This document shows positions 1-64,000 of a stretch of DNA of 64,000 nucleotides, piece after piece. Below the pieces are notes generated by a model, which made no database searches, was not told the origin of the DNA, and worked only from the letters and a program-made list of their open reading frames with translations. A program made the translations under genes and the position numbers. Numbering within the stretch: position 1 is the stretch's first letter; the number at the start of each line of letters is the position of its first letter. This stretch comes from Callorhinchus milii (taxonomy: Eukaryota), in contig NW_024704742.1 in NCBI RefSeq assembly GCF_018977255.1, positions 91,328,001 to 91,392,000 on the forward strand, written 5' to 3'.

Positions 1-787
1 GAACCCAAAATATTCCTGTTTGCCTGCAAAAAGTGACTGTACTTGATAATTACCTGTGAAACATTTCCCAAAGCCCATGACACTATTGACTGAGCGCTAA
101 CATAGATTTACACAGCCTGTACAGGGAACAGGACATTCATCCCAACCAGTCCGTGCTGGTGTTTATTCTCCACAAGTCAGCAACTCAGGAATCACCTCTC
201 TGCTCTCCTTCTCCTTGACTTGGAATTTGTTTTCTTTTTCCTGCACATCTATCCACACATCTTTCTACCGAGTTTCTATATCTTTCCTCCGAGTTTCTAT
301 ATCTTTCCTCCGAGTTTCTACATCTTAGAATTTTTTGCAGCTTCCTCCTTGATGAAGAAAGGCACGTAGACTGAGGGACACATTAAGAATAAGTAGCCAT
401 GGTCCACTGGATGCAGAGTATGTTAGCTGCACTCCCCACTCAAGCTGGGAGTGGGGGCCGAGTGAGTGGGGAGTAGAAAGAAGACTGAAAGTATGGTCAA
501 AGAGGCATGTTTTGAGACAGGCTTGAGGGAGGGAGGGAGGGAGGGAGGGAGGGAATGAATTCCAGAGAATGGGGGCAGAATTGCTGAAAGCCCACCTGTC
601 AAAAGCAGGCATTTGAGGTGTTAGCATAATAAGGCATTACAGACAGGTGTTTGTTTTCAAAGGTGAAATGGTAAAGATAAACATGGAGTACAACAGCAGC
701 AGTTACAGCAATTAATTTTATGAAAAGATAATTTGATGTAAATATAAAGTAGTGTAATCAGAAGCTCAAGTGAAAGGAAATAACTAC

Positions 788-860
788 CTTGTTTACTTTA
801 TCTGGATTGCTTCCGATAACAACAGAGCATCCACATGTCTGTAGGTGAGAGCTAATGGCT
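788..860 (-). CDS. C9orf72: C9orf72 coding exon (human exon 6 equivalent, 73 nt); the gene continues left of the window
   Basis: ttttgatttacag|A-AISSHLQTCGCSVVIGSNPDKVNK|gtagtt versus human AISSHLQTCGCSVVVGSSAEKVNK. Confidence 0.97.
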
Positions 861-1192
861 CTGTAAATCAAAACATACACATCTAATTATTGTAAGATAC
901 TCATGTAATAGTTATGAGATGAGCTTGTGACAAGAATCTGCACTTCATTTGATACAAGTACCTGAAAAATTAAGCATTTAAATTTTTTATTTACTTCAAA
1001 TGAGAGAACACTTTTTTCTTTTACATTTTAGGACGGTGCCCTCAATTATGGGCATATAACATTATAATAGCTAAGTTTACCATTTACCCAGCTACATAAT
1101 GATCAGCCATTATATTATACAAGGTCCATAAACACGTCTACCCGGTAAATATGCAAACCTTGGTGTCAAGCCCAACAAGAGCGGCAGAAAAC

Positions 1193-1325
1193 AATAATAA
1201 TCCTTGCATTTGATATAGTGCTTTTCACGTCTTCTAGACATCTCAAAGTGCTTCACAGAATATACTGTAAAGTGAATTGACTGTATATTTGTGGGCGAAA
1301 CGCGGCAGCCAATTGCGCACAACAG
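1193..1325 (-). mobile_element. SINE 3' fragment with L2-type tail (one of >20 such fragments in the window)
   Basis: Matches the recurrent tail ...cgcccacaaatatacagtcaattcactttacag...gacgtgaaaagcactatatcaaatgcaagga(tta)n, also seen near 25050, 27212, 37846, 42275, 50340 and 59460. Confidence 0.85.
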
Positions 1326-1567
1326 TTGCATAAGTTTCAATGTGCAAATAGCCTGCCCCCTATTGGCAGAGCTCAATATCTATATACTCTGTGTACATGG
1401 GCATATATGGGCTACACGTCAGCCAACCATAAAATAGTACACTGTGATGCCTTCCTTTCACTGTGCACTTCCTTTCCCCTTTTTCATTCCCATCCCAATT
1501 ATAAATTGACGTGAAAGCATTTAACTCCCTTTCTACTACTGCGATACAGTAAAGCAGCAGTAAAATA

Positions 1568-2070
1568 ATTATAATAATCCTTCCATTTAGCATAACACCT
1601 TTCATGTTGGAAGGACGTCTCAAAGTGCTTCACAGGATATACTGTAACGTGTAGTAACTACACATAGCATATATGTAGAATATATATGCCCCATGGTGTT
1701 TTTTTGTGGGCAAATGTGACAGCCAATTTGAGCACAGCAATGTCCCACAACAGCCATGAAATGAATGAACAATTTTATTTGGGGCTTATTGGCCAAATCA
1801 ACAGGAGAAACTCCTCTCACTTTTCAAAAAGGGATCTTTAATGTCTACCTGAACAAGCAGACAGGGTCTCTGTCTAATGTGTCGTCCAAAAGACAGGATC
1901 TCCAACAATGCAGCACACCCCCAGCACTGCATTGGATTATATGCTTTGATAATATGGGCTTCAATTCACAAAGTGGGGCTTGAACCCATAACCTTCAACA
2001 ACAACAACTTGCACTTATATAGCGCCTTCCACGCAGGATAGCGCCTCAGAGGTGAGCATGCTGCTAACTT
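1568..2070 (-). mobile_element. Deu-domain SINE with an L2 tail-only insertion (~1996-2046) in its head
   Basis: Reverse strand shows a Deu-domain-like core (ttggacgacacattagacagagaccctgtctgcttgttcaggtagacattaaagatccc...gagtttctcc), a tRNA-like head and the shared tail. Confidence 0.75.
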
Positions 2071-2194
2071 AGTAGGATACTCTGCTTAACTTACTTCTAT
2101 GTGTTGGTGGCATGCATATGTGGAACTATCAATGTAGTTTGGATACTCAAGCATGGTGATTGGTTACCACATGTCAGACAAATGCAACACTTAC

Positions 2195-2259
2195 TTGTGC
2201 AGGAAATCTTCACGGCAGCTATCTCCAATATCATCATCATTCAGCACAGTCTCCTTGAT
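2195..2259 (-). CDS. C9orf72: C9orf72 coding exon (human exon 5 equivalent, 65 nt)
   Basis: ttttcatttag|IKETVLNDDDIGDSCREDFLH-AA|gtaagt versus human IADTVLNDDDIGDSCHEGFLL. Confidence 0.97.
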
Positions 2260-2734
2260 CTAAATGAAAAATGTAATTGATGAATACTCAATTTAATATT
2301 CATTTATACCATAATTTTGAAATGTTTACATTTAAGTGTTTAGAAGTAATGGGGAAACATCAGAGGTAATGAAGCGAGTATGGGAAGCTTTAACAGTTAG
2401 TAAACGTTTAACATTAGATGGGCAGGGAGAAGCTGCATTCAAATATATTTGAGTGGACCTAGATGGAATGCAATGACCCATATCTAATGTTCAATATTTG
2501 TTAACTGTTCAATATTTGTTAACTGTTATTTAATATTTGCTAACTAACATTGCAGAAAGTCTATCTCTTTAATAACTTTAAGAAATATTGTAATAAGCAA
2601 CTATCATTTTGAGCTCAGCTATACACACTGACCCAGTTGTAAATGGGCAGCGTTCTCCTCAGAGTCAGCCAATGAAATTTCAGAGCAGACAGTTTAAAGT
2701 AATTATTAAAGACTCTTCAGTCGTACATCCATCA

Positions 2735-3035
2735 GACTGGTTCACTTGGTTGCACTCTTACCTCTGCATCACAAGGTTGTAGGTTCAAGTGCAATATTGG
2801 GGCTTTAAACTCAGTCTAAACTGACACACCAATACAAAAACCCAGCACTGCATTGTTGCAGTGCTATCCTTTGGATGAAATGTTAAACGATCTGCTAGTT
2901 CAGGTGGACGTTAAAGATACCATGATACTATTCGAAAAGAGAAGGGAGTTTCTCTGTGTGTCCTGGCCAACAATCCTGAAATAAATATTCTGTGAAGCAC
3001 TTTGAGACGGCTCAACAATGTGAAACGGGTCTTTT
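2735..3035 (+). mobile_element. Deu-domain SINE
   Basis: tRNA-like head (ggttcaagt) followed by ctttggatgaaatgttaaac...ttcaggtggacgttaaagataccatgatactattcgaaaagagaagggagtttctc, resembling the AmnSINE1/SacSINE1 Deu core. Confidence 0.8.
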
Positions 3036-3217
3036 TTTAGTGCTGCTGGTAGGATATTTCTGTGTAGAAATTGGTTGCTGTGTTCACCAACAAATAAACA
3101 ACCAATCTACTTTACAGAAAGGTCTATGAGATATTTTGATGCGATAAACCACTAAAGCGAATCCAATATTTATGCATAATACAAGATCATGCCTTTGGAA
3201 TTTAAACCAAAACTTAC

Positions 3218-3313
3218 TTGAACTTCTTCCACAACGCCATACGCTTTCATAGATGAAAATAATTCCATAACAGGAGTGATTTCTGTTGTTAAGAAGGAAA
3301 TTATGCTCTGCCC
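3218..3313 (-). CDS. C9orf72: C9orf72 coding exon (human exon 4 equivalent, 96 nt)
   Basis: tag|GQSIISFLTTEITPVMELFSSMKAYGVVEEVQ|gtaagt versus human GQSIIPMLTGEVIPVMELLSSMKSHSVPEEID; phase 0-0. Confidence 0.96.
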
Positions 3314-3416
3314 CTATATAAAAAAAAGTGTATAAATTAAACGCAAGGGTATCAACAAAAACAGAGGTAAACTTGTATATAGAGGCACTTGAGAGGCAGT
3401 TCTGAATCTGAAATAC

Positions 3417-3500
3417 CTGGTCTCATGTCTCCATAATGGCTCGTCCTGACGTGAGGATCCTCTGTAGAGGGAATCTAATGCCCACACCCTTCCTACCACT
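3417..3500 (-). pseudogene. C9orf72: Candidate C9orf72 exon-3 homologue with in-frame stop (pseudo/poison exon)
   Basis: cacag|SGRKGVGIRFPLQRILTSGRAIMET*DQ|gtatt, 84 nt, phase 0-0, lying between the exon 2 and exon 4 equivalents. The 3' part aligns to human exon 3 QKIILEGTERMEDQ. The TGA is at 3425-3423. Confidence 0.5.
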
Positions 3501-4234
3501 CTGTGGCACAGCATTTATATATATAATATATATGCATATCTAGTATCCATAATATGTTACTGTATTACACAAACTCTACTTCACTATATAAAGACTGGTT
3601 CACATTAAAGATCTATAATAAGCCCAAATAGGAAGCCTAAAATGGCTGGTGCTAATTTTACAGTGCAGAGTGGAATTCATAACACTGGAGGCAACATCTA
3701 ATTCAGAAGAGAAGTTCAGATGTCTTTTGACCCATTTGATATCATCCTTCCAGAACATCCACTCAACCGTCCTATCACATCATCAACGTTGTAAATGAGA
3801 CCAGGGGCCTGGCCTCAACCACCCTTCCTGGTAACCCATTCCAGTTAATTGCATTCTAGGTAAAGAAATATTTCCCGTATCTGAAGTTGCTATTTATTAC
3901 CCTAAACTATCTATTCTATTTCTTAGCGCATTTGAAAGTATTGTTATAGGTTTACCTTCACAATTAGTTTTTCGAATCTTATATTTCTCTATAAGATTCC
4001 AACTGAGACAATTATTTTCAATACTGAGCCCTGTCTATTCACTGCTCAGAGCTCATTGCTGACACTTGGGTTCATTTCTTCACTGTATTACCCCAAGGGC
4101 CTACAACTAATGGTTAAGGCAATGTGGGAACAAATATTTAGACTAGACATCCCTCTGACAACATCTTGAAGACAGAGGATAGTTTTCTAACAGACAACAT
4201 TTACTGTATTAATGCAACTTTTCAACAAACTTAC

Positions 4235-4678
4235 CTTATACATCCATATCCTTCCTTTTCTAATAATGTGTGTCAGTCGATCCACACATACTCTGTGCAG
4301 AGGTAGGTAGAAGCTAAGTTCAGACTGTGGCAGTATGACTGATAGTGCATAAGTACTCCGGTCACCATTCATATTGCCGTCAAATATTAATGACACTATG
4401 ATTACCCCCTTTTCAGCAAGTACGAAGAATTTGACATCAATTGCACCACTTTTGGCACTTCGAAGAATTTCTCCATTTAGTGTGTGGTTTGCCAGAAATG
4501 TTATTTCTCCGTCACTTAGCAGCATCTGTTCATTCTTTGGCGCCCAGATGTGTCTCACTCTTGGACCAAGAATGTTATCCCAATAAGCAAAAGTAGCAGC
4601 TACCAATGGTGATTCACCATCCAGCAAGATCTCTGTTTTTGCAACAGCTGGAGATTGTGGTGGGCAAGAAGAAGACAT
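4235..4678 (-). CDS. C9orf72: C9orf72 first coding exon (human exon 2 equivalent), DENN-like/longin N-terminus
   Basis: Translates MSSSCPPQSPAVAKTEILLDGESPLVAATFAYWDNILGPRVRHIWAPK...KGRIWMYK, matching human MSTLCPPPSPAVAKTEIALSGKSPLLAATFAYWDNILGPRVRHIWAPK. It has 444 coding nt as in human and the donor AAG|GTAAGT at 4235/4234. The probable acceptor (ctttgcttactag) places the exon start at 4737. Confidence 0.98.
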
Positions 4679-4970
4679 ATCTGCAAATAAGTCTTCCCTG
4701 CTGGCATACTCAACACAACACCTATTGTAAGCAGAGCCTAGTAAGCAAAGAAAAAAATATTAATTTTAGTTAATTCATCTAAAGACACAACTTTTTTTTC
4801 TCCGGGTTTACTAATGGTGACTCAATCAAAACAAATGTTGGTAAATGCTGGATTGATGCTAAGTTTGTTGCCATCATCATTCATGCAAACATTGTACGTG
4901 GCATGATTACACTGTACAGTTGTCCATGGAAAGTAGTGATGGTTTTCGCAAACAGCCACTACCCAAATAA

Positions 4971-5336
4971 TAATAATCCTTGTATTTGACATAGAGCCTT
5001 ATCACGTCTTCTAGACATCTGAAAAGCGCTTCACAGAATACACTGCAGAGAATCGAATGTATGTTTTGTGGGCGAAACACGGCAGCCAATTGCACACGGC
5101 AGTGTCACACAAACAGTCACGGATTAAGCGACCAAACTATTATTATTTTTAAAGGATTATTACTCCCACAAAAGCGATCCACCAATCGTCTAATAACAGG
5201 GTTCCTACTTACTGCTGGGTAAACAGAGGCGTGTGGAGTAAGGAAACTTGCCCAATGTTTTGCCCCGCTGCCCGGCAATCAAACCCAGGTCCTTCGCTTG
5301 TGAGGCGAGTGCTCCAACCACGAAGCTACAGGACTA
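4971..5336 (-). mobile_element. tRNA-derived SINE, long form, full length
   Basis: Head agtcctgtagcttcgtggttggagc...gggtttgattgcc (A/B boxes), body ttgggcaagtttccttactccacacgcctctgtttacccagcagtaagtagg and (tta)n tail; flanked by the direct repeat caaataa. Confidence 0.85.
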
Positions 5337-5541
5337 CAAATAACGGTGGTGCCACAGCAGCGAACCGTAACTGTGGCTCTGGTTCTCTTATCTGCCCCTT
5401 TGCCACGTACTCGCGGGTCCTTCATTCACCCCAACTCTCCGTCCACGGTAACGTGCGGTTTGCCCCGGTCTCCCCCCCTCGTCGCCCTGCGGTTGATTTT
5501 TTTTTACTCTGGTTCCTTGCACTCTCGTGGTTGACGTTCCG

Positions 5542-6268
5542 GAACATCGCCAGACTACGGCATTACCTCACCCCTCACGCTGCTGAAACCCTGGTCCACG
5601 CCTTTGTCACCTCAAGGCTGGACTATGGGAACTCTCTCCTCGCCGGCCTTCCCGCCACCTCCCTCCACAAGCTGCAGGTCATTCAGAACTCTGCAGCTCG
5701 TGTACTGTCCCGCACCAGGACCACATCACTCCCACCCTCGCTCACCTCCACTGGCTCCCCATCCCCCAGAGGATCAAATTCAAGATCCTCATCCTCACCT
5801 ACAAGGCCATTCACGGCCTTGCTCCCTCCTACCTCTCCGACCTACTATCCCCCCACGTACCTGCCCGTACCCTCCGTTCCTCTGGCTCCGGTCTGCTCCA
5901 CATCCCCCGCCCCAACCGCCCTACCATTGGTGGTCGGGCCTACAGCCTCTCAGCCCCCAGGCTCTGGAACTCCATCCCCCAGTGCCTTCGCCGCTTTCTC
6001 CCTTTCCTCCTTCAAGGCCGGTCTCAAAACCTTTCTCTTTGACCGAGCCTTCAGCTCCCCTCTCGACTCTCAACCCCCTCCTCGCTCCCTCCCTTCCCTC
6101 CCCTCACCCTGACCATTTCCCCCCTCCTCGCTCCCTCCCTTCCCTCCCCTCACCCTGACCATTTCCCCCCTGCTCGGGTCATGACCCAACTGTGCAGCGC
6201 CTTGGGACGTCCTCCTGACGTGAAAGGCGCTCTATAAATGGAATCTTGTTGTTGTTGTTGTTGTTGTT
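5542..6268 (+). mobile_element. Young 5'-truncated L2 LINE (family A) in C9orf72 intron 1
   Basis: ORF2 C-terminal motifs RNIARLRHYLT..AETLVHAFVTSRLDYGNSLLAGLP..LHKLQVIQNSAARVL. 3' stem-loop at 6197-6230, (GTT)n tail, TSD gttccg (5536-5541/6269-6274) and a ~47-bp tandem duplication in the 3' UTR. Confidence 0.95.
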
Positions 6269-6279
6269 GTTCCGCCCAC

Positions 6280-7010
6280 ACGGCACAGCCCCATATCCAC
6301 TTTACAGCGTATCCCGCGAAGCCCTTTTGAGCCGTGATGAGCCGCGGTGTCCGGCGCGGGCGGGGGAGGGCTGCACTTACCCGGTGTTCCCCCCCGGGGT
6401 TTGTTTGTGATGTCTGTGTGGCTGATTCTATGTGTTTCTCTGCGGTGAACCGTCTGCCCTGATTTTACACTGACTTCTTGCCCTGTTCTTTCTCACTCAC
6501 TGTGTGGGCTTTGCTGCTGTGGACTGTTACCCGCTGACTATTTTTACCCCCCGGGTTGCAGTGTTTTTACCCGGTTGTTGACGATCGCTGATTGATACCC
6601 GGTATTTACCCGGCTCCCGGGGGCTCCCGTCTTTTCCGACTGTACGGGCTGTTGCTATGGTGACGGACGTCCCCGCTTTTCCCCGCTGGCGGGATCTCCT
6701 CGGCCCCTCCGCCGCCGCGGCCGCTGACGTGACGCAGGAGGCGGGGCGGGGCCGTGGGGGGTCAGGGGTTGCCTGACGTCACCGCGCTCGGCGAAGTGAC
6801 GCGGACGCGCGACGACGGCGCGGGACCGACGTTCAGCGTCAGGGCGAGTGACGTCTGCACCGTCCGTTGGGCTTACAAACGGCCAGTGGCGGCGCGCGAC
6901 GCCGCCTTCACGCAGCGCTTCAGGTTCACGCCCAATGGGGAGGGGGGGGCGGCTTTTTGTGGCCTTGGGCGTGAAAAGAAACACGGCTGTGGGCGGGTTG
7001 CGGGTGTTTT
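6280..7010 (-). promoter_or_regulatory. C9orf72: CpG-island promoter and non-coding exon 1 of C9orf72
   Basis: The only dense CpG/GC-rich tract in the window. It contains a perfect CRE TGACGTCA at 6774-6781 plus further TGACG half-sites, a GC box GGGGCGGGG at 6743-6751 and CCAAT at 6932-6936. A strong minus-strand donor CGG|GTAAGT lies at 6381/6380. Confidence 0.8.
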
Positions 7011-7289
7011 GGAAAAAAGTAGAATTTTAACCTGCAAAACATCAACACCTGAAGACCTTTTCTTACAGTTTCAAAAGCACTGACCCCAATCAGCCACTGT
7101 AATGCACATAGGAGGTGATGCACAAGATATGGACCACTTTTGGGCTACTTGGCTACTTTTGGGCTACTGAGTTGATAGGCGCTATATGGATATAATGAAT
7201 TGTTGTTTAACAGGTGTTGCTGGGATCAGACCCCCCCCACCCCACCCCCGCTCTGACCTAACAGGACTCCCTCTCTCTCAAACCTTTTA

Positions 7290-7450
7290 AGGATAATAAC
7301 CGTTGCACGTGATGGTCGGGACGTCTCAAACCGCTGCCCAGAATGTACTGTCGAGCGAACGGGACCGCTTTGCGGGTGAAACGCGGCCGCCGATGGCTCG
7401 CAGCAGCGTCCCGCGACCAGTCGTGGAGCGAAGTGAGCCGATGATTGTTT
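7290..7450 (-). mobile_element. SINE 3' part, strongly GC-shifted
   Basis: Alignable to the SINE tail at 1193-1325 but with numerous A/T-to-G/C substitutions. Confidence 0.7.
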
Positions 7451-7814
7451 TTGGGGGATTGTGACCTGCGTTAGGTTTGCTCGCCCACAATTACAGTCAC
7501 GTTACCAGCAGCGCGCGGGGTGCTCAGGAGCTGGTCAAGGCACTTATCGGTTTAATTCTGTCATTTTCAATTGCACCGAGGTGTTGATTTTCACAATACA
7601 ATAGTGCACATTACCAGCACCCGGTAAACGTGGCTCTGACCAGAACGCTGGTTTTGTTACCCGGTTGCTAAGCTCAAGCTCGTGAATATTTCAGTGTTAC
7701 TGCTTAGCTTCACCGAGCAGCGGTGAAGGGCCTTGGGACGTCCTCCCGACGTGAAAGGCGTTACACAAGTGTAAGTTTGCATTGCGTTCACCGCGTACAA
7801 TGTTTAAACCAAGA

Positions 7815-8040
7815 ACCAGAAGCTGACAGCACAGAAAGGAGGGCCATCCATTCCCATTGCGCGGCTCTTTGAAAGAGCTACCAACTAGTCCGACTCCCCC
7901 GCCCTTCCCCATCGCCCTTCCCCATCGCTCTGCGCAGTTTTCCTTTTCCAGTATCTATCCAATTCCCCTTTGAAAGTCACTATCAAATCTGCTTCCACCA
8001 CTCTCAGGCCGTGTGTTCCAGATCATAACAACGCGCGGTA
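7815..8040 (-). mobile_element. CR1 LINE 3' fragment
   Basis: Similar to the reverse complement of the CR1 at 23037-23417 (cggctctttgaaagagcta...tatctatccaattcccctttgaaagt...ttccagatcataacaac). Confidence 0.8.
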
Positions 8041-8127
8041 AACATGATGTGTAACGGTCTGTCGAATGATTAATTACGATACACATTTCATTTATTAAGC
8101 AAACAATTAAACGAACAAAGCATCTTC

Positions 8128-9027
8128 ACAGTCATATTGTTTGCAGCCATTGTGGCCTGAAGGGAATATTAGTAAACAGTCATTATTATTAATATAATAA
8201 TATAATTATAATATAATTATTACGACTATTATTACAACAACAACAGAATTCCATTTGAATAGGGCGGTTCACATCGGGAGGACGTCCCAAGGCACTGGAC
8301 AGTCAGTGTTTCGGACCGAGCTGGGGGTCAGGACTGGGGAGGGTGGAGGGCAGAGGGGGAAGGAGGGCGATCGAGCGCACGGTCGAAGAGGAGGGTCCTG
8401 AAATGGGCCTTGAAGGAGGTAAGGGAGGGGGCGAGGCTGAGGGACTGCGGGATGGAGTTCCAGAGGGTGGGAGCAGAGTGGCAGAAGGCCCGCGCGCCAA
8501 CGCTGTGGTGGGTGAGGCGGGGAATGTGAAGCAGGTTGGAGCCCACTGAGCGGAGGGAACGGGCAGAATGGTGGGGGGTTAGAAAGCCGCAGAGGTTGGG
8601 GGGAGCAAGTCTGTGGAGGGCTTTGAAGGTGAGGACCAGGATCGTGAACTGTATCCTCTGTGTGAAGGGAAGCCGGTGGAGTCGGGCGAGGATGGGGGTG
8701 ATAGGGACATGGACTGCAGAGTGGAGGGAGGAGTTGGGGAGGCCGACAAGTAAGGAGTTTGCATAGTCAAGCTAATTAATTAGTCACTATGGCCTGTGGG
8801 GAATACTAGTAAACAGTCATTATTAATATATCATTATAATATATAATAATTATTAATATTATTAATTAGTCATTGTGGCCTGAAGGGAATAGTCACTGTG
8901 TTACTGAATATTAGTAAACAGTCATTATTATTAATATAATATTATTATAATACATAACTATTATCACTGTTTGTAATTAATTATTATAGCCTGAAGGGAA
9001 TAGTAATTTTGTTATTGAATATTAGTA
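8128..9027. repeat. AT-rich degenerate minisatellite interrupted by an L2
   Basis: Recurring unit cattgtggcctgaagggaata(ttagtaaacagtcattattattaatata) at ~8148, 8785, 8870 and 8985. Confidence 0.8.
8234..8772 (-). mobile_element. 5'-truncated L2 (family A) with internal deletion
   Basis: (AAC)n tail and stem-loop; reverse translation contains GARAFCHSAPTLWNSIPQSL..FKAHFRTLLF. Confidence 0.9.
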
Positions 9028-9136
9028 CAGTTTTTTTTTCACCTCATTTTTATTGACAGGCAATGGCTTTAGAAATTTGTGATTTGCAAACCTATAAATT
9101 ATCAATATACCAAGCAGTTTAGAAACATAAATATCA

Positions 9137-9437
9137 TAATAATAGTAATAATAATCTTTGCATTTGATATAACGCCTTATCATGGGAGCAGTAGTGTCCC
9201 ACAAACAGTGGATTGAGTGACTACATTTTTTAAAATTTATTTAATTTTGGGGAAGAGATTTATTACCTCCAGAAAGCGATCTTCTGATCAACTAACAACC
9301 AGGTTCCTACTTACTGCTAGGTAAACAGAGACATGTGGAGTAAGGAAACTTGCTGAAGGATTCGCCCCGCCCGGGGAATCAAATCGAGGTCTCTCACGTG
9401 CGAGGCGCGTGCTCTAACCATTCGGCTACAGGACTCC
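9137..9437 (-). mobile_element. tRNA-derived SINE, long form with tail deletion
   Basis: Head GGAGTCCTGTAGCCGAATGGTTAGAGCACGCGCCTCGCACGTGAGAG and the same body as 4971-5336. Confidence 0.85.
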
Positions 9438-9517
9438 TCCTTGGGATGTTTTTTAGTGTTTCATTACCTTCATTCAATTTTTTGAAGGTAATGAAACACT
9501 AAAATACATCTCAAGGA
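9438..9517. repeat. Near-perfect inverted repeat (35-bp arms, 10-nt loop)
   Basis: tccttgggatgttttttagtgtttcattaccttca / tgaaggtaatgaaacactaaaatacatctcaagga; 33 of 35 Watson-Crick pairs. Confidence 0.95.
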
Positions 9518-11332
9518 CATAAAGATATTTGCTGGATATATGGCATATAGTAACTCAATAAATTTACTGTCTAAGCTGACTTCAGTGCAATGTTGGGAGT
9601 CGCCACATTGTTCGGAGGTGCCGCCCTTTGGATGAGATGTTAAACTGAAGTCCCATCTGTCCTTAAAGATCCCATGCCATTATACAAAAACAGAAGGGAG
9701 TTTCTCCCAGTTTTGTGGCCTCCCTGGATACAATTTGTCATTCATTTCATTATGTATTTGTATGTGAAACAGCAGCCAATTTATGCACATTGATATCCCA
9801 CAAACAGCTGTGAAGTAAATGAGTAATTTGCGTGACTGGGGCAGTGTTGATGAGGGAGAGACTCTCTTCTCTTTTTGATTAGTGGCAGGGGATCTCGGTT
9901 TAACATATCATCCAAAGGACACATTAAAACATAAACAATCCTGGTTAAGTGCATCAGTGTGTGTTAGTTCATCTCTCTCAATGTCAGATGCAGAAATCTC
10001 TTCCGAGATATTTATGTCATCGCCTCCTCCCCATCCTGTAGGTAAACATGTTCAACACAACAGAAAAGCAAAGCAAAAGAGTGTTCTTTTTTTTATAAAG
10101 TTATGTTTCATTTTTAAAATTAGTCTTGAGAAAGCTCTTGTTCCTTAAGAGGGAATTATGTTCAGTTACTTAGACGTAGTACTTGATCCTTACCACGAGA
10201 TGGCAAGCTGAGTGTTTATAGTATCTGTTGTAGTATCTGATTTCTTGCACTGGGGGTCTCTGCACAGAATACATAAAAATGCAATGTGCTGTCCATATTT
10301 GATGAATAACAAATCGAGGAAAATAGAAAATAAAATAAAGGGCTGAAAGAAAAATGGAGTGAAATAACCATTAACACATTTTTTTTTGCTCCTAATTGCT
10401 TTACAATTGTATGTTAAGTATCACAACCTCAGGAACCTTTTTTTTTAAATCGAGCAATTCATTAAGTGTTTTAAAGTGTAAGATTACGTAAAATCCTTTC
10501 ACAAAACCCAGCAGAAAACTGTATCGATCAATAGATGGAGTTTGAACATAATTTGACAGCAATAGCCAGTTCACATGTTTTCCATTTATTTCTAAAGAAG
10601 TGGTTTACAAAGGACATATTGTCGATTTTAGACTTAGTTTGAGTAGATTTATTCAATAGCCCCCATCAATTTTGTTTTGAACTGTATGTAAATTTGAATA
10701 GAATTCCTGAAATGCCTTTATCCTAAGATCTATTTCCATCTTTAAGTGTTCATCCACATACAGAATAGTTAATATAAAGTATCTTTGCCAAGAATCTACT
10801 CATCTTCCTTCCCAGGTCAAAGTGTTTAGATCTCACTTTGAGTAAAGCATGTGCTTTGTTTTGGTTTAATAATATTAAAATGATTTTTTTCCTTCTTCCT
10901 TAAAGAGCTCAGAGCTGGTCAGTCACCAGAGGTGTTATGTACCACCTCCAAAGTTTAGCTTTCCTTTTCACTCAGAACAAATGATACAGCCTGAGCTTTT
11001 TTTTTGCATTTCCATCACATAAATGAATGAATCTTGATACTGCTTTCTTGGAAATAGCTATTGATTTCCTTCTCCAGGAGTGAATGACAACTTTTCTCTG
11101 GTAAATGTGAATTGTGTGAAGCACTGGCCTTAAAGCCCCAACTTTTGGTTTTGAGGCATTCGTTTTCTTTGGAGATGGATCTCCTGATGAAGCACTATCC
11201 AAGAATGGGATGTGCCACAAAGCAAGGACTCTCTTGGAACAAGTATCAATTCTTTTAATGGTGAATCAATTAATGAATTCCCTCTATATGATGAAGCGAT
11301 ATTAGTCACTTTTACACATTAATTTTTAATGC

Positions 11333-11642
11333 CTACCTCTCTGACCGGCTGATTCCCGAACTCACTACCCGCTGCTTCCGCTCGACTGGCTCCAGCCTTC
11401 TGCATGTCCCACGTGCCCTCTGTTCCCCGTGGGTGGCCACAGTTTCAGCCAATATACCCCGAAACTCTGGAACATTCTTTGCCTATCCCTCTGCCTTGCC
11501 CCTTCCTTCCCCATCTTCAGATCGGGCCTGAAGACCTTCCTCTTTGACCGTGCCTACGGTCACTTCCCACTCCCCCCGGCTCGGCGTTGTGCACTGTCAA
11601 GCGCTCTGGGTCTCTACTCTGCATGATATTAAGTTGTTGTTG
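11333..11642 (+). mobile_element. L2 3' fragment (family B)
   Basis: GGHSFSQYTPKLWNILCLSL..FRSGLKTFLF followed by a gttgttgttg tail. Confidence 0.85.
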
Positions 11643-12208
11643 ATATTAAGAGGGATGCTATGTATTTTTGATTATTTCTGACTCCATTTTTGATATTCTA
11701 AAATGTGATGTTATTTTTTCCCACCTTCCTTATGTTCTCACAGCATCCCCAGCATCACCAATGGTGGAACGAAGGGGACGAGGCCAGAGCCAGCCGAGTG
11801 GAGGTAGTGGCTGGTGGAGATGGGGGCAAGCAAGTCGGATAGTTAGGGACGTTCAAGTGGCTCTGCCAGTGCCACTTTGTATCGGTTTTCCACTCTGCCA
11901 ATTCCTCATTGGAAATTCCAGGACATTAGTTGCATTTATAATTTGAGGCTTTCCACCTCAGTTTACTCATTTCCAGGACTGCAGATGAAAAAAGTGAGAG
12001 CAAAAGAGGTTGATGCTCTGATGTCAATTTTGCAGGTTAATTAGACATAGTTTTGTATCAGAGGATTGAAAGATAAGTAAAGGAATATGATTCCAACCCT
12101 TAAAAAAGTCAGAAACATGATCCTGGCAATGATAGGCCTTGACATCTAAAGCTGCAAAAGTATTGCAGTCTAATAGAAAGGAAGCAATCCAAAAGTATTC
12201 AGTGGGAA

Positions 12209-12650
12209 TACAACAATAACAACATCTTGCACTGTATAGTGCCCTTCACGCAGGGTAGCGCCTCGGAGCACTTGACAGTGGTGGAGTCTGCCAATGAGCC
12301 AGAGCGAGAGGGCGAGGATAGTTGACCGTGAGCATGATCAAAAAGGAAGGTCTTTGGGTGGAATTTGGAGGTGGGGAGGGAGGGGCAAGGCAGAGGGATT
12401 GAGGGGGAGAGTTCCAGAGTTTCGGGGCATAGAGGCTGAAGGCATGGCCACTGATGGTGGAACGGAGGGGTTGAGAGACAAATAGGACTCCGGAGCCAGC
12501 CGAGCGGAGACAGCGGGTGGTGGAGTGGGGGGCAAGCAAGTCGGATAGTTAGGGAGGTTCGAGGGCATGAAGGGATTTGAAAACGAGTGAGAGGATCTTG
12601 AAATCAATCCGTTCGGTGATTGGGAGCCATTGGAGCTTGGCAAGGACTGT
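12209..12650 (-). mobile_element. L2 3' fragment (family B)
   Basis: LRSTISGHAFSLYAPKLWNS; family-B tail gaggcgctaccctgcgtgaagggcactata. Confidence 0.9.
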
Positions 12651-12689
12651 CTGGAATAAACTCAATACATGCAAGATAACATGTCAGAG

Positions 12690-13340
12690 AGGCAAATCCT
12701 GCTGACAATCTCAATTAAGTTCTTTAAAAATGTAGAAGAGAGAGGCTTAAGGATATTTCTGTATATGACTTGAGATTTTATGCTATTACGCTATGATTTT
12801 GACATTCCATTTATGCCAGTATTGGCATAAATCAAGAGCCACGATTGTAAGTATTAATATAATACAGCCAGATTGAAAATTGATGCCCTTGTAGAAAGCT
12901 AGCGAGATGTCAGGCTACATTACCAAATCAGTTAAGTTCAGATACTCAAGAGTCATGCTGAAATCATACAGTCCTCTCGTCAGGCCACAGCATAAGAAGG
13001 CTGCCCAAGGCCTAGAGGCAGCAAAGAAGAGAACAACAAGGTTGATTGCCATGGTTAAAGGGATAAACAATAAGGAACAACTGGATAATCAAGAACCTTC
13101 CAGACTCAAAAGTATTTTTTCATTGAATAGAAAAAGTAAATGCAAAACAATATTTTCACGTATGTTGTGGAAACAGGCTAAGAGGACGCAGGCTCAGGGT
13201 TATGCACAGCAAGTTTAGGACATATAACACAAATTATTCTTTACACAGACATTGGTCAACAGTTGGAATGGGTTAACAGTAATGGTGATAGAGACCAGGA
13301 CTCTGTGCTTGTTTAAGAAAAGGCTTTACGCTACAATAGG
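12690..13340 (+). mobile_element. Old degraded CR1 ORF2 fragments
   Basis: GKSC-type start; GYITKSVK..VMLKSYSPLVRPQ..LEAAKKRTTRLIAMVKG resembles CR1 LVRPHLEY..LERVQRRATR; ends with FFTQ..WN-like text. Confidence 0.65.
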
Positions 13341-13629
13341 AACATTTGGTAGGATGGGTTTTTTGGAAGGGGAAATCAAATACCACCATAATAATCCTTG
13401 CAATTAATATAGTGCCTTTTCATCCATCAAGACATCTCAAAGCGCTTTACAGGGTTTATTATGAAGTGGTGTGACTGTATTTTGTGGGCGAAAGCATCTA
13501 TTTCATTTGAATCTTTCATAGGATCTTGTGATTCAAACCTTTCCTGTGATAAAGTAAATATTTTGAAATTCAAGTTGAAATTGTAAATTGGATTATTAGT
13601 GGTCTGTTTAATAGGAGACATAAAGAGAT

Positions 13630-14470
13630 GCAATAGTTATAATTGGGCTCTCAGGGATTGGCCCTGAGACCTTTCACGTCACAATACTTGTTAATAATGT
13701 AAACAAAAGGTAGAGGAATTCAAATATCTGAGTTAACAGATGACGCAGAAATGTATGGAAGAAAATAGGATGTTATAGAATCAGAAATTGAATTAAAAAC
13801 TAATGAGATGAATGGACTAAAATTAGACAGTTAAAATCTTGCAACAGTCTTGAAAATTAATGGTACTAAAACACATTCAAAACCATATTGAATATCTCTT
13901 CACTGTAAAACATTGATTTAAGCACAAATCTGCAGTTTATTGTTTGGTGGATATAAAAGTGCTATGGTTTATGAACTGTTATAGTTTATTGCCAATGAGT
14001 ATGATGCAGGATTTTAAGGATTTACAAGCAATAGATTTTTTTAAAACTAGTTACGATGATGAAAGCAAATCATGTTGTATGCTTAAAGGGACAACTGATA
14101 AATATAACATGAAGAGAAACTATCCTGAATCTAACCATTATGATGAATCATCTGCACAAAGAGAACCCCACTATTTACATCCACGCAGAGGACTGACGCA
14201 AAGGTCGGAATGCAAAGATATGCACATTTGCCAGAACACTAGGAAGTAATCAAAGAAAACTGACAAAGAGAAAGGTGATAAGAAGTTGTGTGCATTTAAG
14301 CAAATCTGTTATGAATTGTAAGCAATATAACAGCACAAATGTAAAGTCATGCATTCACATTCGGAAGTAAAATGACTGCACATATATGTTTTGAAATACT
14401 CCATAGTGCAAAAAGGAGAGCAGTGGTATATTAATCAGCTCACTATTGAGAGTAGACTGTAGATCTATAC
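13630..14470 (+). mobile_element. Old CR1 RT fragment split by a ~480-bp piggyBac-like relic (~13850-14335)
   Basis: Degenerate QGxxLGP/ADD-region text at 13645-13750 and KCKVMH at ~14337. The intervening sequence translates with piggyBac C-terminal-like patterns. Confidence 0.45.
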
Positions 14471-14519
14471 TAAGTAGAGAGGAAATAAAAGATTGCAATT
14501 TCATTGCCCTTTGTCATGT

Positions 14520-15680
14520 TTCTTTTGGTCAGCCAGGTGTCTGACACATGCGGAAATTCATCACATTGCTTAAGAGTATCCAAACCAAACTGAGAATTCT
14601 AAGCATCGCACTTATATATGGAAATCCCAGAGATATTTATTGGAATGGAATGCGCACTCTCTCCCTGGAGGGATGCATCCTGCTTACCTAATTTTGGAAA
14701 GTATTGGGCCCAGATTGGCAAGAGCCAAGGCTTGCGGACCCCAGAGTGTGCACTGAGGTATTGCTGGAGTTGAACCAGCTAAAACCGCATATCTTGCCAT
14801 TGTGAGAGTACTGCCTGCAAGCTTTCCCGCTGCTTGTCCAGCTAGGACCACCCTACCCATTAGGGCTTTGGCTTACAGGGTTAACAGGAGATGAGTGGGA
14901 AGAGTGACTGGTCTGCCCTTCCAAGTCCTACTGATGACCCAGTCATCAGCAGTGCCCTGGAATACTGCGGACCTGCCTGGCTCAGGAACTGGGCCACAGA
15001 GGGTTGGCTTGATTCTGATATTCCATTGCCAAACGTGTCACCTTGGAGCCAGTTCAGCTCCAAAGAGACCCTGCTTACCTCCCCCCAAGGAGGATGTTGG
15101 TTGTTTGACATCCGGCAATGGCAGATTTGAGCCCTCACTAAATAATAATCCTTGCATTTGATATAACGCTTTTCATGTCTTCTAGATGTATCAAAGCGTT
15201 TAATGAATGGCAGTTACCAGGAACTCCCTGCTGGATTCCTGGTGGGCAACACAGCTCAACTTGAAATGTGGGAGAACATTGGCACCATCTTCTGCCCACA
15301 ATGTGGACACACATCCCTTCCCATTGAGGGATGGTTCCATTGAGAGAGGTGCAAAGTTTAAACAGCAGCTGCTTACCTCTCTGCAAACCAATCAAGCGCT
15401 GGATGTACGAACATGTGTACACAAACTCAGACTCCAGGTAATGCCTCCCAGAAACTCATCCCAAGCCTCAGAGTTTCCTCATCAGCTATCCGATAGATAT
15501 CTGCCTTCAGTGTGGTGAGAGGATCTTTACAGGACAGCTTACAACATGCCAGCCACCTTGGTGGTCTTGAGGTCGATGCCAATGCATTGTACTAAACTTA
15601 TTCAGCAGTTGCTGCTTAATCCAGGTCCTCATGTGAGGGCTTTTGGCAATTAGACGTGCCCGCTGTAAAGCTGACTCCAC
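14520..15680 (+). mobile_element. Unclassified ancient element, copy 1 (interrupted by a SINE tail at ~15140-15200)
   Basis: Colinear nucleotide similarity to the reverse complement of ~54764-55320 and ~52660-52840, e.g. tggaatggaatgcgcactctctccctggagggatgcatcctgcttacctaattttggaaagtatt versus tggaatagaatgtatactatcccccgagagggatgcaacctgctttcttaattctgaagagtatt. Confidence 0.7.
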
Positions 15681-16267
15681 CTCCAGGATGCTTATGTCAT
15701 GTTAAACACCTCAAAGTGTTTCACAAATAATTGCTATCAAGAATAGTCCCTATTTCTGTTGACAAATGTGGCTGCATTTTAAAGCTGCAAGGTCCCACAA
15801 ATAGTATAAGGTGAATGACCACTAGAAGTAGATTAGTTGGCAAGAACATTAGGGAAACTCCTTTCAAAAATAATCTTATGGGATTTTAAATGTCCATATG
15901 AAAAGGCACACAGGGTTTCAGTTTTCATGGGATCATAGAATCTTACAGCACAGAATGAGGCCATTCAGCCCATTGTGTCTAAGCCGGCTCTTTGAAAAGA
16001 GCTATCCAATGCAACCCCACTGCTCAGTTCTTTCCCCATATATAATTTTAATGGCTCATCCAAAACTTCACTAACAAGACTGCTGTTAATGATAGCTGAG
16101 TGTTCAACTTTTCTCTGGCTCTAATCTGCCTTTACACAATTTCAATTAATTTTTTAAAAAAACCTTGGGTTTTCTGTGGAATTTTATGAAGCACAATGGT
16201 CCTACCCATGGAGACATCTTGAAGATGTGATAAGGCCCTGTATCAAATGCAAGAATTATATATTATA

Positions 16268-17288
16268 CTAGCTGTACCCGTTGCAGCTTCACTTGCAACC
16301 AAAGGATCCAAAATAGAATGTGGATTGACACACAGACAGAAACATTTTATCTTTATTTATACTCAGCTGGGAGGACTCCTGTGGGAGGACTCCTATTAAA
16401 GCTACGGTAGCCAAAGGGGTTTACTGTGTGATCCGGCAGGTCCTCGAGTTATCGCAAGGCTTCCGATTAGACAGCATTTGCAGTTTTTCCTCCTTCGGTC
16501 ATGATGTATAGGTTTTGAGATGAACCCACACATGAGCATCCAACATGGCTGTACATTGAGTGGGCAATTCATTTTGCAGTCATTTCAGCATTCAAGTCCA
16601 GCTGTGCTGTTCTTTGAGTGGGCAGTTCAATTTAATGTGTTCTTACAGTCTTTTCAGCATTGACAGCCAGCTGTGTTGTTCTTTGTTCTTCCATTTCATT
16701 TAATTGGCCTTCTCTTTTTTGTCTTGCATTTGTATTTGTCCTTGAAAGGCTTGATTTTCGCTTCTTAGGCATCTTCCCTTAAGATTAAGAAAATATGCTA
16801 TTGGGAGGACTCCTATGGGAGGACTGAGTGGGAAGACTCAGTGGGAGGACCCAACTGTGCAGCGCCTTGGGACGTCCTCCTGACGTGAAAGGCGCTCTAT
16901 AAATGGAATCTTGTTGTTGTTGTTGTTGTTGAGGACTCCTGGTTGGGAGTACTGAAGATCCTATGACAACCCAAAAAAACTGCCATACATTTGTTGCAGA
17001 ATACATTAGTATTGATGTATCTCTTCAGAAAGGTATGTGCTTCCCTTTGTCACCATTTTGTTGCAGAATACCATGCATACCTCGTGTTTTGAGGCTTAAT
17101 TAAAGCATTTTTAAAATATAGCTCATCAACTGTAGGAGATCCCTGAAAACAAAAGTGTCAATAACACTCCCGAATGCAAGACCTTTCCGCTGAGGTATAA
17201 ATCATGGCTCTACGTCAATCAGCTATTGTGTTATTGCTGGAAATACAGACACACACACACACAGACTCTTCATCTTTATTAGTATAGA
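16268..17288 (-). mobile_element. Non-autonomous Helitron (internal-deletion derivative)
   Basis: Minus strand begins A|TCTATACTAATAAAG and ends CGGGTACAGCTAG|T (TC...CTAG at an AT target, no TSD), with the subterminal hairpin GTTGCA-N8-TGCAAC. It retains the RepHel N-terminus (16772-16568) and helicase C-terminus (16547-16449). Confidence 0.9.
16851..16930 (+). mobile_element. 80-bp tail-only L2 insertion inside the Helitron
   Basis: Identical to the 3' end of the L2 at 6186 onward; TSD gaggac (16845-16850/16931-16936). Confidence 0.92.
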
Positions 17289-18452
17289 TTACCCAAAGAC
17301 TTGTAGATATCAAGTGCCATCACCTACAGTAATTTTGCCCCAATACCCTGCTCCTGGGAAGTGTGCACTAACGTAGCACACAAATACAGAGGGTAAAGAG
17401 TAGGTGCTGAGGGTTGCATTACAATAAACTGGATTTACAGAATAGCATGAAATAAAACTGATTTTTGCCTTGATGTGTGTTTAATAGTATTCAATAGCTT
17501 TTGAAAACAGAAACCCTGGTTGCTTAAATGATTAATTATGTCTGCTACATGTGTTTCTCCAAATACATAATTTAAAAAGCCTTTAAGGTTTTTTAAGACT
17601 GCACACTAACTCCTTCAAATGATTTATCAGCACTGTGAATTAAATAGTCCTTTCCCTGTTCCGGTTCATAAATATTCAGAAGTTGCCTATCTCTTTTTTA
17701 CTGTGCGTCATACTTTTTTGACAAACAGCGGGAGCTGTTTTATAATCGTTTACGGTAATTGAATTATCCATCATTGTTTCTTTTGTTTGGGCAATGATAG
17801 CTGAGAAGTGCTGCTTCTTGTGTTTGCTACTGCGTCCTGGCTACCAAATTATCTTTTATTTCAGTGATGCATTCCCATGTTCTTAACAGCGCGGCTGGTT
17901 TCATTGACCTTATCTCCTTGTGCTTGATGATTTATTTGAGAATGCTCTGAGGCGTGACTCTTTCTCTGTCGCTATATATCTTTGGGATGGTACACAGAAG
18001 TACTTTCTCCCCATATTGAAAGTGTCTTCTCAAGTGTTCCTCCTGAACACTTACAATTACAAGGTCTTATAATAATAGTTCTGTAACATATTTTGCATTT
18101 GATATAGATTTGATAACGTTCACGCTTTCAGTGCAGAGCTAAACACATTGATTCATTGTTACATACAAATTCTAATTTAACCTTCCCTGGATAGATCAGG
18201 GTATCTAGTACTGTCAAGGTCTTGAAGACGTGATAAGGCGCTATATCAAATGCAAGGATTATTATTATTATTATTATAAGGTACTTTTAGGACATCCTTG
18301 CTGTATCAGACACCAATGGGATTGACTTCAACTTATGTAACCTAACATAGCCTCCGGCAGATGGGTAATGGTTGAATCTCAATCCTTTAAAAGGATTATC
18401 TTTAATGGATATATACAGCAGTGCATCAATAGAAATAAGTAATAGTAAGCAA

Positions 18453-19621
18453 CAACAACAACAAAATTACATTTGTATAGTGCCTTTCACGTTGGGAGGA
18501 TGTCCCAAGGCCCTGGAAAATCAATGTTTCGGACCTGAGCTGGGAGTCGGAATTGGGAAGGGCAGGGGGGAAAGCAGGGTAATCGAAAGCATGGTCGAAG
18601 AGGAGAGTCCTGAGGTAGGTCTTGAAGGAGGCAAGGGGGTGGGGGGCAAGACGGAGGGACTGCGGAATGGAGTTACAGACGGTGGAGGCAGAGTGGCAGA
18701 AGGTCCGCCCGCCAATGGTGGAGCGGGCGAGGTGGGTACGTGAAGCAGGCCAGAGCCCGCTGAGCGGAGGGAGCAGGCAGGTTGGTAGGGGGTTAGAAGG
18801 TCGCAGAGGAAGGAGGAAGCAAGGCCATGGAGGACTTTGAAGGTGAGACCAGGATCTTGAACTGTATCCTCTATGTGATGGGAAGCCAGTGGAGCTGGGC
18901 GAGGATGGGGATGATAGGGTGGTGGATCCTGGTGCAGGAGAGGATACATGGGTTGCAGAGTTCTGGATCATCTGCAACCTATGAAGGGAGGAGTTGGGGA
19001 AGCCGACAAGCAGGGAATTTGCGTAGTCGAGCCTGGATGTTATGAATGTACGTATGAGGGTTTCGGCGCCTGTGGTGTGAGACAGTGGAGGAGCCAGGCA
19101 ATGTTGCGGAAGTGGGGGAAGGCAGATCGAAACATGTCATGGATGTGGGGTAGGAAGGATAGTTGAGGGTCAAACAAGACGCCAAGGTTCTGGACTGGAT
19201 TAGTAAGGTGGAGTGTGCATCCATGGATGGTGATGCTGTCAGCGCCTGAGGTGTGGATGCGCTGACGAAAGCCAATCAGGAGGGCCTCGGTCTTGTTGAC
19301 ATTCCACTGAAGAAAGTTAGCATTTATCCAGGACTTGATGTCTGACAGACATTCTGTCAGAACAGCAGTGGTCCTGGAGACGAGGGTGGAGGCAGAGAAA
19401 TAGACTTGTGTATCATCCGCATACATGTGGAAATTGACCCTATGTCTGCGGATGATGTCACCAAGGAGCAACATATAGATGTTGAAGAGGAAGGGACCAA
19501 GGACAGAACCCTGAAGAATGCTGCACGAGACGGTGCGGGGGCCAGAGGAGAAGCTGTTTGTGGAGATAAAGTGGAGATGGTGTGAGAGGTACGATCTGAA
19601 CCATTCAAGGACAGAACCATG
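18453..19621 (-). mobile_element. 5'-truncated L2 (family A), frameshifted RT
   Basis: [35 protein letters not shown] aagcaa (18447-18452/19622-19627). Confidence 0.95.
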
Positions 19622-22600
19622 AAGCAAAACAGTTTCCGAGACTGAAGTGCTCCTTCATATGTAAGTTTAAAAAAGACACAAGTTCATTACAATGGCTAAC
19701 AGTGCAAAAAACAATCATCAAAAGTGTGAGCTCTCGTACTGTTATCGGTAGAAAAACATAAATGTGGCATCTGATGACAGCGTGAGGCATTGACAGTAAC
19801 AGATTACGAACTAACATTGGCTTTCTTAAGCAGCTTTAATGAAACAGCAGCTACGCCTTTCAATCACACTTTCTTCATGACACGTTTGCATCTTAGCAGA
19901 AGTCAATTTGAGCCATGATAATTTATATAAAGGGTTCAGTAGTGTGTTGAAAGAGTAAGAGTCCCCCCCCTCTGGGGTTAAAATGACAGTCATGACAGGT
20001 TGGAAAGAGCCTCCAACTAATCCATCTAGATCGCTTGCCATTAGAGGGAGTGGAGGTTATCTTCTGTCTCCCTTCCCCCTCTATGAGCATTATTAGATTG
20101 TCATCTGATTGTTCGGAGAAATAGGGCCAGGGAGACGCATTACTCCCTTGTGAATTTAAGAGGAAACACAATCACACAAGAGGATAGAACTCCTCTCCCA
20201 CTCACCCCACCCCCGGCTCATGTCCTGCCAGGATTATAAAAACCCTTCCCTCCCCCCGCCCCCAGATCATATGCTCTGTAAAATGAGGAGTGTATGTAAA
20301 TCACAGACAATGGGGAAGACAAATGGGTGCTGAGAAAAGTAATTGTGAGGATGTGATGGCAGGAAAAGAATGGAAATCAAAGGAAGGCTAAATTAAATGT
20401 GACAAGCAAAAAAAAACTGCTGAAAGAAAAGGAATTGATTTTGCAACTAGCATGAAATTAGATAAAAAGAACTAGGTGAAGAATGAAACATAAAATAAAT
20501 TAACAAGGAAAAGCAGTTAAAGGGTGAAATTCCATTGTTGGTAAAGATACTGATTTGTAATGGGAAAATGCCATTATAAATACACACCACAGAGGTCTAT
20601 AACTTTCCCAACCATGGGAAATAGGAAATAGGAGCCCCTAAATAGGAAACACAACTGGAGATGGTAGTAGTATTTAAACTGTTAACGTTCTATCGTAAGG
20701 TATAAATTGCTGAAATCTTAGTGAGACCTGTTTAGTGAGCAGAGCCTTGGGATGTCCTCCCGACGTGAAAGGCACTATACAAATGTAATCTTGTTGTTGT
20801 TTATACAGTTGCAGAAGTTTTCACATATTCTGTAAAATGAAATTATGATTTTATTATGTTGTATTATGTTAAGAATGAGAATAGAATAGTATTTCATTAT
20901 CTTTTGAAAAGCTACAATTGCTAATCTCAGCAATTCCCTAACTACAAAGCTGTCCAATTTTATGCCACTGTCAATATTGACTTGAGGCTGAAATGCAAAG
21001 GGCTCTTTAACTACCAATAACATTGATGCAAAGGGGTGAGATTTGGCAAGGGTGGAACTCTGATTTACCAATGGAAGCTGGTAATTTGGCTTTTATGACA
21101 ATATACAAGTGTAGTGTCCTGCAGCTCTCACTCACACAGGGCATGCCCATTGAATCCACAACAGAAATTTAAGCTCCTAGCATTTAATAACGCTGTATCT
21201 AACTTCATCAGCGCCAGAGACATTGCACCAAAGAAAATTTCACGTAGCAGTGAAATTTTCCATTTTATCAGGAAATTTACAGACTTGATTGTATTGGAAG
21301 TGCAGGATACCAGGTCTATCCCCTGGGGAGGGGAAGGAGTGGGAGGGGAAATACATCCCATAAGTTCATGCCTTTCCAACTGAGTTTGTCACAAAATTGG
21401 AAACAAATTTATAAAAATTCACCTGAAGTCAGAGATTTCACAACGCATGGTACAAGGAGCATAGCTGGTGTGATCGAGGGAAGCTTCACTATTACTTCTA
21501 AACATTTTTCATGACTCACACGATCACAATAGAGGTTTGGATAAAGAAGGACCTTTAGCCTATTTGATTGGTCATCCATTCATGGCTGTTTGTGGGACAT
21601 TGAGCAAATTAGCTGCCACGTGTAACCACAAAATACATTCTACTTTACAGTAAATCTGGTGAACCACTTTGAGATATCCTCCCAACATGAAAGGTGCTGT
21701 ACCAAATGTAAGAATTTATTAGTATTAAGTAATAATTAGTATTAAGATTATTATCTGACCTCATCCTTCCCCAACACATATCTTGCCATCCTTCCATTTC
21801 AGTATTAAGAGGTTTCTAAAATGTGTCAAGTGTCAACAACAACAAATTACAACATCAACTTGCATTTATATAGTGCCCTTCACGCGGGGTAGTGTCCTGG
21901 AGTGCTTCGTATAAATTACATTTATATAGTGCCTTTCATGTCGGAAGGATGTCCCTTAAGACCTTTTTTGGTAACTGATTGGGAGACTAGTCAAAATATT
22001 CTGATTTTGTTTCTCATTGCTTGAACGAATGGGTGGGGGAGTCTATATACCAAAGCATCATCTTTGTAATTTCAGAAATTAACCAATGCTAGGATTTCAA
22101 ATGACATCTATTTAAACTTCATTGTAAATGCTGGGTAGATACATAGTTTCTGATCTCTGCCCTGAAATTATCCCTTGCGATACAAACCTGTACCTTCATG
22201 TTCGGGCATACCTGAAAGTAAAAAAAAGACAACCTTTTGTTGAGAATTAGATGGTGGTGTTCATTGGTTCACTTGAAAGTAGGAGGAAACTTTGACAAAC
22301 AATTTTGTTTTGCATGTAATATTCTTTATATTATTGGCCCAGAATCAAAATCAGACCACCAATGTGAAGGGTCAAAATTCTACCATGAATCACGAATACT
22401 GGTCCAACTAAAGAAGTAAAAGGATATGTGATATAGGATCTGATAGAGTTAGGGTTTTTCAGTCTTAGAGCATTGAAGAATAATTCTGACTGACTCTTTT
22501 GCAATTCCGTGTGGCATTCTGGATCAACATAGGTGCCAATGAAATAAGTAAGTTGATGGCAGGATGGAATGAATGAGAGCCAGAGAGAAAGTAGGCCTGT

Positions 22601-23036
22601 GTAGGTGTTCCCAATGGAAAACAGAGGCTTTGAGACTTCATTATAATCCACTCTACTGTGCAGAAGTATTTTCATAAAGAGCCTATAACTGCTCAAGTAC
22701 CAGTTTATAAACAGAAAATGACCTGATTTGCAATAGTGCAAAAGTGGAATGCACTGAACCAAGTTCCATAACCAGTCTAGCTGTGTGGTCTATTGAGGGG
22801 TGTGACATGTTTTCCATTTATGGCTAGGTCACTTGCAAGCTAGAAGGAGAACCAGTTAAATTTGTGCAAGTTCCTAGCTGCACTTGAAACAAACCTTCTG
22901 GCGGGGCAACCAAGCAAGAACGTATTGGTGTGTCGCCACAAAGATGTTCTTCGGCTGGAATGTCTTATCCTTCTGGTCATATTAAATGGATACTGCTGAC
23001 TATTTTATCAAAATAAAAATAATAATCCTTGCATTT

Positions 23037-23417
23037 AATAGAGGTGTTCAAAATGATGAGGGGTTTTGATAGAGTGAACAGAGAGAAGCTGTTTCCACTG
23101 GCGAGTGGGTCGGTAACCAGAGGACACAGATCTAAGATAGTTGTCAAAAGAACCAGAGGGGAGGTGAGGAGATATTTTTTCACACAGCGAGCTGTTCAGT
23201 TCTGGAATGCATTGCCTGAAAGGGTGGAAGCAGATTTGATAACAACTTTTAAGAGAGAGGTAGATAGATATTTGGGGAGGACAAATTTGCAAGGCTATGG
23301 GGAGAGCGCGGAGGAGTGGGATTAATTTGGATAGCTCTTTCAAAGAGCCGACACGGACATATTGGACTGAATGGCCTCCTTTTGTGCTGTATAATTCTAT
23401 AATTCTATGATTCTATG
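23037..23417 (+). mobile_element. CR1 3' end inserted in a SINE tail
   Basis: LIEVFKMMRGFDRVNREKLFPL..TRGH..YFFTQRAVQFWNALP and (ATTCTATG)n tail. TSD attt; the SINE tail ataatccttgcattt|gatatagc is split around it. Confidence 0.93.
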
Positions 23418-26400
23418 ATTTGATATAGCATCTTATCATGTCATTGAGATGTCTGAAATCACTTCACAAAATATATTGTAAAGTAAATTGACTGTATTTT
23501 GTGACTATATGAACATTCTTATTAAAAAAATCAAGTATTTTTCTCATTCACTTTGCTCTTGATGTTCAAGGGGGAAATCTGCCCTAAAATATATAATAAT
23601 TTCTTAATATGAGTTAGGCTTCAAGTTTTATTTTCCAGCTTGTTGCTTGAAGTGTGACCTTGATTGTAAATCATAATGCTGGATAAAAAGTTTTCAGTTT
23701 TATTTTGACCATATTGGTTATGAAAATTAAAAGTAGTCAGTTAATTGGCGCAAGATGCAAAAAAAACACTTATCAAAGAGATATCTGCTCGGCTGTTCAG
23801 CTCCAAACTCCCACTCACTTGCTGTATATAAATGTTAAGGTGGCCTTTGCATGGAAAATGTATAAAAGACCTAGCATGTTCTGTTTGAGTCCAGTCATAA
23901 ATTTCTATTTTTGTTTCTTGTTGCTCGAAAGAATGGGTTAAAAAAAAGTCTGTATGCCAAAACATCATCTTTGCTATCTTAGAAATTAACAAGCACTAGG
24001 ATTTCAAAGGAGACCTATTTAAAATTCATCGTAAATTGGTGGGAGGACAAAGTTCACAATGCATAGAATTCACAGCCACTTTCCCTCCCACTTTGTTGTA
24101 TGCCTGTAAAGATTCCAGCATACGTCTATTTTTCATGACAACAAGGGCATCTAAAATTCAAATTTTCTTCATTCAGATATGGCTATGTGGATTTCTGCAG
24201 TATTTAGTTACCTACATTGGCATTGAATTTCTGTAAACTATGGTATTTGTTTGTATTGCCTATTGCCATTCAGAAGAATACATATTGGGATGCAATACTG
24301 AACAGGAATGGCTTCCACTCAATCAATATGCTGGTGCTCTGCAATCCACAATAAATTATTTTACATCTAATTGTACAATATCCTGGATCTACATCAAAGG
24401 CCGTTCCACCAGCTTAAATTTCAAATTAAAAGAATCTTTTTGCCTCAAATAGATCCAAGTTGGCGGCAATCAATCCCAAAAAAACAGACCAGAGAAATTA
24501 CTCTTAGGAAGTCAATGGGGTGATCTGCCCTAAGATGGTCATTTAATGTTAACTAGCAAACGATTACAAATTCTGCCTTAGTGATAAGTGCCAGTGATAA
24601 CTTTCACATTGAATAGTAATCGCATTGAGCTGCTAATTTCACCCGATAGTTTAAGACTCAATTGGACACTTCAAATAGGAGTACTTCATAGGTTGCATCA
24701 ATATACTCCTAAATGATCAGTGCTGTGACTTAATAGTTCAGATGGTGTGCGGGAGAAAGGAAGAAATTTTAGAATACAGGTCAGCAAAGGACTTTATATT
24801 TTATTGTGGTCTACTGCTGTCTACTCCGTAGTCACATTATCATTAACATTGACGGTTTAAAGTATCATGTTAGGGTCTGCTGATTGTTTAAGCAGAAACT
24901 CTACTGTCTCAGGGCTTTAAATCACTTTTCATTTTTGTAACTTCCATATGTACTGGTTTAATTTGTGTCTTCAAGGAAAAAAGAACAATCCATATTAGAA
25001 TCCTTTTAAAAACAACTGGTCACCCAATCCAAGACTGTTTGTGAGACACTTCTGTGTGTAATTGGCTGCCGCGTTTCGCTCACAAAATATACAGTCAATT
25101 CACTTTACAGTATATTCTGTGAAGTGCTTTGAGACATCCCAAAGATGTGAAAAGGCACTATATCAATAGGAAATGTGGTAGTTAGGAGAGGAAATTAGGG
25201 TCAATCTGGTAGCCACCCAGTTCAGTTTAGACAATATCCAGTGTCAAAGCAAAACACCATAAAGCAGTATGCCTGATACCAGGTTACATATCCCAACCAT
25301 GCTCTCCCACAAAACATTACATGGGTTTTTACATAGTAATTTCTGGATGCAGTAAAGGAGCAGGGTGGATGAGCTGACTGGTGTGCTTTACTCCATTATT
25401 ATTTTGCTCTGTTGTTTAATTAAGCTTCACAAAGAATGACAATCACAAGCTTGCTCAAAGGAAACTGTGGAGTTCCCATGTATTTGGCTCACAAGACCAA
25501 CGCTTCCATTAAACGTCCTAAGAGCCAGAACTCCGAAAGCAACCCTTTAAGAGACTTGAGGGAAACAGAAGGTAAGCTTTTTTTGCAATAAAGTTGTTTG
25601 GTCCCAACTTTTCCATTAATGGATGTTATAAGATGAGTCATAACTTTTAAAAGAGTGCAGTTGCAGTTACAGAGTACATTTCTTCCAAACCACAATGGTT
25701 TAAAGGTTGGGCTATCAATCCCCACACAGTGAGTGCCCACTCTCATCACTGATATCTGGGCAATGCACTAAGTGGATGCATCTCCCAACAGCCAGCTCAC
25801 ATGCAACACTGGAAGAGCTCAGGTACTCTCTCAGCCATAGAAATGTATGTAACAGAAAACAGGAAAAATAAAGTTGGGACAACAGAAGAAGTAAATACAT
25901 GAAACAATGTTGTCTAGAGTGACACAGAACCACACAATAATCTGGAAAATTCCATCATTATTCCATAGGCTTTCTCTTATGGTGACATTCGTGGCACAAG
26001 AATTGGCCTAAGCCCTGCTGAGCTAGAGATGGAAACTTCAGTCAGGTTCAGTCTGCTTCTGGTTACCCTTCAATATTCATCTTCTGGAACATATTTGTGC
26101 AGATGCTGGGTGAGGAAGGAAGCAGGCTCAAATGTAACGCTGCCCATAGTTTGAACAGACCCCAAAGTTAACTAACTAAACTCACATGACAACAATTTGC
26201 ATTTATATAACCCTCCTTAATGTCTCAGCGCACTGTGCAATGGCAGGGTTGGTTGCCAACCAATGGAGTAGGAGGAGGGGAAAGCGACCATATTTGTAAT
26301 AATTTAATAAGAACAAACAAACACCAAATTTTGCATTTATGTAATTGCATTCATGTTGGCAGGACATCCCAACGTGATGGACAGTCAAGGGTTTGCACCC

Positions 26401-29400
26401 GAGCTGGGGTTTGAATTTGGGGGTTGGGAGTGATGTCCGAAGGTGCGGACAGAGAAGAGAATTTCTTCATACATGAAGGTAACTGAGCACTACAAGGGCT
26501 CATCGAAGTGTGCCCAACTGGAGACAGCATCTTCAGGAGAGGCGAGGACAAAATTAGGTGGAAGAGTAAAACAAAACTGATTTAAAAGAGCACTGTTTTG
26601 GTGAGAAAGTGTTTCGCGCACTTTGTCTCAAAACAGATGATGTAATACCATAAAAGATGTAATCATATCACTAACATGTGACCCCATCATAACAAAAGTG
26701 ACATACAGCTCTTCTCTCTCAGCAAAAAGGAGCGTGCGAAACATTTATACATCGAGTTATTGTCCTTTTAATCAGCACTGAAACCATTCCTTGTTTTGTT
26801 ACCTTGATTTCAATGCACTCACAACCCGCAGACCATCAATCACAGAAAACAAAACATAAAGTACTGTTTGCTTCGTTAGACATCATTAGAAAACACTGAT
26901 GGAAAATTCCACTGTTGAACAGTCAAACTCAACTGCGGAAACCTTATTAAAGGGGTTGTGATGTGCTACAAAATCCATTAGGAACTAAGTCTCCTTTGAA
27001 TACACAATGGCACAAATAAGTGTTTTAAAATGAAACCATAGCAACAGTCGCCTTTATAATCCTTTTGTAAGCCATGTCTTGTGGTATTGTTAAATGCCTT
27101 ACATTGGCACATTGTACTCTGAACAGTGGAATCATGCCTACTTTCTACCACCTAGTGTCCTGAATTCCCAACACACACTATAAATTATGGTGCTACATCT
27201 TAACATAACAATTTTGCCCACAAATATACGGTCAATTCACTTTACAGTATATTCTGTGAAGCGCTTTGAGATGTTGAGAAGACGTGAAAAAGTGCTATAT
27301 CAAATGCAAGGATTATTATTATTACAATAGGTGGTCTATGAACCTAGCAATATTAGAAAGAAAGAAAATACTGAACCACCAGATGGGTGACGAGGCAAAG
27401 TTTCCCCTTTTTTAATGTTTAATGATACCTGTTTATACTGTTGCAGAAGCTTTCACAAAATCTGTAAGGTGAAATGATGAAAAAAACATTTTAATTTGTG
27501 ATGTGACTTTTTTTAACTGAAAGGGTTTTGTAAGGATGATGTAATCTTTTTAAACAAAAAGAATTTTGTAAGGTTGAACAATAGTTCATGGAAGTGGTGC
27601 TTTTCATGGGATCCCATTTTCTACAATTACACAGAAGGACTAACCATCAAAGATTTGCCTGGTGCTGGTCTTAATGGAGAGAATACAACGTCAATTTACA
27701 TCATATAGTCCTTTCACGTCAGCAGGATGTTTCAAAGTGCCTGAAGCATTTGTAATATATGTCCCAACACTACTTGAGGATATGCTTCTCCACTGGAGAG
27801 TCCTATTTCTAATGTTAATGCCAATTACCTCCAGCCCTTTGTCTTGCAGACTCAGTCATGCTCTGCAATCATCCCTACAGTCCATCTGGGGCTGCTGGAG
27901 TGTGCCCAGGCACTGAATCACCCATTTCATTTTGTTACAATTTGAATATTAATGAGGTTAACTTAATGTGTGTTTGTGCCTGAGCACCAGAATTTCATTA
28001 GTTCCCTCTCATAACACATAAAAACACAAATGTTATTGGCAACCCTGAGACAAAAGAGAAACCAATTAATGCCGAAAAAGCATTAACTTGGCCCATCTTT
28101 TTGAATGTCTGACCTGGATGTTAGTGGTTTTGATATTTTATAGAAATAGAGTAAAATTAGTGGTGTTTTGTGGCGTGTTTGATGTGATATTTATCATGCC
28201 AAACACATAATCATAGAATCATACAGCTCAGAAGGAGGTCATTCGGCCCATCATGTCTGTGTCGGGTCTTTGAAAAGAGCTATTCAAATCAATCCTGACT
28301 GATTTTTCCTGTCCTAACTAATTGCAATGTCCCACTGGCATCCTGGTTGAGATTCACTACCACTGTCTCAGTTAAATTGCAATTGCCCATCGAGTTTTCA
28401 CTCTTGGCCCGATTGTCCGTAAATTTACCGACCTGTGGGGAGTGACCCTTTCACGGGATTTTCTCTTCTGTGTAAAGGGATTTCTATTAGGAATCTACAG
28501 TGCAGAAGGAAGTAATTCAGCCTATCAAGCCTCTTAGAGCAAGGAGATTGCTTAAATCCTACCACCCTGCCTTATCCCCATACCCCTTCAAGCCCCTCTC
28601 TTTCATACTTCCCTAATGAACGCTACAATGGTCTCCACCTTCACCACACTACTCAGCAGGGAATTCCACACCCCAGCTACTCTCTGGGTGAGATTAATTC
28701 AATGGCCTTTTAAGTGACATAAATCTAAAATGAATTACAATGTGAAGCAGTTTAGAAGCTTCTGTGGCAATTACAAAGAGTCAGCAAGGAGAATTAAAAC
28801 ACAAATTTAAAAAAAGTGAGGGGCGGAAAGTACTTACACTGCAAATTCCTGAAAGTGCAGATGAGTATAAATGAAAAATGTGTTTCACTCTGGTGTGGGA
28901 AAATATTTTATTTGAAAAGAATTTATTATACCTAAAGTACCATGTCACTGTGACACAGGCCTCAGATTGCAGAAACCTGCCTTTAAAAGCTATTTCTTAT
29001 AGGCTGAATGTTAGACACGAAGCAACTGGCAGACTCTCTTTCATTGTCTCTCATCTTATAAGTAGGTTCAAAGTGGTCAATGACTTTGTCAGCTGTTGTG
29101 AATAAGGAATTTTTTAAAAATCATATATAGATCACGGGTATATTATGTTGGGAATGAAGCTTGAACATATTAAAAACAAAGTGCCAGCACTTTATAAAAA
29201 AATACATGTTTATTTATGGAGTTCTCTGTATAGTATGACTAGAGCATTTCATCCACCTCGCAAGTTACAGAGTGGTGCTGTTCAGCCAATACAGTACAAG
29301 GTAGTTCCACAGCCTGTGTACGAGATACCTGGGAGACCATATTCTCAAAGAGGAGAAGACTATCTGGAAAAAAAAAGCCGTAAAAGTATGGCACAGTGCT

Positions 29401-30519
29401 TGTGAGCTATCTGGCTGACTCTTTGTTTCGCTCTTTGATTTTAAATATTTATTGCCCCCTGACTCGTCAGTCTTGCCTTTTCTTTTCTTCTGCCTGCCAG
29501 TATGTCTCTGCTTCAGAACTCTCACAGAATTATCTGCTGCTCTTATCTAGCGTGTGGCTGCAGGATTGCTTTTAGTCTCATAGCTCCATCCCTCTATATT
29601 GACTCAGTATTTCACTTTCATTTCTTTTCATTTCACTCCTCTTCATAGCTTGTGATAATAACAATCCTTGCACTTACAAAATATTTTAAGGCACCATGTA
29701 AGAAATTGCTGTCAAGTGTAGTGACTTTGTATTTGTAGGTAAAATTTTGGAGCAAATTTGCGGACAGATTGTACACAAAATAATCGCGAAGTAGCCAATT
29801 ATCTGAAGGATTGTTGGACAGGGAATTGGGAAAAAACTCCTTTCTCTTTTTGAATCGTGTCACGGGATCTTTAACACCCACTTGATCAGCCAGATGGGGC
29901 CTCGGGTTAAATGCAGAGCTGCTGAACTCATTTGGCCTTTGAAGCTGGATATGCAGTTAAGCAAGAACCATGGGTTCAGTTAGATTGGTTTCATGCAAAA
30001 TAACAATTTGCTTTTGTGTCACACCCTTCACGTAGAATAATGTCTCGGAATCTTTACAATGGCAGGGATTGATGCTGAGAGGAAGGGGCGGATAGGGAAG
30101 GTCAAAAAGGTAGGTGTTAAGGTGGGACTTGAATACAGAATGGAATCAAATAGAGGGGTCGAGGGAGGGAGTTTCAGAGGTTAGGGCTGTAGAATCAGAA
30201 AACTTGGCCACCGATGGTGGTGTTTGTAAGGTGGTGGATATGCTGCACCACCGCTAACATCACTTTGTGTGAAATCAGCAGCTGACGGTGCCACTTTCTG
30301 TGAAAATGGCCACCGCTGACATCATTTCCTGCGTGTTTGATCGCCCGTGCTGAGCTCACGTTTAGGGTGAGTTGAGTTTCAATGTGGATCAGAAGGAAGA
30401 CCATGAGAACAGTTCATCACACAAGTAAGTACGCACTCCCAAACATGGTACCACTCTTGCTGCATTGAGGCGTATGTTTGGGAAATATGCGACTGGGAAA
30501 TTTTCAGACATCAGCTTAT

Positions 30520-30905
30520 CCCAGTTGGTAGCATTCCCACCTCTGAGTCACGAGGCTGTGAGTTCAAGCCCCACTTTGATCCAGCTTGTCAGTCCAGTGC
30601 AGTGCTGGGGGAGTGCTGAATTGTCAGAGGTGCCAACCTATGGATGAAGACTCCATTTGCCTGTTCAGATGGATGTTGAAGATCTCATGGCATTATTCTA
30701 AATGAAAGGAGTTTCCTCCAGTATTCTGGCCAACAATCTCCCAGATAAAAGTATTCATTCACAACAAGGCTGTTTGTGAGACATTGCTACGTGCAAATTG
30801 GCTGCAGTATTTGTCTACAAGTACACAATCACTACTTTTTGCAGTAAATCTTATGAAGCGCTTTGAGATGTGTTGGTAATATATCAGAAGCAAGGATGAT
30901 GATTC
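30520..30905 (+). mobile_element. Deu-domain SINE, near full length
   Basis: tRNA-like head (gagttcaagcccc), Deu core (ggatg...ctgttcagatggatgttgaagatctcatggcattattc...ggagtttcc) and shared tail. Confidence 0.75.
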
Positions 30906-33258
30906 AAAAACGTTGGCAGATCAATGGCAGAGAATTTGTTTCTAGTTGCACATTGTCCACTTCCACAGTAAAACGAGTTGCAAACAAAGCAGATTCTCTT
31001 TTTGCTTTAAAATCTTGAAAGCAAGATTTTAAAACGGCTCAAAAATGGCAGCTGTTTGCAAAGTGTTGCATAGCATCCAGAAGAAAGACAGGAAATGTGT
31101 TGATGGAAGTAGTGATTGTTGGAAAGGAGCCATATTGCTTTCTTGCAGTTGTCTCTCACTTGATTGAAGTTTAAATTGAAAAATGCACACATGATCAGAC
31201 AAATACATTTTTCCCTTAAAGCTGCATATTCTGATAATTCAAGTGCTTGCTCATATCCACCAGAAATTCTAGATTGTATAAACAATTTCATTCTGACAAT
31301 TTGGGTTCATCATGATGTGTTAAATTCATACATTTTCTATCTTGCTTTTTGTGTGTATTAATGTCACAAAATTGTACCAGGTTTGACCAGAAAATGTCTG
31401 ACTACAACAACAACAAAATTACATTTTTATAGCACCTTTCACATTGGGAGGACGTTCCAAGGTGCTGAACAGACAAAGATACGGACCCAAGCTGAGGGTC
31501 GGGATGTGGAAGGGTGGAGGGCAGTGGGGGAAGCAGGGAGATCGAGTAATATAGTAGTTCTCCATATTGACTGTCCAGTTTTTTCAGAAGGCTGGTATTC
31601 AATCCTTTAACATGGCTGAAGTTTAGAATGAAATCTATCACAATTTCCTCTTCATCATTCTCCCACAGAGATGTTGATATTGAATTATACAGAGGTAAGA
31701 TGTGAATTTTGATGCTGAGTTTTCAGTTGGTAACTCAATTTTCACTCTGGCAACTACTGTTGATTCTTGTTGACCATTGCTGGTTCTACAACTGTAGCAA
31801 GAGAAACAAATAAGTCCCATTTCCAATCACCTCTAAACATTCATTCAACTCATTCCAAGAAGATCTGTTCCTGTTGTCCAATGGAACAAATTCAAACAAC
31901 TATTTTTTGATGCAGATATCATCGCAGCACCTTTGAATAGATATAGGTAGCTGGGAGATATCTTTTTACAACTGGATTTTTGTTATAACAATTGGGTAGG
32001 CAACAAAGCTGGTTTTATCACTCAACTGTTTCTAGAAATCTTCAGCAAGTTGATCAATTCAAGCTGCATCAGACTGTGAGACAGACTAACACTACATTCG
32101 TTACACTTTACACTAAGTCCTCTTTTGTGCTTTGAGATGTCCCCTCAGCTTGAAAGGTGCTATATTTAATGCAATAATTATTACTATTATTAACTATTAA
32201 ATTGTTGTTTCTCTTCTAGACACGCAATGTCAAGTTAAAACAGTGCCTGTGAATCTTATTTTCAACCCAAAGTAGTGTCTGGGGGAAAGTATTCACGTTG
32301 TGTACGTCATTGTAAATACCAACACCATCCTACATTTCACATCATTTAAAAATTGCAGATTTAGACATCTAATAAAAGTAGGACAACCAACAAATTTCCT
32401 TATTGCAAATATAATAGAGGGATGATTACCTTCCCTAATTTGAACTAAACGATTGCAGATATACAAACAATGCAGATAATTGGACATCACCTGAAATACA
32501 AATTAGTTACAGTGCCGACTAAAAAATAATTCCATCAGAAGATATATTCTCACTTTAGTAACATAATGTGCCAGCTCTTCTTGTTACTCTCTCTTTTGCT
32601 CTCTTTCTCTGTAACTCTCTGCCTCTGTCACTCAGACATCTCTTTTGAGACACAGGTCATAGAAAACAAAGTCTGCACTGGGACTGACAAGACTGCGATG
32701 AGGGTCGGATCCAGCCTTTTGGCTGCCTATTTCACACCCTCAGTTTTAACGTGTCATCCAAAACATGACATCTCCAACAATGCAACAGTTTCCCAGGACT
32801 GCAGTGGAGCATCAGCTGCCCTAAACTGTGAGTCTCAATGTGGGGCTTGAACCTACAAACTTCTGAGAGAGCTACCAGAGCCAATACTGTGTCTGCCCTC
32901 TCTGTGTAATCCTTGCTGTCTGTGCCAGCAGATGCTCTGATGTCCCAGATATCAAACTCAGCAGAACAGCGTCTCTAAATCAGCATTGTAAACCAAGTAA
33001 GACAGATGATAAGTATAGAATGTGCATGCTAATGCCTTGAAAGATTTCTGTTGCGACAGATTTTTAATTCCAGATTATCCTTTGTTTAGACATTGTAGGG
33101 GAATTGTGAGAAATACTGGACTAGCAGTTGAATGATAATGTTAACACATAAAATAATCCATATTTCAAGTCTTAATTATTATTGATGGAATTTCAAACCC
33201 ACTTAAAATTGATTATTCACTTCATGGGTGTTTGTGGGACATTTCTGTGTTTGTGTAC

Positions 33259-33572
33259 AAACAACAACAACAATCCATTTATAGAGCGCCTTTCACGTCG
33301 GGAGGACGTCCCAAGGCGCTGTACAGTTGGGTCAGGACCCGAGCAGGGGGGAAATGGTCAGGGTGAGGGGAGGGAGTGAGGAGGGGGTAGAGAGTCGAGA
33401 GGGGAGCTGAAGGCACGGTCAAAGAGAAAGGTCTTGAGACCGGCCTTGAAGGAGGAAAGGGAGGAGGCGGCGAAGGCACTGGGGGATAGAGTTCCAGAGC
33501 CTAGGGGCTGAGAGGCTGAAGGCCCGGCCACCGATGGTAGGGCGGTTGGGGTGGGGGATGTGGAGCAGACCG
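33259..33572 (-). mobile_element. Young L2 3' end (same subfamily as 5542-6268), inserted in a SINE remnant
   Basis: Nearly identical to the 3' portion of 5542-6268 apart from that copy's tandem duplication. Confidence 0.93.
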
Positions 33573-36500
33573 CAGTCACTACACTTTTTAGTAAAATTAG
33601 TAACAGTAACAGAAAGGTGAGATTAGAAAGATACTCAGGAGTTTGTCTTGGACTAACTTCGGGAGTCGGTGAGAGATTCAATAGGAATCAATTAGGAGTA
33701 AGGTCCCTGGCAGGTAGGACACACAGGTTGAGTGTGTGTGTTTTATGCAGGTAGTGGGCTTGATGCCAGGTTTGGCACAAGGCCAGGTATGTCCCACCTG
33801 CTCTTCAGATGAGATATTACCTCATCTGCCTATTCTTTCGGATGTTTGGCACTATTCAAAAAACTGCAGGGAGTTTCTCCCAGTATCCTAGCCAACAATC
33901 CCCAAAATAAAATTGGCTCCATGGCTGTGGGACAGCGCTTTGTGCAAATTGACTGCTGTGTTTGCTCACAAAACACACAGTCATTCCAATTTACAATATA
34001 TTTTGTGAAGTGCTTTGGGATATCCTCCTGGTGTGAAAGGCACTATGCAAAATGCAAGGATTATCATAATTATTATTGAACATCAGTCCTAATTGATTCT
34101 CAATTTTTTTTGGTCCTCTATGCTTCTCCCCTCCTCTTCCAACTCATACTGTAATTCAGTTCTATGGATGCTGGTTGACCTCAGATACGTCACCCAAGTG
34201 TCCGTTCTTCACATGGGAGACTCAACAGTTATGCCTGTTACGCTCTTGATCCTACGTCCACACACACACACGTGAATTTCCAGAAGAAATTTCTGGTAAT
34301 GATTAGCAGCTGGAATCCTGGGTGATTTTTAACTCTCTAATCCATGACCATTGAGACCCACCAACTGAAGGCCCCTATTACTGCCCCAGATAAGATCAAC
34401 TAACTCAGCAGAGATTAGGTATCAAACCTGGAATGCACTGGATCTGTTTGGTTCAGTCTCTCACCAATCAGTCAATAAATGACTTTGCCACTGGGTGAGA
34501 ACTGTGTGGAACTTTTTAGTCTGTCAGATGACTTATTCCAATGCAGGCCCTTTATAAGGTCTAAATCGCTGCACAACGGGTACAATTAGCAGCAAGCATT
34601 ATTCCTCAAGTTCCCACTGGATGCATTAAACTATTCAATGAAACATGGGACCTCAGTCTCAATGGACATAAGTGAAAGAAAGCTGGAAGGAAGATTGTTA
34701 GGTGCCATTGAAAAGAACATCATAATCACAAAAAGTTCATATAATATCAAATAATGCATTAGTAGGTTACAATGCAGTATTCACTTCCAAGGATTGTGGT
34801 ACTTTCGCATCTCCTTGTATAAGCCAGAACATTGTAATACTCATGTTTTACTTGATTAAAACCCAGGGATAAATAAATACACAATCCTTGAAAATTAAAT
34901 AAAAATTAAAAATTAAATATTAAAAATTAAATACCTCAAGATGTGCTACTTTACCTGAAACATTCAGACTAACAAAGCAAGCAAGGTTAAGGGTCACCCA
35001 TGCAGTACAATGTAATATGCTTGACTTTTCCATGTCACACCTCATGCTACCTTGTTGGGCTGCTACAAATAGATGGTTGAGCTCCAGAACACTTATAGAG
35101 TTTTGCTGTCAAGAGATGCATTAGATTTCTAGTATGTGGCATTAAGTCATATGAAATTGTCCATGCTATGAATAATATTACATTGATGTCAACAGTCTCC
35201 ACAAGGGAATGTAATTATCCAGCTGAGTAACACAGAGGTAAAGCTTTTATGTCAGTCACTTGAGCAAAAAATTACATTGCATACACTGTAGCTCTTCAAA
35301 GACTCCATCAATAAGCATCACCAGAAATTTTGAAAGAAAGCAATGCCAGAGAATCCACAGCAGCTGGATCTGAAAGAAAAAGACCAATTACCTTTTGGAT
35401 GATAATTTATTGTGATGAATGGCACATTAAATTGCAGATGTGCTAAATAAATTCTTTCTAAGGCTCACTGGTAAAATTGGCGATCCTCTCACCTATTACC
35501 TCAAGCTTCGGGTTCACTCCTCTTTGCATATGTTCTTGAGTTTCTTTGCTATTAACCTGCCATTGTTGTTCATTTTAAGCTTCAAATACACATTCTTCCT
35601 CCTCACAGTCTCCTAACTGTGTTGAAATGAAAGCTCATCACACTGCATCCGTTGCTAGCTCATTCCATCCTGGGACTTCAAGACTGGAACTTGTTTGCCC
35701 TCTTCTCTTCCTCTGATAATCTACAGGCTCTTAAAATCCAAACTTGGGATAACTTAACCATACATTCTTGACTTATCTCATTTCTCTCTCCTACTCCTTT
35801 CAACCTCAGTGCCTTCCTGCACTATGGATCTTGAACTTTCACTTTGTTGTTAAAAAAATGAATGTCCCATCCTGAGAATTTTTTCCCCTTGGTTTTGGTT
35901 TCTTCCATTTCATAGGTCAACAACAACAACTTGCACTTATATAGCGCCCTCTGCAGGGTAGCGCCTCAGAGTGCTTAACAGTGGCGGAGCCTGACTTCGA
36001 GCTGGGGGGGTCGGGGAGGGGAAAAGGAGGTTCATTACCAACTATCAGTGTCCCTCCTTTGGATGAGATTTTATATCGAGGTTCCCACCTGTTTAGGTGG
36101 ATGTTAAAGATCCCATGGCACTATTTGAAAACAGAAGGGAGTGGTGTCCTGGCCAAGAATCCCCCAAATAAAATTGGTCATTCGTTTTATGGCTGTTTGT
36201 GGTACATTGCTATGGCACTCACACCCCTATCCACATCATCAGTGGGTGGATTATCAGCCTCTCTCCTCTCTAGAACTCCATCCCAGAGTTCCTCTGACTT
36301 GCTCTCTCCCACACCTTGTTCAAGGTCCGTCTCAAGACCTATCTCTTTGCCACTGTAATCCTTTCCCTCCCCATCCCCCTTGGCTCCCACCTCCAGCTCA
36401 GTTGCCAAGCTTCGGTGAAAGGCACTATATAAATGTAAATTAGTATTGAATTGTGTAACATTTGTGTTCAATGGATTACTTCTGTCTTACTTACGGTCTG

Positions 36501-37845
36501 TAACTAAACGTATTTTATCCAATGCCTTGGGACATCCTCCTGACGTGAAAGGTGCTATAGAAATGTAATTTGTTGTTGTTATTTTGTTTTAATTGGCAAA
36601 TGCTTTTGTTAAATTGTAAAACTTTCATCTTCTGAAAGAGACTTAGTGTAGCAGGAGATTAAGCATACTAATTATAAAGGATTAATTGATAAGGCACGCT
36701 ACATAAATAGGCGAATACTACAAAGATGGCATTCTAGTTCACAGCAGGCAAGGAATGCTGATATGAATTGTGTACAAGCTCAAAAACAAGTGAAGATTTG
36801 AACACCTTTTCAGATTATAACATCCTACATTAATGGCTGATTGGATCAAACTGCAGTATTGAAGAATCAATCCATCATTATTTACTATCCTCCAGCATTG
36901 CACACCAATATAAAAATTGGGAGTGGGGAGGATATGTTTTCTTCAGCTGCCAGTGAATTACAGGCATCAAGGTTACTGTTCTAAGAAGAAAAATGTGAGA
37001 AGGAAATCTGTTCTACAGATTAAAATAATAGGGGTTGATATGTGAGCACAATATTCATTATAAACGAATACAATGAGGTTTGAGCACATTTGCAATACTT
37101 ATTAATAAATAAACACTGTTGTCTGAGATATAGTAACAATATTGGCAGCAGTGAGTGGTGCATGCAATACTCATAGTGCATTGTGTAATCAGAACTTGTG
37201 ATCAACACTTCCGATTGTTATTCAGTTCTTGTTAGATGGGGGAGTCTTGATTTTGTTCCATTATTTTACTGGGCTTTATTAATAATTATTAATAATGATG
37301 CTTACATTTGATATAGCGCTTTTCACATCAGGAGGATGTCTCAAAGCACTTCACAGGATATCCAGTAAAGTGTAGTGGCTGTGTATTTTGTGAGCCAACA
37401 AAATGAAAAAAAATTGGAAAGAAACTGGAAGAGGAAAATGGATTTGTATTTGAGAGCAATAAGGAACATATTTTAATCCATTTTAAAAAAATGAGTAAAG
37501 CTCGAGTAGCTATTATGACCACACTAAATTTGTCTGACTGCCCACAATAACTTTGCTTTGCTTTGAACAATTTGAACAGACTACAGCTGAATTTTATTTA
37601 CAAATCTCAGAAGCAATCTAAATGTGACAGTCAGGACCCCAAGCCAACTCAAACTAGACCTATTTATTTTCTGAGGTCTGTCTGCCACATGTTTTTTATA
37701 ATTTTTGTTTTGGTACAACTATTGTTCCCGTGGTGTGTGATGATGTCTCACCCATTTCCTGTAGCTGCCTGTGTTGGAGCTGGTCACATTTCTCTACCCT
37801 CATCTCTCTCAGTTCAGTTTTCTGGAGTGGGAATCAGATTCTTAT

Positions 37846-37972
37846 CAGCAATTGGCTGCCGCGTTCGCCCACAAATATACAGTCAATTCACTTTACAGTG
37901 TGTTCTGTGAAGCGCTTTGGGACGTCCTCCCGACGTGAAAAGCGCTATATCAAATGCAAGGATTATTATTAT
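37846..37972 (+). mobile_element. SINE 3' fragment with L2-family-A loop
   Basis: gcgctttgggacgtcctcccgacgtgaaaagcgctatatcaaatgcaaggattattattatt. Confidence 0.88.
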
Positions 37973-38524
37973 TCTTGTGTTCGGGCACAGACTGAGCACT
38001 TGGAGTGAGTGTTTGAGCCATGTTTGTCTGTCTCTATATGCATGCGTGTGGGAGAGACAGCTTGCACCCTTGATCTAGCCAGATGCTGGTAAGTGCCCAG
38101 TTCTGATGGACTGTGATCCATTAACAGTCATAGCTAATTTAAAGTGATTTGATCAGAGACTGGCACAAATCATTGCAGACTAGATTATTGTACAGTCTTT
38201 GCTGCTCAGCTTTTGGCGTCTTTCTTGTTTCAGGCGAATGCCCCTGTCAGTGAAGTGAGTGATGATTACAATGTGCATGCACAATACTGTGCCATCTCTG
38301 GACATCTTACAACTTTTAAATAGCAGCTTCAGGAAGCTTAACAAGTTGCTTCAGGGATGTGACAGAGTGCATAGAGATGCATTCAGCCCCACCCAGCACT
38401 TTAACATCTGTTCCAATGCAATTACTCCCAGCACGTGCACACTTGCCTATAACCATGCACATGCGAGGCAGCGGAAGGGAAGTTTTACAGTTAAACTGTG
38501 GTTAGGTTCTGTATCACCACTCCC

Positions 38525-38915
38525 ATTATAATCCCTTGTATTTAATATAGTGCCTGTGATGTTGATTGTCTGAAAGCACATCACAACATTTCTGTAATAC
38601 GTAGTGTACTGTGTATTTGGGGGTGAACGTGCCAGATAGTTTGTGCATAGCAATGTCCCACAAACAATAGTGAAGTAAATGAACATTTTTTTTTCTGGAG
38701 CATTATTGGTCAGGACACTGAGAGAAACTCCCTTCTCTTTTCGAATAGTGTCATGGGTCCTTAATGTCCACCTGAACAGGCCCACTGAGCTTTGGATTAA
38801 GATCTCCTGTGAAGGTACCTCTTATAATACAGAGCATCCCCAACACTAGAATGTTAGCCTAGACTTTGAGCTCAGACCTAAACCCAGAGGTTAGAGTTAA
38901 CTGAACTACGCTGAC
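38525..38915 (-). mobile_element. Deu-domain SINE
   Basis: Reverse strand cctgttcaggtggacattaaggacccatgacactattcgaaaagagaagggagtttctc plus tail. Confidence 0.8.
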
Positions 38916-39323
38916 ACCAAATTCATATATTGTCAGCTGTCCTCAATCATTGAACACCTCTTTGGGCAGTAGGAGCAGTGAGGTCTCTCGATTTGAGTAC
39001 CATATAGTACCATACTCAATTTGAGTACCACCACATTAGAAAACAATCCATAAAGAATATATTACCGTATTGTTAAAATGCATCCCATGCTAATGCATTC
39101 TTCGATGCAGTTAATAAAATGTAAATCAGAAAAATCAGGAAAATAGTATCTCTAATATTGCAAACTGTTTCACTATAAGATAAATTTTGTGAAAGCCCTT
39201 ACCCAGCCTTATTGATAAAATAAAGCAAGTGATTAAATAAATTAAGTATTCACTCAAGTTAATTACGCTGAAAGTTTAAATTTTGTGAGAAGCACAAAAT
39301 TAACTTAAAATTTAAAAACATGA

Positions 39324-40321
39324 TTGGTGACATCATCCACAGACATGGGGTCAACTTCCACATGTATGCGGATAACACCAAACTCTATCTTTCTGCCTCG
39401 ACCCTCAACTCCACGGCCACTGCTGTCCTGACAGACTGCCTGTTGGACATCAAGTCCTGGATGAGGGCAAATTTTTCACAGTTGAATGTGAACAAGACTG
39501 AGGCCCTCCTGATTGGCTCGCGCCAGCGCCTCTGCACCTCAGGCTCTGGCAGCGTCAACCTCCATGGTTGCACACTTCAACTCACCAAACCAGTCAGGAA
39601 CCCAGGTGTCGTGTTCGACCCTCAACTGTCTTTTCTCCCCCACATTCAAGCCATGACCTGCACTACCTTCTCTCACCCCCGTAACATTGCCCAACTCCCC
39701 CACTACCTCACCCCTCAGGCCGCTGAAACTCTTGTTCATGTCTTCATCACCTTCAGGCTCGATTATACAAATGCCCTGCTTGTCAGCCTTCCCAACTCCT
39801 CCCTCCACAGGCTGCAGATAATCCAGAACTCTGCAGCCGCGTCCTCTCCTGCACCAAACTCTGACCCCATCTTCCACACTCTCGCCCGACTCCATTGGCT
39901 CCCTATCCCTCAGAGGATCCAGTTCAAGAGCCTGGTCCTCACATCAAAGCCCTCCATGGCCTCGCCCCACCCTACCTCTGTGACCTCCTAACCCCCTACC
40001 AACCCGCCCGCTCCCTCCACTCAGCCGGCTCCGGCCGCTCCACGTCCCCCGACTCACCCGCCCCACCATTGCCGGGAGAGCCTTCAGCCACTCTGCCCTC
40101 AACCTCTGGAATTCCATCCTCCAGTCACTCTCCCTCGCCCCCTCCTTAGCCTCCTTCAAGTCCCGCCTCAAAACCCTCCTCTTCGACCATGTCATCGGTC
40201 ACCCCCCTTCCCCCCCACCCCCCGACCCCAGCTCTGGTCTGAAATGCTGTACTCTGTCCAGTGCCTTGGGAAGTCCTCCCGATGTGAAAGGCGCTATACA
40301 AATGTAATCTTGTTGTTGTTG
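39324..40321 (+). mobile_element. 5'-truncated L2 (family A)
   Basis: [61 protein letters not shown]; stem-loop and (GTT)n tail. Confidence 0.95.
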
Positions 40322-41292
40322 ATGAAATGTGTGAGAAGTGCAGTTAATTCACTTGCTGGGAACAGCAGGGGTGCGCTGTACCAGTTTATTAGTGCATATC
40401 AGCTCATTTATCCAAACCCATTTCCTTACCTACTCTAGATGTCCCCTAATTCTCTTCACTCGCCAAGTACGGTTTGTTATAATTGCGATACCAAATGCAA
40501 GGATTATTATTACAGCGACTCTCTATCACCCTCTTAAACACCACAATTATAACGACAATAGTCTTTGCATTTGTGATGAAATATCTTGAAGCAGTTCACA
40601 AGATTTATTGTAACATTTTTGTGGGGGTGATCAGTCGGTTGGCTAACACATACGGAAAAACCCATCACAATTGCTTAACAGTATCCAAACCAGACTGAGA
40701 GTCCTACGCATGTGTGCCACCTACTCATGTAAGTTTCCATGAGTCTGTAAAGTGTAGTGACTGCCTACTTTGTACGTTCAATTTTGTAAGCGCTCAGAGC
40801 CGTCCAGCACGAAGTGCGCTATACAAATGCAATTTGTTGTTGTTGTGCACATCGCAGGCAGTTGGTGATTCTGCATCTACAGCAACTGTTGGGACCAGTT
40901 CAGTCCACTCTCACAGCCTTTTTGCGTCAGTAAAAAAAAATAATTCTGGATTCACATTTTTTTTAAAAAAAACCGAAAGCAACATTTATCAAATGTTTCT
41001 CCAGTCCGAGCAGAAAGAGAGAGGGGGGGAGAGAGAGTTGCACACTGTAGAGGGGAGGGAACAATCCCTCGAGGTTTAATAGGATGCTTATCACCTGGGC
41101 TGTGTGTGCATTGCTGGGGTGTGCAGCGCCACTGCTGTGTGGTGTCTGTCTGGAGAGAGGGAGAGAGGGAGAGACCCACACACTGTGCAGGAGAGGAGGC
41201 ACTCAGTCAGTCAGTCACAGTCACACAGACAAGTCACTCAGATCACGATCCTGGGCAGAGAGCAGCAGAGAGATCCCCGCTTCAGGCTGTCA

Positions 41293-41350
41293 GGGGGGGG
41301 TCTGGGTCTGGGTGGGGGGGTCTGGGTGGGGGTGGGGGGGTCTGGGGGGT
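41293..41350 (+). repeat. G-run tract (G-quadruplex-forming potential)
   Basis: Eight runs of 3 or more G separated by t or tct spacers. Confidence 0.8.
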
Positions 41351-41718
41351 GATGTGTGCTGTATGAACCTCCTGTATCCACAGACACCAGTTGTGTGAGG
41401 GGCAGAGTTGAGCTGTGCTGTGCTGTGCTGTGGCTGTGGCTGGAGCCCCGCTGGTCGGCATGAGCTGCTCTCACACCACAGCCCCACTACATACAGCAAT
41501 GTGAGAGTGCGGGGAGGCTGCTCCTGGGTACCTGCAGATACATACAATATATAATATGTCTGTGTTATTTTAAACAATATGTTTACTGGGTGATGTATGC
41601 ATTGCCCTATGATCAGACAGACAGACAGACAGCAGCAGTCAGGCTCTGTCTGCCTTTAGCAGCCGCGCCCGTCTCTCTCTCTCTCTCCCTCTCTCACTCT
41701 CTGAGCTTTATTTTGCAG

Positions 41719-41916
41719 TGTTTATTTTCGCTAATCGCAGAAGGGCAGTTTGTGAGGGAATTACATTGTTGTTAATCCTTATCGGGAAATCATTAGGAAG
41801 TCCGTGGAGTCGGTGGAGATCGTTTATGTGGGCGAATTGCACAGAAGCCCAAGAAAGTCACTGGTCACCTCAACAGCACTGATCAGTTTCACTGACCAAA
41901 GCCACAGGAGCAGGAG
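41719..41916 (+). other. Candidate non-coding (5' UTR) exon of an unidentified + strand gene
   Basis: CT-rich tract then ttattttgcag| acceptor and strong donor GAG|GTAAGC. The context is transposon-free and promoter-like. No long ORF, only an 18-codon uORF-like frame MWANCTEAQESHWSPQQH. Confidence 0.4.
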
Positions 41917-43296
41917 GTAAGCAACCAAACACGATCATCATTTTATTCTATTGCTGTGTAACTCGCCCCCACTACTACTTCACATCAGCTTCAGAACTGC
42001 AAATGAAGCTTTTTCTGCACTCCTATTGCCCCCAACTCTCCCCCCCCCCCCCCCCCACCCCCACACCACCCCTTCAAAAAAGTTTGGGCATTTGCTGAAA
42101 GCCACATGTGAGAGTTTCTGGCTCCATCTGTCCATGTGTTATGTAAACCAACTTAATGCCTTGTTTGTTTGGGAGGCATAAAAGAAACCCATGAGAGTAG
42201 TTTTTTAAAAAAAAAAACTGGTGGAGAAACAATGATCTGAATGGAAGAACACAGCGGGTTAAGTGATCCAATAAATAACAATTCTTGCATTTGATATAGC
42301 ACCTTATCACATCATTGAGACGTCTCAAAGCGCTTCATATATTTTAAAGTGTATTGACTGTATTTTGTGGGCGAATATTGTATTAGTGAAACAAGGCGAG
42401 GGAAGGCAACACCCAAGAGATATACAGTATTTTTAGTCGGCTGCATTCAGCATTTGCTTTTGTTTTTATCTTTTGTGTTGTAACATTTTTGCTTTTCCTT
42501 GGGAATGACATCAAAGGAGCTCCTTTTTTCATTCGGTTTATTTGACCAGAATGTGATTTGACTGAACGGGTGCAAATTAAGCAACTGAGTTACTTCTGGG
42601 TAGATGATTTTTTGCGGGGAGTTTAGTGAGAGGTGAGGCACACTGCATTTCAGTCCAGCAGTTTTCTCCAAACATGGTTTGGCGTTGTGCCAGCAAACCC
42701 TAGAACCAGTTATTTTCTTTTCATTGTAAACTTGTTCTCTCTAACGCCACGAAATACAGTCAATCCACAGTATATGCTGTGAAGCATTTCAAGATGTCTT
42801 GACAATGTGATACGATGCTATATCAATGCAAAGATTATGTTATTATATCATGCCGCTGAAGGTAACTTTAGAAAATCTCAGTCTCTGTTCGAACCCGGAT
42901 AAAACGTGAATCCTCTTGTGTGCTTCCATATCACTCAATGCACCAGCAGATTTGGTCTTTTGAACTGCCTGTCTCGTCTGGGCATGGAATGTAGTTGATG
43001 AACCAGTATTGCTGATTCAGCATAATATCCTAGTTCCCCCGAGGTGACTGATTCATGGTGCTTTCTCATACCTTCCTCGAGTGGCCATTCTTCAAGTGTG
43101 ATCCCAGTCATTGAGAGGCACTGGGCTACTCAGTAGGGATAGCGTTTGAGGGGTGGGGTTGGGTGGTGGGGGAAAGATTACAGTAAAGTACAATTTCCTG
43201 TCCTCATTCCAGAAAGACAATTCTCTCACTGCTAACTGTCCATCTTGATGTAGGCTTTCCCCACTATAAATATATATTTTTTTAAGAACTGCTAGT

Positions 43297-43870
43297 ACGA
43301 CAACAAAAATTTCATTTATACAGCGCATTTCATGTCAGGAGTACATACAAGGCAATGGACAGTGGAGGGTTTGCACCCAAGCTGGGTGTTGGATTTGAGA
43401 GGGTTGGGTGCTAAGGGGGGTGTAGGGGGAAGATGACTAAAGAGGTCAAAGAGGAAAGTCTCTAGATCACTGGGGCCAACCCTTATGGTCCCCCAGCAAA
43501 ATACATTTTCTTGATTGAATATTTCTTGATTTCTGCTGTAATTGAAGAAATATTTGATCAAGAAAAAAATGAAAATACACTACCGATCGAACACAGACTT
43601 ACTCGTGTGAATGTTCGGGGGGGCTGCTTCTTGATGGGACTGCAGGCCATTTCTGGCCCGTGGGCCACAGGTTGACCACCACTGCTCTAGATGGGAAGGG
43701 ACTCTGGAATGGAGTTTCAGAAAATGGGGGCAGAAAGGCTAAAATTCTGACCACCCTTGATGGGGCCGGCAAGGTGGAAGACATAAAGCAGGCCAATACC
43801 TTCCAAATGGAGGGAGCAGGCAGATTGGTAGGATTTAAGACAGTTACAGGGGTAAAGTCTGGCAAGATGT
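43297..43870 (-). mobile_element. Old L2 3' fragment split by a hAT MITE
   Basis: Degenerate tail at 43297-43350; reverse translation LAFLPPFSETPFQSPF continues after the MITE. Confidence 0.7.
43468..43684. mobile_element. hAT (Charlie-type) MITE
   Basis: Perfect 8-bp TSD CTCTAGAT (43460-43467/43685-43692), fitting the NTCTAGAN target. Imperfect TIRs cactggggccaacc / ggttgaccaccactg and a ggcccgtgggcc subterminal motif. Confidence 0.88.
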
Positions 43871-44402
43871 GGAAAGAACAGAACTGGCCGCTCTCAGCAT
43901 CTCAGGTTGAAATACTATATTGTTTTCTTTTACCCCTCTCTAAACCCTGCAGTACCCCCACTACAAAACCATCTGGAATCAACTAACATAGCCCAAAATT
44001 CAAAGTGGGTATTTTTTCAATATATCAGATGTGTGGCTCAGTACAACACCACTGAGCCTGGGGGGAAATTTTATTAAAATAATGGTTTCTCTTTAATATT
44101 GTTTTATTTCCTGGCTTAATACTTTTCTAGCAGAGCTTGCATGACATTTGCAGTACTCTATGTTAACAGTCTTATCTGATTATACAAAATCAATTGGATT
44201 CGCATAGGACACATTATTATACAGAAAAGGCCTTTTCTTTAGAATCTCTTATGATTTCAATGTCCTGCTTAACAGAATGTTGCTTTATTTTTTAAAAAAG
44301 AATAACAGCTTTATTTATTTACTAAGGAGTTTGTGAGCATGCCTGGGTCCAGAAATAGCATTTGTGATACATGTGCATGAAACATAGAAATCTACAGTGT
44401 AG

Positions 44403-46098
44403 AACAACAACAAAAAATTACATTTATGTAGCGCCTTTCATGTCAGAAGGACGTCCCAAGGCGCTGGCGGAGGGAACGAACAGGATGGTAGGGGGTTAGG
44501 AGGTCAGGGAGGTAGGGGGGAGCAAGACCATGGAGGGCTTTGAAGGTGAGGACCAGTATCTTGAACTGTATCCTCTGTGTGATGGGAAGCCAGTGGAGTT
44601 GGGCAAGATGGGGGTGATAGGGTCACAGAGCCTAGTGCAGGAGAGGACACGGGCTGCAGCATTCTGGATGATCTGCAGCCTGTGGAGGGAGGAGTTGAGG
44701 AGGCCGACAAGCAGTGGGTTTGCATAGTCGAACCTCGATGTAATGAAGGCATGTATGAAGGTTTCAGCGGCCTGCAGTGTTAAAGAGTGTCGGAGCCGGG
44801 CGACATTGCAGAGGTGGGGGAAGGCAGAGCGGGTAATGGTGTGAATGTGGGGTAGAAAGGATAGTTGAGCGTCGAACAAGACCCCAAGGTTCTGGATTGT
44901 CTAAGCAAGGTTGAGTGTGCAACCATGGATGGTGATGCTGTCAGCGCCTGAGGTGAGTAAGTTTTGATGGGAGCCAATCAGGAGAGCCTCGGTCTTGTTG
45001 ATGTTCAACTGAAGAAAGTTAGCTCTCTTCCAGGACGATGTCAGGACAGCAGTGGTCCTGGAGTCAAGGGTGGAGGCAGAGAGGTAGAGTTGGGTGTCAT
45101 CCAAATACATGTGGAAGTTGACCCCATGTCTGCAGATGATGTCACCAAGGGGGAGCATATAGATATTGAAGAGGAGGGGACCAAGGACAGAGCCCTGAGG
45201 AACGCCAAACGACATGGTCCGGGGGCTAGAGGAGAAGCCATTTGAGGAGATGAAGTGCAGGTGGTGTGAGAGGTACGATCTGAACCAATCAAGGACAGCG
45301 CCATGGAGGTTGAGGTGAGAGGAGAGGCGGTGGAGGAGGATAGAATGGTCGACGGTGTGGAAAGCAGCAGAGAGGTCAAGGAGGACGAGGAGGCAGAGGG
45401 AGCCCTGGTCGCAGATGGACAGAATGTCATTTGTCACTTTGACCAGGGTGGTTTCTGTGCTGTGAGTGGCACGGAAGCCCGATTGGAGGAGTTCAAGAAG
45501 GGAGTGGTGGGAGAGGAAAGAGTGAGGCTGAGAAGAAACAACTCGTTCCAGGACCTTGGAGAGGAAGGGAGTCCTGTAGCTCAGTGGCTAGAGTCCTGAG
45601 TTCAATTCCAGGCAGGGCGAAACCTTGGGCAAGTTTCCTTACTCCACACACCTAATAATAATCCCTCCAAAACCAAAATACAATAATAAATTGGTCATTT
45701 TCAATCTACGACTGTTTGTGGGACATTGCTGTGCGCAACTGGCTGCCGCGTTCGCCCACAAATATACAGTCAATTCACTTCACAGTGTGTTCTGTGAAGC
45801 GCTTTGGGATGTCCTCCCAACGTGAAAAGCACTATATCAAATGCAAGGATTATTATTAAGCGGAGGTTGGAGATGGGGTGGTAGTTTGGGAGTAGGAAAG
45901 GGTCCAGGGAGGGTTTTTTTTAAGGATAGGAGTGATGACAGCGGTTTTTAACGGGGCGGGAACAATACCAGCGGACAGGGAAAGGTTTATGATGTCAGTG
46001 AGTAGAGGGGCAAGGAAGTGGAACTGGGAGGTAAGGAGGGGGGGTAGGGATGGGATTCAGAGAGCAGGTGGTGGGCTTCATACGGATTGTGGTGGTGA
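44403..46098 (-). mobile_element. L2 (family A) ORF2 fragment with deletions
   Basis: LVLLDLSAAFHTVDHSILL..GVPQGSVLGPLLFNIYM..FHMYLDDTQLY; tail and stem-loop at 44403-44465. Confidence 0.95.
45568..45857 (+). mobile_element. tRNA-derived SINE, short form, inserted in the L2
   Basis: Head GGAGTCCTGTAGCTCAGTGG (anticodon arm deleted), gagttcaattcc B box and shared tail. The L2 text resumes directly afterwards. Confidence 0.92.
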
Positions 46099-47891
46099 GA
46101 GAGGAGGCCATTTGGCCCATTGAGTTTGGGCCGGCTCACAGAGCAAGGATATAGCTTCAATCCCACCTCCGCCTTTACCCCACATGCCTTTCAGCCCCTT
46201 TCTTTCATGCCTGTCTACTACCCTCTTGAAAGCTACAATGGACTCTATCTCTACCACCCTACTCAGCAGGGCATTCCACATCCCAACAACTTTCTGGGTG
46301 AAAAAAATCCCAAGTTATCCTTTTGCGATTCCTGTGGCTATCTTATAACTGTGCCCACAAGGAAAGGACTCCCCTATAAATGGAAATAACTTCTCCCTAT
46401 TTACTGTCAAAACCCCTCATCATTTTGTACACTTCTACTAGCTTCTGCTTAATCCCTTCTAAGTCCCTGCTCAACCTTCCCTGCTCCAATGAAAACAGAC
46501 TCAGCTTCTGCAGAGCTCTCATCATAACTGTAAGGAGTTATTCCGTGCAATGTTATTGCAAGAATTTCTAATAAGTATGATTTTGGAGAAAAGATGCTGA
46601 CTCTCAATCTATTGCACTATGTGATACTGTGTCTCAATTGTTAATAATATGATAATAATAATATGAAAGTGAGAGATGGCTAGGAAGCAAAAAANTTAGG
46701 GGGTAATGTTTTACAAAGTGTTAGTTACCATCTGTGGAGCATTATTCCAATAGGTTTTTAATTATTTCTAGTTATTGCCTAGAATGTTACTATCTTGATG
46801 ATTTGTGTTTGATGCAGTTCAGGTAGTTTATTATTTTAAAAAAATGCATTTTGATGGATTAAAAGTAATTTTCAGAATCTAGAAATATACCAACAAGTGA
46901 AAAAAGCAGCAGGAATATTGATTGGATTCAGTTTAATGACTGCCAATCAAAAGATGGTGACAGGGTTTCTATTTTACCCTTTCCCTTTGGGAAGTATATA
47001 ACCTTTGACAGTACATTGGATCTACCAAGATTAGCATTCTGGGGAATATAGTAGGATTGGGATTAGGGATGTAAAGACTGATATTCAACGTCCAACAGTC
47101 TCGCAGGAATCTGCACGGAGCGCTCACTAGGTTTGCCAGTTTGTACAGTGTTAGTGCAAATAAATCTCCAAAGATCAATGGTAATGGATGAATTATTCAT
47201 GCTGGAAATACGTGAGCCTCCCTTTAGTTATTGGTTTGCGTGAACATCTTGGTCACTTTCTTCATGTGTGCATTTATACAAGCCTCATGAATAGCGAGGT
47301 GAATATTTATATCTAACGTCTCAGGATGCATGCCGTGTGGACGATTTGTTTGCGTTCCCGGCTCTACTCCCTCGTGAGGTGGAGCTCTGTGAGTGCTTCA
47401 GTAATAGCTACCTAACCATCCTTAAATCCTTGGAAGTGTCTCAGTTGTTATTAGAAAGAAACACAACATTGATGCTAATTGTCAACAATGAGCAGAAGTG
47501 CAGGTTGTGGACCTAACAGGACCTAACCTGTTTCCTTTGAACACAAAGGTTACAATCCCCACCCATAGAAACTGGGTAATTGATGCTCTTCACTGGAGGA
47601 TGTGATCATCAATTCATTGCACAGTGAAATTCTGTTCATTGAACATTCAATTGGACATGAAAATCATTCAACAAACCAAACTGGTTCATATAATGGGACT
47701 AATCATAAGAGGAGACTCACCTCCTAGCGGTCGAGCTGTGCAGTCTCTGACCTCACCGGAATCGGAAATGCTTTCCTCCACCAACCAAAAGCAACCAATA
47801 TTCAATTAACTGAGTTTCACTGTATGTTATTCTCCAAAAAACCGTGGTGGGAGTTTGTTGTGTGCCATGTGTAAACTATGTGCACAGAGGG

Positions 47892-47980
47892 TAATTATAT
47901 AATTAACAGTCAATGAAAAGGATTGATTTTTAATTTCATAATTAATAAATCCTTTCCATTGGCTGTTAATTCCATAATTA
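47892..47980. repeat. ~90-nt imperfect AT-rich palindrome
   Basis: aattaacagtcaatgaaaaggatt pairs with aatcctttccattggctgttaatt (22/24), plus outer taattat/ataatta. Confidence 0.85.
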
Positions 47981-49329
47981 AGATTTAGTCCATAATTAAT
48001 GAATCCCCTTCTGGGTACATGGTTTGCGCACTTTTCATAGAATTGTTTCAAATGTTTCCTTTTCAATGATTTATCTCATTGTTAGAATTGTCCTCTCCTC
48101 ATCTAAGTAGCAGGTGTACAGTCTTTTGAGGCCAATGGGCTGTTAATCATTCATTCTGAGTTGCGAACAGAAGGTGGTAACCAGTACTGTGTGGAATGCA
48201 GCCAGAAGCTATCCTGGATAAGAATTCATTTGATGCATTTTGGTTTAGAGTTTTGTGATTGCTATCAGTGAGTTAACCTGGCTGAAACAGCCTGGGCATA
48301 TCTGTCAGCGGTGACTGTTGCTCGGGGCAGCAGTGCTAAAGATTTACCTCCCAGAGCTACAAGGAGATTTCTGATGGGTTACATGTCTTGATTCTTGTCT
48401 TTCTCTTTCATTATTGCACAGAAGACGTCACTTTAGTAACTCAAGGCAAAAATGTACAGAGCTCGTGCCAAAAACCTGTAGCATAGCTTTTTTACACCCT
48501 CAGGCTTAACTTATTTGTGGAGAGAAGAATAAATGCACATGATGATCAACTCTGAAAACACTTGAAAACTACACTTTTGCATTCAACTCTCTCCAATTTT
48601 ACTGCACTGCTGGAATCCTTTGTTATAATGTTAAATCATTTGTAATGTGAATTATTGTTCTTTTCGAGGTGAAGGTTACCAGGGCTGGAGAAAGAAACAT
48701 TTTCCCCTACTTTTTACTCCTAGTGGCAACATCAAGAACTTCATAGTAGTTTTGAATCTACCCAAATCCCTCTTCTCTCAGAACACTTGCCCAAATAAAA
48801 GCTCTCTTTCCTCCTTCATTATAGTTTACCAGAAAACTTGGTTATTCTTCAACTTGGTTATTCTTGTCTCTGCAATTATGAAGGTGGGCTTTTATGACTC
48901 CAAAGCTAAGGCCATGCTATGCTAGACGTGAGAAGTTTCCTCAAGATATGGCTTGTTGCCATCACTGGAACAGTGCATCACACAGGCATTGAGTGGGAAG
49001 CTCCCTCCAGCTAACCGGTTGGATGCCTACAATATTGGGCTATGGGACATCAGGTCTGAGATTATAACTAACACTTATTGCTTAGCTTTGCTGTAGTGAC
49101 GATAGTCAAGGGGGTCTGTTGCACACTGTGTGTTAACACGTGTTCAGAGGATGTTACACAAGCCCTAAATTAAATAAATAACCAGCAATCCTTTCAGCAA
49201 CAACAACAAGATTACATTTGTATAGCGCCTTTCACGTCGGGAGGATGTTCCAAGGTGCTGTACAGTGTACAGCATTTCAGACCTGAGCTAGGATCATAAT
49301 GAGGGACACACTATCATTTCTTCTGTACA

Positions 49330-49790
49330 CATGATGCATAATCGGCTTCTGAGACCAACCTGACCCACGAATGACTACACTCCTTGGATGTAGTAAACAA
49401 GGTCTTTTGGGGGCTAGTTCCAAGATGATGAACCTGACAATTGGATTTCATGATCGAGTTGTTGCTTTGGTAGTGTCAGTAGTTGGGTATAATGGCCCTA
49501 TAGTTGGACAAACAGCAACAGCTTCCACTTAAAAACAACATTATCCAGACACACATCTGGATCATGGTGATACACGTTGTTTCTGTGCAGTGTTGGGATA
49601 TGTTTGACATTGTAGATCTTCCATATGGTAACGATTTCCAGCCTTTTAGCATGAAGTTTTCCTGTTTTGCCCCAAGTGTGTTGACATGAAGTCTTTCACA
49701 TTTTGTCATGAGCACGATACGAGCACAGCCTTACTTGAACCTGCTATACGATGGACACCTAACCAGTCTATGGGATGAGAACCAACAAAA
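49330..49790 (-). mobile_element. Degraded RTE-clade LINE C-terminal fragment
   Basis: Reverse frame ..WKIYNVKHIPTLHRNNV..*GHYTQLLTLPKQQLDHEIQLSGSSSWN*PQK resembles RTE GHV.RM...LPKQLLYGEL..G.R..GRP. Confidence 0.45.
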
Positions 49791-51622
49791 GTATTAAATG
49801 ACAAATTATCTTGATATGGTGTCATTGGGTGAGAGGGTATCAATCTAAAACGGATATACCTTTACATTAAATTATGGGAACATAATTTTACAGAAAATTA
49901 TGTGTTCAGTTCTAATGCTGTTGATGGCTCTGCCACTCTACAGTTCAACCAGCTTTCCTCTCAATCTTCATTTGGTAAAGTCAATTTAATCAATTTAGTT
50001 AAGTTGACTAATAGACTTCCAGCAGTGCAAGAGTGGATGAAACGTCTCTTTGAAAATGGTCTGCAATTAATCGACATGTTAATCGCGATCTTAACATTAT
50101 AGAGCTTCCTCCATTGGCGACAAAATATGAATTACCCAGAGCTGAATGATATTTTATTAGCCTTTTGTATTATAAACAAATGCAAACTAAACTCAGGTTG
50201 TACAGTAAAATAATTACAAGGTCCTTTGTATTTTGTTGATTTGCCTATATTGTGCCAGCAACCCTTACATTTAATATAGATTGTTTCACATTGGGTGGAC
50301 GTGTTAAAACACTTCACAGGATATACTTGACGCTCTTTTAATAGTTTTGTGGCTGTTTGTGGGATATTATTGCTGTGTGCAGATGCCTTTGTTTATAAAT
50401 TAAATAGTCACTACACTTTACAGTATATCTGTGAAGCATTTGAGATGCCCTCCCAATGTAAAAGGTGCTATATCAAATGCAAAGATTATTTATATTTGTA
50501 AGTGGTTTGAGATGTGAAAGATCTCTTGGAAGGTGCTTTACAAGTTCAAGTTATATTTATTATTGTATAAAGCTTCACACAATGAGTTTATTTAGAAATG
50601 TATTGAATGCATTGCAGGCAAATGTGGCAGCAGTGAGATGAATAGATAATTAATTTTTTTTGATGTGTGAGAGAGATACTGGCCGGGACTAAAGGTGATG
50701 CTGAAGGACATTTACCAGGTAGTGTGGAATCTGCCAGGTTGCAGGCTAGTCTGAAAGCATAGGAGCATCAACAAGAGACCAATAAAGCAAAGTGATCTCA
50801 AACTAAATCCACACTCTCTGTTTGTCTCAGAAACCTTGTGTTTTAGCAGTACTTTACTTGTATATTGTAAGAGTGAAATGAATGTACTGTTTGTGCTGAA
50901 ACAAAACCCACACTCTTCCTGTAGTAAACCATGGTTTGTCTATTAACATTTTCAGATTACAGTAAATTTCAACAGGACTTTCATTAAGATATTTTATTCT
51001 GGCATCTGCTGATAACACCCGATGACTCTGTTTTATGCGGTACCTCAATTGCCATTGACATGGTAATGGTGGTGGTAGAGCTTATTGAGCCAGAAGGATT
51101 ATAAGCTTTCTTCTTCCCTTTCTTCATCGCCAGCCCAAACATCACACAGTCAACAATATCACGGGAAACACTGTGTTATCTGCAGGAAGAGAATCCTGGC
51201 GTTATGCAAAAGTGCATTTGTTTTGGCTGGTTACACTGTCTGGTTTAAATTAAGAGGGAGTAAAGTTTAAATGCACAGTCCCTCTGGGAGGGCTAAGCAG
51301 GAGATCTGCATGCTGATGTGAACTATCTGGGTTCGATTTTTCAGTGAATTGACTGAGTGCAACCTCTTTGTGATCCAGGATTAATGTTCCTTTGGGAACA
51401 AATTAGAATTAACTCTGTGAGAGCCTGCGCTCGCTTTCTGGACTGAAATTGGAAATAATCATTTTCTCAGGTTTGCTCCTAACAATAATATGACTTACTA
51501 TTTGGGTTTGGGATTCCATGTTTTGAACCACGAGTGCTGTGACAGAACAGTCTCAGGGGGTCAGTAGCTCCCAGTGCACTGCAGCAATCAATTCCCAAAT
51601 CTAGCTGCGTTGTTAGAGGGAG

Positions 51623-51924
51623 ATAATAATAATAATAATAATCCTTGCATTTGATATAGCGCTTTTCACGTCTTCTAGATGTCCCAAAGCGCTTCACAGA
51701 ATATACTGTAAAGTGAATTGACTGCATATTTGTGGGCGAACGCAGCAGCCAATTGCGCACAGCAATGTCGTAGATTGAAAATGACCAATTTTTTTTTTTT
51801 TGGAGGGCTTATTATTAGGCGTGTGGAGTAAGGAAACTTGCCCAAGGTTTCGCCCTGACCTGGAATTGAACTCGGGTCTCTCACTTGCAAAGCGAGTGCT
51901 CTAACCACTGAGCTACAGGACTCC
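51623..51924 (-). mobile_element. tRNA-Ala-derived SINE, short form, full length
   Basis: GGAGTCCTGTAGCTCAGTGGTTAGAGCACTCGCTTTGCAAGTGAGAGACCCGAGTTCAATTCC: A and B boxes, anticodon arm with TGC; (TTA)n tail. Confidence 0.92.
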
Positions 51925-51994
51925 AGATGATAAAGGAGGCAGAAATGGCTCCGACTCCAAGCTCCTCTATCAAACCTCTCAATAGTTATATATA

Positions 51995-52095
51995 CAATGG
52001 AACCTGCTTCAGCCGGACGCCGGTTAATCCTGGACGCTGGGCAGTTCGGACAAAACCCCCGGCCCTTGTGTGTCCAGCTTAAGCTGCTTCCACTG
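51995..52095. mobile_element. Tigger/pogo-type MITE (101 bp)
   Basis: TA-flanked, with 24-bp imperfect TIRs caatggaacctgcttcagccggac / gtccagcttaagctgcttccactg. Confidence 0.8.
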
Positions 52096-52099
52096 TATA

Positions 52100-52415
52100 T
52101 TAACCCTTGCATTTGATATAATGCATTATTATGTTGACAAAATGTCTCGAATGCTTCACTGGATTTTACGCAACTGTTATGATTGTGCACTTTGTATGGC
52201 AGTGAATTTGCACACAGCAATGTTCCACACACAGCTAGGGAATGAAGACCAGTTTTATTTGGGGAATTGTTGGACATGGGAGAAATTTCCTTCTCTTTTC
52301 GAATAGTGCAATGGAATCTTTCATTTTTACCTGAAAAGGCAGACGGGATCTCAGTAAAACGTTTCATCCAAAGGACAACCAGCACAACCACTGACTGGAG
52401 TGTCAGCCTAGACTT
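52100..52415 (-). mobile_element. Deu-domain SINE
   Basis: Reverse strand ctttggatgaaacgttttactgagatcccgtctgccttttcaggtaaaaatgaaagattccattgcactattcgaaaagagaagg plus tail. Confidence 0.8.
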
Positions 52416-52559
52416 GGAATGGGGATCAATCTGTTTTGGAGGGACAGGAAAGTGAGAACATGAAGGTGGAAATAAATGAGCGCTTGAAAGAAGAAAACAA
52501 ATTAAGCGCAATGTGTTGGTAGATGGGGAGTGAGTCTCAGCTCTGGTTGTATTTGCAGT

Positions 52560-55500
52560 TGGGCAGTTGAGTCTTAATTTGACTAGATTGTGATGTCCTG
52601 TGCACCTGAACTGTGTAGAGATGCCATGACGCGGCTGACATGGACAATGCTCTTGAGTCATATGGACGTCACATGTTGAGTAGCTGTTTATCTGACCCCA
52701 GGAAACCTTAATAGCAAAGCCACTGTTAATTTGGTCTAATTCCAGCATTTATCCTGAGCACATGTCACTGATCAACTGCTGGTACCCTTTATAATCTTAT
52801 TGTTTGATAGCCAACAGCTCCACATGTGTCAAAGCAAATTACAACAACAACAGCCTACACTTATATAGCGCCCTCCACGCTGGGTAGTGTCTCGAGTGCT
52901 TAACAATGTTGGAGCCCAAGGCCGAGCCAGGGGGAGGGGGAAGGTGACCATAGGTAGGTCGAAAAGGAAGGTCTTCAGGTGCGACTTGAAGATGGGGAAG
53001 GAGGGGTCTAGGCGAAGGGGTTGAGGGAGGGAGTTCCAGAGTTTCAGGGCCTAGTGGCTGAAGGTATGGCCCCCGATGGTGGAACGAAGGTTTCGGGGGA
53101 CGCGGTGGAGGCCGGACCCAGTAGAGCGTAGGCAGCGGGTACTGTTGTGGGGAGAGAGGAGGTTAGAGAGGTGGGGGGGTGCCAAAGAATGGAGGGATTT
53201 AAACACTAGAGTGAGGATCTTGAAGTCGATCCGCTCTGTGACAGGGAACCAGTGGAGTTTGGCAAAGACTGGAGTAATCGGGGTACGAAGTTTGGTGCGG
53301 GTAAGAATGTGGGCGGCGGAGTTTTGAATTAGTTGTATTTTGTGAATAGTGGAGGAGGGGAGACCGGCGAGGAGGGAGTTAGAGTAGTCCAGCCGAGAGG
53401 TGACAAAGGCATGGACAAGGCTTTCAGCAGCTTTTGGGGTGAGGTATTGACAGAGACGGGCAATGTAGTGGAGGTGGAAGAAAGCAGTGCTGGTCATGGA
53501 CTGGATGTGGGGGAGGGAGGATAACTGGGGATTGAACCTGACGCCTAAGTTGCACACTGGTTCAGAGAGTTTTAAGGACAGGTCGGGTAGGTTGAGGAGG
53601 TTGGAACCGTGGGACAGAAGATGTCGGCAGGAGCCAAAGAGTATAGCTTCCATCTTGTTGACGTTTAACTGCAGGAAATTTGCGCTCATCCAGCTCCTGA
53701 TGTCTGACAGACACGCTGACAAAACATCAGGGGACTGGGGGCCACAGCTGTAGGTGGCAAAGTAGAGTTGAGTGTCATCCGCATACATGTGGAAGTTAAT
53801 CCCGTGTCTGCGGATGACATCACCAAGAGAGAGCATATAGATGAGGAAGAGAAGGGGGCCAAGGATGGATCCTTGGGGTACTCTGTAGGATGGAAGTGTG
53901 AAGAAAAGCCATTTGCAGAAATGTAGTGCTGGCGGTTTGTAAAATAGGACTCGAACCAAGTGAGTGCTGTCCCACTGAGGTGGATGATGGAGAACAGGCG
54001 GTGGAGGAGGATGGCGTGATTGATTATTTTGAATGCGACGGAGAGATCCAGGAGGATCGGAGGCAGGGGGAGCCCTGGTCACAGATAGAGAGGATATCAT
54101 TTGTGACCTTCACGAGCGCTATCTTTGTACTGGGCAGGGCAGAAACCAGACTGGAGGGGTTTGAGTAGGATGTGGAGGGAGTGGCGTGAGTGAAGTTGGT
54201 TGGCAACAACGCGTTCCAGTGCTTTGGCAAGGAAGGGCATGTTTGAAATAGGGCGATAGCGGCCGAGGTTGGAGGGATTAAGGGTAGGTTTTTTAAGGAG
54301 GGGGGGTGATGAACGCGGTTTTGAGGGTGTTTAATGGTGTCTGCCAGCAGTGGGCAGAGGAGGGGGAGCTGAGTGACCAGCAGTTGGGTGGGGAGGGGGT
54401 CGAGGCAGCAGGTGGTGGGTTTCATTGTGGTGATGGTGGATGAGAGTGAGGAAAGAGAGATGGGGACAAATGAATGTAGGATGGGGGCCATGGTAAGAGC
54501 TGAGGGCTGGGTGGGTGAGGGAGATGGAATGGGGGTGGTGGTAGGCGACACGCGGCAGAGGGATGAAGCTGCCAGGCGGATGTTGTCAATTTTAGAGGTA
54601 AGGAAGTCCATGACCTCTTCGCACTTGGAGTTAGATGTGATGATTGAGGGTGCTTGAGGGGGTGCACAGAGGAGGTGATGGGCGGTGGAGAATAGGATTT
54701 TCGAGTTATTGTTGGCCTCCAGTATGATGTTTGAGTCGTGCGCAGTTTTTGCGAACTATGTCTAAATTGTGACGTCTAAATTAGAATCCTTGAAAGTGCT
54801 ACTCCAAGAATTTGTCATGCCAGAGGCATTGAATCCAGTAGATGTTAGTTTATGAGGAGAGGGATAAATGCAGAAACAAATCTCCAAAACATAGGAGACA
54901 CTGCAGTCCCAACTCACATCTAACCTTTCGACTGGCATTGAGAGCAGAGATTCTTCCCACTTGGCTCTTGCTAACTTAGCAAGACAAAGCCTTGGTGGGT
55001 AGGATGTTCTTAGGTGGACAAACGGCAGGAAACTTGCCAAACAATCTTGGTATTAGCTGACTAAACTCCAAGCGCTACATCAAATGTTAGGATTATTTAA
55101 TACTCTTCAGAATTAAGAAAGCAGGTTGCATCCCTCTCGGGGGATAGTATACATTCTATTCCAGATATGGGAAAATTTTGAAGCATACATTGCTTGCATA
55201 TGTGGACCTCTATCTGGTTTGGACACTCTTACGATTGATGATGAGTTTTTTTTTGTGAGGATGACTTGTTTATTCAGTAGAGTTAAGGCAGTCTGTGACG
55301 TCTAGCTGACATTATGAGTAGTAGAGAGCAGGATACAGGATTGAATAGATAGTCTCTTCTGCTGGTGGGGGCTCAGCCCTTTCCTGGAGCTCATACCTTT
55401 GGGAATCGGGGGAGGAATGTTACAGAGTGAGTCATCGTCGTCGTTCCCCCCCCCCGCTGAGGTGCCCTTGGGGGTCTTTTGGTTCTCTCTGGATTTTCAC

Positions 55501-57107
55501 CTGGGGGAGGGGAAGGAGGAACTGGGTGGCCAACATCAAGAGAAGAAAAATAAAGCATTGAATGGGAGATCATATAGGGGTCACCCTGGGCGTGAACTCA
55601 ATGGGTTTCCCTGGAATTGTAGCACTCTTTCCTTTCTATGTATATGTGAATGTTAACAGCGATTGCCTCTGTCCCACCCTACTGTGTCAGTGAAGAGCCG
55701 GCCGAACAGTTACGTTTATACACATATACAGAGCTCACACATGGGGCATTGCATAATGAAGTGCTGTGACCTGAAACTTGCCTGACATTGTGTTGCCAGC
55801 TCGGGTGGGAGTCCGAAAGTTTTTAGATTGGATTCTGGAACGATAAATCTGATTAAGTCAATTAGCACAGGCATCTCCCTGGTGATGATTGTCCTCTCTA
55901 ACCGTGACATTTAAGGAATGAAAACTGTGTTTCTACAACCCAGCGAGTTTGAGGATTTCAGGAGATGTCCAGAGCAGACGAGGTGCTGCTCGGTGGAGCA
56001 GAGGCTAATAATGGACAGGTTACGTCCTAGGCCACAGCAATCCTCAAATTAGCTCAGAGGAAGGTATCCTAGACTGAGAGCTTGGGATCAGCTCACTTGT
56101 ATATCCTCGTGACTGACATTGGGCTGAGGTGTAAAGGAGAAAATGTAAAAATATTTACCGGGGAGTGATGGCAGGCACCAAAGTAGATTTGTGTGGTTAA
56201 TTGTGGGATAAAATTGACTATTCTTACATCCGGTATGGGGCAGACTAACTGTTCTGGACACGACTCGGACAACTTTATTTGTAAGAAGTTATTCTGTAAA
56301 TTTTAAAGATTCAAGCCTAGCTTTGTTTTCTGAGCAATTGCACAAAAGTCCTGTCATCCATAAAAATGAGGCTTGAAGTTGTGGAAATTGTGTCCCACCC
56401 AGCCCAGCCTGCACTGCCGAAAACTGGACTCCAGCTCCACCCACAGCCTTATTTACTGCCAGGGCACTAATGTTCCCATGGTTGACGGCTGGTTTTTATT
56501 TTGATAGGGGTTGGCATTGTCAATTGGAATTGTTGGCTTATAAACAATGATCCAAATAACCTATTCTGTGACAGACATGCACAGTGTGATTTTGTTTTCT
56601 AAATTATAGTGCTTTTTTAAAAAAAAGTACCAATAGTTCAGGCCAATGTTCATATAAACTCTGATGCTGATCTGAAGCTTTTGGACAAATTTTCAGTATA
56701 ACCTGTACTGGCGGTCTGAAACAAGGAGATTTCCAACAGGATTCCTGATAGATCTGAGTGGGGACTCCTTCCGGCAACTGGAAGTACATCATTGCAGACC
56801 AGTGGGAACTCTGCTCTGAAAATACATCATGGCAGAGGATGATCCCGCTAGTTTGAATGACATTGTTCCGGTTGTCAGAATTTTTGGTCAGTTGGGTGTG
56901 TGAAACACGTATGGAGACACATCACCACGCTGCAAAACAAACTATTAAGAGCTTCACAAGCCTAGGAGCCCATCTCAGATTTGTTAAGGAATCCCATTTG
57001 AAATGCTGACATATCAGACCACATTGTTTACTTTGTAGCCCCTGGGACTTGCCTGGTGGCCGAGGTCTCTGTTAAGAACGGTTGCACCAAAATCTTCTTT
57101 GCAGCAT
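52560..57107 (-). mobile_element. Candidate decayed endogenous viral/LTR-type element: env-like frame (57107-55716) plus copy 2 of the unclassified element, split by the L2
   Basis: A single stop-poor frame with hydrophobic signal-like, Gly/Ala-rich, heptad-like and Cys-rich segments. The downstream part is homologous to 14520-15300. Confidence 0.4.
52841..54763 (-). mobile_element. L2 (family B), 1.9 kb, longest LINE in the window, frameshifted
   Basis: [66 protein letters not shown] aaatt (52836-52840/54764-54768). Confidence 0.96.
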
Positions 57108-57829
57108 GACCTTTCCGACATTTCTTTTGCCCACAAAATAGTCACTCCATTTTACAGTCTTCTTTGAAGCGCATGAGATGTCTCAACAACCTAATAAGGC
57201 AACATATCAAATACAAGGATTATCAATTTATTTCTACGCAGAGCTGGGAGCCAGGTATAGGCGTGATTCATTCCGTTAGGCTGGTTCTTTTAATTGTTAA
57301 CTATTAAAATAGTGTTGACTAATTTATAGGGACTTTGCATCTTTAATTACAAGTGGGAAGTGTTTATGAGAGCTGACAAGCAAGTAGGTGCCCCTGTCAA
57401 TAGAGAGCATTGTAATCTTCTGCTGTGATCGGGGAGTTTTATTTAAGATGAAGCAAGCGAATGTTTGAATTGTTTAGGTCAGTGTGAAGTACAAGCTTTT
57501 TAAAAATGGGAGAAGGGAAGGGGATTAGATTAGAGTAAAGGCTTTAAAGTAATCCTAACTCAATGAGTTTAGGTTTTGAATTCCTATCCCAAAGAGCGAG
57601 AGTGAAATGTATCCATCAGTACATGGAGATAAGTGCAATTGATTTGTCAGAAGCAAGAGAAGAGGTGATGATGAATCAAGTCTAATGTTCTCACACCAAG
57701 GGATGGAAGAATGTTTCCTACCAGCAACTAGTCAAGTCACTTTACAATATATCCTATGAAGTGTTTTGCGGCGTCTCAATGGCATGATAAGGTGCCATAT
57801 CAAATATTATTATTTAACTCTGGATCAAA

Positions 57830-58760
57830 GAGTGGCCAAGTGATGGAGAGGAGAGAGAGGAGGAAGAGAACAGACTAAAGGGGCAGGAAGGAAGAGAGAG
57901 AGAAAAAGAGGGGATTGAGGGTGAAGAAAAGGCTCAGTGCCTACATTTCTGGTAATAGTGTTAGCTATAGTGTTTGGCTTTATTACCCTCTGCTGAACAC
58001 TGGGCTCTGTGGCAGCTCAGTATGGACCCTGTTTAGGAAATAGTGGTCATATGATCCATACAATAAAAACTGTGCTTCCTGCTGTCTGATCTCAGCCCTG
58101 TCATTTGGGATGACAGTGAATTGGCCTCCTGCGCAATGGATTTACATGTAATTCAATGTATTCATAGATTGTCACCCCCTCCATTATTATGTACTCTACG
58201 TTAACAATGAGCTCTTCAGACAGCTGCAAATGTCTTCTAGCAGTTACTTTCCACTTTTTTATCCAAATGTTCATCCGAAAGTATTCCCATGATGATATTG
58301 CGCAAACCATATTTATAATAGCTATTTTTTTCCCCAGAAAATAACTTGAGGAGCACGAGAGAGAGAAAGAGAGTGATGTGGAATGTTACTTTGAAAACAG
58401 AAGAGAACAGATAGAAGAGAGAAAGAGAGAGTGTGTGGCCTGAAGGGACGCAAATGCTTGAAAGAGAGAGAGGACTGAAGAAGAAAAGTGACAGCTTCTT
58501 CACGTCTGGTAGTGATGTTTGCTGTAATATTTGGACTTTTTAGCCTCTGCTGAATGCTGGTCTTTGTATCAATAATTGAAAGTATTCCTCCTTTTAAAAT
58601 TGTTGCAAAACATTATTTACACAAGTTAATTATTTTCAGAGAATCATTTGAGCAAAACACCTGAGAGAGAGAGAGAGAGTGTGATGTGGTATTGTACTTT
58701 GAGAACAGAAGACAAAATACTGAATGGAGAGAGAGAGTGGACTGAAAGGACAGCCAGTTA
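57830..58760 (+). repeat. Diverged local duplication/triplication with GA-rich cores
   Basis: 58275-58450 aligns to 58577-58752 (gaaagtattcc...gtgatgtgg...actttgaraacagaag); 57945-58010 aligns to 58500-58567. Confidence 0.75.
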
Positions 58761-61700
58761 GATGGATTGCAATGATCACTTCCAGTCCTCTGTGATCCTA
58801 TTCTTTTAAAGCACATTTTTGACTTCAGAGAAGTCACTATTGATGTGCAGAATGTGTCAGCTGTGGTTTGTTTTACATGCAAAATGCTTTGTCCTTCCTG
58901 TTACCCTGATGTGCATTTCACTGACATCCTGACTTATGGGACTGAGGTGTGGGAGCAACACAGAAATAAAACCTAATCACTTTCCATTCTAACAGCTCAG
59001 AAGCAAATAACTAGTCACTCTGCATCTTTGCAGCTCCTTCTCTGTGTACTGTATTGGCTGCTGTAGCACGAAAGCTGATCGGTGCTGATGTGTGGGAGGC
59101 TTGCAGACCAGCTGTGTGTGTCACAGTGAATGGGGCCCGCATTACAACTGTGTTGTAACCACATTTTGCACTATAAAGAAGTACATAACTTGCTGGACTG
59201 TACCAGCAATCCTAAACCTGAAAGGCATTGTGTTATTATTTTGCTTTCTAACAACTTGTATTTATTTAGCGCCCTTCACATGGGTAGCTACATTGCCATA
59301 AGTGCATGTTTTCTGTGTTACTTCATTGCTGAAGAAGGTGAGGCTAGGTTGAGCTCCTGTAAAGAGCTTCTAGATAACACAGAGCTTCTAGATAATACGG
59401 AGCCGAACACTTTGGAATGAATGTAAGTGGAGCATTGCAATTGGCTTCAACATCCTTCATAATAATAATACTTGCATTTGAAATAGTGCCTTTATCATGT
59501 TGTGAAATCTTGGAGCGCTTCACAGGATATACGGTAAATTGGTGTGATTGTATTTTGTGGATGAACGCGGCAGCCAATGTGCACACAGCAAACAGCTTCG
59601 GCTAAGTAGAGGAAAATCACTCAGTCATTCTCTACCCCCCTGGGTTTGTGTGGACATTTGTATGTTATGGCAGAACAAGCCTGGGCTCAGTTGTGATACT
59701 CTATACCTCCTCTGCCTTGTTGAATAGCTTGTTGCTACTCACTATCTAAGCTTGCACATGAACAATGGCCATTCGGATGAGTGGAACCGTACCCCAGAGC
59801 AAGTCACTGGAGAAGGAAACAGGCAATACATCATTCTACACATTGTTCTCCATTTGGATTCCTCAGGCGTGAAGCCCTATAAAAAATACCATGCTCGAAT
59901 TAGACCTTCTACATTTTATCACAGCATTTACCAGATTTCAAAGTTTTCATTCATAGAGAATAAAGAACAGGACTTTCTTTTCAAACCAGGTACATATATG
60001 TTATACTTTACATACTGTAAATGGATCTAACACACATACAAATAAGTTATTTCAGTGGGTTCATAACGGCTCTTCCAGCTTGAGGCCCAGTGCACATAGA
60101 GAGTTGAAAGCCTTTTACTCCTCATCTGTTCCAAGCCCAATGTGAAATGGTTTGGGACAATATTGGTCAAGTTCCAGGCAGTGCAAGTCTGCAGACCAAA
60201 CTGGAATTAAATAGGCCATCAAGCTATGAGTGGCAGTTGAGGAATATTAATCTAGATAAGAAAATACTAAAAAGGTGACCCCTACATTTCACCACAGACT
60301 CTGGGTGCAGGTAATAATGAAAGTCAATTGTGTTCTGTTTGTTTGATTAGTTTTTCCCCTTCTCCTCCCTGTTGGCATGAGTGCCCTCCCTGAGTTGGCA
60401 TGACTCAGATGAATACAAGTGCATGGAGCCTTTCCACATCCTATTGTTCCATGTCATAGCATGTTGGCACATTGCCCTGTAATGAAAAGCACCGTGGGGT
60501 CGGTTCTGGTCAATGAATGGATTTAAATGTAGCTTTGCAGAAGTCTCATTTATATTTCAAGCTGTACACTCATATCTGCTGGCTACTCATAGTGAGGAAG
60601 ATGCATTAAATTATGAACATGATGGTTAGTTTGCGTGACCATGTTTGTAAAGTCCATCCAGTCCGTCTCTCCTCTTCGTGTCGGAAGTCTTCTGAAATTG
60701 TTTAAGCCATTTGTTTTGTAAGTGGCTGAATCTCCTGTTGTACATGACAAACCTATTTTTGATGTGCTAGGCTGATGCTTAATGGGATGGAAGGAATCTG
60801 GGAGCCTGCAAAGCCATGAATCGCATCAGGCTACTCCTGATGCACAGTGCAATACAATATGTAACACTGGCCTGTAGACAGACAGCTTTTTATTTGTATT
60901 AGCGAGTCACGCCAATTTTAAAGCCAAAACTCCCAGGTGGACTGAAGTTTTGCATAATTTTCTAGAGAGCGATGGATAGAAACGGAAGATATTTTTACAC
61001 GCATCTTGAACACTGGGTGAAGGATGTTAATTAGCCTTTGTTGTCCTTTTGCACTCTCCTTTCTTTGATCAAATTGTCTTTTGAAGGCTTTATTGCCAAA
61101 GTCGGAGAGGTTGGGGTCACGGACTAATCTAATGCTGTCAGACTTTGAATGCACTGAAATGGAAAGATAGGCCCATGGCCACACTCAGCCTTAAAACCTT
61201 GCCTGATTGCTAGACACTGGAAGGCCAGCAATAGGTTTTCAGGATGGATTAGATGGCACGCTTTCACAAGTTAAAAGTGGGCAACAGAGGAGCTGCTGGA
61301 AAGGAAGTAAGTGTGTTAAAGTTGCCAGATAAATCACTGCGAGTATAATCTGTCAAAATGGAAAAGTATATGAAATAAACCAAGTGTCACTGTTCAATGC
61401 ACCAAACCTTTAAAGCTTTAAAATGTTCCTGAATCAGAATTTTAAAGGAATCACAAATAGATTGTCAGCTGCTCTGTTGAAAATTGGTTTTGAGAAGGCA
61501 ACGTTTATATACTGTCGAAAAAAATCTCATAAAAATTGTTCTTAATAAATCTTGGCGAGCAATGTTTTTTTTAATAATTTAGTCTGTGCTGTCAGCCTTT
61601 TTCTAGCAGGGAGTCTTTTGTACCAAAGTACAGTACTCAGTAAACAGTCTGCATCTAAAGCCATTTTCTCATCCAATAAATGCTCATAAATCCAGAGGAT

Positions 61701-64000
61701 ATGAAATTATGTCTGATGTGAGCGAAGCGGCTTTCAGTTCATTTAGTCTGCCACTTTTTGGAAGCTTTCAGTCAAGTGTGACCAATGCTTGGCTTTGGAT
61801 GCTCTTGATATCTATCTGTTAAGTTGCTTACACCTTGATTCAGTGACCTTCAGTGCTTGGGATAGAGGAATGCATTTTTACTTGTGTTGGGAATTTTGAA
61901 CTTGGAGTTGACTCCAGATTGTGTTAACATCGCATCAGAATGTGACTATTCATTCCGCCTTTGGCGACGCAGCACTTGTGACACTGCCTCCACCTGTGCT
62001 GTCTGCTGCTTTTTCTGGTGTTTGGTGAGCTGAGCCTGCTGTGGATCTGGCTTCAACATCTTTTGTTGGCTTTTGAGTGAATTCCTGCTGTAGCGTAGAC
62101 TAAATTGATTAAGCCTTTGGTTTTACTGGGAAAAATAACATGCAACAGGAAATGAAACTTCCCTTCATGAGAATGTGTGTTTTAAAGTAAAATTTATTTG
62201 GATTTATTTGAAATAATTTGGAAGATTAGACTACAAGGTTCATTAATTGTCTCAGATGGAGAGTGTGTTTCTGTGTTCCCCTTTGTAATGAGATGGTATA
62301 TAAGTGCAAGTTGTTGGTGTTGATGAGATGCTCCATTTACATTGGTTACTTCATTGAAAGAGATTGAAAAATCCTTTCTTTCAGTTGTAAAGCTCAACAG
62401 CCTAAGTCTTGCAATGCCTGATGCGATTAGGTGGTGCAGCACTTCATGGGAAAGGAGAGCTCTTGATATCCATCACAATTGAGAGCCTATGGCACAATAG
62501 TAAGAACCATGACTTGAATTGTGGTAGTGGCCCAGAGAGATATTTTGTACTTGTATGCAAATGCGACGGCCAATTTGTGCATAGGAAGATCTCACAAACA
62601 GCCTGTGATTAGAACGACTGATATGTCTGGAGGATTATTGGCCAGGATACAGATTTACTATAATAAGCTTAGCAGAGATTGCTTAAGGTTGCTTTTCAGC
62701 TCAAGAACTGTTAGGTTATTGGCCTTCAGTGGAACAAACATCCTTTACATTTGTGGCTGAGCAGAGGATTGTAGTCATTCTCTGCTTGCACCGGCTGTTG
62801 GGTTCCATTGTGCACTCAGGAGTAAACACCTTTATATTGTACTCGGTGTGTCAACAGGGAAATAAAGGTGTATTTCCTATTGCATGCATATAAACTATTG
62901 GTTGTTAAGTTACATAATTAACAAATCCTTGCATTGGTTATTAATCGCGTAATTAAGGGCATGTGTAATTCCCTCTTTACACGTGTGCATTTACATGACT
63001 TTTACACATTATGCATAATAGACTGCATTGTTTTTTTGGTTGAAATGTTATCTCTGAGCAACATTCTAGGATTGGAATAAACAGCTTACATTTATAAGGC
63101 ACATTTCACATCAAGAAACACCATGGGGCACTTTTAAATCTTTAAACCCCAGAGGGTTTAATATAGAAGTGAATACAATTAATAAAGTAAGCTTCAGCTC
63201 TTCTGTTATTGTGGTCCAGTTGCCAAAAGTTTCTTGGCTCACGTTTTAAACGCAATGCAGCATTTTGGCTCTTAACTGTCTCTTTAAATTGAAGGAGCCT
63301 GAGTCTGTCTTTATTTCCAAGTAATTCCCAGCCAAGCTGGATAGAAGCAACCTGTTTTAACCCAGTGAAGTGATTAACTTTGGTGATTTGACAAAAAAAC
63401 ATTGTAAAATCCACCACAAGGTCACCCCAGGGGGGAAAGAGATGACTCCTGGCTTTTTATAGTCATCCTTGCAATTAATATAGTGCCTTTCGCGTCAGGA
63501 GGACGTCTTAAAGTGCTTCACAGGATTCACCATGAAGCGTTCTGTGTATTTTTGGAGGCAAATGTTTAAGTGTTATTTTTAGGGGCTTAATTGCTATTTT
63601 CTAACCAGTAGTCCAGCTGGGATTAGATTTGTCCCAAATGTTTAACTTTGGGAAAGAAACAAGACTTTGACCCAGACAGAAGATTTGGGGACAGAATAGT
63701 TGAGTGCGATCAAATAAAAAAATGGTTATCTGTAGATCATCATGAGCGGTTAAAATATTTTGTTTTGGGTAATGCCATTATTCCAAGTGTTTGGCTAAGA
63801 ATAAGCAACTTAGAATAGGAACTGAGCTTTTGGCTTTCCAGTTTAAAGATCTGAAACTCTAAAGTGCCGCTATTCATCAGTATGGAATGCACCAAAACAA
63901 CTGCAGTAATGGAGTAATTTATGTATGCCGTGCAGCTGACTCAGTGAAGGATCAACTGACTTAATGTGATTTTGCAAGTAAAAGATGACTGGGGCAAAAA

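What the first reader, a model, noticed from the sequence alone, without database searches (positions are those of the whole stretch)
16268..17288. Complete Helitron deletion derivative retaining STPR repeats and the Pif1-helicase C-terminus
Seen: TC/CTAG termini at an AT target and a 3' hairpin. The minus frame from 16772 reads MPKKRKSSLSRTNTNARQKREGQLNEMEEQRTTQLAVNAEKTVRTH*IELPTQRTAQLDLNAEMTAK, with repeats spaced exactly 23 aa apart. It is followed almost directly by HVGCSCVGSSQNLYIMTEGGKTANAV*SEALR* (16547-16449). Known: 23-aa STPR repeats and a terminal YVxxSRV...KTxNxVYxExL motif mark the two ends of animal Helitron RepHel proteins. The 5' end with a (TG)n microsatellite resembles invertebrate Lep1-type Helitrons. 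Inference: a multi-kb autonomous rolling-circle transposon collapsed to 1 kb; horizontal acquisition is possible. Neither peptide appears in the ORF track.
Basis: partly seen in the sequence, partly recalled or inferred. Interest (0 to 1): 0.75.

Follow-up and report, generated by a model that had tools for sequence, protein, structure and literature searches.

The report
Decayed, internally deleted Helitron copy
This is an old, broken copy of a rolling-circle jumping gene that kept both ends but lost about nine tenths of its enzyme gene; it is real but ordinary, one of many such relics in this fish-like genome and its relatives.

Summary
Window 16268-17288 (minus strand, 1021 nt) is a canonical Helitron (HLE1): 5'-TC and CTAG-3' between A and T, with a 20-nt hairpin 12 nt from the end. 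The two peptides are the first ~66 and last 32 residues of a RepHel protein. Profiles built from fetched RepHel ends score them at E 1e-8 and 6e-9, and 0 of 2000 shuffles reach either score. Pfam STPR and PIF1 do not hit them. About 93% of the gene is gone. The single reading frame is coincidental: it has three internal stops and an 11-nt deletion. Public contigs show a highly repeated family in this species and three relatives, with shared majority bases and deletion joints. Listed copies differ by 15-17%, the orthologous flank by 8-11%. So the family is old and most simply inherited vertically among them. No close invertebrate donor was found: 0 of 80 autonomous loci match in DNA beyond (TG)n. 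Ancient transfer is not excluded. A new member of a known kind; low interest.

The parts
16268..17288 (-). Whole element: non-autonomous HLE1 Helitron, 1021 nt, between host A and T, no target duplication
   Evidence: repeated family in 4 of 4 runs laid
17170..17288 (-). 5' terminal segment: TC start, AT-rich motif, (TG)n at about 17248-17263; inner edge approximate
   Evidence: resembles 5' ends of autonomous loci L075 and L079; summed contig depth 35,827 at 17190 in X15 against 8.92 in the unique flank
16848..16931 (+). 84-nt 3' tail of a LINE with (TTG)n, inserted in the opposite orientation; the hexamer GAGGAC lies on both sides (16845-16850, 16931-16936)
   Evidence: 84 of 84 bases identical to 6183-6266, the tail of a LINE whose ORF matches an RT-bearing ORF at 74% over 58 aa; L2 label recalled
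16802..16854 (.). 13-14-nt minisatellite array in the 5' leader; further units at 16931-16956
16575..16772 (-). RepHel start codon, basic N-terminal motif and two 23-aa STPR-type repeats; one internal stop
   Evidence: gapless match to P0048 residues 7-73 at 39%
16547..16579 (-). Start of a third repeat, out of frame after an 11-nt deletion; the large-deletion junction lies at about 16552-16547
   Evidence: 6 of 32 listed contig pieces stop at 16545-16546 and none spans the junction
16449..16547 (-). Last 32 codons of the PIF1-like helicase plus stop codon; one internal stop; the motif VI arginine position reads Cys
   Evidence: R1457 named as the arginine finger in PMC4778049 (passages)
16368..16394 (.). 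Two units of the same minisatellite in the 3' trailer
16328..16357 (-). Degenerate second 5'-end-like motif (24 of 30 bases alike to 17280-17251), without the TC start
16280..16299 (-). Subterminal hairpin, 6-bp stem and 8-nt loop
   Evidence: loop carries GAAGC, as do hairpins of related loci picked by that motif
16268..16271 (-). CTAG 3' terminus, followed by host T
   Evidence: 3 listed pieces of other copies stop at 16265-16273 with 38-128 unmatched letters beyond
16206..16267 (+). Target context, not part of the element: 3' tail of another repeat ending in an ATT-type microsatellite, into which the Helitron inserted
   Evidence: 10 other copies of this tail in the window, 9 of them ending in (ATT)n

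Best explanation
This is a dead, non-autonomous copy of a canonical HLE1 Helitron of the STPR-bearing animal type. Step 1 (inferred from homologue lengths): the parent was about 5-5.5 kb and encoded a RepHel of about 1500-1600 aa. Step 2 (the A|T site is shown; the mechanism is established for Helraiser, PMC4778049): RepHel nicked the 5'-TC end, peeled off one strand, stopped at the hairpin plus CTAG and joined the copy between A and T, here in the AT-rich tail of another repeat. Step 3 (loss shown, timing inferred): about 4.2-4.6 kb between repeat 3 and the last 32 codons was deleted, during copying or later in place. This junction looks rare among copies. Step 4 (shown): the copy then decayed neutrally, with stops, an 11-nt deletion and private substitutions. 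Step 5 (inferred): a younger LINE inserted an 84-nt 5'-truncated tail into the leader. The family spread widely, mostly as shorter deletion forms, before organisms A-D separated, and was passed down vertically. It makes no protein and could move only in trans.
For: Termini, target and hairpin geometry fit HLE1 as defined in PMC11417382 and PMC4038834 (passages; sequence). The C peptide's best local match ends within the last 10 residues in 109 of 120 fetched RepHel proteins. The N peptide aligns from the start methionine, without gaps, in the three best-scoring ones. Profile E-values are 1.1e-8 and 5.8e-9, with 0 of 2000 shuffles reaching them. tblastn of 7 full RepHel proteins finds only these two ends in the window, plus one weak hit (E 0.035) at 53.3-53.7 kb. 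In X15, summed contig depth is 12,000-15,000 in the terminal bins, 215-241 in the middle and 8.92 in the unique flank; the other three runs show the same shape. At 15 of 18 listed sites inside the element, the same other base is the majority in all four runs. Five listed internal joints each occur in 2-3 organisms. Listed element pieces differ from this copy by 15.1-17.1%, the orthologous flank in B, C and D by 8.1-10.7%.
Against: No whole genome is held, so no full second copy, parent or empty site was seen. The 5' boundary is not confirmed to the base by other copies. Pfam STPR and PIF1 miss the peptides, and the first direct search found nothing among 36 candidates. Contig depth is not a copy number. 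The divergence figures use 27 element pieces out of the 32 listed among about 129,300; these are the longest pieces, probably biased to old copies, and capped by the 80% filter. Only 40 of 705 variant rows and 15 of 565 joints were shown, and joints at the minisatellite may be artefacts. The runs were found by holding this sequence, so they say nothing about absence in other lineages.
Confidence: 0.88

Rival explanations
1. The family entered the common ancestor of organisms A-D by an ancient horizontal transfer from an aquatic invertebrate and was inherited vertically afterwards. This is compatible with the best explanation and differs only on origin.
For: The best N-terminal match is a marine snail protein, P0048 (Nucella lapillus; score 100 against 82 for the next). 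The named RepHel hits are nearly all invertebrate. Helitron transfer among animals, including a jawless fish, is documented (PMC2997563, passages). The elephant shark is described as poor in DNA transposons (PMC6817897, passages).
Against: Identity to P0048 is only 39% and 53% at protein level. DNA identity to the best metagenomic loci is 47-61%, with third positions at 25-50%, far below the >80% over >400 bp criterion of PMC2997563. The protein set was seeded from another protein (P0005), so it is not a ranking of true nearest relatives, and it includes an amphibian hit (P0093). Helitrons were found in the vertebrate lineages surveyed except birds (PMC4350176 section 16).
Confidence: 0.3
2. 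The element is composite: the last ~95 nt (16268-16362) are a separate mini-Helitron or a second 5' end, taken on as the new 3' end by read-through.
For: A 5'-end-like 30-mer sits at 16328-16357 and aligns as well to a 5' end of L079 as the true end does. L079 has three such motifs in a row. Depth in X15 steps from 461 at 16397 to 3,860 at 16340 and 37,942 at 16312. Read-through to a new end is shown for Helraiser (PMC4778049).
Against: The motif lacks the TC start and is AT/TG-rich. Listed pieces from other copies run across it (16273-16545 in X2, 16265-16388 in X10), so it is part of the family, not special to this locus. The depth steps are also expected from nested internal deletions.
Confidence: 0.25
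3. This exact short form was itself a mobile non-autonomous subfamily with many copies.
For: Both termini are intact; other deletion joints recur across organisms; Helraiser cross-mobilises non-autonomous elements.
Against: 0 of 32 listed pieces span 16546-16574, 6 stop at 16545-16546, and depth is lowest at 16516-16651.
Confidence: 0.25
4. A recent horizontal transfer from an insect or other invertebrate (Lep1-like).
For: The 5' end looks like those of invertebrate-type loci L075 and L079.
Against: The copy is old and decayed and the family is shared by four relatives. No terminal match in viral contigs (0 hits) or metagenome contigs (0 hits). blastn against 80 autonomous loci gives 1 hit, a (TG)n run.
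Confidence: 0.04
5. An exapted element: a fused STPR-helicase mini-protein, or a regulator of C9orf72.
For: The two peptides share one frame. The element lies about 9 kb upstream of the CpG island (6.0-7.75 kb) that precedes the C9orf72 coding exon.
Against: Three internal stops and a frameshifted third repeat; no sign of conservation in B-D at this site; expression not tested.
Confidence: 0.02
6. A chance patchwork of short motifs, not a transposon.
For: The hairpin and the CTAG|T site are individually common.
Against: Two independent profile hits in the right order and orientation between the right termini, and family-wide depth that falls to single-copy level outside the 5' end.
Confidence: 0.01

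Closest known systems
Non-autonomous HLE1 (canonical Helitron) deletion derivatives, e.g. Xenopus laevis HeliXL45 and HeliXL2, bat HelibatN1-3
   Same: 5'-TC, hairpin plus CTRR, A|T target, ends shared with an autonomous parent (PMC11417382 and PMC4778049, passages).
   Different: This copy keeps recognisable stubs of both ends of the gene, is heavily decayed and holds a nested LINE tail. No sequence comparison with those families was possible.
STPR-bearing RepHel proteins of invertebrates, e.g. P0048 (Nucella lapillus ACOMHN_045134)
   Same: Basic start motif followed by 23-aa repeats; the same terminal 32 residues. STPR is almost exclusive to HLE1 (PMC11417382).
   Different: Only 39% and 53% identical; Rep and helicase cores absent; the peptide itself does not score against PF21107.
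Helraiser (bat Helitron consensus, PDB 7lcc)
   Same: TC/CTAG ends, a 19-bp palindrome 11 nt from the end against 20 nt and 12 nt here, and the motif VI region.
   Different: Autonomous, 5,296 bp, 1,496 aa. The window peptide did not retrieve it directly.
Lep1 Helitrons of Lepidoptera
   Same: Non-autonomous, 5'-TC, A|T target (PMC4038834, passages). The microsatellite near the 5' end is recalled, not read.
   Different: Lep1 copies are about 190-344 bp with a 134-bp core, a CTRY end and an acquired 3' piece, with no RepHel remnant mentioned in the passages read; this element is 1 kb with coding stubs.

Membership tests
HLE1 / canonical Helitron | 5'-TC terminus | tested here: met
   A|TC at 17288; similar starts in L075 and L079; boundary not confirmed to the base by other copies
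HLE1 / canonical Helitron | CTRR-3' terminus | tested here: met
   CTAG at 16271-16268; 3 listed pieces of other copies stop at 16265-16273
HLE1 / canonical Helitron | 16-20-nt hairpin about 10-12 nt before the 3' end | tested here: met
   20 nt, 12 nt from the end; weak on its own, z -0.45
HLE1 / canonical Helitron | Insertion between A and T with no target duplication | tested here: met
   Flanks; no empty orthologous site seen
HLE1 / canonical Helitron | RepHel homology in the element or its parent | tested here: met
HLE1 / canonical Helitron | Dispersed repetition with shared ends | tested here: met
   Terminal depth three orders above the unique flank in X15, same shape in 4 of 4 runs; no copy count
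Autonomous Helitron | Intact Rep (HUH) and PIF1 helicase domains | tested here: not met
   Only ~75 plus 32 codons remain of 1466-1631 aa in 7 homologues
STPR repeat (Pfam PF21107) | Score above the gathering cut-off | tested here: not met
   0 families; but the peptide aligns to the PF21107-positive part of P0048, so it is a decayed homologue
HLE2 / Helentron / DINE-1 | Short terminal inverted repeats and a T|T target | tested here: not met
   Target is A|T; no terminal inverted repeat among 8 inverted pairs
Lep1 | At least 70% identity over more than 100 bp to the 134-bp Lep1 core | not testable with these tools
   Source paper not held; the consensus was not in the passages read; supplements of PMC4038834 not opened
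Lep1 | Short element with CTRY end plus acquired 3' sequence | tested here: not met
   1021 nt with RepHel stubs and a single CTAG end
Horizontally transferred Helitron (criteria of PMC2997563) | [quoted passage not shown] | tested here: not met
   0 of 80 loci match beyond (TG)n; 47-61% coding identity; no eukaryote genome collection could be searched, so the test is partial

The most novel reading that the evidence does not exclude
This relic marks an undescribed STPR-type Helitron family that invaded the ancestor of a group of cartilaginous fishes by ancient horizontal transfer from a marine invertebrate (mollusc-like) lineage, and amplified to thousands of mini-elements in genomes described as poor in DNA transposons.
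Probability: 0.25. Interest if true: 0.45.

Novelty: new member of a known kind. Interest (0 to 1): 0.2.

Why it matters
As it stands it matters little: it is a neutral transposon fossil. It does give a usable handle (both termini plus both ends of the gene) for assembling the family and dating a Helitron burst that seems to predate four related species. If the host is a cartilaginous fish, as inferred, a many-copy rolling-circle family would refine the view that these genomes hold few DNA transposons (PMC6817897, PMC4350176). I found no paper describing such a family, but Repbase, Dfam and the supplements of the fish and HELIANO surveys were not searched and may list it.

Tried and rejected
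No whole genome is held. Pfam scan of the peptides: 0 families. Word-index search with the X-read peptide among longer proteins: 0 of 36 candidates. PDB search with it: 3 weak Spy hits, E 0.8-1.3, rejected. HMMER search of representatives: 4 hits; 3 (P0004, P0006, P0007) were dropped as repeat-inflated noise, and P0005, a triple copy of the Helitron helicase end, was kept as seed although its E-value is inflated too. A search with the P0048 N-terminus returned only itself, 1 of 3688 candidates. Terminal patterns: 0 hits in viral contigs and metagenome contigs; the RepHel alignment found 0 of 33 stretches in viral contigs. Empty site in organisms B-D: not among the 15 of 565 joints shown, and their cover has holes next to the element, so inconclusive. 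Three pieces starting at 16942 looked like proof that the LINE tail is private to this copy; rejected, because the tool reports reads cut at skipped repeats 16904-16941. A 16-nt inverted pair 16323-16338 / 17205-17220 at 75% is within chance by my rough estimate. Rfam: nothing in the element. No further host gene among 120 of 183 non-repeat frames scanned. Earlier findings: none by sequence, words or place; 8 of 277 Helitron notes shown concern other genomes and matters. PMC7070016 has no occurrence of Helitron or shark; PMC10468316 and PMC9004415 passages gave nothing on this family.

Full report
Setting. The window is vertebrate DNA. An exon at 4187-4756 (minus) matches human C9orf72 residues 1-148 at E 2.9e-86, and a CpG-rich stretch lies at about 6.0-7.75 kb. 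About 28% of the window repeats within itself, mostly LINE fragments with reverse-transcriptase matches. I infer a cartilaginous fish from the look of these LINE tails, which is recalled and not tested; PMC6817897 (passages) describes the elephant shark as dominated by L2 and CR1. No genome is held. The element lies about 9 kb upstream of the CpG island, and no other host gene was found in 120 of 183 non-repeat frames.

Observation. On the minus strand, 17288 to 16268 starts with TC after an A and ends with CTAG before a T. A hairpin of 6 bp with an 8-nt loop ends 12 nt before the end. This matches HLE1 as defined in PMC11417382 and PMC4038834 (passages) and the Helraiser geometry of 19 bp at 11 nt (PMC4778049, passages). 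These marks alone are weak: 62 of 200 shuffles fold as well, and 3 of 46 CTAG|T sites in the window have a similar hairpin. The target is the ATT-type tail of another repeat with 10 further copies in the window.

Coding remnants. Both peptides read as quoted. Pfam does not recognise them, and a word-index search failed. A full HMMER search gave 4 hits, of which one, P0005, holds three copies of the Helitron helicase end. With it I fetched 120 of 192 long RepHel proteins. The C peptide's best match ends within the last 10 residues in 109 of 120. The N peptide aligns from the start methionine without gaps in the three best cases, and starts within the first 150 residues in 58 of 120, many of which lack an N-terminus. 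Profiles from 23 N-termini and 108 C-termini, chosen by simple motifs and length and not by score to the query, hit 16772-16575 at E 1.1e-8 and 16544-16452 at E 5.8e-9. Nothing else in the six frames scores above zero, and 0 of 2000 shuffles reach either score. The best N match, P0048, carries PF21107 STPR repeats, and STPR is almost confined to HLE1 (PMC11417382). About 107 of some 1470-1630 codons survive, so about 93% of the gene, 4.2-4.6 kb, is lost. The position of the Helraiser arginine finger reads Cys here.

The frame is not a fusion gene. Repeats 1 and 2 are 69 nt apart. Repeat 3 follows at 58 nt after an 11-nt deletion and reads in another frame up to 16547, where the helicase end begins. 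There are three internal stops. A five-base microhomology at the junction is possible but cannot be shown without the parent.

Extra parts. An 84-nt LINE 3' tail at 16848-16931 (plus strand) is identical to 6183-6266 and 73-95% alike to about 20 other tails in the window. It is flanked by a repeated hexamer, which may be a target duplication or just two units of the surrounding minisatellite. I read it as a younger insertion; that it is private to this copy was not shown. A 30-mer at 16328-16357 resembles the 5' end (24 of 30). Stacked 5' ends also occur in L079 and in a Xenopus family (PMC11417382).

Family and age. Of 23 runs listed, 18 hold part of the element, under four organism labels plus unlabelled rows. 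I laid 4, one per organism. X15 is the window's species: its flanks differ at 2 of 806 bases and one contig bridges the 5' junction. In X15, summed depth is 8.92 in the unique flank, 12,000-15,000 in the terminal bins (35,000-38,000 at single sites) and 215-241 in the middle. B, C and D show the same shape. The tool warns that depth is no copy number; I take it only as many copies, mostly shorter than this one. Five listed joints inside the element recur in 2-3 organisms, though some touch the minisatellite and all rest on 23-49 letters. Six of 32 listed pieces stop at 16545-16546 and none crosses the junction, so this deletion is rare. At 15 of 18 listed sites in the element, all four runs share a majority base that differs from this copy; only 40 of 705 rows were shown. 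Listed element pieces differ by 15.1-17.1%, and one orthologous flank piece each in B, C and D by 10.7, 9.9 and 8.1%. The pieces are the longest ones and may be biased to old copies. Together this points to a burst before A-D separated, and vertical descent since.

Horizontal transfer. I fetched 80 of 275 autonomous Helitron loci from metagenome contigs. blastn gives one hit, a (TG)n run. The coding stubs are 51-61% (C, 7 loci) and 47-48% (N, 2 loci) identical in DNA to the best loci. Terminal patterns found nothing in viral or metagenome contigs. This is far from the >80% over >400 bp used in PMC2997563 (passages). A similar 5' motif occurs in 7 of 80 loci, so the Lep1 likeness is not specific. 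PMC4350176 (section 16) reports Helitrons lost in birds among the vertebrates surveyed, a set that includes the elephant shark. Animal genome assemblies could not be searched, so an ancient transfer stays open; the snail protein P0048 is only a lead.

Mechanism. By analogy with Helraiser (PMC4778049, passages), RepHel nicks at the 5'-TC, unwinds one strand, pauses at the hairpin, cuts after CTAG and joins the copy at an A|T site. The 5' end is essential and non-autonomous elements are moved in trans. Shown here: ends, target, remnants, decay, repetition. Inferred: parent size, order of events, timing.

Literature seen. Passages of PMC11417382, PMC4350176 (plus section 16), PMC4038834, PMC2997563, PMC4778049, PMC6817897, PMC9004415 and PMC10468316; a term search without hits in PMC7070016; PMC3276263 was not held. 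Search listings only for the rest, in which I saw no description of this family. No supplements were opened; those of the HELIANO and fish surveys may bear on novelty.

Verdict. A real, well-read feature, but an ordinary one: a new member of a known kind, interest 0.2.

Noticed in passing
window 6183-6266 and 16848-16931: Two LINE 3' tails 10.6 kb apart are identical over 84 nt while other tails are 73-95% alike; a very young subfamily, a local retrotransposition or gene conversion. Loose ends of this subfamily at 16848 are listed for X15 only among the 24 rows shown.
   Followed up: partly
window 4187-4756 (minus): First coding exon of a C9orf72 orthologue; CpG-rich stretch at about 6.0-7.75 kb upstream.
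   Followed up: partly
window 5153-6271 (plus): A 5'-truncated LINE with a 46-nt tandem duplication in its 3' part lies between the C9orf72 coding exon and the CpG-rich stretch.
   Followed up: no
window 16206-16262: A second family of short 3' tails ending in (ATT)n, at least 11 copies in the window; LINE- or SINE-like.
   Followed up: partly
window 51851-51921 (minus): tRNA-like match (40.2 bits) inside a repeated stretch; probably the head of a SINE.
   Followed up: no
window 53309-53743 (minus): Weak tblastn match (E 0.035) to the helicase part of P0048 inside a LINE region; probably chance.
   Followed up: no
L079 4-780: Three Helitron 5'-end-like motifs in a row ahead of a RepHel gene.
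   Followed up: partly
P0005: A predicted protein made of three tandem copies of the Helitron helicase C-terminus, close to several pseudoscorpion proteins; probably a tandem array of Helitron ends read as a gene.
   Followed up: no
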